Origin: Macrostomum hystrix
Taxonomy: Eukaryota; Animalia; Platyhelminthes
Length of the DNA: 64,000 nt
NCBI GenBank assembly: GCA_950097015.1
Contig: CATNEN010000002.1
Coordinates: 6,076,001 to 6,140,000 of the forward strand
Direction: 5' to 3'
The notes below the pieces were generated by a model. The model was not told where the DNA came from, ran no database searches, and saw nothing but the letters and a program-made list of their open reading frames with translations. Of the stretch, positions 1 to 64,000 are shown piece after piece. Positions within the stretch are counted from its first letter, which is position 1. Every line of letters begins with the position of its first letter. The translations under genes were made by a program, and so were the position numbers.

Positions 1-2
1 TG

Positions 3-182
3 GTTGAGCAGCCGGAAGAAGACGAAGCAAGTGACACTTGCGCGTGGTCAGCGCAGACGTCGAGCACGGCTCACCGAGCCAGGCCTGGCACTCTCGCTCC
101 TCTGGAGCATGGAGCGTTGGCCCCCGTCTATCTCGGCGACGTCGTGCCGCAATTGACCAGCGCTGAACCAGAAGAAGATTAA
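3..182 (+). CDS. possible terminal coding exon of a gene starting upstream of the window
   Basis: Frame open from window start (VEQPEEDEASDT...SAEPEED*), GC-rich, ends TAA at 182; no recognisable homology. Confidence 0.3.
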   Translation, partial: VEQPEEDEASDTCAWSAQTSSTAHRARPGTLAPLEHGALAPVYLGDVVPQLTSAEPEED

Positions 183-1623
183 GCACCTCAGCTGTTAGCT
201 GTCTGTGGACTGTAGAACTCGGCGCGGATGATCCCACATCCCCATCCAACCTCATTCAAACTATACTCATTCTACATGACTACGAGTTATTAGTTATACA
301 TTAATGATCGGCAATCCCTCTCGACCCTAAAGTTCCTGCCAGGACACCACCACCGCCTTCGAGTAGATCTCGCAGAAGCCCAAGGAGCAGGGCACTCGCC
401 GGGAGAAGCATTATTTAGTGTCATCATTGACAACATCTGGACCTAGCATCCTGGCAACATGGCTGAGTGCCTTCCCCAACGGCAGCCCAACGCGCTGGTC
501 CTGCAGACGCCATGGTCGGCAACGGGAAAGGACAGATTCCATTAGTAGAGGTATTAAAATATTCTAAAATGGAGGGAATACTATACTGGAGAAATTTTCG
601 TGCACTGCAATGCGAATGTAAATGTATAGTGCAATGTAATGCGAATATGCATAAAATAAACTGAATTCATATATCCTGTTTTAATTGAAATGCATAACAA
701 GGCAGGCCATTTATATTAGCTTTGTTTAAGCTAATGAGAATATAAAAAATCACAAAGCAATTATGCTGTACTCAAATGGAGCGCAAGTCGTTTTAGTCCG
801 CGAAATATCACTAACTATCATGCTAAGTTTAAATTCGTGCCAATATCATTTAATATTACTATGTTTGTTTCATTGCGCAAAACATTATTTAATATTCAGC
901 ATTTATTATAAACATGAATCTGAAAACCACAAAAAATAGACGAGAATTCCGAAGGGAGTAACGCGCGTAGCGTAGTATTAACCGCTAACTTAGAAGTTGG
1001 CTCAATCAACCCCACTACGGCGTGAGAGTTTAAAATATCCCCTCAGGGAGAATAAATACAGTAATTAGATATTACAGTGTACAATAATCCTCAGACGATT
1101 GATAACGATTAGGATAAGAAATGTCACAACAACTTTGGTGGCACTAAAATCATAATCGCACGAAGGGAGATAAGCTAGAACCGCAACAACTTTGGTGACA
1201 ATAGTGAGATAAAATACTTTTCTGAGAAGCAAAGGAGAAGACCCACAACAATAATCATGTTTGTTAATCATAATAATAAAATTGTTAGCCTTGCAACCAG
1301 CTGTTTGCAATCCAATGTCCGGAGCGTTTCCCTCGCATGCAGTGATATCACATAGAGCTTTCCTGTCGTCTTGCTGCCATCCAGATCTTGAGATGGGATC
1401 CGAATTGTCAGCCAGATTAGCCAGTGGAAACAGGTTGTGCGGCTTCGATTCTATGTGCGAGCCGCGCAAGTCACCGAAGTACGTACACCGGATGTTATAC
1501 CACGGATGGTGTCCGTGGAATTGGCCGTGGCTCTGGCTGCCCACATAGACTAGGCGATGGTGTCCTGTGGATAAGCTGCGCCTAATACTTTGGCTTGAGC
1601 AGTAAAGTTAGAGAAATTTGCCT

Positions 1624-1852
1624 CCGGGTATCTATATATAGTGGCCTATTTCCACCTGTTGTAGCCCTTGAAGGTCCAGCAAATCCGTCTAGATAGAGGT
1701 AGGTGACCACCAAAGATGGAGATGATGCAGACACATTCGGGTGACATGCTGATAAATTTTGAAGGCCTGGGAAGGCCACACTGAGGCGTAGTGCTAATTT
1801 GTGTATAGGGGTGTATGAAATACACTAGCACCGTTCTGGTGCAGCACAAATA
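1624..1852. mobile_element. unclassified dispersed repeat, copy 1
   Basis: Aligns by eye to 31883-32250 (shared gcccttgaaggtccagc, ggtaggtgaccacc, tttgaaggcctgg, gtgctaatttgtgtat-ggggtgtatgaaatacactagc); a further end-fragment at about 2108-2150. Confidence 0.7.
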
Positions 1853-2723
1853 ACTCCCCCTTGGGGAAACCCCCCCGGGGTAGTTCTACTGCGAAAGTTT
1901 ACGGGTAATCTAATGGTTTTATAGAAATTACGAGTATATTCGCTTTATGCATTTAATCAGCGCAGGTGGGAAAGGTGGCAAAATGCGGGCTAACAGTAAC
2001 AGCGGTTGTAATAAGTGTTCGCCTACCCAGAAGTCCAGATCTCATTGAATTGGCGCCTTTTTATTTTAATTCGATTGGAAATTTTAAAGACATTTTAAAG
2101 TGGGAAAACGTATGTGCTTGCGTTGCTCCGTTCGGGTGGAGCAAAAATAATAGTCGGGAGGGAGTTGTCCCTTGGTATAAAAACGGGCGGCAAAATGGCT
2201 TAGTAGCACTACCAGCTACTGTTAATTAATTGTCCCACTATAGATTATTGTATTTTTTACCAAACAATGAGACTTGCAACTGTGAGCAGGATGGGCTCTG
2301 GGCTGCTCCAGAATTCGTCTGTCTTAAACACATATTCTAGCGAGTCGCGGGAATTTCCTCTGCTTTCTGAGTTCGAATTCCTGTTACGGCGTCCGTTCAC
2401 CCAACCCGCTAAAGCGCTTCTTCGTGCATTGCTCTTAAACAGGGTGTTTCCAAAGCATAGTTGATAACACCGATCACTAAACAAAATTCATGCTATGGGG
2501 CACTGAATCTACACCAACAGGCCCAAAGAATCCCTTTTCAAATGTCTACTTTACTAATTTCATTTTTGCGTATGGCAAAATTTAACAACAGCCAAAGGAC
2601 TTTAGAACAGAGACGCCTGAGATGTCTCATCAGTATCTGCCAGTCCCATCTCCAGCTCAGCACACATTGTACGTTGTACATTGTACGGTGTACAGCACAC
2701 ATTGTCAACCAAACGTACACAGT

Positions 2724-3534
2724 TTAGGAATATTGGAATCCAAAAACCTCTAATTCGCAGATAGACACAGGAATGTTGGACTGTCGATTGAGAATCTTAA
2801 TCTTGCTTCCGTAGCCGTAGCAGGTCAGGTTGACGACGCTGAATGTGGCGAAGGTGTTGTTGTATTGGTTGCACTGAGCTCCGTCCAGAAGCAGGACGAA
2901 GTCTCCAAGTCTCCAAGAGCAGCAGTCGTTTCTGTTGTAGATGGTGACGTAGGAGATGAGCGCAGCGGCAGACAGCTGGCCCTCCCACCATTCGTTGTTT
3001 AGGGCGCCCTGCGTGTGGCTGCAGAAACCACTGAAGAAATATTGGTCTCTGTTTCCGTCCATCGCCTTTTCGCAAGGGCTTCCTTGAGCGATGGAACTCT
3101 GGGCACAGCTGGCAAACGGAAGCTTCTGATTCTCTGTGGGAGAGTGACGTGACATGAGTGCGTCATAAGTTCGATTTGAAATCTCACATCAATTTCTACC
3201 TTGAGATCTAAATTAACAATTCAATTCATTCACCATTAGGTGGTCGGATGAAGATGGTGCACATCGCAGTCCTGCTGGTCCAGTTGCTTGAGTAGAAGGC
3301 CTGAGCACTGATCAGGTGGCAGTGGCTCAGCAGCCAGAAGAATCCGTAGCAGGTCGAGTTGAAGCCGCACAGATAAGCACAGAGCCGCTCAGAGCTGGCG
3401 CCCATCGATTCCTGAGTGACCGACGGAGCTTGGAAGCTGGCGTTCCGGCCGATGATGAAGCCATTGTTGATTGAGGCGGCACCTCTGAGGACACTCAGAA
3501 CTGTTACAACTTGCGAGAAGAGTAGCGGCAACAT
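2724..3534 (-). CDS. secreted protein: signal peptide + PAN/apple-like domain + F5/8 type C (fucolectin/FTP-like) domain, 2 exons
   Basis: Exons 3534-3234 and 3133-2724, with a 100-bp phase-1 GT-AG intron (G|AG=Glu). Hydrophobic N-terminus MLPLLFSQVVTVLSVLRGAAS; PAN-like CAYLCGFNSTCYGF...CHL; fucolectin-like AQSS..KAMDGNRD..FCSHT..EWW..VTIYNRNDCCSWRL..ICELEVFG. Confidence 0.8.
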
Positions 3535-4049
3535 TGTAGCATATCTCTGAGCAAAAAAGTTGTCCCGCTTAGGAGGGAAATAATTTGAGGCCGATATAAT
3601 GAAGCTGAGCAAATATATTGCGATAGGCAGTAGGCAGCTGACAATGACAGGCCTTCAAAAAACTCATTCTAAGTAAGACCTAGTGGGCTGTGTTGGAGAC
3701 CATGACAAAAACAAATTGTTATTTTTAATATAATTTTTTACGACTTTATGTGCAGTTTTTTACTGGGACCTGACCAGTAATTTTTTTAAACTAATTTGCT
3801 TTTAGAAAAAAAACTGTGAAGCATTTTTACTCTCGTCATTCATTTGGTCTGTATATCTGTCGCTGCTTCATCGTCTCTTTAAGTCTGTCTGCTTCTATAG
3901 TAATTTGTAAATAATTTTAAACAGTTTTTTACCTAACTTCTTTTAGGCTGATGTGTTAGTGCTATCGTAACAAAAACTACTACAAAACATTTAGCAAGAT
4001 AAAAATTAGCATATACAATTTTCTGAACAAATACATTAACAATTGCAGC

Positions 4050-4691
4050 AACAGCAGAAACTGCAGAAATCGAAGTTGAAACAGCGCCGTCAGCTGGCGG
4101 GTCAGGATCCGCCGGATTTCAAGTAGCTGCACTGGGGCTTCGGCCAGGAGCTGCTGGCGTCGACTGTGGCCGCTACGGCCGCCACTGGAGGTCGGATAGC
4201 GACCAGAACCAATGCGATCTTCGACTAAGGTATGTTTGACAGCGTTGAGTAGTTGAGGGCTACTTACAGTCAGGGCTAATTGACAGTCAGTGCTACTGAC
4301 AGTCAGGGCTAACAGACAGTGACACTGTCAGTGTCTAATAGCTAATAAAATTCCCACCTGTCCATCTTAGGTGGGTCCGGACGTTGCCACGCGCTCAAAG
4401 CGCACTCTAATTCGTCACGAGGAGGCACCGCCAGCGCGACTGACTCAGTCGGCGATGCTGCGCGAAGCTCGCCGCAGCGCCGAGCGTCAGGCGGAGGAGC
4501 GGCGCCAGCGAGAAGCCCGATCGACAGCCACGCAGCGCGAAGTTGCCAGGCGCGACCTGGCGGAGTCCGTGCGGGCCAGCGTGAGCATGGCGGCAGCGAA
4601 CTCGGGACCTAGCGTGAATGAGCTCACACGGAGCAGGCTGGAGAGTCTGAGGTTGGTTGAAATTAGCTACACCTGCAACCCTGCTTTCTAA
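4050..4691 (+). other. GC-rich exon-like blocks of uncertain gene (possible coiled-coil product)
   Basis: Donor-like AG|gtatgt near 4230, acceptor-like catcttag near 4370, and an ORF rich in E/R/Q/A; no start codon or homology established. Confidence 0.25.
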
Positions 4692-5855
4692 TTACCAAGG
4701 AGTATCGAAGTACCTGCAACCCAAGTCCTTAATTTCTCAGAGGTGAGGGAAGCTATCACACCTGCAACCCTCTCCCTAATTACCTGGAAGGTGTGAAAGT
4801 TATCGTGTAATTCGCCTCACACTGTGAGAAGCACGCGCAAGCTAGTCCACTTTGTTTTGTCTCGCCCCGCCAGACCACGCTCCGCTTGTTCAGTTAGGTA
4901 GCTTTCGGCGCTACGCGTCTTGAGAGTGCGCCGCTGACAAGGGTGGTCTAGATAGGCGCTTGTTGTCGAAGTCAGTACGTGCTCTCTTCGGAGACTCCGC
5001 CGTCAGGCAGAAGGAGTGCCAACCGATAGGATCTGTCGGGGCCAGTTTAAGTAAAATTGTTATATCCAATTTCCCCGGACCAAGTTTTGCTTTTCACTGT
5101 GAGCGCGCTATAATTTATTTCCGTGTGAATATCCTCATTCTGTCAGTGTAACTTTTAAAACAATTTGAGCAAGTAAACTACGAGATCTCGTAGATTCAAA
5201 TCAATTCCTATTCTTATCTGGAGTCGGCGAGTCACAAAAAACAAATTAAACCACTCCCAATCAATTTATTCGAGTCTTCGTGTTCATACTGTGTTATTTT
5301 TTTTTCATTGGGAGTTTCGCCAGGCCGGAGGACGACACGCGGGTCTCATCGCTTATCTATTCCGCTTCGCTCGCTACCCCAGTCTCTAACGCTATTTAAT
5401 TTCAGATTTCCCTGCTGCTATTGAAACGATTGGTAGGACACCGACCCCGGTGAATAGTGAATAGTCGCTAGCTTTAAATTCCTCACGCTCCAGCTAGGAC
5501 ATTCATTTTATTACACTGGGAACTGGGAAATGGGAACTGGGAACTGGGAACTGGGAAATCTCCCGTCCCACCTATCCTTCCCTTGTGACATCCAGTTAGT
5601 TGCCTCTCTTTGAAATTAAAATTGGAGATAGAAAACGTACTTTTTCTGCTATAATATCATATACAGCGCTGTTTCCTTTCAGGGGTGTTGCACAATTAAA
5701 TTAAATTGGGAGAGCAGACAAGCTCACAACAATTTTACAATTGCCAGCTTCATTTTAATATTATGATAGGAATTTTAAATCGATGTCTGCCAACCCACCG
5801 CCTCCATTACTTTGCCTATCAGCCTCGTACACTCCACAGTCACCCGTATACCCTA

Positions 5856-6813
5856 CCTGTCACCCCTGTGCCTTCCCTGTCACCCCTGTGCCTTCCCTGG
5901 CACACCTGTGCCTTCCCTGGCACACCTGTGCCTTCCCTGGCACACCTGTGCCTTCCCTGTCACCCCTGTGCCTTCCCTGTCACCCCTGTGCCTTCCCTGG
6001 CACATCTGTGCCTTCCCTGCACCCCTGTGCCTTCCCTGTCACCCCTGTGCCTTCCCTGTCACTTCAGTGCCTTTCCTGTCACTCCAGTGCCTTTCCTGTC
6101 ACTCCAGTGCCTTTCCCGTCACTCCAGTGCCTTTCCTGTCACTCCAGTTCCTTCCCTGTCACTCCAGTTCCTTTCCTGTCACTCCAGTTCCTTCCCTGTC
6201 ACTCCAGTGCCTTCCCTGTCACTCCAGTGCCTTCCCTGTCACTCCAGTTCCTTCCCTGTCACTCCAGTGCCTTTCCTGTCACTCCAGTGCCTTCCCTGTC
6301 ACTCCAGTGCCTTCCCTGTCACTCCAGTTCCTTCCCTGTCACTCCAGTGCCTTTCCTGTCACCCCTGTGCCTTCCCTGTCACTTCAGTGCCTTCCCTGTC
6401 ACTCCAGTTCCTTCCCTGTCACTTCAGTGCCTTTCCTGTCACTCCAGTGCCTTTCCTGTCACTCCAGTGCCTTTCCCGTCACTCCAGTGCCTTTCCTGTC
6501 ACTCCAGTTCCTTCCCGGTCACTCCAGTTCCTTTCCTGTCACTCCAGTTCCTTCCCTGTCACTCCAGTGCCTTCCCTGTCACTCCAGTGCCTTCCCTGTC
6601 ACTCCAGTTCCTTCCCTGTCACTCCAGTGCCTTTCCTGTCACCCCTGTGCCTTCCCTGTCACTTCAGTGCCTTCCCTGTCACTCCAGTTCCTTCCCTGTC
6701 ACTTCAGTGCCTTTCCTGTCACTCCAGTGCCTTTCCTGTCACTCCAGTGCCTTTCCTGTCACTCCAGTGCCTTTCCTGTCACTCCAGTGCCTTTCCTGTC
6801 ACTCCAGTGCCTT
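5856..6813. repeat. 20-bp minisatellite (GTCACTCCAGTGCCTTTCCT)
   Basis: Direct tandem array of about 47 units. Confidence 0.95.
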
Positions 6814-7008
6814 ATGAAGGTCTCACCTGAACAGAAAATATGAAACTCTGAAAAAATTATGCTTATATAAATCTAATAGATTGTTTTACCGATAAAAGTT
6901 TAAGCAGTCCAAATTGCAATTATACAAGAATATAACCCAGTAACCAGCATGCCTGTATTAAGCACAAAGCATCAATCAATAATCTGTCACAATGTTTCCC
7001 GTCTATCA

Positions 7009-7638
7009 TCAGGCCAGCAGCGGCATCTCATCCTTCTGAGCCAAATCCGCCTTGTTGAAGTACAAGATCTGCTTGCCGAGTAGCAGGCAAATGAGAAACA
7101 CTGTCCTGACGTACAACGCAGCCTTGGCAAAGTCTAGGAGACTGTTGTTGCAGTACTGATAGCTGTAACTGGGAAGGGTGGTAGTCAGCGATCTGACATC
7201 CTCGTTGATGTGCAGCGCGTCAGCTTTGTACACGAAGCCGAAGCCGCAGACGAGCCACATGCAGCTGGTGACAGCCAAGCTGATGGTGGCGCCAACATGG
7301 CACTCTCTATAACTGACGCAGCAGCGCCTTTGGCAGTGGCCGAACACGGACAGCAGGTTCGCCACACTCAACAGGCACAGGGCGATGCCAAGGCAGCCGC
7401 TGCAGACCAAGTAGATGGGCACCAGCTTCTCGATCGGACAGGAGTCCCAGAACTGCGCGCCGAGAGCAATCTCAACTACTGAGAATGGGATGAGCAACAG
7501 GACAAGAATGGCTAGGATGGACGCTAGCACTAGGCGTGGCGGCCCGCACCTCGGCTTTCGAGGTCGCGGTCGGGTCTGCGACTGCGCAGTCCTGTCCGCT
7601 GCGTTGCCACGGGCGTGACCATTGTTAGCATGGATCAT
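7009..7638 (-). CDS. intronless four-TM membrane protein, TMEM272-like
   Basis: 209-aa ORF with four hydrophobic segments; IALGAQFWDSCPIEKLVPIYLVCSG matches the TMEM272-family G..Y...CP....IPIYL..G pattern. Confidence 0.7.
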   Translation of the reverse strand: MIHANNGHARGNAADRTAQSQTRPRPRKPRCGPPRLVLASILAILVLLLIPFSVVEIALGAQFWDSCPIEKLVPIYLVCSGCLGIALCLLSVANLLSVFGHCQRRCCVSYRECHVGATISLAVTSCMWLVCGFGFVYKADALHINEDVRSLTTTLPSYSYQYCNNSLLDFAKAALYVRTVFLICLLLGKQILYFNKADLAQKDEMPLLA

Positions 7639-8262
7639 GACTGAGACACTGCTGCTGAGCCTGCGCTTGTTGCTAGGCCGAATAATTTAACCCACCGAGC
7701 TGTCCGCTTGATGGCATTGTTCTGCTCTCACTGCTCTCACCTGCCCTCGCAGCCTCCCCTGCATCTTGTTGGCTGCTTGTGCTTTGCGTGTACACCCGAA
7801 GATTGGAGTAGTTGTAATAGCTCTAGACTTTCCTGAACAAAGTCTCTACTGCACGAGCAGTCACTACATAGCCCACTGATAACCGCCTTATATTGCAGAT
7901 CTTTCTAACCCAGGTGCTTTTGGAGAAGAATGCACATGAGGAGTGCCAACATTGGACATACAAGCGTGCATTCTCACATAAAACATAGGATTTCATCGCA
8001 CAAATTCAATTTTTCCCAAAAATAAAATCCCCGATCAATCATTTCTAAATTCCTGCAACCGCCTCAGCACAATACAGGGGCGGAATCCTTATCGTGAGAC
8101 AATGCACAACAGATACAGGATGTAAGTTGTCAAAAAAATTTACAAACTTTGCGAATGAAATCGATCAAGATCTCAAACCGCAATTACTATTAATTGGAAT
8201 TGCAAGCGACTGTCGTGCATATTTGGAATATATAAAATATGCAAGAGAAAGTTTTCGTGCTT

Positions 8263-11250
8263 AGTCCCAGCACAGTCTTTAGTGTGTCACATTCCCTGCA
8301 CACAGTATTTGGTGTGTCACAGTCCCAGCACACAGTATTTGGTGTGTCACAGTCCCAGCACACAGTATTTAGTGTGTCACAGTCCCAGCACACAGTAGTT
8401 GGTGTGTCACAGTCCCAGCACACAGTAGTTGGTGTGTCACAGTCCCAGCACACAGTAGTTGGTGTGTCACAGTCCCAGCACGCAGTATTTGGTGTGTCAC
8501 AGTCCCAGCACACAGTAGTTGGTGTGTCACAGTCCCAGCACACAGTATTTGGTGTGTCACAGTCCCAGCACACAGTAGTTGGTGTGTCACAGTCCCAGCA
8601 CACAGTAGTTGGTGTGTCACAGTCCCAGCACACAGTAGTTGGTGTGTCACAGTCCCAGCACACAGTAGTTGGTGTGTCACAGTCCCAGCACACAGTAGTT
8701 GGTGTGTCACAGTCCCAGCACACAGTATTTAGTGTGTCACAGTCCCAGCACACAGTAGTTGGTGTGTCACAGTCCCAGCACACAGTATTTGGTGTGTCAC
8801 AGTCCCAGCACACAGTAGTTGGTGTGTCACAGTCCCAGCACACAGTATTTGGTGTGTCACAGTCCCAGCACACAGTATTTGGTGTGTCACAGTCCCAGCA
8901 CACAGTATTTGGTGTGCCACATTCCCAGCACACAGTATTTGGTGTGTCACAGTCCCAGCACGCAGCATTTGGTGTGTCACAGTCCCAGCACACAGCATTT
9001 GGTGTGTCACAGTCCCAGCACACAGTATTTGGTGTGTCACAGTCCCAGCACACAGTATTTGGTGTGTCACAGTCCCAGCACGCAGTATTTGGTGTGTCAC
9101 AGTCCCAGCACACAGTATTTGGTGTGTCACAGTCCCAGCACACAGTAGTTGGTGTGTCACAGTCCCAGCACACAGTATTTAGTGTGTCACAGTCCCAGCA
9201 CACAGTATTTGGTGTGTCACAGTCCCAGCACACAGCATTTGGTGTGTCACAGTCCCAGCACACAGTATTTGGTGTGTCACAGCCCCAGCACACAGTATTT
9301 GGTGTGCCACATTCCCAGCACACAGTATTTGGTGTGTCACAGTCCCAGCACGCAGCATTTGGTGTGTCACAGTCCCAGCACACAGTATTTGGTGTGTCAC
9401 AGTCCCAGCACACAGTATTTGGTGTGTCACAGTCCCAGCACACAGTAGTTGGTGTGTCACAGTCCCAGCACACAGTAGTTGGTGTGTCACAGTCCCAGCA
9501 CACAGTAGTTGGTGTGTCACAGTCCCAGCACACAGTAGTTGGTGTGTCACAGTCCCAGCACACAGTAGTTGGTGTGTCACAGTCCCAGCACACAGCATTT
9601 GGTGTGTCACAGTCCCAGCACACAGTAGTTGGTGTGTCACAGTCCCAGCACACAGTATTTGGTGTGTCACAGTCCCAGCACACAGTAGTTGGTGTGTCAC
9701 AGTCCCAGCACACAGTATTTGGTGTGTCACAGTCCCAGCACACAGTAGTTGGTGTGTCACAGTCCCAGCACACAGTATTTGGTGTGTCACAGTCCCAGCA
9801 CGCAGCATTTGGTGTGTCACAGTCCCAGCACACAGTATTTGGTGTGTCACAGTCCCAGCACACAGTATTTGGTGTGTCACAGTCCCAGCACACAGTAGTT
9901 GGTGTGTCACAGTCCCAGCACACAGTAGTTGGTGTGTCACAGTCCCAGCACACAGTAGTTGGTGTGTCACAGTCCCAGCACACAGTAGTTGGTGTGTCAC
10001 AGTCCCAGCACACAGTAGTTGGTGTGTCACAGTCCCAGCACACAGCATTTGGTGTGTCACAGTCCCAGCACACAGTAGTTGGTGTGTCACAGTCCCAGCA
10101 CACAGTATTTGGTGTGTCACAGTCCCAGCACACAGTAGTTGGTGTGTCACAGTCCCAGCACACAGTATTTGGTGTGTCACAGTCCCAGCACACAGTAGTT
10201 GGTGTGTCACAGTCCCAGCACACAGTATTTGGTGTGTCACAGTCCCAGCACACAGTATTTGGTGTGTCACAGTCCCAGCACACAGTATTTGGTGTGTCAC
10301 AGTCCCAGCACACAGTATTTGGTGTGTCACAGTCCCAGCACACAGTAGTTGGTGTGTCACAGTCCCAGCACACAGTAGTTGGTGTGTCACAGTCCCAGCA
10401 CACAGTATTTGGTGTGTCACAGTCCCAGCACACAGTAGTTGGTGTGTCACAGTCCCAGCACACAGTAGTTGGTGTGTCACAGTCCCAGCACACAGTAGTT
10501 GGTGTGTCACAGTCCCAGCACACAGCATTTGGTGTGTCACAGTCCCAGCACACAGTAGTTGGTGTGTCACAGTCCCAGCACACAGTATTTGGTGTCACAG
10601 TCCCAGCACACAGTAGTTGGTGTGTCACAGTCCCAGCACACAGTATTTGGTGTGTCACAGTCCCAGCACACAGTAGTTGGTGTGTCACAGTCCCAGCACA
10701 CAGTATTTGGTGTGTCACAGTCCCAGCACACAGTAGTTGGTGTGTCACAGTCCCAGCACACAGTAGTTGGTGTGTCACAGTCCCAGCACACAGTATTTGG
10801 TGTGTCACAGTCCCAGCACACAGTATTTGGTGTGTCACAGTCCCAGCACACAGTATTTGGTGTGTCACAGTCCCAGCACACAGTATTTGGTGTGTCACAG
10901 TCCCAGCACACAGTATTTGGTGTGTCACAGTCCCAGCACACAGTATTTGGTGTGTCACAGTCCCAGCACACAGTATTTGGTGTGTCACAGTCCCAGCACA
11001 CAGTATTTGGTGTGTCACAGTCCCAGCACACAGTAGTTGGTGTGTCACAGTCCCAGCACACAGTAGTTGGTGTGTCACAGTCCCAGCACACAGTAGTTGG
11101 TGTGTCACAGTCCCAGCACACAGCATTTGGTGTGTCACAGTCCCAGCACACAGTATTTGGTGTGTCACAGCCCCAGCACACAGTATTTGGTGTGTCACAG
11201 TCCCAGCACACAGTATTTGGTGTGTCACAGTCCCAGCACACAGTATTTGA
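8263..11250. repeat. 30-bp satellite (GGTGTGTCACAGTCCCAGCACACAGTATTT), about 99 units
   Basis: Near-perfect tandem array; 2-nt deletion near 10591. Confidence 0.98.
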
Positions 11251-11705
11251 GCAGTCACATTCAGTTGCTGTGACATTTAGTCATTGTAAATCCAGTTGGT
11301 TTGTTAAGCCTATCTGAGTTTTTAGTTTTTTTTCTGCAAGCATGCTAATGACTACAGCTACGCTGTCTCATCAATAGCTGAAGTTCTGACATTTCTATTG
11401 GGACAATTTGAATATAGCCCCACATAAAATCATTTTTGGCGACTTTTTGTGTGCGTTTGTTGGGAGAGAAATATTGAATTGGGATAATTAATAAATATGT
11501 ATAATTTATGCCCTTTCAAGCTTCTCACTCAGTACCTGCTCAGCGAACCTACCCACGAAAAAAACTGGATTTTAATATTTTCTAATTTTTTTTGACAGTT
11601 CTGTTAAAGGTATGTGGTGCCCATGCTCATAATTTATAGAGTTTGTTTGCATCATGCAGAATTCGAGCATGAATGTCGCTTTAGTAGACAAAAATTGATA
11701 TATAT

Positions 11706-11776
11706 TGGAGTAGGGAATCGAACCCCTGACCTTCAAGTTGTGAGTCTGATCACTAGTATCTAACCACCTAAGCTAA
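11706..11776 (-). mobile_element. tRNA-derived SINE head (family A)
   Basis: Reverse complement reads tagcttaggtggttag...ttgaaggtcaggggttcgattcc (A and B boxes); similar to 31760, 42531, 62160 and 62445. Confidence 0.7.
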
Positions 11777-11849
11777 AAACCCACTGAAACATTTTTACAG
11801 AGAAAAAGCTGATTGAACGGTGCACGACAGATAAGAACTGGTAGATCAA

Positions 11850-12430
11850 AAAGATGTGTTTTGCACAAGTGTTTTAACTTTCGATATGCTTGCTACTGCG
11901 TTTGGCTCCGAGTGCACCAGGCTGAAGAAGTTGCCGATCTCTGCCACCGTCATTGTGTCGTTCATGATGGCGGCGGCCCGGACAACGCCCTGGAGCACCT
12001 TGGCGAATCCGTTAGCAAAACAGAGGCCAACGCAGGTGTAATTATCAAAGACGACAGTGTTTGTCCAGGTGTCCAGGGGTCGAATGTGAGCGTGTCAGAA
12101 TGTGCCATGTACGCTGAGCCGCTCACGGAACGCCTGGCGAAGTACAGGCCTCGATAATTGGCTGCTCCGTCCCACAAAGAAGCGCCTCGGAGCGCATTGT
12201 TAGCCAACGCGTCCACGAGGTGTCAGACTGCGATGTACTGGAACAGCGAGCACTGGCGGGTGTCCGCATTGAACTGGGCCACCAGCAGACCGCTGAAGTC
12301 ACTCGAGATCAGCAGGCACTCGGATTCCAGTTGGGCCATCGCGGTCTGCAGCGCCAAGGAATTCGGCAGGCACTGCTGGATGCCAACTCTCTGCCAGCGA
12401 CAGTGAGCCAGTTGAGCAGCGGTGAGCACA
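11850..12430 (-). pseudogene. disrupted ORF, PAN-like (possibly lectin-like) secreted protein
   Basis: Hydrophobic FYLIAVLTAAQLAHC, then a Cys pattern ending QFNADTRQCSLF, an in-frame TGA at 12223-12225, continued coding-like sequence and an apparent frameshift after WTPGQ. Confidence 0.3.
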
Positions 12431-12750
12431 GCAATCAGGTAGAAGTCTGAGTTGCAAGGAGACGGGTAAGCCAGGAATCGATTCAGGAGTGACTTACACA
12501 GCCAGTCAATTGATAAAAAATAACTTACAGCCTCTCAAATCCATGAAACACGATTGTAGGAACTTGCTCTGTTTGAATCAGTTGAGGTAAACTAAGTATT
12601 TGGCTTCCTGAACGAAATTGACTACAGCGGTGGATTAAGAATATAATTTTTTAAACAATTATCATGAGCTATGCCAATAGATATATGCTAACTACACACT
12701 TGTGTTGGAGAAATAAAATACAAGATACTATTCTTCAAAATAAAACTTAA

Positions 12751-13457
12751 TATACCTTTCTGCAACCTAGTTTGCCAAAGCGGTAATCAATTTTGCCCAC
12801 GGAGGAAAGAATAGAATTCTATTCTTTTCTTTCTATTCTATTCTTTCCTCCATGATTTTGCTAGACTAGACGAAAACCACTCAAATTCCCTCTCGCTTCC
12901 GCGAAGTTAAACCCATAGAGATTAAACTTTCAGCGACCAATTTTGCCAATGCTAAAGTGACGCCTTTCTTCAGCCTTTAACGGTTTGGTCCATAGACTAA
13001 TCCGATTCCCGCAACCAGTTTTCTGCTAAAGCTGCGTGAAATTCGCAGCTTGAGACAGAGACAGAGACAACCATAAAAAGCATGGCTCAGAGAGGCCCTT
13101 ATGAAGATTGCGGTGGTGGATCGCCAGAGATTGGTTAATGCTTTTAAGCGTGGCGAAGATTGGCAGCTTCTCGGTCGTCAATTGGGCATCATTGGAATCT
13201 TTGATGTTGGAACCTCACTGGCCGCATCGAAGCCCGACCGAGAGGAGGTGCTAGGCGCAGAGCCCTAAGCGAACTTTTTGTCGGAAGTTGACCGACTGGT
13301 CGATCAAAATAGACGCAGTTTTGGCAGAATTGGTCGCTGAAAGTTTAATGTCTATGGGTTTAACTTCGCAGAAGCGAGAGGGAATTTGAGTGGTTTTCGT
13401 CTAGTCTGGCAAAATTTTGATTGCCGTTTATGGCAAACTAGGTTGCAAAAAGGTATA
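12751..13457 (+). mobile_element. internally deleted Tc1/mariner (IS630-like) element with about 135-bp TIRs
   Basis: TATACC...GGTATA termini; the left TIR (12751-12950, interrupted) is the reverse complement of 13322-13457; internal transposase N-terminal remnants DRQRLVNAFKRGEDWQLLGRQLGI and GRIEARPRGG. Confidence 0.85.
12798..12854. mobile_element. 57-bp palindromic micro-MITE, hAT-like, nested in the left TIR
   Basis: CA...TG termini, 19-bp TIR (cacggaggaaagaatagaa / ttctattctttcctccatg), flanked by ATTTTGCC and ATTTTGCT; absent from the right TIR. Confidence 0.75.
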
Positions 13458-15583
13458 GTACTTTCGATAAGATACATTTATATCCTAAACCTAGCCCATG
13501 CAGTTGGGCGAGATGTACACCCAGTTGTACTATTAATTGCTGTGTACAACTGTGTTCAGTCCATCGACTGGGTGGAGGCTGGGTGAACTGAATAATGAAC
13601 AATCAATTATTAAGTCCTATTGCTCAAAGGACACAATTTACTTCCGTTGGATTGAGTATTGAAGCCCATAAAACCGTAAGCGAAATTTAGGTGTTGCTGT
13701 ACAATTACACAGAATCCATAATACCTATATCGTTCATTTACCACATAATATAAACGCGAGTCAAAACTCATTGCATGCATTGGACGACAAAATAAAAAAA
13801 TGCAGGATGAAATGAAATGAAATGAAACACTATTTGAATCACTATAACCTTGTTTTCATAGCTCGTACAACTGTCCATTTCCATGCGTAAGACTTGTTCA
13901 CGCTGCATTTAAACAAACGCACGTCGGATTGTACATTCTTTTAAATAACCACTAATTTGAACATTAAATAATGAATTTCTAATAAAAATGCAATTCCTTT
14001 GTCAGTGTCAATGAGTGTGAATGCGGTGACCGATTTCGCATGTCATAGAGCGTTTACTGCAAAGCTAATTTCCACTTGCAGAATATCGATTTCTCGCAAT
14101 CGAGCGCTTTGTTAGCCTTGAATGGATATTTGCCAGGCTTAAACGCGTAATCAAAGTACAAACAAAAGATTATGAAAAAATTAAATTTGCAATTAAAGTT
14201 TATATTTGCATGTATACTAAAAATGCTGTGCGTGCAATAGTGCCGTAGTGCAGAATTTTTATGCATTTTGAATACATATCTTTCTATTATACATACTGCG
14301 CAAAATTACTCGGTTCAAGGACGACTGAAGTAACGAATAATCTTACAAGGGCTACAAGGATCCTTATCCTACAAGTAACGCGTGTACATTGTATACTTTA
14401 GTAGTCCGAAATTCTACTTTAGCGAACCCTTGAGACAGTCATGGAAAAAGTTTATATACAATCGAATTTATTCAATGTGTCTAAACAGAAATTGCTTACT
14501 TGTAAAAAGAAGTACAATAAGAGTTTTTATCAAGGTATCAGAAATTACAAATTTGGTCAATAATATTTTTGCCGGAGTAACCTACGTTAAAACGTTATAA
14601 CAAAGTATAATAGAACTCACATGATATAAACATAGTAATAAAAATTATATATAGCTTTGGCGAAAATGTTAACTATTATAATTATTCTAAGTCAAAATAG
14701 TAATCGCAAATTTATTTAATATGCGTCTGTGCGATATATTTTATAAATCAACGTGAATCACTAAAATAATTTATTACTTGAACTTCGTTGCCTTCTTCAG
14801 TTTTCATTTTCTTGTCCTTACAGTTCCTTTAGCTACAGTTTTCATTACTTCTTTTCATTACAAGTTTTAATTTTGTAAAGAAAGTTTTTTAATATTCTAT
14901 TACCTGTCACCTTCGGGCTATAAACTTGAGCAATACAGAACAATTATTCACGACGTACAATATTAGTCATGCTTTTGCTTGTTCGAAACTTCGAAAATTT
15001 CACTTTGTAAGTAGTTTTTTAGTTGTTGTTGTACATTTCTTCTACACGTGATATCAATTTCGAAAATATAACAAGGTAAAGCAGTGTCGATATTCCTGTT
15101 TTCCTTGAAGCTGCTGATTTAATTTAAGTTTAAGGTCGAGTTAGTCTGAGTAAAAACATAAAATGTATATATCTAAGCATTTTGAAGAGTTAAGAAATTT
15201 TAATAAAAACGAAGAAATTATAACACACTATTTTAAAACTTTTGTCCGGAAATTAGTTTGAAAATGTTTAATTTGCATATAAGTATCATCTCAAATTCAG
15301 AAAATGATGCTTGATGACTAAAAAATAACCACTAAATGAATGATCAAATGATCAGAAAACGATGATTTGCTAAATTCCACAGCTTCTTTCTAGCACGGGT
15401 TGAATTGTTAAGCTTATTTAATAATTTATTTAGCTAAGGCGCAAAAATCTGTTTTGATTTGTACTAAACTATAAGTTTCATAGATGTTTGTTATTAAATC
15501 ATTTATTTTATTTAACTTGTGCTTGTAATCTAACTGCACGCATATAGGTAGCCGATTGCTTTGCGCCCTGTTATGCTGCCGAG

Positions 15584-18500
15584 ATGACACGAAATCTATT
15601 GGAGAATGGCAAAGACAGTATCCTCCGTGAGGCACAGGGCGGCAGGTGTGTCATCAACGCTGGCTGTGATGATGAATCTGTGAGTTGAAAAATAATTTCT
15701 AACAATGCAAAGTAGCCTGTTATCTAATCATCTAGGCGCACTCTATTGAAGGCCGTTGGTACAGCGGTAACAGTCTTTGCCACCGCCCACGCAAACCAAA
15801 CTCGAGCTTCCATCCTTCTGTGTCCTTATTAATCTAGCTGATTGATTAGATTTACGATTGAGCTACTGGAGTCTGAGTCTCCGCCTACGCAAATCCCGGG
15901 CCTTAACTGAAAACTTCATTTCCCTCCGAACCCCGCCTGGCAACAGACTATCTATGGCTACAGGCGAAACCAGCTCAAAACTATGCTCACCTATGCCGGC
16001 TTTGTGGCCACGGCCTTCCTACTTCGCCTAGTGTTCCACTGGAAGCCGGAATGGTACGTGAGGTGCACACACGACCTCTGCAGCCTGCGCCGCGCCGAGA
16101 AGGTCGTGATTCGAGTGAGTGACAATGCTGACCCAATCCAATGCTGACCCAATCCAATGCTGACCCAATCCAATGCTGACCCAATCCAATGCTGACCCAA
16201 TCCAATGCTGACCCAATCCAATGCTGACCCAATCCAATGCTGACCCAATCCAATGCTGACCCAATCCAATGCTGACCCAATCCAATGCTGACCCAATCCA
16301 ATGCTGACCCAATCCAATGCTGACCCAACCCAATGCTGACCCAATCCAATGCTGACCCAACCCAATGCTGACCCAATCCAATCTAGTTATTTATCAATAG
16401 GACATGCAGTCACATGTTGTATATGTAAAATATAAATAAAATAGATCAGACGATAATCGTTGGCAATGGCCCATTGAACAGATTTTGTAGAATTTTGCTC
16501 TGTTCGCTGAGAGGCATGAACAGCACAGGGAAGGCATGGGTAGGCAGTTGTGGGGTTGTGTACAAGCAGTATTCAAGTGCAGTGGCAGTTTGCACATCAG
16601 ACATTCTTCATTTCGAACTCGGTGACTAACCCAAGACTTTATCCCGTGACTAACTCTGGGGTGGAGAGACTGGAGATGAGGAAGGGAGGGGGAAGGGAAT
16701 GTACGTGCGCAGTGGTGGGGGCAGAGAGGTGTCGGGTCGCGTCCGTATTATTTTATTTCCAGTGAGGATTTTGGATCGGGTCTGCATTTTACTAGTTGTA
16801 ACTGGAAAACTGACAACCTCCCCTCCTCCCTCTGTGCCCTCTCTTGCTCTAAAACTATTTTAGGCATCACGATTCGCCACAAAATGCGTAATAATATAGA
16901 TTGTAGACTTTTCTTGATAAATAATTGAGACTCTACACGCTAGAGATTTGAGTTGCCTGTTTGAGCTTATCAGATTTGAGGGTCAGCACGACTGAGTCGA
17001 ATGCTCTCCTACAGTTAGTTGACTTCTGATAAGAATCTGGATTGCAAAGTTGTCCGCTCTGACAATGCCACGAGTGTCATTATAAAAGTGCAAGTTGTCA
17101 GTGTATAACTTCACAACCAGTTTTAGCAGGCGACCGATCGTCTGAATACATCGATCCCACTTTTCCCCAAATACTAAGCGTCAATCTATATTCCTAATCT
17201 CATTCCTCTCCTCACTCTCAAAAAACAGAAGTATATTTTCCTGTCACATTAATTTCTCCTCTCTCCCTCGTCTCTCCCTCCCATCTCTCCTCTCTCGCTC
17301 CCATCTCTCCTCTCTCCCTCCCATCTCTCCTCTCTCCCTCCCATCTCTCCTCTCTCCCTCCCATCTCTCCTCTCTCCCTCCCCTCCCATCCCTCCTCTCT
17401 CCCTCCCATCTCTCCTCTCTCCCTCCCATCTCTCCTCTCTCCCTCCTATCTCTCCTCTCTCCCTCCCATCTCTCCTCTCTCCCTCCTATCTCTTCTATCT
17501 CCCTCCCATCTCTCCTCTCTCCCTCCTATCTCTTCTATCTCCCTCCCATCTCTCCTCTCTCCCTCCTATCTCTCCTCTCTCCCTCCCATCTCTCCTCTCT
17601 CCCTCCCATCTCTCCTCTCTCCCTCCTATCTCTCCTCTCTCCCTCCTATCTCTTCTATCTCCCTCCCATCTCTCCTCTCTCCCTCCTATCTCTTCTATCT
17701 CCCTCCCATCTCTCCTCTCTCCCTCCTATCTCTCCTCTCTCCCTCCCATCTCTCCTCTCTCCCTCCTATCTCTCCTCTCTCCCTCCCATCTCTCCTCTCT
17801 CCCTCCCATATCTCCTCTCTCCCTAAGTAGCTAAAATGCAAGAGCCAACGCAGAATGGCAATCAGAAAGTTCTCTTTCCACCTGGATCTGCTTTCACGCT
17901 GTTGGCTATTAATAAAAACATTTGGCAAATACTATTGTATAGCTGCCCCACGTGACAGGGGCGACTCCTGCTACCTGTGGTCAACAACCCCACCTCCTCG
18001 GCTCTCTCCACTGTAGACCACAACGATGGGCAATTAGTTAGTGTCTAGGGCAGCCAGGGCTATCCCTTTCAGTTCATCTTTCAGTTCTCTGCCTCTAGTT
18101 CAGCAGGTCCAGCCCCCCTCTGTCTCTCTCAGCTGATCGGCGAAGTGTGACCGCCCTTGTCGAATGAAAGATGAGCCCGGCCGGCCACTGAAAGCGATGC
18201 CATGATCTGCGGTTCAGTGGCTGCGCATAGCAACTACTGTGATTGGTGTGTGCCGGGACTGGATTTTTGCTGGACCAGTTTCTGGCAGTTTCGGACCCTG
18301 TCTGCATTCAATCTCACTCCTTCTCATCTCACCTTCTCTAATCTCACTCTCTCTCATCTCACTCTCCAACCTCACTCTCTCTATTCTCACTCTCTCTAAT
18401 CTCCCTCTCCCTAACCTCACTCTCTCTGACCTCACTCTCTCTGACCTCACTCTCTCTATTCTCACTCTCTCTAATCTCAATCTCTCTGACCTCACTCTCT

Positions 18501-21500
18501 CTGACCTCACTCTCTCTATTCTCACTCTCTCTAATCTCACTCTCTTTAACCTCACTCTCTCTGACCTCACTCTCTCTGACCTCACTCTCTCTGACCTCAC
18601 TCTCTCTGACCTCACTCTCTCTATTCTCACTCTCTCTGACCTCACTCTCTCTGACCTCACTCTCTCTAATCTCACTCTCTCTATTCTCACTCTCTCTAAT
18701 CCCCTAGATTGGGATCCATCTCATCTCTTAGCATCTCATCTCATCCAAATCTCACCTCATCTCATCCCAATCCCACCCATCTCATCCCAATCCCACCCAT
18801 CTCATCCCAATCTCGCTATCTCATCCAAATCTCACCCCATCTCATCCCAATCCCACCCATCTCATCCCAATCTCACCCATCTCATTCCAATCTCACCCCA
18901 TCTCATCCCAATCTCGCTATCTCATCCAAATCTCACCCCATCTCATCCCAATCCCACCCATGTCATCCCAATCCCACCTAATCTCATCCCAATCTCATCC
19001 CAATCTCATCCAATCTCATCCTAATCTCACCCACCTCATCCCGATCTCACCCATCTCATTCCAATCTCACCCCATCTCATCCCAATCTCGCTATCTCATC
19101 CAAATCTCACCCATCTCATCCCAATCTCACCCAATCTCACTCATCTCATCCCAATCTCACCCCATCTCATCCCAATCTCACCCATCTCATCCCAATCTCA
19201 TCCCAATCCCACCCATCTCATCCTAATCTCACCCACCTCATCCCGATCTCACCCACCTCATCCCAATCTCACCCATCTCATCCCAATCTCACCCATCTCA
19301 TCCCAATCTCACCCAATCTCATCCCAATCTCACCCAATCTCATCCAAATCTCACCTAATCTCATCCCAATCTCATCCCAATCTCACCCAATCTCATCCCA
19401 ATCTCATCCAATCTCAGCCCTTACACACGTATCTAATCTTCATCTCCAGCTTGGCTTGTTGTCTCATCTTGGCCTTGGCCTATCCCTCAACCAAGGCTGT
19501 GTTTAGCAGCTAAAAGGCCCATTGACTGCAGCGCACAAATTTTCCAAGACTCTTGTACAAAGTCGCTAATTGTCTCCCAATTTCCATGAAAATTCTTTTG
19601 TGTGCTCAAAAAGCTTTTGAGTCTAGCCAGCTGTCTAGTCCATTTCAAGACTTAAACAACGACTATCAATGTGAATAGTATAATGGTGGAGTTGTTTACC
19701 AGTCATAACTGTTACCTATTTCAGGATCAATATCAGCAGTTTTTTGTCCACGACGTTTGCATCGTCACCAAGACTGGCGCCAGGTAAGACTGACGAAAAA
19801 CCCGGTTAATTGTTGGCCTTTTGTTATTCTCGATCATTAGAAATCACAAGAATTTTCGATTCCCTGCTATTATTGCTGGTTTATCAAGCAAATTTCTGTA
19901 GCAAGCAGTATCGTCAGAATGTCCTGTTTCCTTTCTCTTTTCTCTCCTCTCTCTTCTCTCCTCTCTCCTCTCTCCTGTCTCCTCTCTTCTCTCTCCTCTC
20001 TCCTCTCTCCCCTTTCCCCTCTCCTCTCTCCTCTCTCCTCTCTCCCCTGTCTCTCTTCTCTCCTCACTGCTCTCTCCTCTCTCTATCCTATCTCCTGTAC
20101 TCATAAATTTTGGAGCAGCTAGTTTCATTGGAGCGCATTAGTTATACTTCGCAGTCGAAATAATGCTAGGCTTAGTTTTATACCCCCGTATAGTGAATGG
20201 GATTATTATATCCTCACGTCTTCCATCCTCCGTTCCGGGGAGATTCGGCGTGGGCGGCCGGGCACCCCCGGCTCCGCAAAGCTCCCCCCAATGCCCCAGC
20301 TTCATTTCCTCGTCTTCGCTTCTGCTTTGAAAAGCAATGTCAGCTCAAGATCCCAGAAGGCATCTCCAAAGCTCTACTCGTCATCTCGTCTCACTTCCTA
20401 TGGTTGGCTACGCGCTGACGAAGGAAGACTTACATGTGAGAATAGCCTCTGACCCAACCCGATTATTCCATAGTTTCACTGCGTCCTTCTGGGAGCTGCA
20501 GGCAACAAATGTTTCTGTACGGATCGATAGAAAACTGCACTCTGAATGAGGACTGCCAATTTTTTTTTATCTCGCCCTTTTCCTAGCTGGAGGCCTAGCT
20601 GACGTCACATAATGCAACTGCGAGTAGATTGTTGAACCACTGCTGGAATCGTAGCCGGAATCGCAGCTACAATCGTGGCAAAATCGGGGCTAGAATCGTA
20701 GCAAAACATTTGCAAATAGCAAATCGTAGCAGTAATGACTGATGAAATCGTACCAGGAATCACAACTAGAATCGTAGCAGGAATCGCAGTTAGAATTGTG
20801 GCAGGAATCGCAGCAAGAATCGTACCAGGAATCGCACCAAGAAGCGTAGTAGGAATCACAACTAGAATCGTAGCAGGAATCGCAGTTAGAATCGTAATAA
20901 AACCGTGGCTAATTATATTTAGAACCGCAGCTAGATTCGTAACAGGAATCGCAGCTAGTATCGGAGCTAGAACCGCAGCTAGAGTCGTAGCAGGAATCGC
21001 AGCTAGAGTCGTAGCAGGAATTGCCGCTAGAATCGTAGCAGGAATTGCCGCTAGAACTGTTGCTAGAACTGCAGCTACTTCAGTAGAATCGTAGCAGGAA
21101 TCGCCGCTAGACTCTTTGCAAGAATCGCAGCTAGCAAAATAGCTTTTCGGATTCGAGCTCTTCGATTTAAAGGCTGAATTGCTAGAATGGCAGCCAAAAA
21201 CAATGTTTATGTGTGCCTGAATCGGCCCCACAAAGTTTGCGACCTACGCTGAAGGTCCAGCACTTCCGGTCAGCTTCGTCCTTCTTCTAGTTTCTTATAT
21301 ATTTTTTTCCCGACAATTCTTTCATCTGCCGCCAATGGGGCTGGTGATTTATGAAGTGAATCTGTCACTTGTAAATACTTGCTCTTGCGATCTTATCGCG
21401 AACGCTTCTTTTAAATCATTTTTGCTTACAAAGCAAGGGGCCCTTCTCTACAATGACCTCTGAGAAAATGGCAAGTATTTTGCTGTGATTTCAGTTTCTG

Positions 21501-24500
21501 GCAAAACAAGTCAGCATCCATTAGGTTATAATAGCTCTTAGCAACCTAACTCTTTTAAAAGTACGAAGTTGACCTTTTAATTTTATAAAGTCTCTAGGGA
21601 CTTATTGGTAAGCTGATCTGTCTCCCCAGTCTTTGTCAATCTGTAGAACGTCAGTTTTACCCCTTCTTTGTCAATCTGTAGATCGTCGATTCTACCCCTT
21701 CTTTGTCAATCTGTAGATCGTCGATTCTACTCCTTCTTTGTCAATCTGTAGATCGTCGATTCTACCCCTTCTTTGTCAATCGGTAGATCGTCGATTCTAC
21801 CCCTTCTTTGTCAATCTGTAGATCGTCGATTCTACTCCTTCTTTGTCAATCGGTAGATCGTCGATTCTACCCCTTCTTTGTCAATCGGTAGATCGTCGAT
21901 TCTATCCCTTCTTTGTCAATCTGTAGATCGTCGATTCTACTCCTTCTTTGTCAATCTGTAGATCGTCGGTTCTGTGTCAATCGGTAGATCGTCGATTCTA
22001 CCCCTTCTTTGTCAATCGGTAGATCGTCGGTTCTACTCCTTCTTTGTCAATCTGTAGATCGTCGATTCTATCCCTTCTTTGTCAATCTGTAGATCGTCGA
22101 TTCTACTCCTTCTTTGTCAATCTGTAGATCGTCGGTTCTGTGTCAATCGGTAGATCGTCGATTCTAACCCTTCTTTGTCAATCGGTAGATCGTCGGTTCT
22201 ACTCCTTCTTTGTCAATCTGTAGATCGTCGATTCTACCCCTTCTTTGTCAATCTGTAGATCGTCGATTCTACCCCTTCTTTGTCAATCTGTAGATAGTCG
22301 GTTCTGTGTCAATCGGTAGATCGTCGGTTCTAACCCTTCTTTGTCAATCGGTAGATCGTCGGTTCTGTGTCAATCGGTAGATCGTCGGTTCTACTCCTTT
22401 GTCAATCTGTAGATCGTCGATTCTACCCCTTCTTTGTCAATCGGTAGATCGTCGTTTCTACTCCTTCTTTGTCAATCTGTAGATCGTCGTTTCTACTCCT
22501 TCTTTGTCAATCTGTAGATCGTCGATTCTACTCCTTCTTTGTCAATCGGTAGATCGTCGATTTTACTCCTTCTTTGTCAATCTGTAGATCGTCGGTTCTG
22601 TGTCAATCGGTAGATCGTCGATTCTACCCCTTCAGGGTCAAGCTACTTTAATTCAACCAATTGCAGGGTCAAGCTACTCTAATTCAACCAATTGCAGGGT
22701 CAAGCTACTTTAATTCAACCAATTGCAGGGTCAAGCTACTTTAATTCAACCAATTGCAGGGTCAAGCTACTTTAATTCAACCAATTGCAGGGTCAAGCTA
22801 CTTTAATTCAACCAATTGCAGGGTCAAGCTACTTTAATTCAACCAATTGCAGGGTCAAGCTACTCTAATTCAACCAATTGCAGGGTCAAGCTACTTTAAT
22901 TCAACCAATTGCAGGGTCAAGCTACTCTAATTCAACCAATTGCAGGGTCAAGCTACTTTAATTCAACCAATTGCAGGGTCAAGCTACTTTAATTCAACAA
23001 ATTGCAGGGTCAAGCTACTTTAATTCAACCAATTGCAGGGTCAAGCTACTCTAATTCAACCAATTGCAGGGTCAAGCTACTTTAATTCAACCAATTGCAG
23101 GGTCAAGCTACTCTAATTCAACCAATTGCAGGGTCAAGCTACTTTAATTCAACCAATTGCAGGGTCAAGCTACTTTAATTCAACCAATTGCAGGGTCAAG
23201 CTACTTTAATTCAACCAATTGCAGGGTCAAGCTACTCTAATTCAACCAATTGCAGGGTCAAGCTACTCTAATTCAACCAATTGCAGGGTCAAGCTACTCT
23301 AATTCAACCAATTGCAGGGTCAAGCTACTTTAATTCAACCAATTGCAGGGTCAAGCTACTCTAATTCAACCAATTGCAGGGTCAAGCTACTTTAATTCAA
23401 CCAATTGCAGGGTCAAGCTACTCTAATTCAACCAATTGCAGGGTCAAGCTACTCTAATTCAACCAATTGCAGGGTCAAGCTACTCTAATTCAACCAATTG
23501 CAGGGTCAAGCTACTTTAATTCAACCAATTGCAGGGTCAAGCTACTTTAATTCAACCAATTGCAGGGTCAAGCTACTTTAATTCAACCAATTGCAGGGTC
23601 AAGCTACTTTAATTCAACCAATTGCAGGGTCAAGCTACTTTAATTCAACCAATTGCAGGGTCAAGCTACTTTAATTCAACCAATTGCAGGGTCAAGCTAC
23701 TTTAATTCAACCAATTGCAGGGTCAAGCTACTCTAATTCAACCAATTGCAGGGTCAAGCTACTTTAATTCAACCAATTGCAGGGTCAAGCTACTTTAATT
23801 CAACCAATTGCAGGGTCAAGCTACTTTAATTCAACCAATTGCAGGGTCAAGCTACTCTAATTCAACCAATTGCAGGGTCAAGCTACTTTAATTCAACCAA
23901 TTGCAGGGTCAAGCTACTTTAATTCAACCAATTGCAGGGTCAAGCTACTTTAATTCAACCAATTGCAGGGTCAAGCTACTTTAATTCAACCAATTGCAGG
24001 GTCAAGCTACTTTAATTCAACCAATTGCAGGGTCAAGCTACTCTAATTCAACCAATTGCAGGGTCAAGCTACTTTAATTCAACCAATTGCAGGGTCAAGC
24101 TACTCTAATTCAACCAATTGCAGGGTCAAGCTACTTTAATTCAACCAATTGCAGGGTCAAGCTACTTTAATTCAACCAATTGCAGGGTCAAGCTACTGAC
24201 TAGGCGAAGTTTGTTTCGCAACTGCGTACCGGACACGCACTGCGTTGAGATCGACACCGGTACCCGTCTGTTGGACCCGTTCATGGTGAGGTCACTGCTG
24301 TTCTGTGCTTGCTTTGCATTAGTCACAATGTGTCGGTAATGTTGTTGGCTAGTTCTGCACCGTTGTACTTTAAATACAAGACGTAGCTGTGTGTGTCTGT
24401 GTGTCTGTTATGTTGACAATGAATGCTAAATTATCTTTGAATACTGTTTCAACCGATACTTTTTCTAACTCCAAGTTACAGACATACTTGATAACTGGTC

Positions 24501-27500
24501 CAATGTACCGATCGTATTTTATTCTGGATGTTTTGTTTTCGGTACTTGCTTATATTTTCTGTGTCTGTGTGTTTTCCCACACTCTATCATCGTCTGGCCA
24601 CTATTTGCTCAATCTGTCATTTAGAAATCTGGAAGGCTTAACACTCCCGGAGATTCGGTAAGCGAGTGACATAGTGACGGAGTGACATAGTGACGGAGTG
24701 ACATAGTGACGGAGTGACATAGTGACGGAGTGACATAGTGACGGAGTGACATAGTGACGGAGTGACATAGTGACGGAGTGACATAGTGACGGAGTGACAT
24801 AGTGACGGAGTGACATAGTGACGGAGTGACACAGTGACGGAGTGACATAGTGACGGAGTGACATAGTGACGGAGTGACATAGTGACGGAGTGACATAGTG
24901 ACGGAGTGACATAGTGACGGAGTGACATAGTGACGGAGTGACATAGTGACGGAGTGACATAGTGACGGAGTGACATAGTGACGGAGTGACATAGTGACGG
25001 AGTGACATAGTGACGGAGTGACATAGTGACGGAGTGACATAGTGACGGAGTGACATAGTGACGGAGTGACATAGTGACGGAGTGACATAGTGACGGAGTG
25101 ACATAGTGACGGAGTGACATAGTGACGGAGTGACATAGTGACGGAGTGACATAGTGACGGAGTGACATAGTGACGGAGTGACATAGTGACGGAGTGACGA
25201 AAGTGTTTGGGAATGGACAGACGAGTGACCATTAAAAATCATTAACAATGTACTTTGTTAGTATCTATGCGCCTTAACAGCTGCAGTAGATGAAGCCTTC
25301 ATATTGAATATAAAGCACACTAACTTGTTTCTGCTCTACCTGCTTTATTATTTCGATGCGCAAGGCTTCACTAAGCATGTGAGAAGCAATACTGTAAGAT
25401 GCTTCAAGTCTAGGCATTAACAATAATTTACAATAAGTTCCTTGAGATAGGAAATTAGCTTAGAAAAATGTGCACTATTTTCAGGTCTCCGTGGCGGACG
25501 AAACTGACCTATGCCCCGACCATCCGGTACACAATTCGCTTGTTTTGGTCACTATCTTGCTATCATACTCTTTAGCAACTGGTGACTGTCATTATTTTAG
25601 TTTTGGTAACGGTCGCAATTTTAAGCCTACTATAGTAGAAAGTACAATTTGTCGTTTATTATCTTAACCCTGTGTAACAGATTTATTTAACAAAACAGCC
25701 ATGGTGTTAACGTCACGTGACTGATTTCTTGCTCATTCGCAGCGCAACAAGAGCTCAGTGGGAGCTGAGAGTCGGCCATTGCTGTCCAAACTCGAGGTGC
25801 CCGTGAGGATTTGAGCAGCTTTCTACAGATTTAGTTCAATTATTTTCTTACTTGTCAGCGGAATGCAAAATCAAATGAATAATAAAAATCCCCGGCTTGG
25901 TGATAGTTTAGTCAAACAGTTGATTTTTTTAATGTCTTTAAATCGCTTCTATTTTCCTGAAGGGCTCTACATATGGAAACAACTATAAAGGGCAACTGAA
26001 TCTGAATCTTACGAGATTTTTAGATTTTTAGATCGTTGATATTTAGCTTTTTCGATACATATCGGTTCAGTCGTTTGTCTGCAAGCTGTGCACCCAATGT
26101 ACTGACTTTGATTGCAGATTAAGTAAAAAAATAGGAAATCGTTTCTATTATACCTCTACTAAGCCCAAGCAAAAACAATATGCCTGCATCGATGCCAAGA
26201 TTCGAACTCGGGAACTTGTGTGCAGCTGAGAATTTCAAATATTTCAAATATGCAAATTATTTAAATACAGAAAAAGCGAATTATTCGAAGCAAAAAATGC
26301 TGTTCTATTGAAAGCCTAATCAATTATAATGATTGCTTTTTACTAAAAATGTATTGATTTTCGTCTGGCGTAACTTCTTTGCAATAAGCTTACGTCAACA
26401 GCTTTTTAAATATCAAATTTAATCTCCACCATTCCATAACCGCCGATACAGGAGGACGCACTGATTCGCTACTTCTACCACAAGAAGATCAAATATGTGT
26501 GGGTGTCCGACTCTGACAGCTTTGCCAAGATTGAGTGAGTTCAGGGCGCCACTGATTTAGGGGAGTGGCCACTGATTTAGTGGAGTGGCCACTGATTTAG
26601 GGGAGTGGTCACTGATTTAGGGGAGTGGTCACTGATTTAGGGGAGTGGCCACTGATTTAGGGGAGTGGCCACTGATTTAGTGGAGTGGTCACTGATTTAG
26701 GGGAGTGGCCACTGATTTAGGGGAGTGGTCACTGATTTAGGGGAGTGGCCACTGATTTAGGGGAGTGGTCACTGATTTAGGGAAGTGGTCACTGATTTAG
26801 GGGAGTGGCCACTGATTTAGGGGAGTGGTCACTGATTTAGGGGAGTGGCCACTGATTTAGGGGAGTGGCCACTGATATAGGGGAGGTTTCATCGATCGTG
26901 TAGGTCAGCGCTCATGACTGATTCAGACAGGTGACCCTTGATTTCGGGATGATCCGATCTGATTAAGTGGTATCAAGATGGACCAGATATTCCCAGTCTG
27001 AGCTCTTGGATCTGATCAGCTAGAGTAACTACTTTCAAATTATCCCAGTCCAGTTTAAGTAGCTATTGAGCACGCATTACTCAAAGCTGAACACCCCGCG
27101 TGAAATCCGCTGCAGTGTGTTCAGCAGCACGCCCTGTTCGCACTTCCACCGCACCACCGGCCTACTGGAGAACGATGCGGAGCTGCAGCGCGTTAAATTC
27201 AGCGGCAATCGAGTGCACATCCCGCTGACTCCAATATGGCAGCTCTTTGTGCTCAAGGTCTGTTAGCTCACCAGCTTCTCTGCCTTGCCCTTCTCTCCCT
27301 CATTCTCTTCCTAATCTTTTCTCCCCCTTTTCTCTCCCTTCTCTCCCTTCCTTCTCTCCCTTCCTTCTCTCCCTTCCTTCTCTCCCTTCCTTCTCTCCCT
27401 TCCTTCTCTCCCTTCCTTCTTTCCCTTCTCTCCCTACCTTCTCTCCCTTCCTTCTTCCACCTCCGTCTCTCCCTTCCTTCTCTCCCTTCCTTCTCTCCCT

Positions 27501-30500
27501 TCTTTCTCTCCATTCCTTCTCTCCCTTCTTTCTCTCCATTCCTTCTCTCCCTCATTCTCTTCCTAATATTTTCTCCCCCTTTTCTCTCACTTCTCTCCCT
27601 TCCTTCTCTCCCTTCCTTCTCTCCCTTCTTTCTCTACCTTCCTTCTCTCCCTTCCTTATCTCCCTTCCTTCTCTCCTTCTCTCCCTACCTTCTCTCCCTT
27701 CCTTCTTCCACCTCCGTCTCTCCCTTCCTTCTCTCCCTTCCTTCTCTCCCTTCCTTCTCTCCCTTCCTTCTCTCCCTTCCTTCTCTCCCTTCCTTCTCTC
27801 CCTTCTTTCTCTACCTTCCTTCTCTCCCTTCCTTATCTCCCTTCCTTCTTCCACCTCCGTCTCTGCCTACCTTCTCTCCCTTCCTTCTTCCACCTCCGTC
27901 TCTCCCTTCCTTCTCTCCCTTCCTTCTCTCCCTTCCTTCTCTCCCTTCCTTCTCTCCCTTCCTTCTCTCCCTTCTTTCTCTACCTTCCTTCTCTCCCTTC
28001 CTTCTCTCCTTCTCTCCCTTCCTTCTTCCATCTCCGTCTCTCCCTTCCTTCTCTCCCTTCCGTCTCTTCCTTTCGTCTCCCCCTTCCTTCTCTCCCTTCT
28101 CTCCTTTCCTTCTCTTTAAAAATGGTAAGGCCGCCATTAAACCTGTACACTCTTTGCCACCGCAATTGCAGGCCCTGCACCCGTTCTACATCTTCCAAGT
28201 GTTCAGCGTGACGATCTGGTTCAACGACGGCTACTGGATGTACGCCACTTGCATTGTGATAATCTCAACCCTGTCTCTGTCACTGTCTGTGCTTGAGACC
28301 GCCAGGGTAAGCGGCTGATTTCACCAAAAACATAATGAGCTGTTTCGTGCTTTTTCTCCTAATTTAATAAGCATTCTCATCAACACGCAGAATGAGCGCA
28401 ATCTCCGCCTGACCCTGGTGTCATCCGATCACGTCCGGGTGGCTAGAGGCATCGACAGTGAGTACCGTTACTGACTGGTCTCATGACTTCCTCTGATTTA
28501 TCTGATATTACTCTGATAAGACTGAAGTCTTCGCTCACTCTCTCTGTGTCTGTCACTCTCACCTCACCCTCTCTCTCTCTATCACTCTCCCTCTCTCTCT
28601 CTGTCTGTCACTCTCTCTGTCTGTCACTCTCTCAGTTTGTCACTCTCTCTGTCTGTCACTCTCTCTGTCTGTCACTCTCTCTGTCTGTCACTCTCTCTGT
28701 CTGTCACTCTCTCTGTCTGTCACTCTCTCTGTCTGTCACTCTCTCTGTCTGTCACTCTCTCTGTCTGTCACTCTCTCTGTCTGTCACTCTCTCTGTCTGT
28801 CACTCTCTCTGTCTGTCACTCTCTCTGTCTGTCACTCTCTCTGTCTGTCACTCTCTCAGTTTGTCACTCTCTCTGTCTGTCACTCTCTCTGTCTGTCACT
28901 CTCTCTGTCTGTCACTCTCTCAGTTTGTCACTCTCCCTGTCTGTCACTCTCTCTGTCTGTCACTCTCTCTGTCTGTCACTCTCTCTGTCTGTCACTCTCT
29001 CAGTTTGTCACTCTCTCTGTCTGTCACTCTCTCAGTTTGTCACTCTCTCTGTCTGTCACTCTCTCTGTCTGTCACTCTCTCAGTTTGTCACTCTCTCAGT
29101 TTGTCACTCTCTCAGTTTGTCACTCTCTCTGTCTGTCACTCTCTCTGTCTGTCACTCTCTCTGTCTGTCACTCTCTCTGTCTGTCACTCTCTCAGTTTGT
29201 CACTCTCTCTGTCTGTCACTCTCTCTGTCTGTCACTCTCTCTGTCTGTCACTCTCTCTGTCTGTCACTCTCTCTGTCTGTCACTCTCTCAGTTTGTCACT
29301 CTCTCTGTCTGTCACTCTCCCTCTCTCAGTTTGTCACTCTCTCTGTCTGTCACTCTCCCTCTCTCAGTTTGTCACTCTCTCTGTCTGTCACTCTCCCTCT
29401 CTCAGTTTGTCACTCTCTCTGTCTGTCACTCTCTCTGTCTGTCACTCTCTCTGTCTCTGTCTGTCACTCTCCCTCTCTCTGTCTCTCACTCTCCCTCTCT
29501 GTCACTCCTTTTCTGTCGATTTCGTTAGCTGGTCTGTTTGTCTTCAAGTAGCACTATAGTCTCAAGTTTCGGACAAAAATTTATTTACACAATTTAATGT
29601 CTCTTTGCAGACACGTTGCAAATTAGCGAATATATATTAGGCTTGTTAGCATTGAACATAAACAAAGTTTCTCATTAGGCTCATCTTGTCTTACCTTTTC
29701 AAAACTTGTTTATGCTAGAATCTTTAACGAGCTCAAATTCATAGTAATACTAAAGCAGATAATGACACATGTTTTTCGAACTTTAGAAGGCTTTTTTCGT
29801 ATACTAGTTTGGATAAACTTTTGGCTCAATAAAATTTACCTAGAACTTGTGTCTTCTGCACAGTTTCATGCCATAGCACTGAGATTTTATCTATCCGTTT
29901 AGTTGCTCTCAAATGAGAGTGATTACGGGTTCCATGCTCTTAAACAAGTGAGAGCTTGTGCAATCTGTGCTCTGAAAAGAGAGAGTGTATGTAGGATCTG
30001 TGATCTATAAACACAGGAGAGTGTATGTAGGATCTGTGATTTATAAACACAGGAGAGTGTGGCATCTGTGATCTATAAACACAGGAGAGTGTGGCATCTG
30101 TGATCTATAAACACAGGAGAGTGTGGCATCTGTGATCTATAAACACAGGAGAGTGTGGCATCTGTGATCTATAAACACAGGAGAGTGTGGCATCTGTGAT
30201 CTATAAACACAGGAGAGTGTGGCATCTCTGATCTATAAATCCAAACGCAATCACCCACCCCAGACTTCGTGGAGATCGACTCGGACCTCCTGGTGCCAGG
30301 TGACGTGATTGAGATTCCAAAGAACGGCTGCGTGATGCAGTGCGACGCCGTTCTCATCACAGGCAACTGCATCGTGAATGAGAGCATGCTCACAGGTGAG
30401 AGCGTGCCCGTGCTCAAAACTCCCCTGCCCGATCCCACCAGCTCGCGCAAGAAGCAGCAGCAGCAGCAGCAGAAGTCTCGCAGTAAGCCGGAGCTCATTT

Positions 30501-33500
30501 TCAATGTTCGCGAGCACAACAAGCACGTGCTGTTCTGCGGCACGAAGGTCATCCAGACGAGGTTTGTTGAAGGCGGACGGGTTCGCGCCGTTGTTGTGCG
30601 CACCGGTTTCATGACAGCCAAGGGCGAGATGATTCGCTCCATTCTGTTTCCCAAGCCGATTGAGTTCAAGTTCAACCAGGTGAGACCGCTTTAATTGTGT
30701 GCGTTGTGTATTCAATGAAGTCTTACGGCCATAGAATGTCACAAGACATAAAGTGAAAAGGTCATTGAACACAAGTTCGCATAGTGACAAGGGTCATAAA
30801 GACAAAGGAACATTCAGTCTCAATGTCATTACGTGATAAGTTCATACAGTCACAAGGTCATACAGTAACAAGGTCATGTAGTCACAAAGTCATGCAAATA
30901 CAAGGTCATACAGTGACAATGGTCATATAGTCACAAGGTCATACAGTCACAAGGTCATTTAGTCACATGGTTATACAGTCACAAGGTCATACAGTCACAA
31001 GGTCATACAGTCACAAGGTCATTCAGTCACATGGTTATACAGTCACAAGGTCATACAGTCACAAGGTCATACAGTCACAATGGTCATACAGTCACGAGGT
31101 CATACAGTCACAAGGTCATACAGTCACAAGGTCATACAGTCACAATGGTCATACAGTCACAAGGTCATACAGTCACAAGGTCATACAGTCACAATGGTCA
31201 TACAGCTACAATGTCCTATAGTACAAGATCCTCTATTGACGGAGAAGAGTCCTCCCCTACAGCATAGAATCGAACCCCCGACCGCACCAGGACGTGATTC
31301 ACTACCTGATCGTGCTGGGCATGTTTGCCCTGGCCGGCTTCGTGTACACCATTGTGCTGATGAACAGCCGAGGCTACCCGGTCAGCAAGATGATCATCAG
31401 GGCCCTGGACCTCATCACCATCGTGGTGCCACCAGCTCTGCCAGCGGCGATGACAGTCGGCATCGTGTTCGCCCAGACTCGTCTGAGAAAGGCAAACATC
31501 TTCTGCATCTCGCCAAACCAGATCAATGTCTCCGGCACCCTCAATGTGGTCTGCTTCGACAAGACCGGCACGCTGACGGAGGACGGCTTGGACATGTGGG
31601 GAGTCCTGCCAACCGAAGGGGACACATTCTCACAGCCTGTGAGCAGTGCTTGAGTTCGTTAATACCCAAAACAATTATCCCGAATTCCGATACATTCTAT
31701 TTGAAACCCGATACTGCCCTAAATATTCAGTTTAATTGTTAAAGCGCTCGGGGTTTTTAGCCTTGGGGTTAGGGCGTCAGACTCGCGACTTGAAGGTCGA
31801 GGGTTCGATTCCTACTCCGGGGACTGATTGGTTGACAGACTAGGCGATTGTGTACACTTTCTTTCACTTTAGAAATTCGCGTCAGGGTGTCCATAGTGGC
31901 CCATTTCCACGAGTTTTAGCCCTTGAAGGTCCAGCAGCTCGGTCTAGATAAAGGTAGGTGACCACCGAAAACGGAGATGATGCAGGCACATTCAGGTGAC
32001 ACGCGGATAAACTTTGAAGGCCTGGAAAGGCCGCACTGAGGCGCAGTGCTAATTTGTGTATTGGGGTGTATGAAATACACTAGCGCTTATGGGAAAAAAC
32101 CGACTTTCGGCCAGAAACATTGAATATCTCGACGGTCTGAAGAGCTGGCGACATGATTCTTGTTTCCGAAGATGCGCAACAAAAAGTTGGGCCGTGTTTT
32201 TGAGTTTCGTGTGCTTGCGTTGCTCCGTTCGGGTGCAGCACAAAATACTGTTAAATCCCATTTCAAGGTAGGAAAATTCTTCCCACAGGTGCATCAGCCG
32301 GACACCTTGCCGGGCGGTCCGTTTCTGGAGGCCATGGCCACGTGCCACACCCTCACCCGCATAGAAGGCGAGCTGTCTGGCGACCCTCTGGACCTGAAGA
32401 TGTTCCTCAGCACTGGCTGGCAGCTGGAAGAGCCGGAGAGGGACGATTATAAAAAATTCGACCAGCTGGTGTCCACCATCGTTCGCGCCCCGCCAGGACA
32501 ATCGGCGCCGGGAGTTGTCGGCGAGAAGCAGCCGGACTCGCCGTCCAGCTACGAGGTCGGCATTGTCCGACAGTTCACCTTCAGCTCCAGCCTCCAGCGA
32601 ATGTCCGTCATCGCCCGTCGTCTGGGAGCCGATCATTTCACGGCCTACGTGAAGGGCTCACCGGAGATGGTGCAGTCGCTGTGCCGCCCGGAGACAATCC
32701 CGGCCTCCTTTCATGACTGCCTGATGCTGTACACCCGGCAGGGCTACCGCGTCATCGGCCTGGCCTACAAGCCACTCCGCATCTCCTATTTGAAGGCGCA
32801 GAAAATCGGTCGGGACTCCGTGGAGCGCGACTTAATCTTCCTGGGCCTGCTGGTGATGGAGAACCGGTTAAAACCGCAGACCACCCGAGTGATCCACGAG
32901 CTGCTCAACGCCAACATCAGGCCTGTCATGGTCACTGGGGATAATATCCTCACCGCCCTGAGTGTGGCCAGGTAAAACTATTCCTGAACTATGTCCAATC
33001 AATCCGAATCCCCAATCAATCCGAATCCCGAATCAATCCGAATTCTGAATCAATTCAAATCCTAAAGCAATCCGAATCCCAAATAAATCCGAATCCTAAA
33101 TCAATCCGAATCCCGAATCAATCCGAATCCCGAATCAATCCGAATCCCGAATCAATCCGAATCCCGAATCAATCCGAATCCCAAATCAATCCGACTGCCC
33201 AATCAATCCGAATCCTGAATCAATCCGAATCCCAAATCAATCCGAATCCCAAATCAATCCGAATCCCAAATCAATCCGAATCCCAAATAAATCCGAATCC
33301 TAAATCAATCCGAATCCCAAATAAATCCGAATCCTAAATCAATCCGAATCCCAAATAAATCCGAATCCTAAATCAATCCGAATCCCGAATCAATCCGAAT
33401 CCCAAATCAATCCGAATCACAAATAAATCCGAATCCTAAATCAATCCGAATCCCGAATCAATCCGAATCCCAAATCAATCCGAATCCCAAATCAATCCGA

Positions 33501-36500
33501 ATCCCAAATCAATCCGAATCCTAAAGCAATCCGAATTCCGAATCAATCCGAATTCCGAATCAATCCGAATTCCAAATCAATCCGAATTCCAAATCAATCC
33601 GAATCCCGAATCAATCCGAATCCTCAATAAATCCATTAATGTCCATTTAAATCCAAAATTGCAATCTATGCAGGAAAATGCCTGTTGATTTACACCTACC
33701 CAAATTGATTCCCTCTTCTATCAGGGATTGCGACATCATTGGGGATCGCGACTCGGTGATCCTGGTGCAGGGCACCCCAGCCGAGCCGCCCTTCAAAGCC
33801 CAGGTGGATTTCCACTACGCCGGCGACCTGCGCAAGAAGGTTCGCGAGGTGGTACCCGAGCACGCCTTTTCGATCCTCAACACACGCGACCCCGAGATCG
33901 ACATCCGCGAGGGAAATTACCACCTGGCCATGACCGGCAGGTCCTGGGAGATTGTGAGGACCAATTTTCCCAACCTCATCCCCAAGCTGGTGGTGAAAGG
34001 CACCGTGTTTGCCCGCTTCTCGCCCGATCAGAAAGCTCAGCTGGTTGAAGCTCTGCAACAGGTGAGTTGAGTGGGTTGTGGGGATCTGGGATGTCTGTTT
34101 GTTCCCATTCTGGGGTGTTTATTTGATCCTACTGTGGGGTGTTTATTAGTTTCTACTGTGGGGTGTTTATTAGTTCCTACTGTGGGGTGTTTATTAGTTC
34201 CTACTGTGGGGTGTTTATTAGTTCCTACTGTGGGGTGTTTATTAGATCCCACTGTGGGGTGTTTATTAGATCCCACTGTGGGGTGTTTATTAGATCCCAC
34301 GGTTGGGTGTTTATTAGATCCTACGGTGGGGTGTTTATTAGATCCCACTATGGGGTGTTTATTAGATCCCACGGTGAGGTGTTTATTAGATCCCACTGTG
34401 GGGTGTTTATTAGATCCCACGGTGGGGTGTTTATTAGATCCCACTTTGGGGTTTTTATTAGATCCCACGGTGGGGTGTTTATTAGATCCTACGGTGGGGT
34501 GTTTATTAGATCCCACGGTGGGGTGTTTATTAGATCCCACTTTGGGGTGTTTATTAGATCCTACGGTGGGGTGTTTATTAGATCCCACGGTGGGGTGTTT
34601 ATTAGATCCCACGGTGGGGTGTTTATTAGATCCCACTTTGGGGTGTTTATTAGATTCTACTGTGGGGTGTTTATTAGATCCTACGGTGGCTTATGAGACG
34701 TGGCAGTTAATCTAATCCGACAGTATTGTCCATACTTGAGCTAAAAGTACACAGAAAAAGCAGAAGTTCACTAGTATAGTTTTTTAAATAAAAGTTTAGA
34801 AAGCAGCAAGTAGACCACACACACATGCGCAAACACGCGCCAATGCTAATGGGAAAAAAGAACTATACCAGCGTATCCAGATTACTCTTCAGATCCGCCT
34901 TCTTAGGTTTTTTAACAGCTCAGCGAATTTCTTTCCTAGTTCTTTATATTAAATTTCTTTGCCTACTAGAAGGAATTAGTCTGTCTAAATAATCCCCTGA
35001 TCTTGACCCGTTGCTTGAGGTTGGGATCTGATCGCTAAGTGCAAGGGGTGCATGGTTCAACAGCTGCCAACTCCTGTGTCTCTGACAAGGGCACGCAAGG
35101 CATGCTGCTATTCCGCTGTTGCAACGTGCCTTGTCTCAATTCAACTAGTTCTCTGCTGCTGCTGCTGCTGCTGCTGAACACTCAAATTTCGGCACTTTTC
35201 TTAGAATACTAGTTTTTGCATACTTCTCTACTGCTAGATAATAATAATAGTAGTATGGCTTGGATATTGTGATCTAGATGATTAACGAGCAGATAAAACA
35301 CTTGTGACACTTCAGCAAAACATTCAGCAACAGCCGAATTATACCATACCACACACCTGACAGCACCATACCACACACACCTGACAGCACCATACCACAC
35401 ACCTGACAGCACCATACCACACACCTGACAGCACCATACCACACACCTGACAGCACCATACCACACACCTGACAGCACCATACCACACACCTGACAGCAC
35501 CATACCACACACCTGACAGCACCATACCACACACCTGACAACACCATACCACACACCTGACAACACCATACCAAACACCTGACAGCACCATACCATACAC
35601 ACCTGACAGCACCATACCACACACCTGACAGCACCATACCACACACCTGACAGCACCATACCACACACCTGACAGCACCATACCACACACCTGACACCCA
35701 CCAGGTGGGCTACACCGTCGGGATGTGCGGCGATGGTGCCAACGATTGCGGCGCCTTGAAGGCCGCCCACGCGGGAATCTCGCTGAGCGAAGCCGAAGCC
35801 TCGGTGGCGTCGCCCTTCACCTCCAAGGAGCAGAACATCTCCTGCGTGCCGACGCTCATCAGGGAGGGCCGCTGCGCGCTCATCACCTCCTTCGGCATCT
35901 TCAAATTCATGGCGGGCTATTCCACGGCCCAGTTCGTGTCCTGCCTGATCCTGTACTACATCGGCTGCAACCTCATCGACGCCCAGTTCCTATACGTGGA
36001 CTTGTTCATCATCACCACCCTCAGCATCACCTTCGGCTACACGCACGCCTTCCCGCGCATGGCCAAGGAGGCGCCCACCATGCGGCTGATGTCCGCCGTC
36101 ACCGTGACCTCTATATGTACCCAAATCCTGTTGAACGTCACCTTCCAAGCATCGGCCTTCCTCTACGTTCACACCCAGCCCTGGTTCTATCCATTCCATC
36201 GGGACATTTCGTCGGACCACTATGACAGCTATGAAAATACCATGGTGTTTCTGGTGTCCATGTACCAGTACATCACAATGGCCGTGGTCTTCTCCAAGTC
36301 CACGCCTTACAGAAAGACAATTTTCTCTAACTGTGAGCTGGGCTTTGATCTATGGGATAACAGGGGAGGTGATGGGATAACATGGCAGGTGATGGGATAA
36401 CATGGGAGGTGATGGGATAACATGGGAGGTGATGGGATAACAGGGGAGGTGATGGGATAACATGGCAGGTGATGGGATAAAATGGGAGGTGATGGGATAA

Positions 36501-38256
36501 CATGGGAGGTGATGGGAAAACATGGGAGGTGATGGGATTAGAGGTGAGGTGATGGGATTAGAAGGGTTGTGATGGGATTAAAGAGGAGATAATGACAAAA
36601 GATGGCGGATAATGGGTTAAGGAGGGAGGTCATTGGAAAAGAGAGGAGATAGTATGATAAAAGGGGAGACATGGGATAAGATCGGTGGATAATGGGATAA
36701 AAACCTCGGTTGTCTTTCAGACTTTATTCTGGTGAACATTCTGGTGACCCTGTCGGTGAACATTTATGTAACTTTCAACCCCTTCCAAGAACTGAAGTCT
36801 CTGCTGCACGTGAGTTCGCTAATCACTTGGCTTTTGCGACACTTATCCCCTTTTGTCCCCAAATAATCCCTTTCAAAAATATCACATTGCCCACATTTCG
36901 CTTATTCCGAATCTCCTATTTTCCATAAGTCTTCCCCTTCCCCTATGTCTATTTTTTCCCAAATCTGTCATTTAAACTTTTTTCAAACTTAAACTTTCCT
37001 AGTTCCTAAATCCAAGATTTTTCCTAAACTCCTGTTTCCCGAAATTCCCATTTCCTTATTGTCACATTTCCCAAATCTTTCATTTCCCAAATCTCCCACT
37101 TTCCAAATCTCCCATTATCCAAATTCTCCATTTTCCCAATCTCCCATTTCCCAAATCTCTCATTTTTTCAATCTCCCATTTCCTAAATCTTTCACTTTCC
37201 AAATCTCCCATTTCCGAAATCTCCCATTTCCCAAATCTTTCACTTCCCAAATCCCCCATTTTCCCAATCTCCCATTTCCCAAATCTTTCACTTCCCAAAT
37301 CCCCCATTTCCCCAATCTCCCATTTCCCAAATCCCCCATTTTCCCAATCTCCCATTTCCCAAATCCCCCATTTTCCCAATCTCCCATTTCCAAAATCTCT
37401 AATTTTCCCAATCTTCCCCTTTCCATATCTTCCATTTTTCAAATCTTCCATTTCTCAAATTTACTATTTCCCAAAGCACATATTTTTGTATTCCGAAATC
37501 ACTTATTTTCACAATCACCCGATTCCTGATTTTTCACAATCTCTGCCCTCCCATCTCCGTGCCAAATCAATGCTGTTGTTTGTCACCCCCGCCGCCGCAG
37601 CTCTGGGACACTCCGCGCGACAACCCGAGCGTTCGCTTCAAATTCCTGGTGCTCGGCGCTGTGCTCATGAACTTTCTGCTCAGCTACATCGCCGAGGAAC
37701 TCATCGAGGGCCCCTGGTTCCGAATGCTGGTGCGCCGCCTCCAACGCACCTTCGCCGGCAACAGCGAGAAGGAGTACGAGAGGATCAAGGACGAGCTGCA
37801 GCAGGAGCAGGGATCCTGGCCTCCCATCACCAGGACCACCAGCTACCAGGTATCCTCTCCTACCTCTCATCTGGTCCTCTAATCTCATTTAATCTCACCT
37901 TATCTCCTCTCCTAATATGTTCTATCCTGTCCGCATATTGTCTTGTCAATCATAAAACTCTGCTGTGTTGCGAGCTCAAGCTCATACCTCAATTATCCAA
38001 TCGCCTTCAATCATTTGCCCCATTGCAGGACATGACCCACCAGGATCTGTTGAAGTTCGTCAGCGAGGCTCCGATTCGCCGCACCCACTCGGCGAGTGGC
38101 CCCCTGCAGGCCGGCGACGCAACCTCCGAGGACGAGGACGACGAAGATGAAGCTTTTGTTGCTGGCGGCGGTGGCAGCGGCGGCGAAGGCGGCGGTGGAG
38201 CTGCCGGACCTTCGGGCGAGCGTCGGCACATGCTGCCCTCGCTGAGCGAGAAGTGA
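15584..38256 (+). CDS. ATP13A3: P5B-type ATPase (ATP13A2/3-like putative polyamine transporter), 17 exons, about 1289 aa
   Basis: Exons 15584-15679, 15947-16114, 19725-19783, 24186(or 24204)-24285, 25485-25526, 26452-26534, 27116-27257, 28172-28306, 28391-28457, 30264-30679, 31291-31638, 32289-32971, 33725-34061, 35705-36332, 36721-36809, 37601-37849, 38029-38256, all GT-AG and phase-consistent. Motifs: [33 protein letters not shown] (P5B; P5A has PPELP), DKTGTLT, KGSPE, TGDN, GDGAND, QFLYVDL. Orthology to a specific vertebrate paralogue cannot be resolved. Confidence 0.95.
16123..16381. repeat. 16-bp minisatellite (AATGCTGACCCAATCC), ATP13A intron 2
   Basis: Tandem array starting 9 nt after the donor. 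Confidence 0.95.
17255..17825. repeat. 20-bp pyrimidine-rich minisatellite (CTCCCTCCCATCTCTCCTCT)
   Basis: Tandem array. Confidence 0.95.
18310..19415. repeat. adjacent 15-bp (CTCACTCTCTCTGAC) and ATCTCATCCCAATCTCACCC-type arrays
   Basis: Tandem arrays with a junction near 18710. Confidence 0.9.
19925..20095. repeat. CT-rich simple repeat
   Basis: Low-complexity tract. Confidence 0.85.
20640..21135. repeat. degenerate 12-bp-based repeat (GAATCGTAGCAG/GAATCGCAGCTA)
   Basis: Diverged tandem units. Confidence 0.8.
21630..22632. repeat. 35-bp minisatellite with 26-bp truncated variants
   Basis: Unit CCCTTCTTTGTCAATCTGTAGATCGTCGATTCTAC. Confidence 0.95.
22636..24197 (+). repeat. 31-bp satellite = amplified intron 3/exon 4 splice-acceptor junction, 50 units
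   Basis: Unit GGTCAAGCTACT(T/C)TAATTCAACCAATTGCAG; 24186-22636=1550=50x31; the last copy runs into coding sequence. Confidence 0.95.
24666..25198. repeat. 16-bp minisatellite (GTGACATAGTGACGGA), about 33 near-perfect units
   Basis: Tandem array. Confidence 0.97.
26548..26885. repeat. 20-bp minisatellite (GCCACTGATTTAGGGGAGTG)
   Basis: Tandem array starting about 13 nt after the exon 6 donor. Confidence 0.95.
27270..28115. repeat. CT-rich compound repeat filling ATP13A intron 7
   Basis: CCTTCCTTCTCTC-type units. Confidence 0.9.
28530..29500. repeat. 16-bp repeat (CTGTCACTCTCTCTGT)
   Basis: Tandem array. Confidence 0.95.
29990..30238. repeat. 32-bp minisatellite containing ACACAG|G acceptor-like sites
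   Basis: Unit TGTGATCTATAAACACAGGAGAGTGTGGCATC. Confidence 0.9.
30838..31205. repeat. 16-bp minisatellite (CATACAGTCACAAGGT)
   Basis: Tandem array. Confidence 0.9.
31760..31825 (+). mobile_element. tRNA-derived SINE head (family A)
   Basis: gccttggggttagggcgtc...ttgaaggtcgagggttcgattcc. Confidence 0.7.
31883..32250. mobile_element. unclassified dispersed repeat, copy 2 (ATP13A intron 11)
   Basis: Homologous to 1624-1852 and 2108-2150. Confidence 0.7.
32995..33630. repeat. 17-bp minisatellite (AATCAATCCGAATCCCG)
   Basis: Tandem array. Confidence 0.95.
34085..34690. repeat. 24-bp minisatellite (TGTGGGGTGTTTATTAGATCCCAC)
   Basis: Tandem array starting about 25 nt after the exon 13 donor. 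Confidence 0.95.
35341..35698. repeat. 22-bp minisatellite (CACCATACCACACACCTGACAG) abutting the exon 14 acceptor
   Basis: Tandem array; the last unit degenerates into ctgacacccaccag|. Confidence 0.95.
36350..36560. repeat. 20-bp minisatellite (GATGGGATAACATGGGAGGT)
   Basis: Tandem array just after the exon 14 donor. Confidence 0.9.
37035..37455. repeat. degenerate CCATTTCCCAAATCT repeat
   Basis: Tandem units. Confidence 0.85.
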
Positions 38257-39751
38257 CAAAACTGATATTTATTACTGAGCCACAGTAGTCTAGCCAGTTT
38301 TTTAATGCAATTTACACATTGATTTAGTGGAATTTCGAATTGATTTCAAAATGGCGCCAAAAAGGGTTAATAATTTCAGATTTTTTAAGTAAAATATAAC
38401 AAAATCTTGAATTTGAAAAAAAATTGGATAGCAAAACGTGATTTGCAAAAATACAAGCAAATAAAAAATATTTCGATATTTGTTATACTGGTTAGAATTG
38501 GCGCGAATTTGAAGTACTTGTTCATTTTAAAGCTTTAAATTAGCGCCAAACTGCTGTAAATCATTTTATTCTAATAAATTAGTGGCGTCACTTGAAACAA
38601 ACGAAGTAGATAAAATGTAACGATTTTAGACACTCTTGTGCAATAACTCCTTATATTGAATGATTTTAATTGGGGAATTTTTTGAACAATCATGATTTAT
38701 TTCACACAATAATCTTACGTTCCCTATCACTGAATGTTTACAATCGATTTTGTCGTTTTCGATGATGACCAATCAAATCAATATTTGCAAGCCGTCAAGT
38801 CAATCTAAATCATGAATGCGAGTTTATTATCCTCAATAATGTCTGGTCACACTCGCGATTCTCATTCGGTTTTATAGCCTCAAAGTCATTATTTTCTCAC
38901 TTTGTGCAACATTTGTTTTAGCAGCATGCGGATCGGGTCATTGCGTGCAAGGAAAAAGTTTGAGAACGCTCGTAAGCCAAGTTGAGTTCAGGCTGAAATC
39001 TCATGTGAGTCGTCAAATCAAATCAATCTATTATTTTTAAGCCTTACAGTTAGTTTAGTAACTGGCCAGTTATTTGTGGCCCTCCTGGGTGGCGGTTGCA
39101 GGTTCAGGAACCCAACTGGAGCTCATTGTCACCCATCCGCACAAAAATAATTGTTTAGTTTAATAATTGTGGTTTGATCTTTTGTTTTATTGCCCGTACT
39201 TTACTGGCCGTTGTCTTTTGCCTTCCGAGTTGTTCTTCTCTCTATTTGTGTTCTTTTTAGCTAATTGAAATTGTTTTGTTACTTTTGTTGTCTTTAATTT
39301 TGGGAATTATCAATTGGTGTGGATCGGTACCTTATAACTGGATTTATTTATCACAGTTCAGGTTGGTACTTTGATAGGTGTTGTGCGAAAATCAAGAATG
39401 CTGCCCTGTTGAAACTCCGGTATGTGGAAAAGAAAGTTGCTTTTTTGTCTTTACGATCTCACTAGCGTCTCGCTGAACAATCGTGAAAAACTTGCGAACA
39501 GAATATGAGAAGATTCTTGTGCTCCAGATTTTTTGTTTAAATGCGGTGCACTATTTTCGCATCCCGCCACGCGTCGATGAATACCAGAGCCTGTTCGATT
39601 CAAATTTGATTTGTCAGTTTTACGACCAATATATTTCCATTCTTTTGCTTGAGCTGGCGAAACTAAGTCGGAACATTAAAAAACTTGTCTTTGGTAAATT
39701 ATTTTCATATAACAAAATCAATGACTGCTTGTATGCCAAGCTAGAAGGCCA

Positions 39752-40408
39752 CCCCAGCCTATTGGTTAGCCTCTACCCCTTCACCCCAGCCTATTGGTTA
39801 GCCTCTACCCCTTCACCCCAGCCTATTGGTTAGCCTCTACCCCTGCACCTCAGCCTATTGGCTAGCCTCTACCCCTGCACCTCAGCCTATTGGTTAGCCT
39901 CTACCCCTGCACCTCAGCCTATTGGTTAGCCTCTACCCCTTCACCCCAGCCTATTGGTTAGCCTCTACCCCTTCACCCCAGCCTATTGGTTAGCCTCTAC
40001 CCCTGCAACTCAGCCTATTGGTTAGCCTCTACCCCTGCACCTCAGCCTATTGGCTAGCCTCTACCCCTGCACCTCAGCCTATTGGTTAGCCTCTACCCCT
40101 GCACCTCAGCCTATTGGTTAGCCTCTACCCCTTCACCCCAGCCTATTGGTTAGTCTCTACCCCTTCACCCCAGCCTATTGGTTAGCCTCTACCCCTGCAA
40201 CTCAGCCTATTGGTTAGCCTCTACCCCTTCACCCCAGCCTATTGGTTAGCCTCTACCCCTGCACCTCAGCCTATTGGTTAGCCTCTACCCCTGCACCCCA
40301 GCCTATTGGTTAGCATCTACCCCTGCACCCCAGCCTATTGGTTAGCATCTACCCCTTCACCCCAGCCTATTGGTTAGCATCTACCCCTCCAACCCAGCCA
40401 ATTGGTTA
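39752..40408. repeat. 32-bp minisatellite between the convergent 3' ends
   Basis: Unit CAGCCTATTGGTTAGCCTCTACCCCTGCACCT, about 20 copies. Confidence 0.95.
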
Positions 40409-41042
40409 AATAAAAAATTCAAATAAACGTCGGCAAATTTAGAATTAATTTTATTAGAAAAAGTAGTTAGTACGATAAAAAAATAGCTTATAAAAAGTTG
40501 GAATAAATAATAATTGAACTAGCAAAGTACGCGTATATTTAAATCGCTGAAAAATAGAAAACTGTTTCAAATGATTTCAGCGAAGTAGGGTGCATATTAT
40601 AACTTTTGAAAATAATGTTAAACCAGTCATTTGAGTAGTTAGGCTTAGCTGTTGGCTGAAAGAACAAGTTAAATTTTAAACGCAATCGAATAGAAACACG
40701 ATACGCAACACTGCAATGCTGTACTGGCAAATACACTTTATTAACGCACACGGAAATCAATTTTTAACATGATTTATGGTAATTATTAGGTAGGTGAAGA
40801 TAAATATCAAGGCTGGAGCTTCTGAATAGGATGGGAGCGAAAAAATATGGATAGGATGGGAGCCGATGAGTGCAGGTGCTAATTAATTACCAGGATTAGG
40901 CTAAGCAAGCACCATTTTTTAGGTGAGAAGCTAAGCAAATAATAAATAAAGCGACGAACACAACGACTGTGGCTAACGAAAAAAACGAAATAGTCCAGCC
41001 AATCAGCAAGTCAGCCAATCAGCAAGTCAGCCAATCAGCATA

Positions 41043-44000
41043 TCAGCCAATCAGCGATGGCAGGAAGTTCTCCTTGTCCTCGGGCACAGTAGGCGGTACG
41101 GCAACTGCTCCAGCATCGGCGCGATGACGGTGCTGATGAGAATCGTCATCAACGGGAGCCACGCCCACAGACTTCGCAGCCGAAGACGTCGGGGTAGTCG
41201 CCGACGACGAAGAAAACGAAACAGTGTGCTGACTGAGGGCGGCCACCAGTTCTTCGCCGACCCGACTCTTGCCTGAGCTGCCAGCTGCGGCGGCGCCGCC
41301 GACAACATCCGGCTCGGCCAGGCGGACCTGGCGCTCGTGATTGGCCAGCAGGCTGGTCAGGGCTGCCGCCCCGGCGTCTGGCGAGTCGCAGTGACGCAAC
41401 AGCAGCTCGGTGGTGTCCAGAGCCAGGTGGAGCAGCTTCTGGTTGGCCGACACCGCTGGCTGCCTGCCCAGCCTGTCAAATGGGCAGCAATGAGAGCAGG
41501 ATTTATAGCGTCATCCACCAAGACTCGAACACCGGATTAACAATTGATAATTTACAAAGTGCAACTTCATGACTTGCGATCCTAACTCATTAAAGAATTC
41601 TATTGACTCATCCGAGAATCCCCATTGACTCATCCAAGATTCCCAAGGACTCATCCCAGATTCGCATGGACTCATCCCATATTCCCATGGACTCATCCCA
41701 GATTCGCATGGACTCATCCCATATTCCCATGGACTCATCCAATATTCCCATGGACTCATCCAAGATTCGCATGGACTCATCCAAGATTCGCATGGACTCA
41801 TCCCAGATTTGCATGGACTCATCCAATATTCCCATGGACTCATCCCATATTCCCATGGACTCATCCAAGATTCCCATGGACTCATCCAAGACTCCCTAGG
41901 ACTCATCCAAGATCCCCATGAACTCATCTAAGATTCCCATGGACCCATCCAAGATTCGCATGGACTCATCCAAGATTACCATGGACTAATCCCAGAATCC
42001 CATGAACTCATCCCAGATTCGCATGGACTCATTCAAGATTCCCATGGACTCATCCAAGATTCCCATGGACTCATCCAAGATTCCCATGGACTCATCCAAG
42101 ATTCCCATGGACTTATCCCAGAATCCCATTGACTCATCCCATATCCCCACGGACTCATCCCAGATTCGCATGGACTCATCCAATAATCGACTCACTTCTT
42201 GCGCTCAATCTGGCCCAGCAGGGCGGCCCGTTCCTCCCGTCCGTAGGCGGCGCCGAGGTCCTCAGCGAATTGTTTCCAGTTGACCCGCAGCTTGGCCTGC
42301 AGCCGGTCGAAGGTGTCCAACAGGGACTCCAGGCACAGGTGTCGGCGGTCGCTCGGATTGACGCCGACCAGACGACGCAGCTGACGCCGCCAAGTGCCGG
42401 CTTCGTTGGTGTCGAGAAGGCCGGCGCAGAGCCAGTCCAAGCCGACGCCCAGGCCAGCTGGCAGGTTGTTGTGGGCTAGCCAGACCTGAGGTTTTTTAAG
42501 TTTCATATCAGCTTTAATAAGGAAGGGGTTGTAGCCTAGCGGTTAGGACGTCGGGCTTATGACTTGAGGGTCGGGGGTTCGATTCCTGACTCGAACTGGA
42601 ACTATTTGTGTGCTTTAGCAAGACACTTTACTCTGCAATGCTTTTTTTTCAGTTCACCCAGCTGTTAAATGGGTAGCAGCATTAGCTGGGGTAATTGAGG
42701 GTGGGTGTGGCGTCCCCCCAGTCCATGGACTGAACAGCCGTACGCAGTCTTTAGATGCGCAACAGCTGCGGCTGAGCTGTCAGCTGCACTTCTCGCCCAA
42801 TTAGGGGCAGGTGAAAACAATAAATTTTTTCAGGTCAGGTCAGGTGCTCGACTCCTAAGAACAAAGAGCTAGTCTTTATTTTACTTTATAGGTCACACCG
42901 AAGCTAGTAGTAGCATCTATAGGTCATGAGTTCGATTTTGAAAGACAGAAAAGTACATTCTAGCCTTAGCCTTGAATATCTGGCCCAACGGGGCTCTGTG
43001 ATTTCGATATCTCAATGCATTCAGATTGTCGTGATTCCTGTAGATCGTGAGTTCGAATCTTGACAAAAAATCTTACCTGCATAGCGGCCAGGTGGCCGAG
43101 ATTGCCAGGGCGCTGCAGCAGGGCTTCAACAGCCGCGCCTGGCTGTCCGAGCAGCAGCAGCAGCTGGGCGCGCAGCTCGTGCCGGCCGGCCTCGGCGCAG
43201 GCCTTGGCGTAGGCTTCTAGGGTGCGAGTTCGAATCGGGTCGGTGGGCATCAGGCGCAGATTGCACAGCAGCAGGGCCTGCGGGAAGAGACATTCCGGAT
43301 ATTATTCGGCCGCAGGATAAGCAGTAAAAAGTCAGTATCCCAGACTGCGGCTTACACAAAAAATTGAAATACGTACAGAAAAACTGACAGGCAAATAGAC
43401 AGAAAAGTTTTGTACAGCTGTTTATTGCTAATAATAATAATTGCATGAGGGCTGCGGACAATGGCACATCAATTAGTGACACTAGACCCGCAGCCAGCGA
43501 GGAGGCAATTCTGCCCATTTCGCTGACTCCTGAGCACACACGCACTCAGATACTGTAGGCAGGCACAAGCTCACACAGGTGTGTGTACATCTGCCCTGAC
43601 TTTTTCATCGTCAGGCAGAGTACATGTCACTGTGCCTTGGAGGTTGGCCCTCAAGGGAGTAAATTGACGACAAGCCCCCCCAAGCCTTCTCTCAGCGGCT
43701 GCGCCCCAAATGAATGTGGCCTCAACGCGGAATCGAGCGTAAGGACCATGGTGCGAGAGGCAAACGCGTTAACGCTCTGCCACTCAGCTCCTGTGTACAC
43801 ATACAGACAGACAGGCAGACAGACAGGCAGACAGACAGACAGGCAGACAGACAGGCAGGCAGACAGAAACAGACAAGGGGCATCCTGCACAGACCTCCCT
43901 AGCCTTGCCGGCAGTCAGCAGGCAGTCCACCGCGGCCTCGGTGCGCCGGGCGGCCAGCAGGTAGGCGGCGGCCAGGTGCGAATCGCCGCATCGGCGCAGG

Positions 44001-47000
44001 CCATCGGCTTTGGCAACGGCGACGCTGGCGTCCAAATCAGGGGCGGAGGCGGCGGCCAAGCAGCTGACGGCCACGAGCCAGTCGGGCAGGAAGCCGGACG
44101 CGGTGGCCTCCTGTGATATCGTGTTAGATGTACTTTTTAAAAATGTACTTTTAAATTAGCATCAAATCACAAGCTGTCAATCACCTGAACAGCGCGCTGC
44201 ATCCTGCCGGACCAGACCAGCAGCAGCAGGTAATTGTCCAGGTGTCCCAGCCGCAGCAGTCGACGCAGTTCCTTGTCGACAAGGCGAGCCGAATGCGGCC
44301 GGGGCAGCAGCGCCAGCAGGTTGTCCGGCAGGGCGTCGGTTGATTCAACGGCCGGAACAGCATCGCCGGCTGCTGAGGGCCGTCCGGCCAGCAGATGCGC
44401 CAGGAGGGCGGCGAAATCTGCCAGCCTGGCATCCTCGGCGCCGTTGGCAGCGCGCGCGTTCTCGGCCCGACCGGAGCGCGGGAACAGCGCCGGGCGCCGA
44501 CGCGCCGGGTCCGAGCCGTGGGCGCCACGTCGGAGGGCGACGTCGGCCAGAGTGGCCGGGCCAGCGGCGTCGGCGGCCTCGTCGTTGTCCTCGACGACGC
44601 TAATTGAAGAAGCCGCCGGCTCCTTCTCGGTGGCGCTTGGCCGACGAACGAACTGGGTGGGTGCGGCCAGCGATGGCTGGGCCGGGCTTGCCTTGGCCTG
44701 CGGAGGGGGTGCGGCAGAGGGTTGACCTGTTTGTCCCTTGCACCAAGGTCCTGAGTTCGAATCCGCGGCGAGGCTACATATATCTGGGGCGCAGCCGCGG
44801 AGAGAAGGCTTTGGGGGCTTGTCGTGCAATTTACGCCCTTGAGGGCCAACCCTTAAGGCACAGTGAGAGTGTACACTGCCTGACGATGAGAAGTCAGGGC
44901 AGATGTACACACCTGTGTGAGCGTATGCCTGCGTACAGTATCTGTGTGCGAGTGTTCTCATCACTGGGACTAGTTGATACTAGTTGAACAAAAGGGAAAT
45001 GGGATTTCACAGACTGGGATTTGTGAAATACTCACAGTCAGCTCTCGCTTCTTCTGCTCCACCAGACGCAGCAGATCCTCGAGTTCCAGATCTTCAACGC
45101 TGGCATTCAGCTGTGCAGTCACCGCGGCGCCGCTCTCAGATTTGGAATCGGCCGCGGCTTCGTCAGCCAGATCGGCATTGTCGTCGTCTTCGACGGCGCG
45201 CGCCAGGACGCCGTGCGGCAGCGGCGGCCGGTACTGGCGCCCGGAGGTTGGCGGAGATTTCCGAGTCAGACTGGAGACTAGCCAGGCTAGCAGGCAGTGA
45301 TCTTCGCTGCCGCTCAGGCACACGTCTGGATCACCGGCGGACCACTGGACAGTGTAGATCTTGCCAGCGTGGCCGGCGAAGTTGGCCAGGTGGTCGCCAG
45401 TGCGAGCGTTCCACACCTGGACTGTGCCGTCGAACGAGCCGGAGAGCAGGTGATGCGGATTGTGCGGACTCCAGCTCAGGGCGGTAATGCGCTCGCGATG
45501 GCCCTGGGAATTGTGGATATGAGTAGAGCATAATACTTGAGCACATCACTAACACATGTATAGCTTCCAGTGACCCAGTTCACCACACCTTCAGGTGACC
45601 GAGTTCACTACACCTTCAGGTGACCCAGTTCACTACACCTTCAGGTGACCCAGTTCACTACACCTTCAGGTAGCCCAGCTCACTACACCTTCAGGTAGCC
45701 CAGCTCACTACACCTTCAGGTGACCCAGTTCACTACACCTTCAGGTAGCCCAGCTCACTACACCTTCAGGTGACCCAGTTCACTACACCTTCAGGTGACC
45801 CAGTTCACTACACCTTCAGGTAGCCCAGCTCACTACACCTTCAGGTGACCCAGTTTACTACACATTCAGGTAGCCCAGCTCACTACACATTCAGGTGACC
45901 GAGTTCACTACACATTCAGGTAGGCCAGCTCACTACACCTTCAGGTGACCCAGTTTACTACACATTCAGGTAGCCCAGTTCACTACACCTTCAGGTGACC
46001 GAGTTCACTACACCTTCAGGTGACCCAGCTCACTACACCTTCAGGTGACCGAGTTCACTACACCTTCAGGTAGCCCAGCTCACTACACCTTCAGGTAGGC
46101 CAGCTCACTACATCCTTAGGTGACCCAGTTCACTACACCTTCAGGTAGCCCAGCTCACTACACCTTCAGGTGACCCAGTTTACTACACATTCAGGTAGCC
46201 CAGCTCACTACACCTTCAGGTGACCGAGTTCACTACACCTTCAGGTAGCCCAGCTCACTACACCTTCAGGTGACCCAGTTTACTACACATTCAGGTAGCC
46301 CAGTTCACTACACCTTCAGGTGACCGAGTTCACTACACCTTCAGGTGACCCAGTTCACTACACATTCAGGTGACCCAGCTCACTACACCTTCAGGTGACC
46401 CAGTTTACTACACATTCAGGTAGCCCAGCTCACTACACCTTCAGGTGACCGAGTTCACTACACCTTCAGGTAGCCCAGCTCACTACACCTTCAGGTAGGC
46501 CAGCTCACTACATCCTTAGGTGACCCAGTTCACTACACATTCAGGTGACCCAGTTCACTACACCTTCAGGTGACCCAGTTCACTACACCTTCAGGTAGGC
46601 CAGCTCACTACACCTTCAGGTAGGCCAGCTCACTACATCCTTAGGTGACCCAGTTCACTACACATTCAGGTGACCCAGTTCACTACACCTTCAGGTAGCC
46701 CAGCTCACTACACCTCCAGGTGACCCAGTTCACTACACCTTCAGGGTTACCACTACAGCACAAGCTTCACCAAGGTTAGGTAAGGTAGAGCAACCTTCAA
46801 AGTAATCATCGGCTCGGAGATCTCAACGCAGGAAGCGCCGGAGCCAACAGCAACTCCAGTATCCACAAGGAAGATTATGGGACTGTTGGTGCCAATGGCC
46901 AGCCAGTTGCGGCATTCGTCCGAGTATCCCGGATGCCAGGCCATGGCGTTGACAATCTTGCGGCTGAACATAGCCCTGGCTCGCAGAGTAGGAGACCTGA

Positions 47001-50000
47001 CATGAGGGGGCCAATCGAAGATTTCCACCAGGCCGGATTCGTTGCCAACAGCGAGCTGGCTGAAGTCTGGCTTAAACTGGGCGTCGGACCGATTACGGTG
47101 CCGGTTTTTGACCGAGGTCTCCACCGGGTGCGGCATCGGCGGACCGCCTGGGCGAGGGTGCGGGGGCGGATACTTCTCGATTCGTTGTCACTTCACTACT
47201 ACTACATAGGTCTAACGCGTTTGCCTCTCGCACCAAGGTCCCTGCGCTCGATTCCGCCTCGAGGCCATAAACTAAACTCTCTTGCTGAGTGTCTACAGTC
47301 ACAAAATGATGTGACCAGCGGCCACAACCCTGAAAATATTATTATTATCCCCTAGAATTATTCAGCAGTATAATGACTCTTCTAAGAATCCCATTGAATC
47401 ATCTAAGAATCCCATTGAATCATCTAAGAATCCCATTGACTCATCTAAGAATCCCATTGACTCTTCTAAGAATCCCATTGACTCATCTAAGAATCCCATT
47501 GAATCATCTAAGAATCCCATTGACTCATCTAAGAATCCCATTGAATCATCTAAGAATCCCATTGACTCTTCTAAGAATCCCATTGAATCATCTAAGAATC
47601 CCATTGACTCATCTAAGAATCCCATTGAATCATCTAAGAATCCCATTGACTCTTCTAAGAATCCCATTGAATCATCTAAGAATCCCATTGACTCTTCTAA
47701 GAATCCCATTGAATCATCTAAGAATCCCATTGAATCATCTAAGAATCCCATTGACTCTTCTAAGAATCCCATTGAATCATCTAAGAATCCCATTGAATCA
47801 TCTGAGAATCCCATTGAATCATCTAAGAATCCCATTGACTCATTTAAGAATCCTATTGAATCGTCTAAGAATCCCATTGAATCATCTAAGAATCCCATTG
47901 AATCATCTAAGAATCCCTGACTGATTTAAGAATCCCATTGAATCATCTGAGAATGCTCGCACCGGCGGGACACAGTGCCTGTGAGGTATGAGTCAGACCA
48001 GGCCCACGGGCTAAGGTCTGCGATGCCTCACACCTGCAGTCGCTTTTTGAGCAGGCTTGGCAGGAAGGAGACCTGTGCCTTCGGGTGCAGGAATCCCTCC
48101 ACGCTGTCCCGTCAGCTGACCCATGGGTACACGCCCCGCGAGTGTTCAAGGCTGCCCCTAGGGCAGCCGGACAGAATGGGCAACAGCGCTGGATGACCCA
48201 TCCAGGGCCTCTGGCCAAACTGGGTACCTCTAGCCCCGGCTGGAGGGAAAGGTGCCACCCTTTGACCTTAACAGGGTATGCGGCCAGTCCGCAACGTTCG
48301 TGCACCTGTGCGTGATCAGGTACCTCTGGCTACGGCTCTGAGGGAAAGGTGTCACCCATTGACCTTAACAGGGTATGCGGCCAGTCCGCAGTTTTTCGTG
48401 CACCTGTGCGTGATCAGGTACCTCTGGCTACGGCTCTGAGGGAAAGGTGTCACCCATTGACCTTAACAGGGTATGCGGCCAGTCCGCAGCTTCGTGCACC
48501 TGTGCGTGATCAGGTACCTCTGGCTACGGCTCTGAGGGAAAGGTGTCACCCTTTGACCTTAACAGGGTATGCGGCCAGTCCGCAGCTTCGTGCACCTGTG
48601 CGTGATCAGGTACCTCTGGCTACGGCTCTGAGGAAATGGTGTTACCCTTTGACCTTAACAGGGTATGCGGCCAGTCCGCAGCTTCGTGCACCTGTGCGTG
48701 ATCAGGTACCTCTGGCTACGGCTCTGAGGAAATGGTACTACCCTTTGACCCTAACAGGGTATGCGGCCAGTCCGCAGGCCTCGGTACCGGCCTTTTGGTA
48801 CCCTCTAATGTCCCCAGTGCATCCGTGCTGCTGGGCTTTGCCGGACTTCAGTCCGCGCTTTGGTTGGGGAGTATTCCAGCCGCTAACGGTGCCTTTTTGC
48901 TGCTCCCGGCTGGCTTGGGGTGTCGGCCAGTCGGGCTTTTCTCACTCGTGTAACGAGCAGCCCCCCACCTGCTTTTCAGCCATGGCCTCGCCCATCTCTT
49001 CTTTCGAAACCGAGCTAAACTCGGCCGCTCCGGACGCTGCCACTGGCAGGTCCCACGTCCTCGGTGCAGCTGGTGGGACTGAGAATCCCGCCACTGAAAT
49101 CGTCGACCAGAATAAACGCAACCCGAGCCGCAAGCGCTCGGAGGAAGCGCGTGTAAGGCGCAACCAGAAGCGCAACGAACGCCGCCGTAATGCTGCGGCG
49201 GCCGCGACTGGTGGGCGCCCGACACCTGCACACGAGGCGGGTGCGAAAGATGCGGCAGGGCCACCTGGATCCGCCGCCCCCCCCCACCGCCGCTCCGGCC
49301 AGCACCATCTCCAAGGCCGGCACCGACGCCGACGGAAAGAGCGTGGAAGGCGCAGCAGGGCCATCTGGAGCCGCCGCCCCCACCGCCATCACGGCCACCA
49401 CCACCCACAAGGCCGGCACGTCCAACGCCAGCAAGGCCAAGGAGACCTATGCCTCCAAAGCCAAGCGGGAGCCTGTCCAGCCGGCGATCATTGTGGTCGG
49501 CGAGGAACAGGACCTCTCAAACGAGCAGCTCAAAAGCATGCTCAGGACCATCGACGAGGGCCTCACGGACCTGGCACTGGCAGGGACACCAGTCAGCGTT
49601 GTCAGGTCCGAAGCGCAGGAGGGGGCTGTCCTCCTCTGGTGCAAATCGGCGGGGGATAGCCGCCTACTGCGCGATCGGATCAAAGACTTCAAGTGGGGCA
49701 CCGATGTCGGAAGACTGAGGTGCACCACCGAGTCCGAGCGTCCACGGACCCGACGTCATCGTGTCTGGGTCCCCGACGCCTGCTCAATCCGGTCCGGGGA
49801 CCAACTTCGGCAGCTGCTGCTGAAGATGAACCCGGACCTCCCAGCCTCCGGGCTGATCTGCCACGAAACCGTCCGCAAAGAAGCGGAGGGTTTCACGGCG
49901 ATCTACGGCTTCTCCGAAGCCTGGTCCAAAAGGATCCCTCACAAGAGCGTAATCAAACCGGGACTCTACCCGCTGACCATCCTGGATTGTCAGGAGAGGA

Positions 50001-53000
50001 AGGCCGGGGAGGGATCGGAAAATAAGCGGGCCGCTCCTGGCTCTGGGGCGAAAGCTCCGCCAGCTAAGCGGCATGCAACGTCCGCGGACCCCCGCCCGGG
50101 CAAAAATATCCGCATCGCCGAATCCGGCCCCCGAGATCGTAGACCAGCCCGCAACAACCGCAAATCGGGCCTGGTCTTGCGGGCGCTCAGCGAAGCCCGA
50201 GCGCTCAGAGAGCACCTGGAGCGCTCCCGCGCTACAAAAGCGCAAACCTCCCTTCCTCCCAGCCAGCCGCAAAGTGCCGGGACCCACGGAGCGGTGGCCA
50301 CCGACTGGTCTGAGGATCCCCCTCACCGGAAGGAGGCTGCCATCCACACGGACCCGACCCCCGAGGGCGAGGCGTCGAGTGACGGCAGCGACTGCACCGT
50401 TGTTGGGTGGAGCGGCCGGGACACGCAACGGTCAGAGCAGCAGCTCTCCGCAGCGATTCCCGCCGTTCCCTCCACAGCGGTTGCGGGCGCGCCGCTACTC
50501 ATGGAGGTCTGCAGCCCGACCCCGTCTGAGGAGGACGAGCTGCTCAAGGAGACTCCCGCTGGACCATGATCGGCCACACTGGGATCACCTGCCTGCAGGT
50601 TAACCTGCAACACTGCATAGCTGCATCCGTCAATCTGATGCGCTATGTCGAGCTCAACATGCCGGGTCTCATCCTCGTCCAGGAGCCGTGGACTCATAAA
50701 GGTAAGCCTCAAAATGTACCCAATGGGTATCACTGCCTCTACAACAGCCGTCACTGGGAGAACCAAACTCCCAGGGCGTGCATCCTCGTGAGAAACTCCC
50801 TCAACGCCTGGCACAGACCCGACCTTTCTGATCGGGACACCTGTGTCATCCAGACGGAGAACATCCTCCCAGGAAAAACCGTCTTAATCGCCTCGGTTTA
50901 CTTACCGGGCGACAGGCCGGCAGTCCCTGAGGAGCTGATCTCTCTGATTGAAACCTGCGCTGCCAAAAACTATGAGCTCATAGTGGCTGGCGATATTAAC
51001 GCCCACCACACCCACTGGGGGAGCTCTGACATTAACTCGAGAGGCGAGGACCTCCTTGCCTACATCTTAACCACGTCCCTGGAGTTCTGCAACACAGGGA
51101 GCACCCCGACCTTTGACAATGGCCGGTGGTCTGAGGTCATCGACGCCACTCTAGCCACACCTGGGCTTTACCAGAGCCTTAGGGAGTGGCAGGTTCTGCC
51201 GGAGACCTCCCTCTCCGATCACAAATACATCTCTTTCCAACTGGCGGGTGCACGCTGCACTAACCAGATCACTTGGAAAAGGAACGCTAGGAATACCGAT
51301 TGGGAAGCCTTCAGGCATAACCTCGAAGGAACCCAACGAAACCTAAGCCCCCCCGCCAACACCTGCGATGAAGCGGATGAGCTAGCTGAGTTTCTCACCA
51401 ACTCGCTGACCACCGCCTTCGAGGCCTCCTGCCCCCTCAAAGCTTACAGAGGCAAAACTTCGGCCCCATGGTGGAATCCGCAGCTCGGCGAGCTCCGTCG
51501 AACGGCGAAGCGGCTGCACCGCAGGGCCACGAAGACAAAAAACCCGGCTGATCAGGCTGCGTATCTCGAAGCCATCCATAGCTTCAAGAAGGAAGTCAGA
51601 AACGCCAAAAACAGCAAGTGGCGGCAATACTGTGAGGAGCTTGAGGGCACTCGCCCCACCTCCAGAATTGTCAAAGCCCTCACGCTGGACAAAATGTCCA
51701 AGCTTTCGACGGTGAGGAAGGCCGATGGCCGACCCACCGAGAACCCTGGGGAAACGCTCGACACTATGCTCACAGCCTTTTTCCCCAGCGTGCCAGCAGG
51801 GACAGACCCCCCGGATCACACCGAGGGAGGTCATATCCTTGCGACGTCCATCATTACTGAAGACCGGGTTACCAAGGCAGCCCAGTCTTTCAAACCCTTC
51901 AAATCCCCGGGGCCGGACGGCATCATACCAGCCTTCATCCGCGAGGCGGTAAAATGCCATGGCTTCCTCACTAATCTTTGCAAGCTCCTTAAGGCCTGCA
52001 TTGTGCTTGGGTATGTTCCGAAGGCATGGACCGAGGCGAGGGTGGTTTTTATCCCCAAGCCAGGCCGCCCGGACTACCATTCCATTAAATCGTTTCGGCC
52101 AATTAGCCTTACCTCCACCATGGTCAAACTGATGGAGAGATTGGTGCTCTGGCGCCTCCTCTCTGTGGAGCTGAAAAATATGCCACTAAGCGGCAATCAA
52201 CACGCCTTTCGGTCGGGACGTTCCACCGAAAGCGCTCTCCACGCTCTGGTGGACGCTCTGGAAAAGGCCGTCCTCGGGAACGGCTTTGCCCTGAGCATCT
52301 TCCTGGATATTGACGGGGCCTTCGACAACGTTCTCTTCGAGGCGTTTGACAGGGCCCTACGTATGCGGCACACGCATTCGCATCTTAGGAGGTGGATCAT
52401 GTACATGGTCCGCCACCGCACTGCTACGGCACACCTTCTTGGACACCAGCGGACGGTCACTGTCTGCAAAGGTTGCCCACAAGGCGGCGTCCTCTCACCA
52501 GTTCTCTGGAACATGGTTATCGACGAGCTCTTACGAGACTCTCAGCCAGACCCCATCCTAAAGGTCGGCTATGCGGATGATGTTACGGCAGTGGCATCTG
52601 GCCCGGTACCAGAGGCCCTCCGAGACCTTCTGCAAAACTTTATCAACAACGCCGAAAGATGGGCAACTCGCTGCGGTCTGAAGCTCTCCGAGTCTAAGAC
52701 AGCGGCGATCATGTTCACCAGCAAAAACAAATGGCATATTCGCCCCCTGCAGCTGTATGGAAAGGACATCACCTTCCAGAAGCAAACTAAATGCCTGGGC
52801 ATAACGCTCGATCACAGGCTCAGCTGGACTCCTCATGTCCATGCCAAAGCCAAAAAGGCCTTTGCGATCCTGGCGCAGCTGCGCAGGGCGGTGGGCAACA
52901 CGTGGGGTCTCACCCCCAAACGCCTATGGTGGATCTACACTGCTATGGTCAGGCCGGCTGTCTCGTACGCCGGACTGATCTGGGCTAGTGCCCTTCAGCT

Positions 53001-56000
53001 TAAGACCTGCCATGAGACTCTTCGGAGAGTGCAAGGTCGCGCATGTCGGACGATCATGAGCGCCCCGCCATCCGCCCCCTTCGATGGCCTCAACGCCTTC
53101 TTGAACATCCTCCCGCTCGATATCTTTATCCGCGGGGAGGCGGCAAAAACCGCCCGGCGTCTCCTTGATGCCGGTGTGCGCTTCGTCCCCCAACGAGCGG
53201 CAGCGAAGCGAAAGCTCCTGCCGCACACGGACCTTTGCCTGAGAGACTTGGGTGCGAGCAACGGAATCAATGTCCTTACGGACGGTGAACCGTGCTCGCT
53301 CAACCTCCTTCAGCGCTTTAAGGTTCTCATCCCCACCAGGGACCAAGTTAGCGACCACTGGAACACCCAGGAGGTCCACTGCTACACGGACGGATCCATG
53401 AAGGATGGCTCCGCTGGCTTCGGGGTCTGTATCCTTATCAACGGACGTGTTGTCGCCACACACGCCCAACACACTGGAAAATCCTCGAGCGTTTTCCAGA
53501 ACGAGGTCCTGGCCATCAGCTCCTGCGCTGCGGAGTTGAATGAGAAAAACATCTCAGGCAGGACTATCATCTTTCACTCGGACAGTCAGGCTGCTCTGCA
53601 AGCCCTCTGTCACACCACCACAACCTCCCGGACAGTCTCCGACTGTGTCCGGCAGCTCAATAACCTGGCCGGTAAGAATACCGTCAGACTTCAGTGGATA
53701 CCAGGGCACGCCGGTTTCCCTGGTAACGAGCTTGCTGACCACCTGGCCAAGCAGGGAGGAGCCAGCTCTGCGCCGGGCCCCTCCCCCCCGGCTCCGATTC
53801 CGAGCACCGTCATTTATCGTCAGATTAATGATTGGACCGCCAACCTCCATCTTACCCGGTGGAGAAGCACCACTAACTGCCGCCAATCCAAAGCGGCAGT
53901 TCCAGTGCCATCCGCTCGGCTCCGGAAGGTCCTTCTGAACCAGACCCGGAAGGACATCCGGGCCCTCACCATGACCCTCACGGGCCATGGCTGCTACGCC
54001 AGACACTGTTTCCTCCGTGGAGACCTCCGGAGTGAGCTGTGCCCTTTCTGCAACCTTGAGGACGAGGATGCCCTGCACTTCGTCTGCCACTGCCCTTTCT
54101 TCACCAGAGAGAGGCTCAATCACCTCGGACCAAACCCATCAATGGACGATGTTTGCAGATCCGAGAACATCCCGCGGCTCGTCCGGTTCCTAAGGGCTAC
54201 CAGACGAGCCTCTTTCTTCCCCAGCGAGGAACAAGCTGCAGGAAGGACAGAACACGGACCTCCCTGACTGGCCCCGCGCCATCGGCCGATTGCGGGTCTT
54301 TCAGGGATTAGCGGAATGGGCGACTCCCGCCTCCCCGCTGCGTCCGTCGGACCGCCCTGCAGATAAGTCAAGTCAATCATCTGAGAATCCCTGACTGCTT
54401 TAAGAATCCCATTGAATCATCTGAGAATCCCTGACTGCTTTAAGAATCCCATTGAATCATCTGAGAATCCCTGACTGCTTTAAGAATCCCATTGAATCAT
54501 CTGAGAATCCCTGACTGCTTTAAGAATCCCATTGAATCATCTGAGAATCCCTGACTGCTTTAAGAATCCCATTGAATCATCTGAGAATCCCTGACTGCTT
54601 TAAGAATCCCATTGAATCATCTGAGAATCCCTGACTGCTTTAAGAATCCCATTGAATCATCTGAGAATCCCTGACTGCTTTAAGAATCCCATTGAATCAT
54701 CTGAGAATCCCTGACTGCTTTAAGAATCGCTGTCTTATCTAAAATTTCCTTACTCAAAAAAATTTCCTGAATTATCTTATAGACTTAAGAATCTGACTCA
54801 GTCTCAAAATCCAGCCTGCATTAATCTCATTATCCTCACTGGGCAGTTGTCTCGAGATGTCCACAGCTGGATGAGACATCGCCGCGTCGTGCATCAGAAT
54901 GCGATAGCTGCCGACGCTGAACACACTCAGAGCCGACTCCCTGGTGGAATTATCCGCAGTAGATGCAGGTGAAGGTCCCCATCTAACAATATAGACGCAG
55001 CCCCTGTGCTGGCTTGGCGCCAGTCTGACAGCCTTGGAAGGCGAGCTGGCCAAAAAGTCCAGGCAGCCAACCTGTCCAGCGTCAGTGCCGAAGGCCAGCA
55101 GGCCCTCCTGACTCGGATGCCAGGCCAGGGCGCTGACGCGGCCGTTGATGCCCTGCCAGTGCAGGCTGACATCGTAGACTAGGCCGCCTCGGCGCCAGAT
55201 TCTAACGCAGCCATCGCCGCAGCCGACAGCCAGTGTGGTGGGGTTAGTAGGGCTAGGCTGTGAGCACAGCACAAAGCCAGAGGCGGTTGGCACAGCCGTA
55301 TCCAGCTGGGCGGGTCCGTCTGCTGATTTCGGCATGCGCAGCTCGCATATCCACCAGTCGATGCCGAATGTGTACACCCGGTCAGCCCGGCTGGCCAGGC
55401 AGAACACAATGCGACCTAACGGCGTCTTGCCGTTGCTGCCTAGCAACGGAGAATAACCGCACGCGGCTGATGCGTCACGCCTGAGAATGTCGCCCATAGG
55501 CGTAGTGAACAGCAGCTGCTGGTGCTCGCGGGTCCAGGTCAGGCTCACCCAGTACCGACGATCGTCCGACTGGTTCCAGGTGCGCTTCTTGTTCTGAGCG
55601 CTGACTGGCACCTGCGGGTTGACCAAGTCATTGTGGACTCAAAACACTATCAAATGGTGGACTCAAAAGAGACTCAAATGGTTGACTCAAAAGAGACCAT
55701 CAATTTCTATGGACTCATTTCATCAATCTCTATGGACTCATTCCATCAATCTCTATGGACTCATTTCATCAATCTCTATGGACTCATTTCATCAATCTCT
55801 ATGGACTCATTTCATCAATCTCTATGGACTCATTTCATCAATCTCTATGGACTCATTTCATCAATCTCTATGGACTCATTCCATCAATTTCTATAGACTC
55901 ATTCCATCAATCTCTATGGACTCATTCCATCAATTTCTATAGACTCATTTCATCAATCTCTATGGACTCATTTCATCTATCTCTATGGACTCATTCCATC

Positions 56001-57859
56001 AATTTCTATGGACTCATTTCATCAATCTCTATGGACTCATTCCATCAATTTCTATGGACTCATTCCATCAATCTCTATGGACTCATTCCATCAATTTCTA
56101 TGGACTCATTTCATCAATCTCTATGGACTCATTTCATCAATCTCTATGGACTCATTTCATCAATCTCTATGGACTCATTTCATCAATCTCTATGGACTCA
56201 TTTCATCAATCTCTATGGACTCATTCCATCAATTTCTATAGACTCATTTCATCAATCTCTATGGACTCATTTCATCAATCTCTATGGACTCATTCCATCA
56301 ATTTCTATAGACTCATTTCATCAATCTCTATGGACTCATTCCATCTATTTCTATGGACTCATTTCATCAATCTCTATGGACTCATATCATCAATCTCTAT
56401 GGACTCATTTCATCAATCTCTATGGACTCATTTCATCAATCTCTATGGACTCATTTCATCAATCTCTATGGACTCATTCCATCAATTTCTATGGACTCAT
56501 TTCATCAATCTCTATGGACTCATTTCATCAATCTCTATGGACTCATTTCATCAATCTCTATGGACTCATTCCATCAATTTCTATGGACTCATTCCATCAA
56601 TTTCTATGGACTCATTTCATCAATCTCTATGGACTCATTCCATCAATTTCTATGGACTCATTTCATCAATTTCTATGGACTCATTTCATCAATCTCTATG
56701 GACTCATTTCATCAATCTCTATGGACTCATTTCATCAATCTCTATGGACTCATTTCATCAATCTCTATGGACTCATTTCATCAATCTCTATGGACTCATT
56801 TCATCTATTTCTATGGACTCATTTCATCAATCTCTATGGACTCATTCCATCAATCTCTATGGACTCATTTCATCAATTTCTATGGACTCATTTTATCAAT
56901 CTCTATGGACTCATTCCATCAATTTCTATGGACTCATTCCATCAATTTCTATGGACTCATTCCATCAATTTCTATGGACTCATTTCATCAATCTCTATGG
57001 ACTCATTCCATCAATTTCTATGGACTCATTTCATCAATCTCTATGGACTCATTTCATCAATCTCTATGGACTCATTTCATCAATCTCTATGGACTCATTT
57101 CATCAATCTCTATGGACTCATTTCATCAATCTCTATGGACTCATTCCATCAATCTCTATGGACTCATTTCATCAATCTCTATAAACTCACTCTACTAATC
57201 ATTGTGTACTCATTCTCCCAATGGCTCATTGAACTCACCTTGATCGTCGCTGAGCAGACAACGGCATCCTCGGAGCCGAGTCGCCACAGCTTCAGCAGCT
57301 GATCCCGACCTACGCTGGCCAAGTCGGCCTCTTTAGCAGCCTCGGTGGCGGACTGGGAATCCTGGAGCTGCCGATGAGGACTGGGATTCCAGGCCAGGTT
57401 AATTACTTCGCCAGTGTGAGCAGCCAGCTGATGCAGCACTGAGAGGCTGCCGGCGGATTGGGCGGCCTTGCTGAGCTTGAGAACGCACAGCTGACCTGAG
57501 CGTCCAGCACAGGCTAGAATTTCTGAGGAGTCAGGCTTCCACAGCACCTGTTTTGAGCACAGTTTAGGTGTTTTGAGTATGCGTCTGTTAATGTTACGAT
57601 TCTAATCAAAGTCTATTGATTTTCTTATCCTAAGGGCATACTTCAGTGTGAATATGAACTATCCCAATCCACTTCACCCCTAGGGGAAAACAAAAATCCA
57701 CTTGGTCAGATTGCTTAAATATTTTAACCATTATCTCTTTCAAATCAAACCCATCAAACTCAATCCCCTTCAATCTAATCCTAAAATTAAGTACAGGTAA
57801 TCCAGCAATGTTTCGCACCTGATTGACACCTTGCTCCTTGCTGAAGGGTCGGCACTGGA

Positions 57860-57911
<52 letters not shown>

Positions 57912-58493
57912 CCTGGGCAGCCATCGCAGCACCACAACGTGGCCGCTCTCGCAGCCGACTGCTAGCGGGCGAGCTCCGGCATTGTCGCCGTCAACGGCCA
58001 CCTCGGCAGCGGACAAGCAGGAAGGCAGCGGCTCCTTTAGTCCCAGAGAGGACGGGTTGAATTCCTTTAGGCAGCGCCGGCCGCAGAAATCCCAAACTCG
58101 AACAAAGCCGTCGTGTCCGCAGGTGGCAAATTTGGCGGCCGCCGCTGTCGATAATTCAGCCAACTCGCCGTCCTCGAGCGGCTGTTGCTGCTGCTGATCT
58201 GTGCAGTCGCCATTGAAATCCTCGATAGCAGCAATGCCGCTGCATTTCACCTGATGAGCCGGCAGGAATCCCAGGTAATATAGGGAATTATTGGTCTTGT
58301 TAGCATTAGCCGCGTCCAACACCTGGTTGCCATTGGTAACAGGACGCCTAGCCAGGTAAATAACATTCTGTCTGGCCGCGTACGCAACTACGCCGTTGCT
58401 AAGGACGCAAGCGACGCTGCTGTCGTAATAGTTTGGCGAAGCGATGAGAGAGGGCTGCATAGTCGCCTCAGAGTCCATTAGTTGGTGATCCAT
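41043..58493 (-). CDS. GEMIN5: Gemin5 (WD40 beta-propellers + TPR-like region; SMN complex), 10 exons, about 1408 aa
   Basis: Exons 58493(or 58478)-57819, 57547-57239, 55611-54840, 47147-46795, 45503-45036, 44697-44185, 44110-43895, 43277-43077, 42485-42196, 41472-41043, all GT-AG and phase-consistent. Matches remembered human GEMIN5 segments: SPNYY..VAYAAR; YDVSLHWQGINGRVSALAWHPSQEGLLAFGTDAGQVG; HRGCVYIVRWGP; GHRERITALSWSPH..SGSFDGTVQVW; ALLLCNLRLMPTDPI. Confidence 0.93.
41605..42182. repeat. 21-bp minisatellite (CATGGACTCATCCAAGATTCC), GEMIN5 intron 9
   Basis: Tandem array. Confidence 0.95.
42531..42745 (+). mobile_element. full tRNA-derived SINE (family A) with conserved central domain
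   Basis: A box tagcctagcggttagg; B box ggttcgattcc; central tgctttagcaagacactttactc...cccagctgttaaatgggta; tail cagtccatggactgaacag. Confidence 0.8.
43531..43791 (-). mobile_element. tRNA-derived SINE (family B), GEMIN5 intron 7
   Basis: Reverse complement starts ggagctgagtggcagagcg...gctcgattcc; body homologous to 44701-44965 and 63300-63556. Confidence 0.85.
44701..44965 (+). mobile_element. tRNA-derived SINE (family B), GEMIN5 intron 5
   Basis: B box gagttcgaatcc; body shares ctgcctgacgatga-aagtcagggcagatgtacacac with the other copies. Confidence 0.85.
45568..46745. repeat. 25-bp minisatellite (GGTGACCCAGTTCACTACACCTTCA), GEMIN5 intron 4
   Basis: About 47 units. Confidence 0.95.
47205..47270 (+). 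mobile_element. SINE family B head fragment
   Basis: taacgcgtttgcctctcgcaccaaggtcc...gctcgattccgc matches the head of the 43791 copy. Confidence 0.7.
47372..47940. repeat. 21-bp minisatellite (AAGAATCCCATTGAATCATCT)
   Basis: Tandem array left of the retrotransposon. Confidence 0.95.
47955..48180 (+). ncRNA. HDV-like self-cleaving ribozyme (predicted) at the retrotransposon 5' end
   Basis: P1 GCUCGC 47955-60 / GCGAGU 48138-43 (G1-U wobble); P2 CCCAU 48120-24 / AUGGG 48176-80; P3 GGG/CCC; L3 UACACGC; P1.1 AC/GU; P4 GGCUGCCC-CUA-GGGCAGCC; J4/2 CAGA with candidate catalytic C at 48172. Confidence 0.85.
48240..48777 (+). repeat. 96-bp tandem monomers (about 5.5) in the retrotransposon 5' UTR
   Basis: TGCACC starts at 48301, 48399, 48495, 48591 and 48687. 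Confidence 0.95.
48982..50569 (+). CDS. retrotransposon ORF1 (gag-like; DUF4780-like central domain) with a 1-nt frameshift at a C9 run near 49277-49285
   Basis: ATG 48982 in good context (gccATGg); MASPISS... continues into the 49190-50569 frame at the C run; central AIIVVGEEQDLSNEQL...GAVLLWCKS recalls LOA-type ORF1. Confidence 0.75.
50566..54267 (+). CDS. retrotransposon ORF2: AP endonuclease, reverse transcriptase, RNase H, C-terminal zinc-knuckle-like; intact, 1233 aa
   Basis: LQVNLQH, ILVQEP, GDINAHH, SDH (APE); KSPGPDGI, FRPISL, LDIDGAFD, QGGVLSP, YADD (RT); YTDGS, HSDSQAAL, WIPGHAGFPGNELADHLAK (RNase H); CPFC...HFVCHCP. Confidence 0.97.
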   Translation: MIGHTGITCLQVNLQHCIAASVNLMRYVELNMPGLILVQEPWTHKGKPQNVPNGYHCLYNSRHWENQTPRACILVRNSLNAWHRPDLSDRDTCVIQTENILPGKTVLIASVYLPGDRPAVPEELISLIETCAAKNYELIVAGDINAHHTHWGSSDINSRGEDLLAYILTTSLEFCNTGSTPTFDNGRWSEVIDATLATPGLYQSLREWQVLPETSLSDHKYISFQLAGARCTNQITWKRNARNTDWEAFRHNLEGTQRNLSPPANTCDEADELAEFLTNSLTTAFEASCPLKAYRGKTSAPWWNPQLGELRRTAKRLHRRATKTKNPADQAAYLEAIHSFKKEVRNAKNSKWRQYCEELEGTRPTSRIVKALTLDKMSKLSTVRKADGRPTENPGETLDTMLTAFFPSVPAGTDPPDHTEGGHILATSIITEDRVTKAAQSFKPFKSPGPDGIIPAFIREAVKCHGFLTNLCKLLKACIVLGYVPKAWTEARVVFIPKPGRPDYHSIKSFRPISLTSTMVKLMERLVLWRLLSVELKNMPLSGNQHAFRSGRSTESALHALVDALEKAVLGNGFALSIFLDIDGAFDNVLFEAFDRALRMRHTHSHLRRWIMYMVRHRTATAHLLGHQRTVTVCKGCPQGGVLSPVLWNMVIDELLRDSQPDPILKVGYADDVTAVASGPVPEALRDLLQNFINNAERWATRCGLKLSESKTAAIMFTSKNKWHIRPLQLYGKDITFQKQTKCLGITLDHRLSWTPHVHAKAKKAFAILAQLRRAVGNTWGLTPKRLWWIYTAMVRPAVSYAGLIWASALQLKTCHETLRRVQGRACRTIMSAPPSAPFDGLNAFLNILPLDIFIRGEAAKTARRLLDAGVRFVPQRAAAKRKLLPHTDLCLRDLGASNGINVLTDGEPCSLNLLQRFKVLIPTRDQVSDHWNTQEVHCYTDGSMKDGSAGFGVCILINGRVVATHAQHTGKSSSVFQNEVLAISSCAAELNEKNISGRTIIFHSDSQAALQALCHTTTTSRTVSDCVRQLNNLAGKNTVRLQWIPGHAGFPGNELADHLAKQGGASSAPGPSPPAPIPSTVIYRQINDWTANLHLTRWRSTTNCRQSKAAVPVPSARLRKVLLNQTRKDIRALTMTLTGHGCYARHCFLRGDLRSELCPFCNLEDEDALHFVCHCPFFTRERLNHLGPNPSMDDVCRSENIPRLVRFLRATRRASFFPSEEQAAGRTEHGPP
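54375..54727. repeat. 40-bp minisatellite (dimer-like derivative of the 21-bp unit)
   Basis: Unit AATCATCTGAGAATCCCTGACTGCTTTAAGAATCCCATTG, about 9 copies. Confidence 0.95.
55700..57185. repeat. 23-bp minisatellite (CTATGGACTCATTTCATCAATCT), GEMIN5 intron 2
   Basis: About 65 units. Confidence 0.97.
57861..57911 (-). repeat. (GGC)17 coding microsatellite, poly-Gly in GEMIN5 exon 1
   Basis: Perfect trinucleotide run in frame. Confidence 0.9.
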
Positions 58494-58764
58494 TTTACAG
58501 CTGAAAGTTGGATTTGGAACCGAACAACTTTGGCTCACTGGTTAAATAAACAAATCCTGTCTATGATAACCCTTTTTAAAACTGAGGACACTTCAGAATA
58601 AATTAAATCACCAACAAGATCATCGTCGAAATAGAAGAGCCAAGCTCACATGTTCTCACACTGCTCCTAAGTGAGATCTCTTTCTTGTCTCTCCAGTGTC
58701 TCATCTCTGTCCAGTCTTGTCGGGATTTATCCAAACTTATCTGCCTTATCTCTCCTGTGTCTAA

Positions 58765-60200
<1,436 letters not shown>

Positions 60201-60804
60201 GTGTCTCATATCCCGTCTTGTTTCTCTAATGTATTTCTTCTCTCCTGCAAAATTTAATAGTTCTATCTTTATAGAATAACTCTTAGACAGAAATAAAGTC
60301 GGTAAATTGTAGAACTAAAAAAAGTTCTCGCACAAAACAAAAGCGTCTATTTTATATTCTTTAAAAATCAGGAAGAATAGAAGTATTAGCAGTGTCTGGT
60401 ATATTTTATGAAAGTAAATATATTGAAAAACATAGTCAGTCTGAAAGTTAAAAAAAATGGGACATGCTATACTCAGAAAGGAATGAATCTATGCAAACAG
60501 GGTCGAGTGATAACCTGCATTTGCAGACTGGGTCGAATGAGTAATTACAGAAAAAATGTAAAAAATACTTAGCAGGCAATCAATAAAAGAAATATAGATA
60601 AATGAAATAATTCACGTAGTGCGCGTGAATAAAAAATCATGAAGTTTAAGCACTTTTGCTAAAAAACCTCGAATGAAAAACCTACTCAGAAATAACCGAT
60701 TTCTCAGCTAATGCACTGTCCGTCCAAAGGAAGCCTGCAGTTCATCGACTAGGACACCTATATTTTCTCTATCAGATGCTACAGTCTTGTCTTAAGTGCT
60801 TAAA

Positions 60805-61490
60805 TTATTCAGGACCCACAGTCTCCTCGATTCCCCCAGTTATTCAGGACCACAATCTCCTCGATTCCCCCAGTTATTCAGGACCCACAATCTCCTCGAT
60901 TCCCCCAGTTATTCAGGACCACAACCTCCTCGATTCCCCCAGTATTCAGGAACCATAACCTCCTCGATTCCCCCAGTTATTCAGGACCACAACCTCCTCG
61001 ATTCCCCCAGTTATTCAGGACCCACAATCTCCTCGATTCCCCCAGTTATTCAGGACCACAACCTCCTCGATTCCCCCAGTTATTCAGGACCACAACCTCC
61101 TCGATTCCCCCAGTTATTCAGGAACCACAACCTCCTCGATTCCCCCAGTTATTCAGGACCACAACCTCCTCAATTCCCCCAGTTATTCAGGACCCACAAT
61201 CTCCTCGATTCCCCCAGTTATTCAGGACCCACAACCTCCTCGATTCCCCCAGTTATTCAGGACCACAGCCTCCTCGATTCTCCCAGTTATTCAGGACCAC
61301 AACCCCCTCGATTCTCCCAGTTATTCAGGACCACAACCCCCTCGATTCTCCCAGTTATTCAGGACCCACAACCTCCTCGATTCCCCCAGTTATTCAGGAC
61401 CCACAACCTCCTCGATTCCCCCAGTTATTCAGGACCACAATCTCCTCGATTCCCCCAGTTATTCAGGACCCACAACCTCCTCGATTTCAG
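60805..61490. repeat. 34-35-bp minisatellite
   Basis: Unit ACAACCTCCTCGATTCCCCCAGTTATTCAGGACC. Confidence 0.95.
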
Positions 61491-61614
61491 TGATTCCTAA
61501 GTGTAATTGATTAATGAAATTATAAGAATCTATTTTAGTGCTGGGCACATTGTAAGAAGTCTTACCAGCAGGCAAATTCATTAGGTACTAAAAGACTGGT
61601 TAGCCGCAGCCGAG

Positions 61615-61945
61615 TCAGACAATAAATGGTCCATTTGGCTTCTTGGCCTTGAATTTCTTATCCAATTTGTTAGTCTGGGTGCCAACAGAGGCGGTGGAGT
61701 TGAAGTTGAGCAGCCAGTGCGTGCACATTGCGAAGCAGAAAATTAGGCAGAATAATAGCACAGCCTGAAGCCAGAAGTGGGACGGATAATCCGTCCAAAC
61801 ACGGCTGCTCCATTCTGAATCAATGAATTCGCTGCTTTTGATGACCACATTGCCATCGAGGCTGCCTTGCCGCAGGGTCAACAGAGCCTGCAGGATTTGG
61901 CTAGATTGTAGCTGGGACGAGGAATTGCGCAACAACTCGCGCATC
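61615..61945 (-). CDS. hypothetical small single-pass membrane protein
   Basis: ORF MRELLRN...HFWLQAVLLFCLIFCFAMCTHWLL...KKFKAKK (TM segment plus basic tail), preceded by an acceptor-like ttgcag; no homology recognised. Confidence 0.35.
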
Positions 61946-62159
61946 TGTAGCGTCTGGCTATCCTGCAATTCATGATTGGCCAATTACTGCACAGCTACAC
62001 TACTGTAAGTAACTACACATGTGAAGAAAACTTTAATGTGACTAAGTCCAGTCCACGGACAGGAGGGACGCAACAACCAACCAAAATCATCCCAGCTAAT
62101 GCTGGTTCACATTTAACAACTGGCAGAACTGAAGCAATTAGAGTAGAAATAGTCTTGCT

Positions 62160-62210
62160 GAAAAGAATCGAACCCCGGACCTTCAAGTCGTGAGTCCGAC
62201 GCTCAAACCT
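62160..62210 (-). mobile_element. SINE family A head fragment
   Basis: Reverse complement reads gactcacgacttgaaggtccggggttcgattc. Confidence 0.65.
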
Positions 62211-62444
62211 CCAAACACATGGACAATCGGACAACCTCTTGTCCGACGATAAGTAGGAATATGAAAAACTACCTCTAAATGGCTAGCATCTGCGGCAGGT
62301 GTTAGAATTAGAAATAAGTAGAGGGAACGGAGACTAATTTCATAGTTAAAAGTAATTAAAAGGATGCTATGCAAATGGTACTCATATAGATAAGCTTTAG
62401 TAACATATAGATTTATTTGCCTTGAACCTTCTTAAAACAGGGGG

Positions 62445-62690
62445 TTTGCAGCCTGGTGTTTAAGGCGACGTGCTTAACATTTAAAGGTCGGGGGTTCGAT
62501 TCCTGACTATACTGAAAAAATAGTCTGTTACTTTAGCGAGACTATTGACAATGAATTGGCTTAGTCTGGCCAGCTGGTAAATGGGTACCAGCATTAGCTG
62601 GTTTATAAAGGGTGGACGGTTATAGAAATCATAGTGTGGTTTGTTTTGTGTCATGATGACCCGAGTCCATGGACTGAATAGTTTGTAGCC
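62445..62690 (+). mobile_element. tRNA-derived SINE (family A), diverged
   Basis: B box ggttcgattcc, ccagctggtaaatgggtacc, tail gagtccatggactgaa. Confidence 0.75.
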
Positions 62691-62864
62691 CTATGGCAGC
62701 TTCCATAAAATCTAACATTGATTTGAATTCACTTTAAGTAGACCTTAACTGCATAACAGACGAAAGAAAATACACAAAAATTAGCATTGGAAACGTAGTA
62801 TTTACAGCTGCACAATTGTCATATTTTATTTACTAATATTAACAGCTTTAATTGATAAACCAAT

Positions 62865-63197
62865 TTAGGACAAAACTGTCACAGACTGTACAATGGCTGT
62901 GATTCTAGCATCGCGCACTGTTGAGCACAGTGTGAGACAGGTGACCAGCTTAGTAAGCAGCTGTTTGTGAACGATAACATTGAAGGTCAACTTGTCCAAA
63001 GTTGCACCAGGTGAAACTGATTCAACATTGAGTGGGAAAATTCCCAGCTCGCCAAAAAAATCTTTGCAGGCGAGCAAAATGAGAGATTTGAGGGCTGATC
63101 GACTGCGCAGACTAGGTGTGTAAGCAGGCTTGTCGCACTGCAGTTCAACAGTGCAGCTGTACTTCTGCTCAGTCAAGTTGCCATCAGTGTCTGACAT
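62865..63197 (-). CDS. RPP14: Rpp14/Pop5-family RNase P/MRP subunit-like protein, 110 aa
   Basis: LKSLILLACKDFFGELG and LTKLVTCLTL resemble remembered human RPP14 FKQLLISAVKDLFGEVD and LVKLWSSLTL; ATG lies 2 nt after an acceptor-like tttcag. Confidence 0.6.
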   Translation of the reverse strand: MSDTDGNLTEQKYSCTVELQCDKPAYTPSLRSRSALKSLILLACKDFFGELGIFPLNVESVSPGATLDKLTFNVIVHKQLLTKLVTCLTLCSTVRDARITAIVQSVTVLS

Positions 63198-63299
63198 TTC
63201 TGAAATTAATTCATCTTAGGTAGATGTATAAAGCAGTAGGGCATAATATATAAAAATAAATTGATGGCTTCTCTCTTTTTGATAATTAATAATAATAAT

Positions 63300-63556
63300 G
63301 ATGATGAGCACACAGGTACTCAGATACTGTACACAGGCATGCACTCAAACAAGTATATAAATCTGCCCTTTCTAATTGTCAGGCAGTGTACACTCTCACT
63401 GTGCCTAGGAGGTGGGCCCTCAATGGTGTAAATTGCACGACAAGCCCACAAGCTTTCTCTCCATGGCTGCAATCCAATTTAATGTGGCGTCACTGCTAAA
63501 TTGAGCTTAGGGACATTAGAGTGATAGGCAAATGCTTTACAACTCAGCCACTGACC
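63300..63556 (-). mobile_element. tRNA-derived SINE (family B), diverged
   Basis: Homologous to 43531-43791 (tcaggcagtgtacactctcactgtgcc, aaattgcacgacaagccc). Confidence 0.75.
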
Positions 63557-64000
63557 CCCAATTTTCAAAAAATTTGTCTATAATTTTAAAGTTTTTAATC
63601 CCTTTTAAAAGTTAGTCAATTAGAGCTCAGCCGATTAAAATAAACAAATGCTCAAACAATATGTTAAGATAGGCCAACTAATATAAATCCAACTAAGAAC
63701 AAATTATAGGGTATAGCATAGTAAAGGCACATTAAAGGCACTAGATTATTTTAAGTGAGCTAAGCCTTTTGTCATTGTAATGTCTATCTTCTTATCTGTC
63801 CTCTTTACTCCCTCCTTTCTGTTGTCCATTTCTTTTTATTCTCTCTCCCTCTTCTTTTCACTTTGCTATGCTGTTATTTTGTTCCCTTTCTGCTTTCTTT
63901 CTCTTTCCTTTTTTTGTCTAGTCCCATGTGTTATTTTCTCATTTTTATTACTATTTTTTATTATTTTATATTATATTATTTTTTATTTAGCAAAATGTAT

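What the first reader, a model, noticed from the sequence alone, without database searches (positions are those of the whole stretch)
47955..48180. Complete HDV-like ribozyme whose cleavage site coincides exactly with the retrotransposon 5' end
Seen: every element of the nested double pseudoknot can be paired by hand. P1 is 6 bp with the G1-U wobble. P2 is CCCAU/AUGGG and P3 is GGG/CCC. L3 UACACGC keeps the U20/G25 equivalents. P1.1 is a covaried AC/GU pair (HDV has CC/GG). A UCAA linker echoes HDV GCAA, P4 is a perfect 8-bp hairpin, and J4/2 is C-A-G-A (HDV has C-G-A-A). G1 is the first base after the independently defined TSD. Known: HDV-like ribozymes process the 5' ends of R2, RTE, LOA (Baggins) and L1Tc elements. 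Inference: this element is cut out of read-through transcripts and needs no promoter of its own. The class is known; I cannot tell whether this family or host is described. Because the insertion is antisense, the GEMIN5 pre-mRNA would not be cleaved.
Basis: partly seen in the sequence, partly recalled or inferred. Interest (0 to 1): 0.9.

Follow-up and report, generated by a model that had tools for sequence, protein, structure and literature searches.

The report
HDV-like ribozyme heading flatworm LINE elements
The first 226 bases of this intact flatworm LINE retrotransposon fold into a hepatitis-delta-virus-like self-cleaving ribozyme whose predicted cut site is the exact first base of 69 independent genomic copies; this is a well-supported new example of a known way for such elements to trim their own RNA.

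Summary
The element (47955-54374; ORF1, then ORF2 with APE, RT and RNase H domains; 14-bp TSD) starts at G47955.

In the same genome, 86 fetched loci with 69 different upstream flanks all start at that base. A covariance model finds at least 150 copies of the core.

A generic HDV descriptor hits once in the window, at this site. It hits about 1e-7 times per base in shuffled sequence.

Diverged relatives keep the fold through compensatory changes in P1, P1.1, P2 and P4. P3, the L3 U and G, and a C three bases before the P2 3' strand never change. In one relative P1 covaries and its contig starts exactly at the predicted G1.

Rfam's HDV models do not detect this ribozyme. Cleavage itself was not tested, and no usable RNA reads were available.

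Verdict: very probably a genuine HDV-like 5'-processing ribozyme with a 159-nt structured J1/2 domain. It is a new member of a known kind, in a Macrostomum-type flatworm.

Side result: the same ribozyme-plus-repeat leader (93-97% identical) heads several LINE lineages whose ORF1 proteins are only 34-58% identical.

The scan's first readers noted similar ribozymes seven times elsewhere in this genome. The GEMIN5 context was not confirmed.

The parts
47941..47954 (+). Left target-site duplication AATCATCTGAGAAT, inside a 21/40-bp satellite
   Evidence: The same 14 bases recur at 54375-54388, and the satellite phase continues across the insertion.
47955..47960 (+). P1 5' strand GCUCGC. G47955 is the predicted first base after the cleavage site and the first base of the element.
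   Evidence: 68 of 69 independent junctions start here with GCTCGC. P1 covaries in L070: GCCUGC/GCAGGC.
47961..48119 (+). J1/2 peripheral domain (159 nt). It is a self-contained multibranch fold closed by a 9-bp helix, 47964-47972 with 48105-48113 (P1.2-like).
   Evidence: -81.9 kcal/mol, z = -5.1. A homologous 163-nt domain is present in L070. Large HDV-like ribozymes with a J1/2 helix are described in PMC4908430.
48120..48124 (+). P2 5' strand CCCAU
   Evidence: Pairs with 48176-48180. Four of five pairs show changes on both sides in relatives. Other versions are CCCAAA/UUUGGG, CUCAGA/UCUGAG, CCUCAGA/UCUGAGG and CCCAGA/UCUGGG.
48125..48127 (+). P3 5' strand GGG
   Evidence: Pairs with 48135-48137. 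Invariant in all versions.
48128..48134 (+). L3 UACACGC. U at position 1 and G at position 6 are invariant in relatives. Positions 2-3 (AC) form P1.1.
   Evidence: 48134 is C or U between subfamilies.
48135..48137 (+). P3 3' strand CCC
48138..48143 (+). P1 3' strand GCGAGU
   Evidence: Relatives have GCGAGC, GCAGGC, GUGGGU and AUGAGU.
48144..48145 (+). P1.1 3' strand GU (pairs G48144-C48130 and U48145-A48129)
   Evidence: L070 has CU/AG, so both pairs are compensated. L031 and L071 keep C-G and have U.U at the other pair.
48146..48149 (+). J1.1/4 linker UCAA
   Evidence: L070 has GCAA, L031 has UAAA and L071 has UAA.
48150..48168 (+). P4 hairpin: 8 bp with loop CUA
   Evidence: Relatives have perfect hairpins of 7-11 bp with other sequences. 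Two G000 subfamilies carry one or two internal mismatches, at 48155 and 48165.
48169..48175 (+). J4/2 GGA-C-AGA. C48172 is the candidate catalytic cytosine, three bases before the P2 3' strand.
   Evidence: A C at the same spacing is conserved in all five versions. The three bases that follow it vary: AGA, AAA, UGA, GUG, UGC.
48176..48180 (+). P2 3' strand AUGGG; the ribozyme ends here
48181..48222 (+). Conserved post-ribozyme leader, including the hairpin CUGGAU-GACCC-AUCCAG (48189-48205)
   Evidence: Conserved in L031 and in the organism E contig
48223..48777 (+). 5.8 tandem copies of a 96-bp unit in the 5' UTR. This is part of the leader shared between LINE lineages.
49190..50569 (+). ORF1 (459 aa; weak DUF4780 match)
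50566..54267 (+). ORF2 (1233 aa): AP endonuclease, reverse transcriptase, RNase H
54268..54374 (+). 3' UTR ending ...GATAAGTCAAGTC, with no poly(A)
   Evidence: The homologous 3' end in L070 is seen.
54375..54388 (+). Right target-site duplication AATCATCTGAGAAT

Best explanation
Bases 47955-48180 encode a split HDV-like self-cleaving ribozyme at the very 5' end of an intact APE-RT-RNase H LINE element.

Proposed mechanism, with each step marked as shown or inferred:
1. Inferred: transcripts that start upstream of the element, from host or neighbouring promoters, run into it.
2. Shown by comparative analysis: the RNA folds into the nested double pseudoknot (P1, P1.1, P2, P3, P4).
3. Inferred, by analogy with PMC4908430: the 159-nt J1/2 domain, closed by a 9-bp helix, brings P1 and P2 together.
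4. Inferred from family chemistry: C48172 in J4/2 acts as the general acid/base. The chain is cut 5' of G47955, leaving a 5'-OH on the element RNA and releasing all upstream sequence.
5. Shown: new full-length copies begin at exactly G47955 whatever the flank. This follows from target-primed reverse transcription copying the processed RNA to its end.

The ribozyme and the 96-bp repeat array behind it form a leader module that several LINE lineages of this genome share.
For: 1. All pairings are present as described. The MFE fold recovers P1, P3, P4 and a closed J1/2 domain, with z = -4.4 and -5.1.

2. 69 independent insertions start at the same base with unrelated flanks. Contigs of three other organisms carry the same family with the junction at 47955.

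3. The descriptor finds 1 hit in the window, against about 1e-7 per base in 56 Mb of shuffles.

4. Covariation in relatives found through ORF1 and in laid contigs:
- P1: GCUCGC/GCGAGU versus GCCUGC/GCAGGC (two compensated pairs).
- P1.1: AC/GU versus CU/AG.
- P2: five mutually compensated versions.
- P4: four unrelated perfect hairpins.
- Unchanged everywhere: P3, the L3 U and G, and the J4/2 C with its spacing.

5. Formal count on the model-fitted alignment A4:
- 94.8% of cells are paired, against 27-50% when partners are slid.
- 8 of 18 pairs change on both sides, against 0-1 when slid.
- 0 of 500 shuffles reach the observed values.

6. The L070 contig begins exactly at the G1 predicted from its own P1 3' strand, yet runs about 0.5 kb past the element's 3' end. 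The relaxed descriptor finds that P1 partner only at position 1.

7. Long J1/2 inserts are documented in active HDV-like ribozymes: 23 to over 700 nt in R2 (PMC3774820), and a structured 'pinch' domain (PMC4908430).
Against: - No cleavage assay was done and there is no RNA 5'-end evidence. All runs that could be laid were assembled contigs, which cannot show RNA ends.
- Rfam's HDV-type models give no hit on the window, on the isolated core, or genome-wide (RF00094, RF01788).
- Variation within the family shows no compensation. Two abundant G000 subfamilies carry mismatches inside P4 (48155 C>A, 48165 A>T), and several changes break J1/2 pairs.
- The three bases after the J4/2 cytosine are not conserved: AGA here, GUG in L031, UGC in L070. 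The first P1 pair is G-C, not G.U, in L031 and L070.
- One P1.1 pair is U.U in L031 and L071.
- The comparative set is small (four family-level versions plus two partial ones). The helix alignment was made by me or fitted to the model.
Confidence: 0.85

Rival explanations
1. The uniform 5' end comes from an internal promoter that starts transcription precisely at G47955, as in I, jockey or L1Tc-type elements. On this reading the conserved fold is a non-catalytic structured leader, for example for protein binding or translation.
For: A precise shared 5' end is what a fixed start site would also give. The leader is long, strongly conserved and repetitive beyond the ribozyme, so it has other functions too. 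The J4/2 bases after the C vary. L1Tc shows that a promoter and a ribozyme can occupy the same bases (PMC3383444).
Against: A DNA-level promoter does not explain compensatory changes that keep the first six bases paired to a strand 180 nt away. It also does not explain retention of the HDV topology with the C, the L3 U and G, and the G1 position. No initiator-like motif is shared at +1 between the window family (GCTCGCA) and L070 (GCCTGCA).
Confidence: 0.1
2. The family once had, or its master copies have, an active ribozyme, but this particular copy or subfamily is inactive and merely inherits the sequence.
For: Retrotransposon copies decay. Relatives show deviations such as CUGC or CGUG in J4/2 and U.U in P1.1. 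G000 subfamilies carry P4 mismatches.
Against: The window copy belongs to the youngest subfamily: 99-100% identical copies, both ORFs intact, a perfect P4, the G.U wobble and CAGA in J4/2. It is the version closest to the canonical motif.
Confidence: 0.04
3. The resemblance to the HDV motif is a chance match in a GC-rich, highly structured 5' UTR.
For: GC-rich sequence offers many helices. My descriptor was written after seeing the candidate. At about 1e-7 per base, tens of chance cores are expected in a 220-Mb genome.
Against: The core lies within the first 230 nt of the element and pairs with exactly its first six bases. The helices covary in four diverged versions, and the slid and shuffled controls fail.
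Confidence: 0.01

Closest known systems
Large HDV-like ribozymes with a structured J1/2 (P1.2) peripheral domain, e.g. the drz-Agam-2 family of Anopheles (PMC4908430; Rfam RF01788)
   Same: Nested double pseudoknot in which P1 and P2 are separated by a long insert closed by a helix. The cleavage site is at the first base of P1.
   Different: No detectable sequence-model similarity: RF01788 finds nothing in this genome. Here J1/2 is a 159-nt multibranch domain that is itself conserved between LINE lineages. The host is a flatworm.
R2 element HDV-like ribozymes, including a predicted one in the planarian Schmidtea (PMC3774820)
   Same: 5' processing of a LINE RNA out of a co-transcript. The P1 to P1' distance is variable (23 to over 700 nt). 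Few bases are invariant apart from the catalytic C and some L3 positions. P4 is variable.
   Different: R2 is site-specific in 28S rDNA, uses a restriction-like endonuclease and is read through by Pol I. This element has an AP endonuclease plus RNase H and inserts at many unrelated sites. Its 5' junctions are uniform, whereas R2 elements that cleave at the junction show variable junctions.
L1Tc/ingi Pr77 hallmark (L1TcRz) of trypanosomatids (PMC3185411, PMC3383444, PMC4035085)
   Same: An HDV-like ribozyme occupies the first bases of an APE-RT-RNase H LINE. The same 5' hallmark is shared by several autonomous and non-autonomous element families.
   Different: L1TcRz is compact (77 nt) and doubles as an internal promoter. 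Here the ribozyme is 226 nt with a large J1/2 domain, and promoter activity is untested.
Baggins1 (LOA clade) and RTE HDV-like ribozymes (Ruminski et al. 2011, cited in PMC4908430 and PMC3774820; that paper is not held in the library and I did not read it)
   Same: [quoted passage not shown]
   Different: The clade of the present element was not resolved here. No sequence comparison was possible.
Twister-variant ribozymes at the 5' end of Perere-3 in Schistosoma mansoni (PMC8501958)
   Same: A flatworm LINE whose 5' end, next to the TSD, is the cleavage site of a self-cleaving ribozyme. Transcription from host promoters is proposed.
   Different: A different ribozyme class (twister, not HDV-like) and a different LINE clade (RTE).

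Membership tests
HDV-like self-cleaving ribozymes (structural class) | Nested double pseudoknot in the order P1-P2-P3-L3-P3'-P1'-P1.1-P4-J4/2-P2' | tested here: met
   All strands are in the required order. The pairing is supported by covariation in P1, P1.1, P2 and P4.
HDV-like self-cleaving ribozymes (structural class) | Cleavage site immediately 5' of the first base of P1, usually a G in a G.U wobble | tested here: met
   G47955.U48143 is the first P1 pair and G47955 is the element's first base in 69 junctions. Relatives L031 and L070 have G-C there. Cleavage itself was not observed.
HDV-like self-cleaving ribozymes (structural class) | Catalytic cytosine in J4/2, a few bases before the P2 3' strand | tested here: met
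   C48172 is conserved with identical spacing (C plus 3 nt) in all five versions. Its catalytic role cannot be tested here.
HDV-like self-cleaving ribozymes (structural class) | A 3-bp P3 capped by a 7-8-nt L3 that carries the U and G of the reverse wobble and supplies the P1.1 bases | tested here: met
   GGG/CCC is invariant. L3 is 7-8 nt, with U at position 1 and G at position 6 invariant. P1.1 has 2 bp here and in L070, and 1 bp plus U.U in L031 and L071.
HDV-like self-cleaving ribozymes (structural class) | Purine-rich end of J4/2 (the A-A that docks on P3 in HDV, as I recall it) | tested here: inconclusive
   AGA here, AAA in organism B and UGA in L071, but GUG in L031 and UGC in L070. 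Those two are single contigs that may be decayed copies.
HDV-like self-cleaving ribozymes (structural class) | Divalent-ion-dependent self-scission giving a 5'-OH and a 2',3'-cyclic phosphate | not testable with these tools
   Needs in vitro transcription and cleavage assays.
Rfam HDV-type sequence families (RF00094 HDV_ribozyme, RF01788 drz-agam-2-2 and the rest of Rfam 15) | Score at or above the family's gathering threshold | tested here: not met
   No HDV-type hit at E up to 10 on 40000-64000 or on the isolated core. No hit genome-wide for RF00094 or RF01788. These models cannot represent the pseudoknots or the 159-nt insert, so this rules out membership of those sequence families, not of the structural class.
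LOA clade of LINEs (as first-stage notes call similar elements) | Placement of the RT in the LOA clade by phylogeny | not tested
   Only the domain order was established: APE, RT and RNase H in ORF2, and a DUF4780-like ORF1. That order is shared by the I, LOA, Ingi, Tad and related clades. No reference set was available.

The most novel reading that the evidence does not exclude
The ribozyme is part of an exchangeable 5' leader about 0.45-0.9 kb long: the HDV-like ribozyme with its J1/2 domain, followed by a variable array of 96-bp units. This leader is kept 93-97% identical across at least three or four LINE lineages of this genome whose ORF1 proteins are only 34-58% identical. The orthologous lineage in another organism (L031) carries a clearly diverged leader. 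That pattern implies ongoing transfer of the ribozyme leader between LINE families within a species, for example by template switching, and so concerted evolution of the leader. On this view the ribozyme behaves as a shared, mobile 5'-processing cassette rather than a lineage-bound feature.
Probability: 0.55. Interest if true: 0.6.

Novelty: new member of a known kind. Interest (0 to 1): 0.45.

Why it matters
It explains how the most abundant young LINE copies of this flatworm genome acquire an exact, promoter-independent 5' end. At least 150 copies carry an intact core.

It adds a sequence family of HDV-like ribozymes that current Rfam models miss. It extends the 'large J1/2 domain' architecture to a free-living flatworm that is used as a laboratory model genus.

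For annotation, G1 of the motif marks full-length element starts.

The shared leader gives a tractable case for studying how 5' modules move between LINE lineages. The natural variants (G.U versus G-C at the cleavage site, different J4/2 tails, P4 mismatches) form a ready-made mutational series for ribozyme biochemistry.

Tried and rejected
1. Rfam scans of 40000-64000, of the isolated core, and genome-wide with RF00094 and RF01788 gave no HDV-type hit.

2. Covariation within the family: copies are 96-100% identical. The 12 shared variants show no compensation and some break P4 or J1/2 pairs. This is uninformative rather than contrary.

3. A metagenome pattern scan with a conserved post-ribozyme motif returned six chance matches in bacterial coding sequence.

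4. A 'compact ribozyme' reading of L031 (GCUCGC seven bases before P2) was rejected. That stretch is homologous to the 3' part of our J1/2 domain, and the contig starts inside J1/2.

5. The two variant cores seen in other organisms' contigs (P1' AUGAGU; P2 CCCAGA/UCUGGG) are absent from this genome, and their contigs could not be fetched. The prediction that those elements start with GCUCAU remains untested. So does the prediction that L071's family starts with GCCCAC.

6. Read laying: all runs were assembled contigs, so no RNA starts, strands or levels could be read. A possibly-RNA contig of organism D spans the junction with 87 nt of flank, which is uninformative.

7. Several ORF1 and ORF2 homologues (Macrostomum lignano UniRef models) are not on record as contigs. 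A second ORF1 search added nothing.

8. A more distant LINE (L102, 37% ORF2 identity) shows no HDV-like core in its first 700 nt, even with a relaxed descriptor. This is neither support nor refutation, because its true 5' end is unknown.

10. GEMIN5: only weak WD40 matches in minus-strand ORFs 57630-58538 and 44970-45416, and no Gemin5 hit among solved structures.
Full report
**What is at the site**

- P1: GCUCGC 47955-47960 with GCGAGU 48138-48143. The first pair is the G.U wobble.
- P2: CCCAU 48120-48124 with AUGGG 48176-48180.
- P3: GGG 48125-48127 with CCC 48135-48137, capped by L3 UACACGC.
- P1.1: A48129-U48145 and C48130-G48144.
- Linker UCAA, then a perfect 8-bp P4 (48150-48168).
- J4/2: GGA-C48172-AGA.

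The topology is that of the HDV nested double pseudoknot.

A pseudoknot-free MFE fold of 47955-48185 recovers P1, P3 and P4 on its own (z = -4.4). The 159-nt J1/2 stretch folds alone into a closed multibranch domain. Its 9-bp closing helix (47964-47972 with 48105-48113) starts 3 nt after P1 and ends 6 nt before P2 (-81.9 kcal/mol, z = -5.1).

**The element**

Downstream lie 5.8 copies of a 96-bp tandem unit (48223-48777). They are followed by ORF1 (49190-50569, 459 aa) and an overlapping ORF2 (50566-54267, 1233 aa). ORF2 has AP-endonuclease, reverse-transcriptase and RNase H domains.

The element ends at 54374 without poly(A). It is flanked by the 14-bp duplication AATCATCTGAGAAT, inside a 21/40-bp satellite whose phase continues across the insertion. 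Both ORFs are open.

Earlier notes of this scan, and the UniRef names of the homologues, point to a Macrostomum-type flatworm.

**The 5' end is exact and independent of the TSD**

The first 268 bases recur at 96-100% identity throughout the 220-Mb genome. Among the loci fetched, 86 carry the 5' end, with 69 different 30-nt upstream flanks. The flanks are unrelated to each other: pairwise identity over the last 15 nt peaks at 4 of 15.
- 68 copies start GCTCGC and one starts GCCCGC.
- Three segmentally duplicated copies are truncated inside J1/2.

A covariance model of the 73-nt core region scores at least 150 genomic copies above 91 bits.

Contigs from three other organisms carry the same family, with flank sequence ending exactly at 47955.

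**Is the motif more than chance?**

I wrote a descriptor using generic HDV features:
- P2 of 5 bp and P3 of 3 bp.
- L3 of 7-8 nt with U at position 1 and G at position 6.
- A 2-bp P1.1.
- A P4 hairpin.
- C-N-R-A before the P2 3' strand.
- A G-initiated 6-bp P1 within 300 nt upstream.

It hits once on both strands of the window, at this site, with G1 at 47955. In dinucleotide shuffles it finds 4 cores in 25.5 Mb (element composition) and 3 in 31 Mb (window composition), about 1e-7 per base.

The descriptor was written after seeing the candidate, so these rates are generous to it. Even so, a core within the first 230 nt of an element has an expectation of order 1e-5. The further requirement that the strand 3' of P3 pairs with exactly the first six bases is unlikely on top of that.

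**Comparative evidence**

Copies within the genome are too similar to help. The 12 variants shared by two or more copies show no compensation. Two abundant subfamilies carry mismatches inside P4 (48155 C>A, 48165 A>T). 48134 is C or U.

Diverged relatives came from ORF1 searches and their contigs:
- L031: a metagenome contig whose ORF1 is 52% identical.
- L070: a Logan contig holding a full element, with ORF2 61% identical.
- L071: from the same run as L070.
- Two partial versions read from loose ends of laid contigs of organisms B and E.

Anchored on the invariant GGG-L3-CCC, the helices read as follows.

| Helix | Window | L031 | L070 | L071 | Organism E | Organism B |
|---|---|---|---|---|---|---|
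| P1 | GCUCGC/GCGAGU | 3' strand GCGAGC | GCCUGC/GCAGGC | 3' strand GUGGGU | not seen | 3' strand AUGAGU |
| P1.1 | AC/GU | UC/GU (C-G plus U.U) | CU/AG | UC/GU (C-G plus U.U) | not seen | AC/GU |
| P2 | CCCAU/AUGGG | CCCAAA/UUUGGG | CUCAGA/UCUGAG | CCUCAGA/UCUGAGG | CCCAGA/UCUGGG | 5' strand CCCAU |
| P4 | 8 bp | 8 bp, two pairs swapped | 11 bp, unrelated sequence | 7 bp with a 14-nt loop | not seen | not seen |

- In P1, the window and L070 differ by two compensated pairs.
- In P1.1, both pairs are compensated between the window and L070.
- P3, the L3 U (position 1) and G (position 6), and a C exactly three bases before the P2 3' strand are unchanged in every version.

On the model-fitted alignment A4, which lacks L070:
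- 94.8% of cells are paired, against 27-50% when partners are slid by 1-3 columns.
- 8 of 18 pairs change on both sides, against 0-1 when slid.
- None of 500 shuffles reaches the observed values.

That alignment is fitted to the structure and holds few sequences. It also contains one spurious reverse-strand P4 row, which only adds 'same' counts in P4.

**The P1 prediction holds in a second lineage**

L070's P1 3' strand (GCAGGC, 189-194) predicts an RNA that starts GCCUGC. The 6492-nt contig begins with exactly those bases. The relaxed descriptor finds that partner nowhere else upstream, and the MFE fold pairs 1-6 with 189-194.

The same contig runs about 0.5 kb beyond the element's 3' end. 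A break at the 5' boundary but not at the 3' boundary is what a 5'-processed, 3'-read-through transcript would give. I could not learn whether that run is RNA, so this is only suggestive.

**Deviations**

- Rfam detects nothing. This is expected for covariance models that cannot encode the pseudoknots or a 159-nt insert. It does mean the RNA is not a member of those sequence families.
- The three bases after the J4/2 cytosine vary: AGA, AAA, UGA, GUG, UGC.
- The first P1 pair is G-C in L031 and L070.
- One P1.1 pair is U.U in L031 and L071.

PMC3774820 reports that R2 ribozymes conserve little beyond the catalytic C and four other positions, that P4 is highly variable, and that P1 and P1' can be 23 to over 700 nt apart. 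PMC4908430 shows that a helix in J1/2 activates large HDV-like ribozymes by pinching P1 and P2 together. The architecture here is therefore within the known range.

**Mechanism and rivals**

Best reading (0.85): read-through transcripts fold, and C48172-dependent self-scission cuts 5' of G47955. The processed RNA is reverse-transcribed to its end, which gives the uniform junctions. The fold and the junctions are shown. Cleavage, its chemistry and the source of transcription are inferred.

The main rival is a precise internal start site with a non-catalytic leader (0.1). It cannot explain why the first six bases covary with a strand 180 nt away. A promoter could still coexist, as in L1Tc (PMC3383444).

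**Side finding: a shared leader**

Between the window copy and loci such as L033, L013, L011, L025, L085, L090 and L099, nucleotide similarity (93-97%) covers only the ribozyme and the 96-bp array. It stops at about 440-890 nt from G1.

| Locus | ORF1 identity to the window's ORF1 |
|---|---|
| L002 | 99% (similar along the whole fetched length) |
| L011 | about 58% (short stretch) |
| L013 | 41% |
| L033 | 34% |

These identities come from tblastn. L011's ORF1 fragment is closest to that of L031, yet L011 carries the genome's own leader while L031's leader is only about 78-85% identical.

So one leader heads several LINE lineages and appears to be homogenised within the species. This recalls the Pr77 hallmark shared across L1Tc/ingi-clade elements (PMC4035085).

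**Context claim**

Minus-strand ORFs on both sides of the element give only weak WD40 matches and no Gemin5-specific hit. The statement about GEMIN5 pre-mRNA is unverified and does not bear on the main finding.

**Novelty**

HDV-like ribozymes at LINE 5' ends are established for R2, R4, RTE, L1Tc and Baggins (PMC3774820, PMC4908430, PMC3185411). In flatworms a predicted R2 ribozyme (Schmidtea) and twister variants (Schistosoma Perere-3, PMC8501958) are described.

Full-text searches found no paper linking HDV-like ribozymes with Macrostomum.

First readers of this scan flagged similar motifs seven times elsewhere in this genome. I did not test those.

This is a new member of a known kind, with good comparative support and moderate interest.

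Noticed in passing
window 47955-48800; loci L033, L013, L011, L025, L085, L090, L099 versus L002: The ribozyme plus 96-bp-repeat leader is 93-97% identical between copies whose downstream sequence is unalignable. Their ORF1 proteins are only 34-58% identical to the window's. One leader therefore heads at least 3-4 LINE lineages in this genome.
   Followed up: partly
window 48223-48777; L069 1-180; L031 232-322: The 96-bp unit in the 5' UTR varies in copy number between copies, from about 1.5 to 8. It is conserved in other organisms' elements. Its function (promoter monomer, translation element or protein site) is unknown.
   Followed up: no
L070 1-6125 (Logan ERR14788467 contig of 6492 nt): The contig starts exactly at the predicted G1 of its own ribozyme but continues about 0.5 kb past the element's 3' end. 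That is the pattern expected of a 5'-cleaved, 3'-read-through transcript. The library type is unknown.
   Followed up: partly
upstream flanks of 69 G000 insertions (position -1): The base just before G1 is C 25, T 21, A 16, G 7. G is under-represented. This may reflect target preference or base composition and was not analysed.
   Followed up: no
window 46002-46745, 47374-47954, 54375-54728, 55698-57189: The element sits in a cluster of different short-period satellites (25, 21, 40 and 23 bp). The 40-bp array to its right is 100% homogeneous over 8.9 copies.
   Followed up: no
window 57630-58538 (-) and 44970-45416 (-): Minus-strand ORFs on both sides of the element have weak WD40 beta-propeller matches. 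This is compatible with an intron of a WD-repeat gene in antisense orientation, but no Gemin5-specific match was obtained.
   Followed up: partly
window 48189-48205: A hairpin CUGGAU-GACCC-AUCCAG lies immediately after the ribozyme. It is conserved in L031 and in the organism E contig (as CCGGA..UCCGG, a compensated change). It may be a further functional RNA element of the leader.
   Followed up: no
window 42525-42594 (+) and 63488-63555 (-): Two weak tRNA-like matches below Rfam's gathering score (21.7 and 20.7 bits). They may be tRNA-derived repeats.
   Followed up: no
L102 1-700 (Logan ERR688347): A more distant LINE of the same domain architecture (ORF2 37% identical, ORF1 with DUF4780) shows no HDV-like core upstream of ORF1, even with a relaxed descriptor. 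Its true 5' end is unknown.
   Followed up: partly
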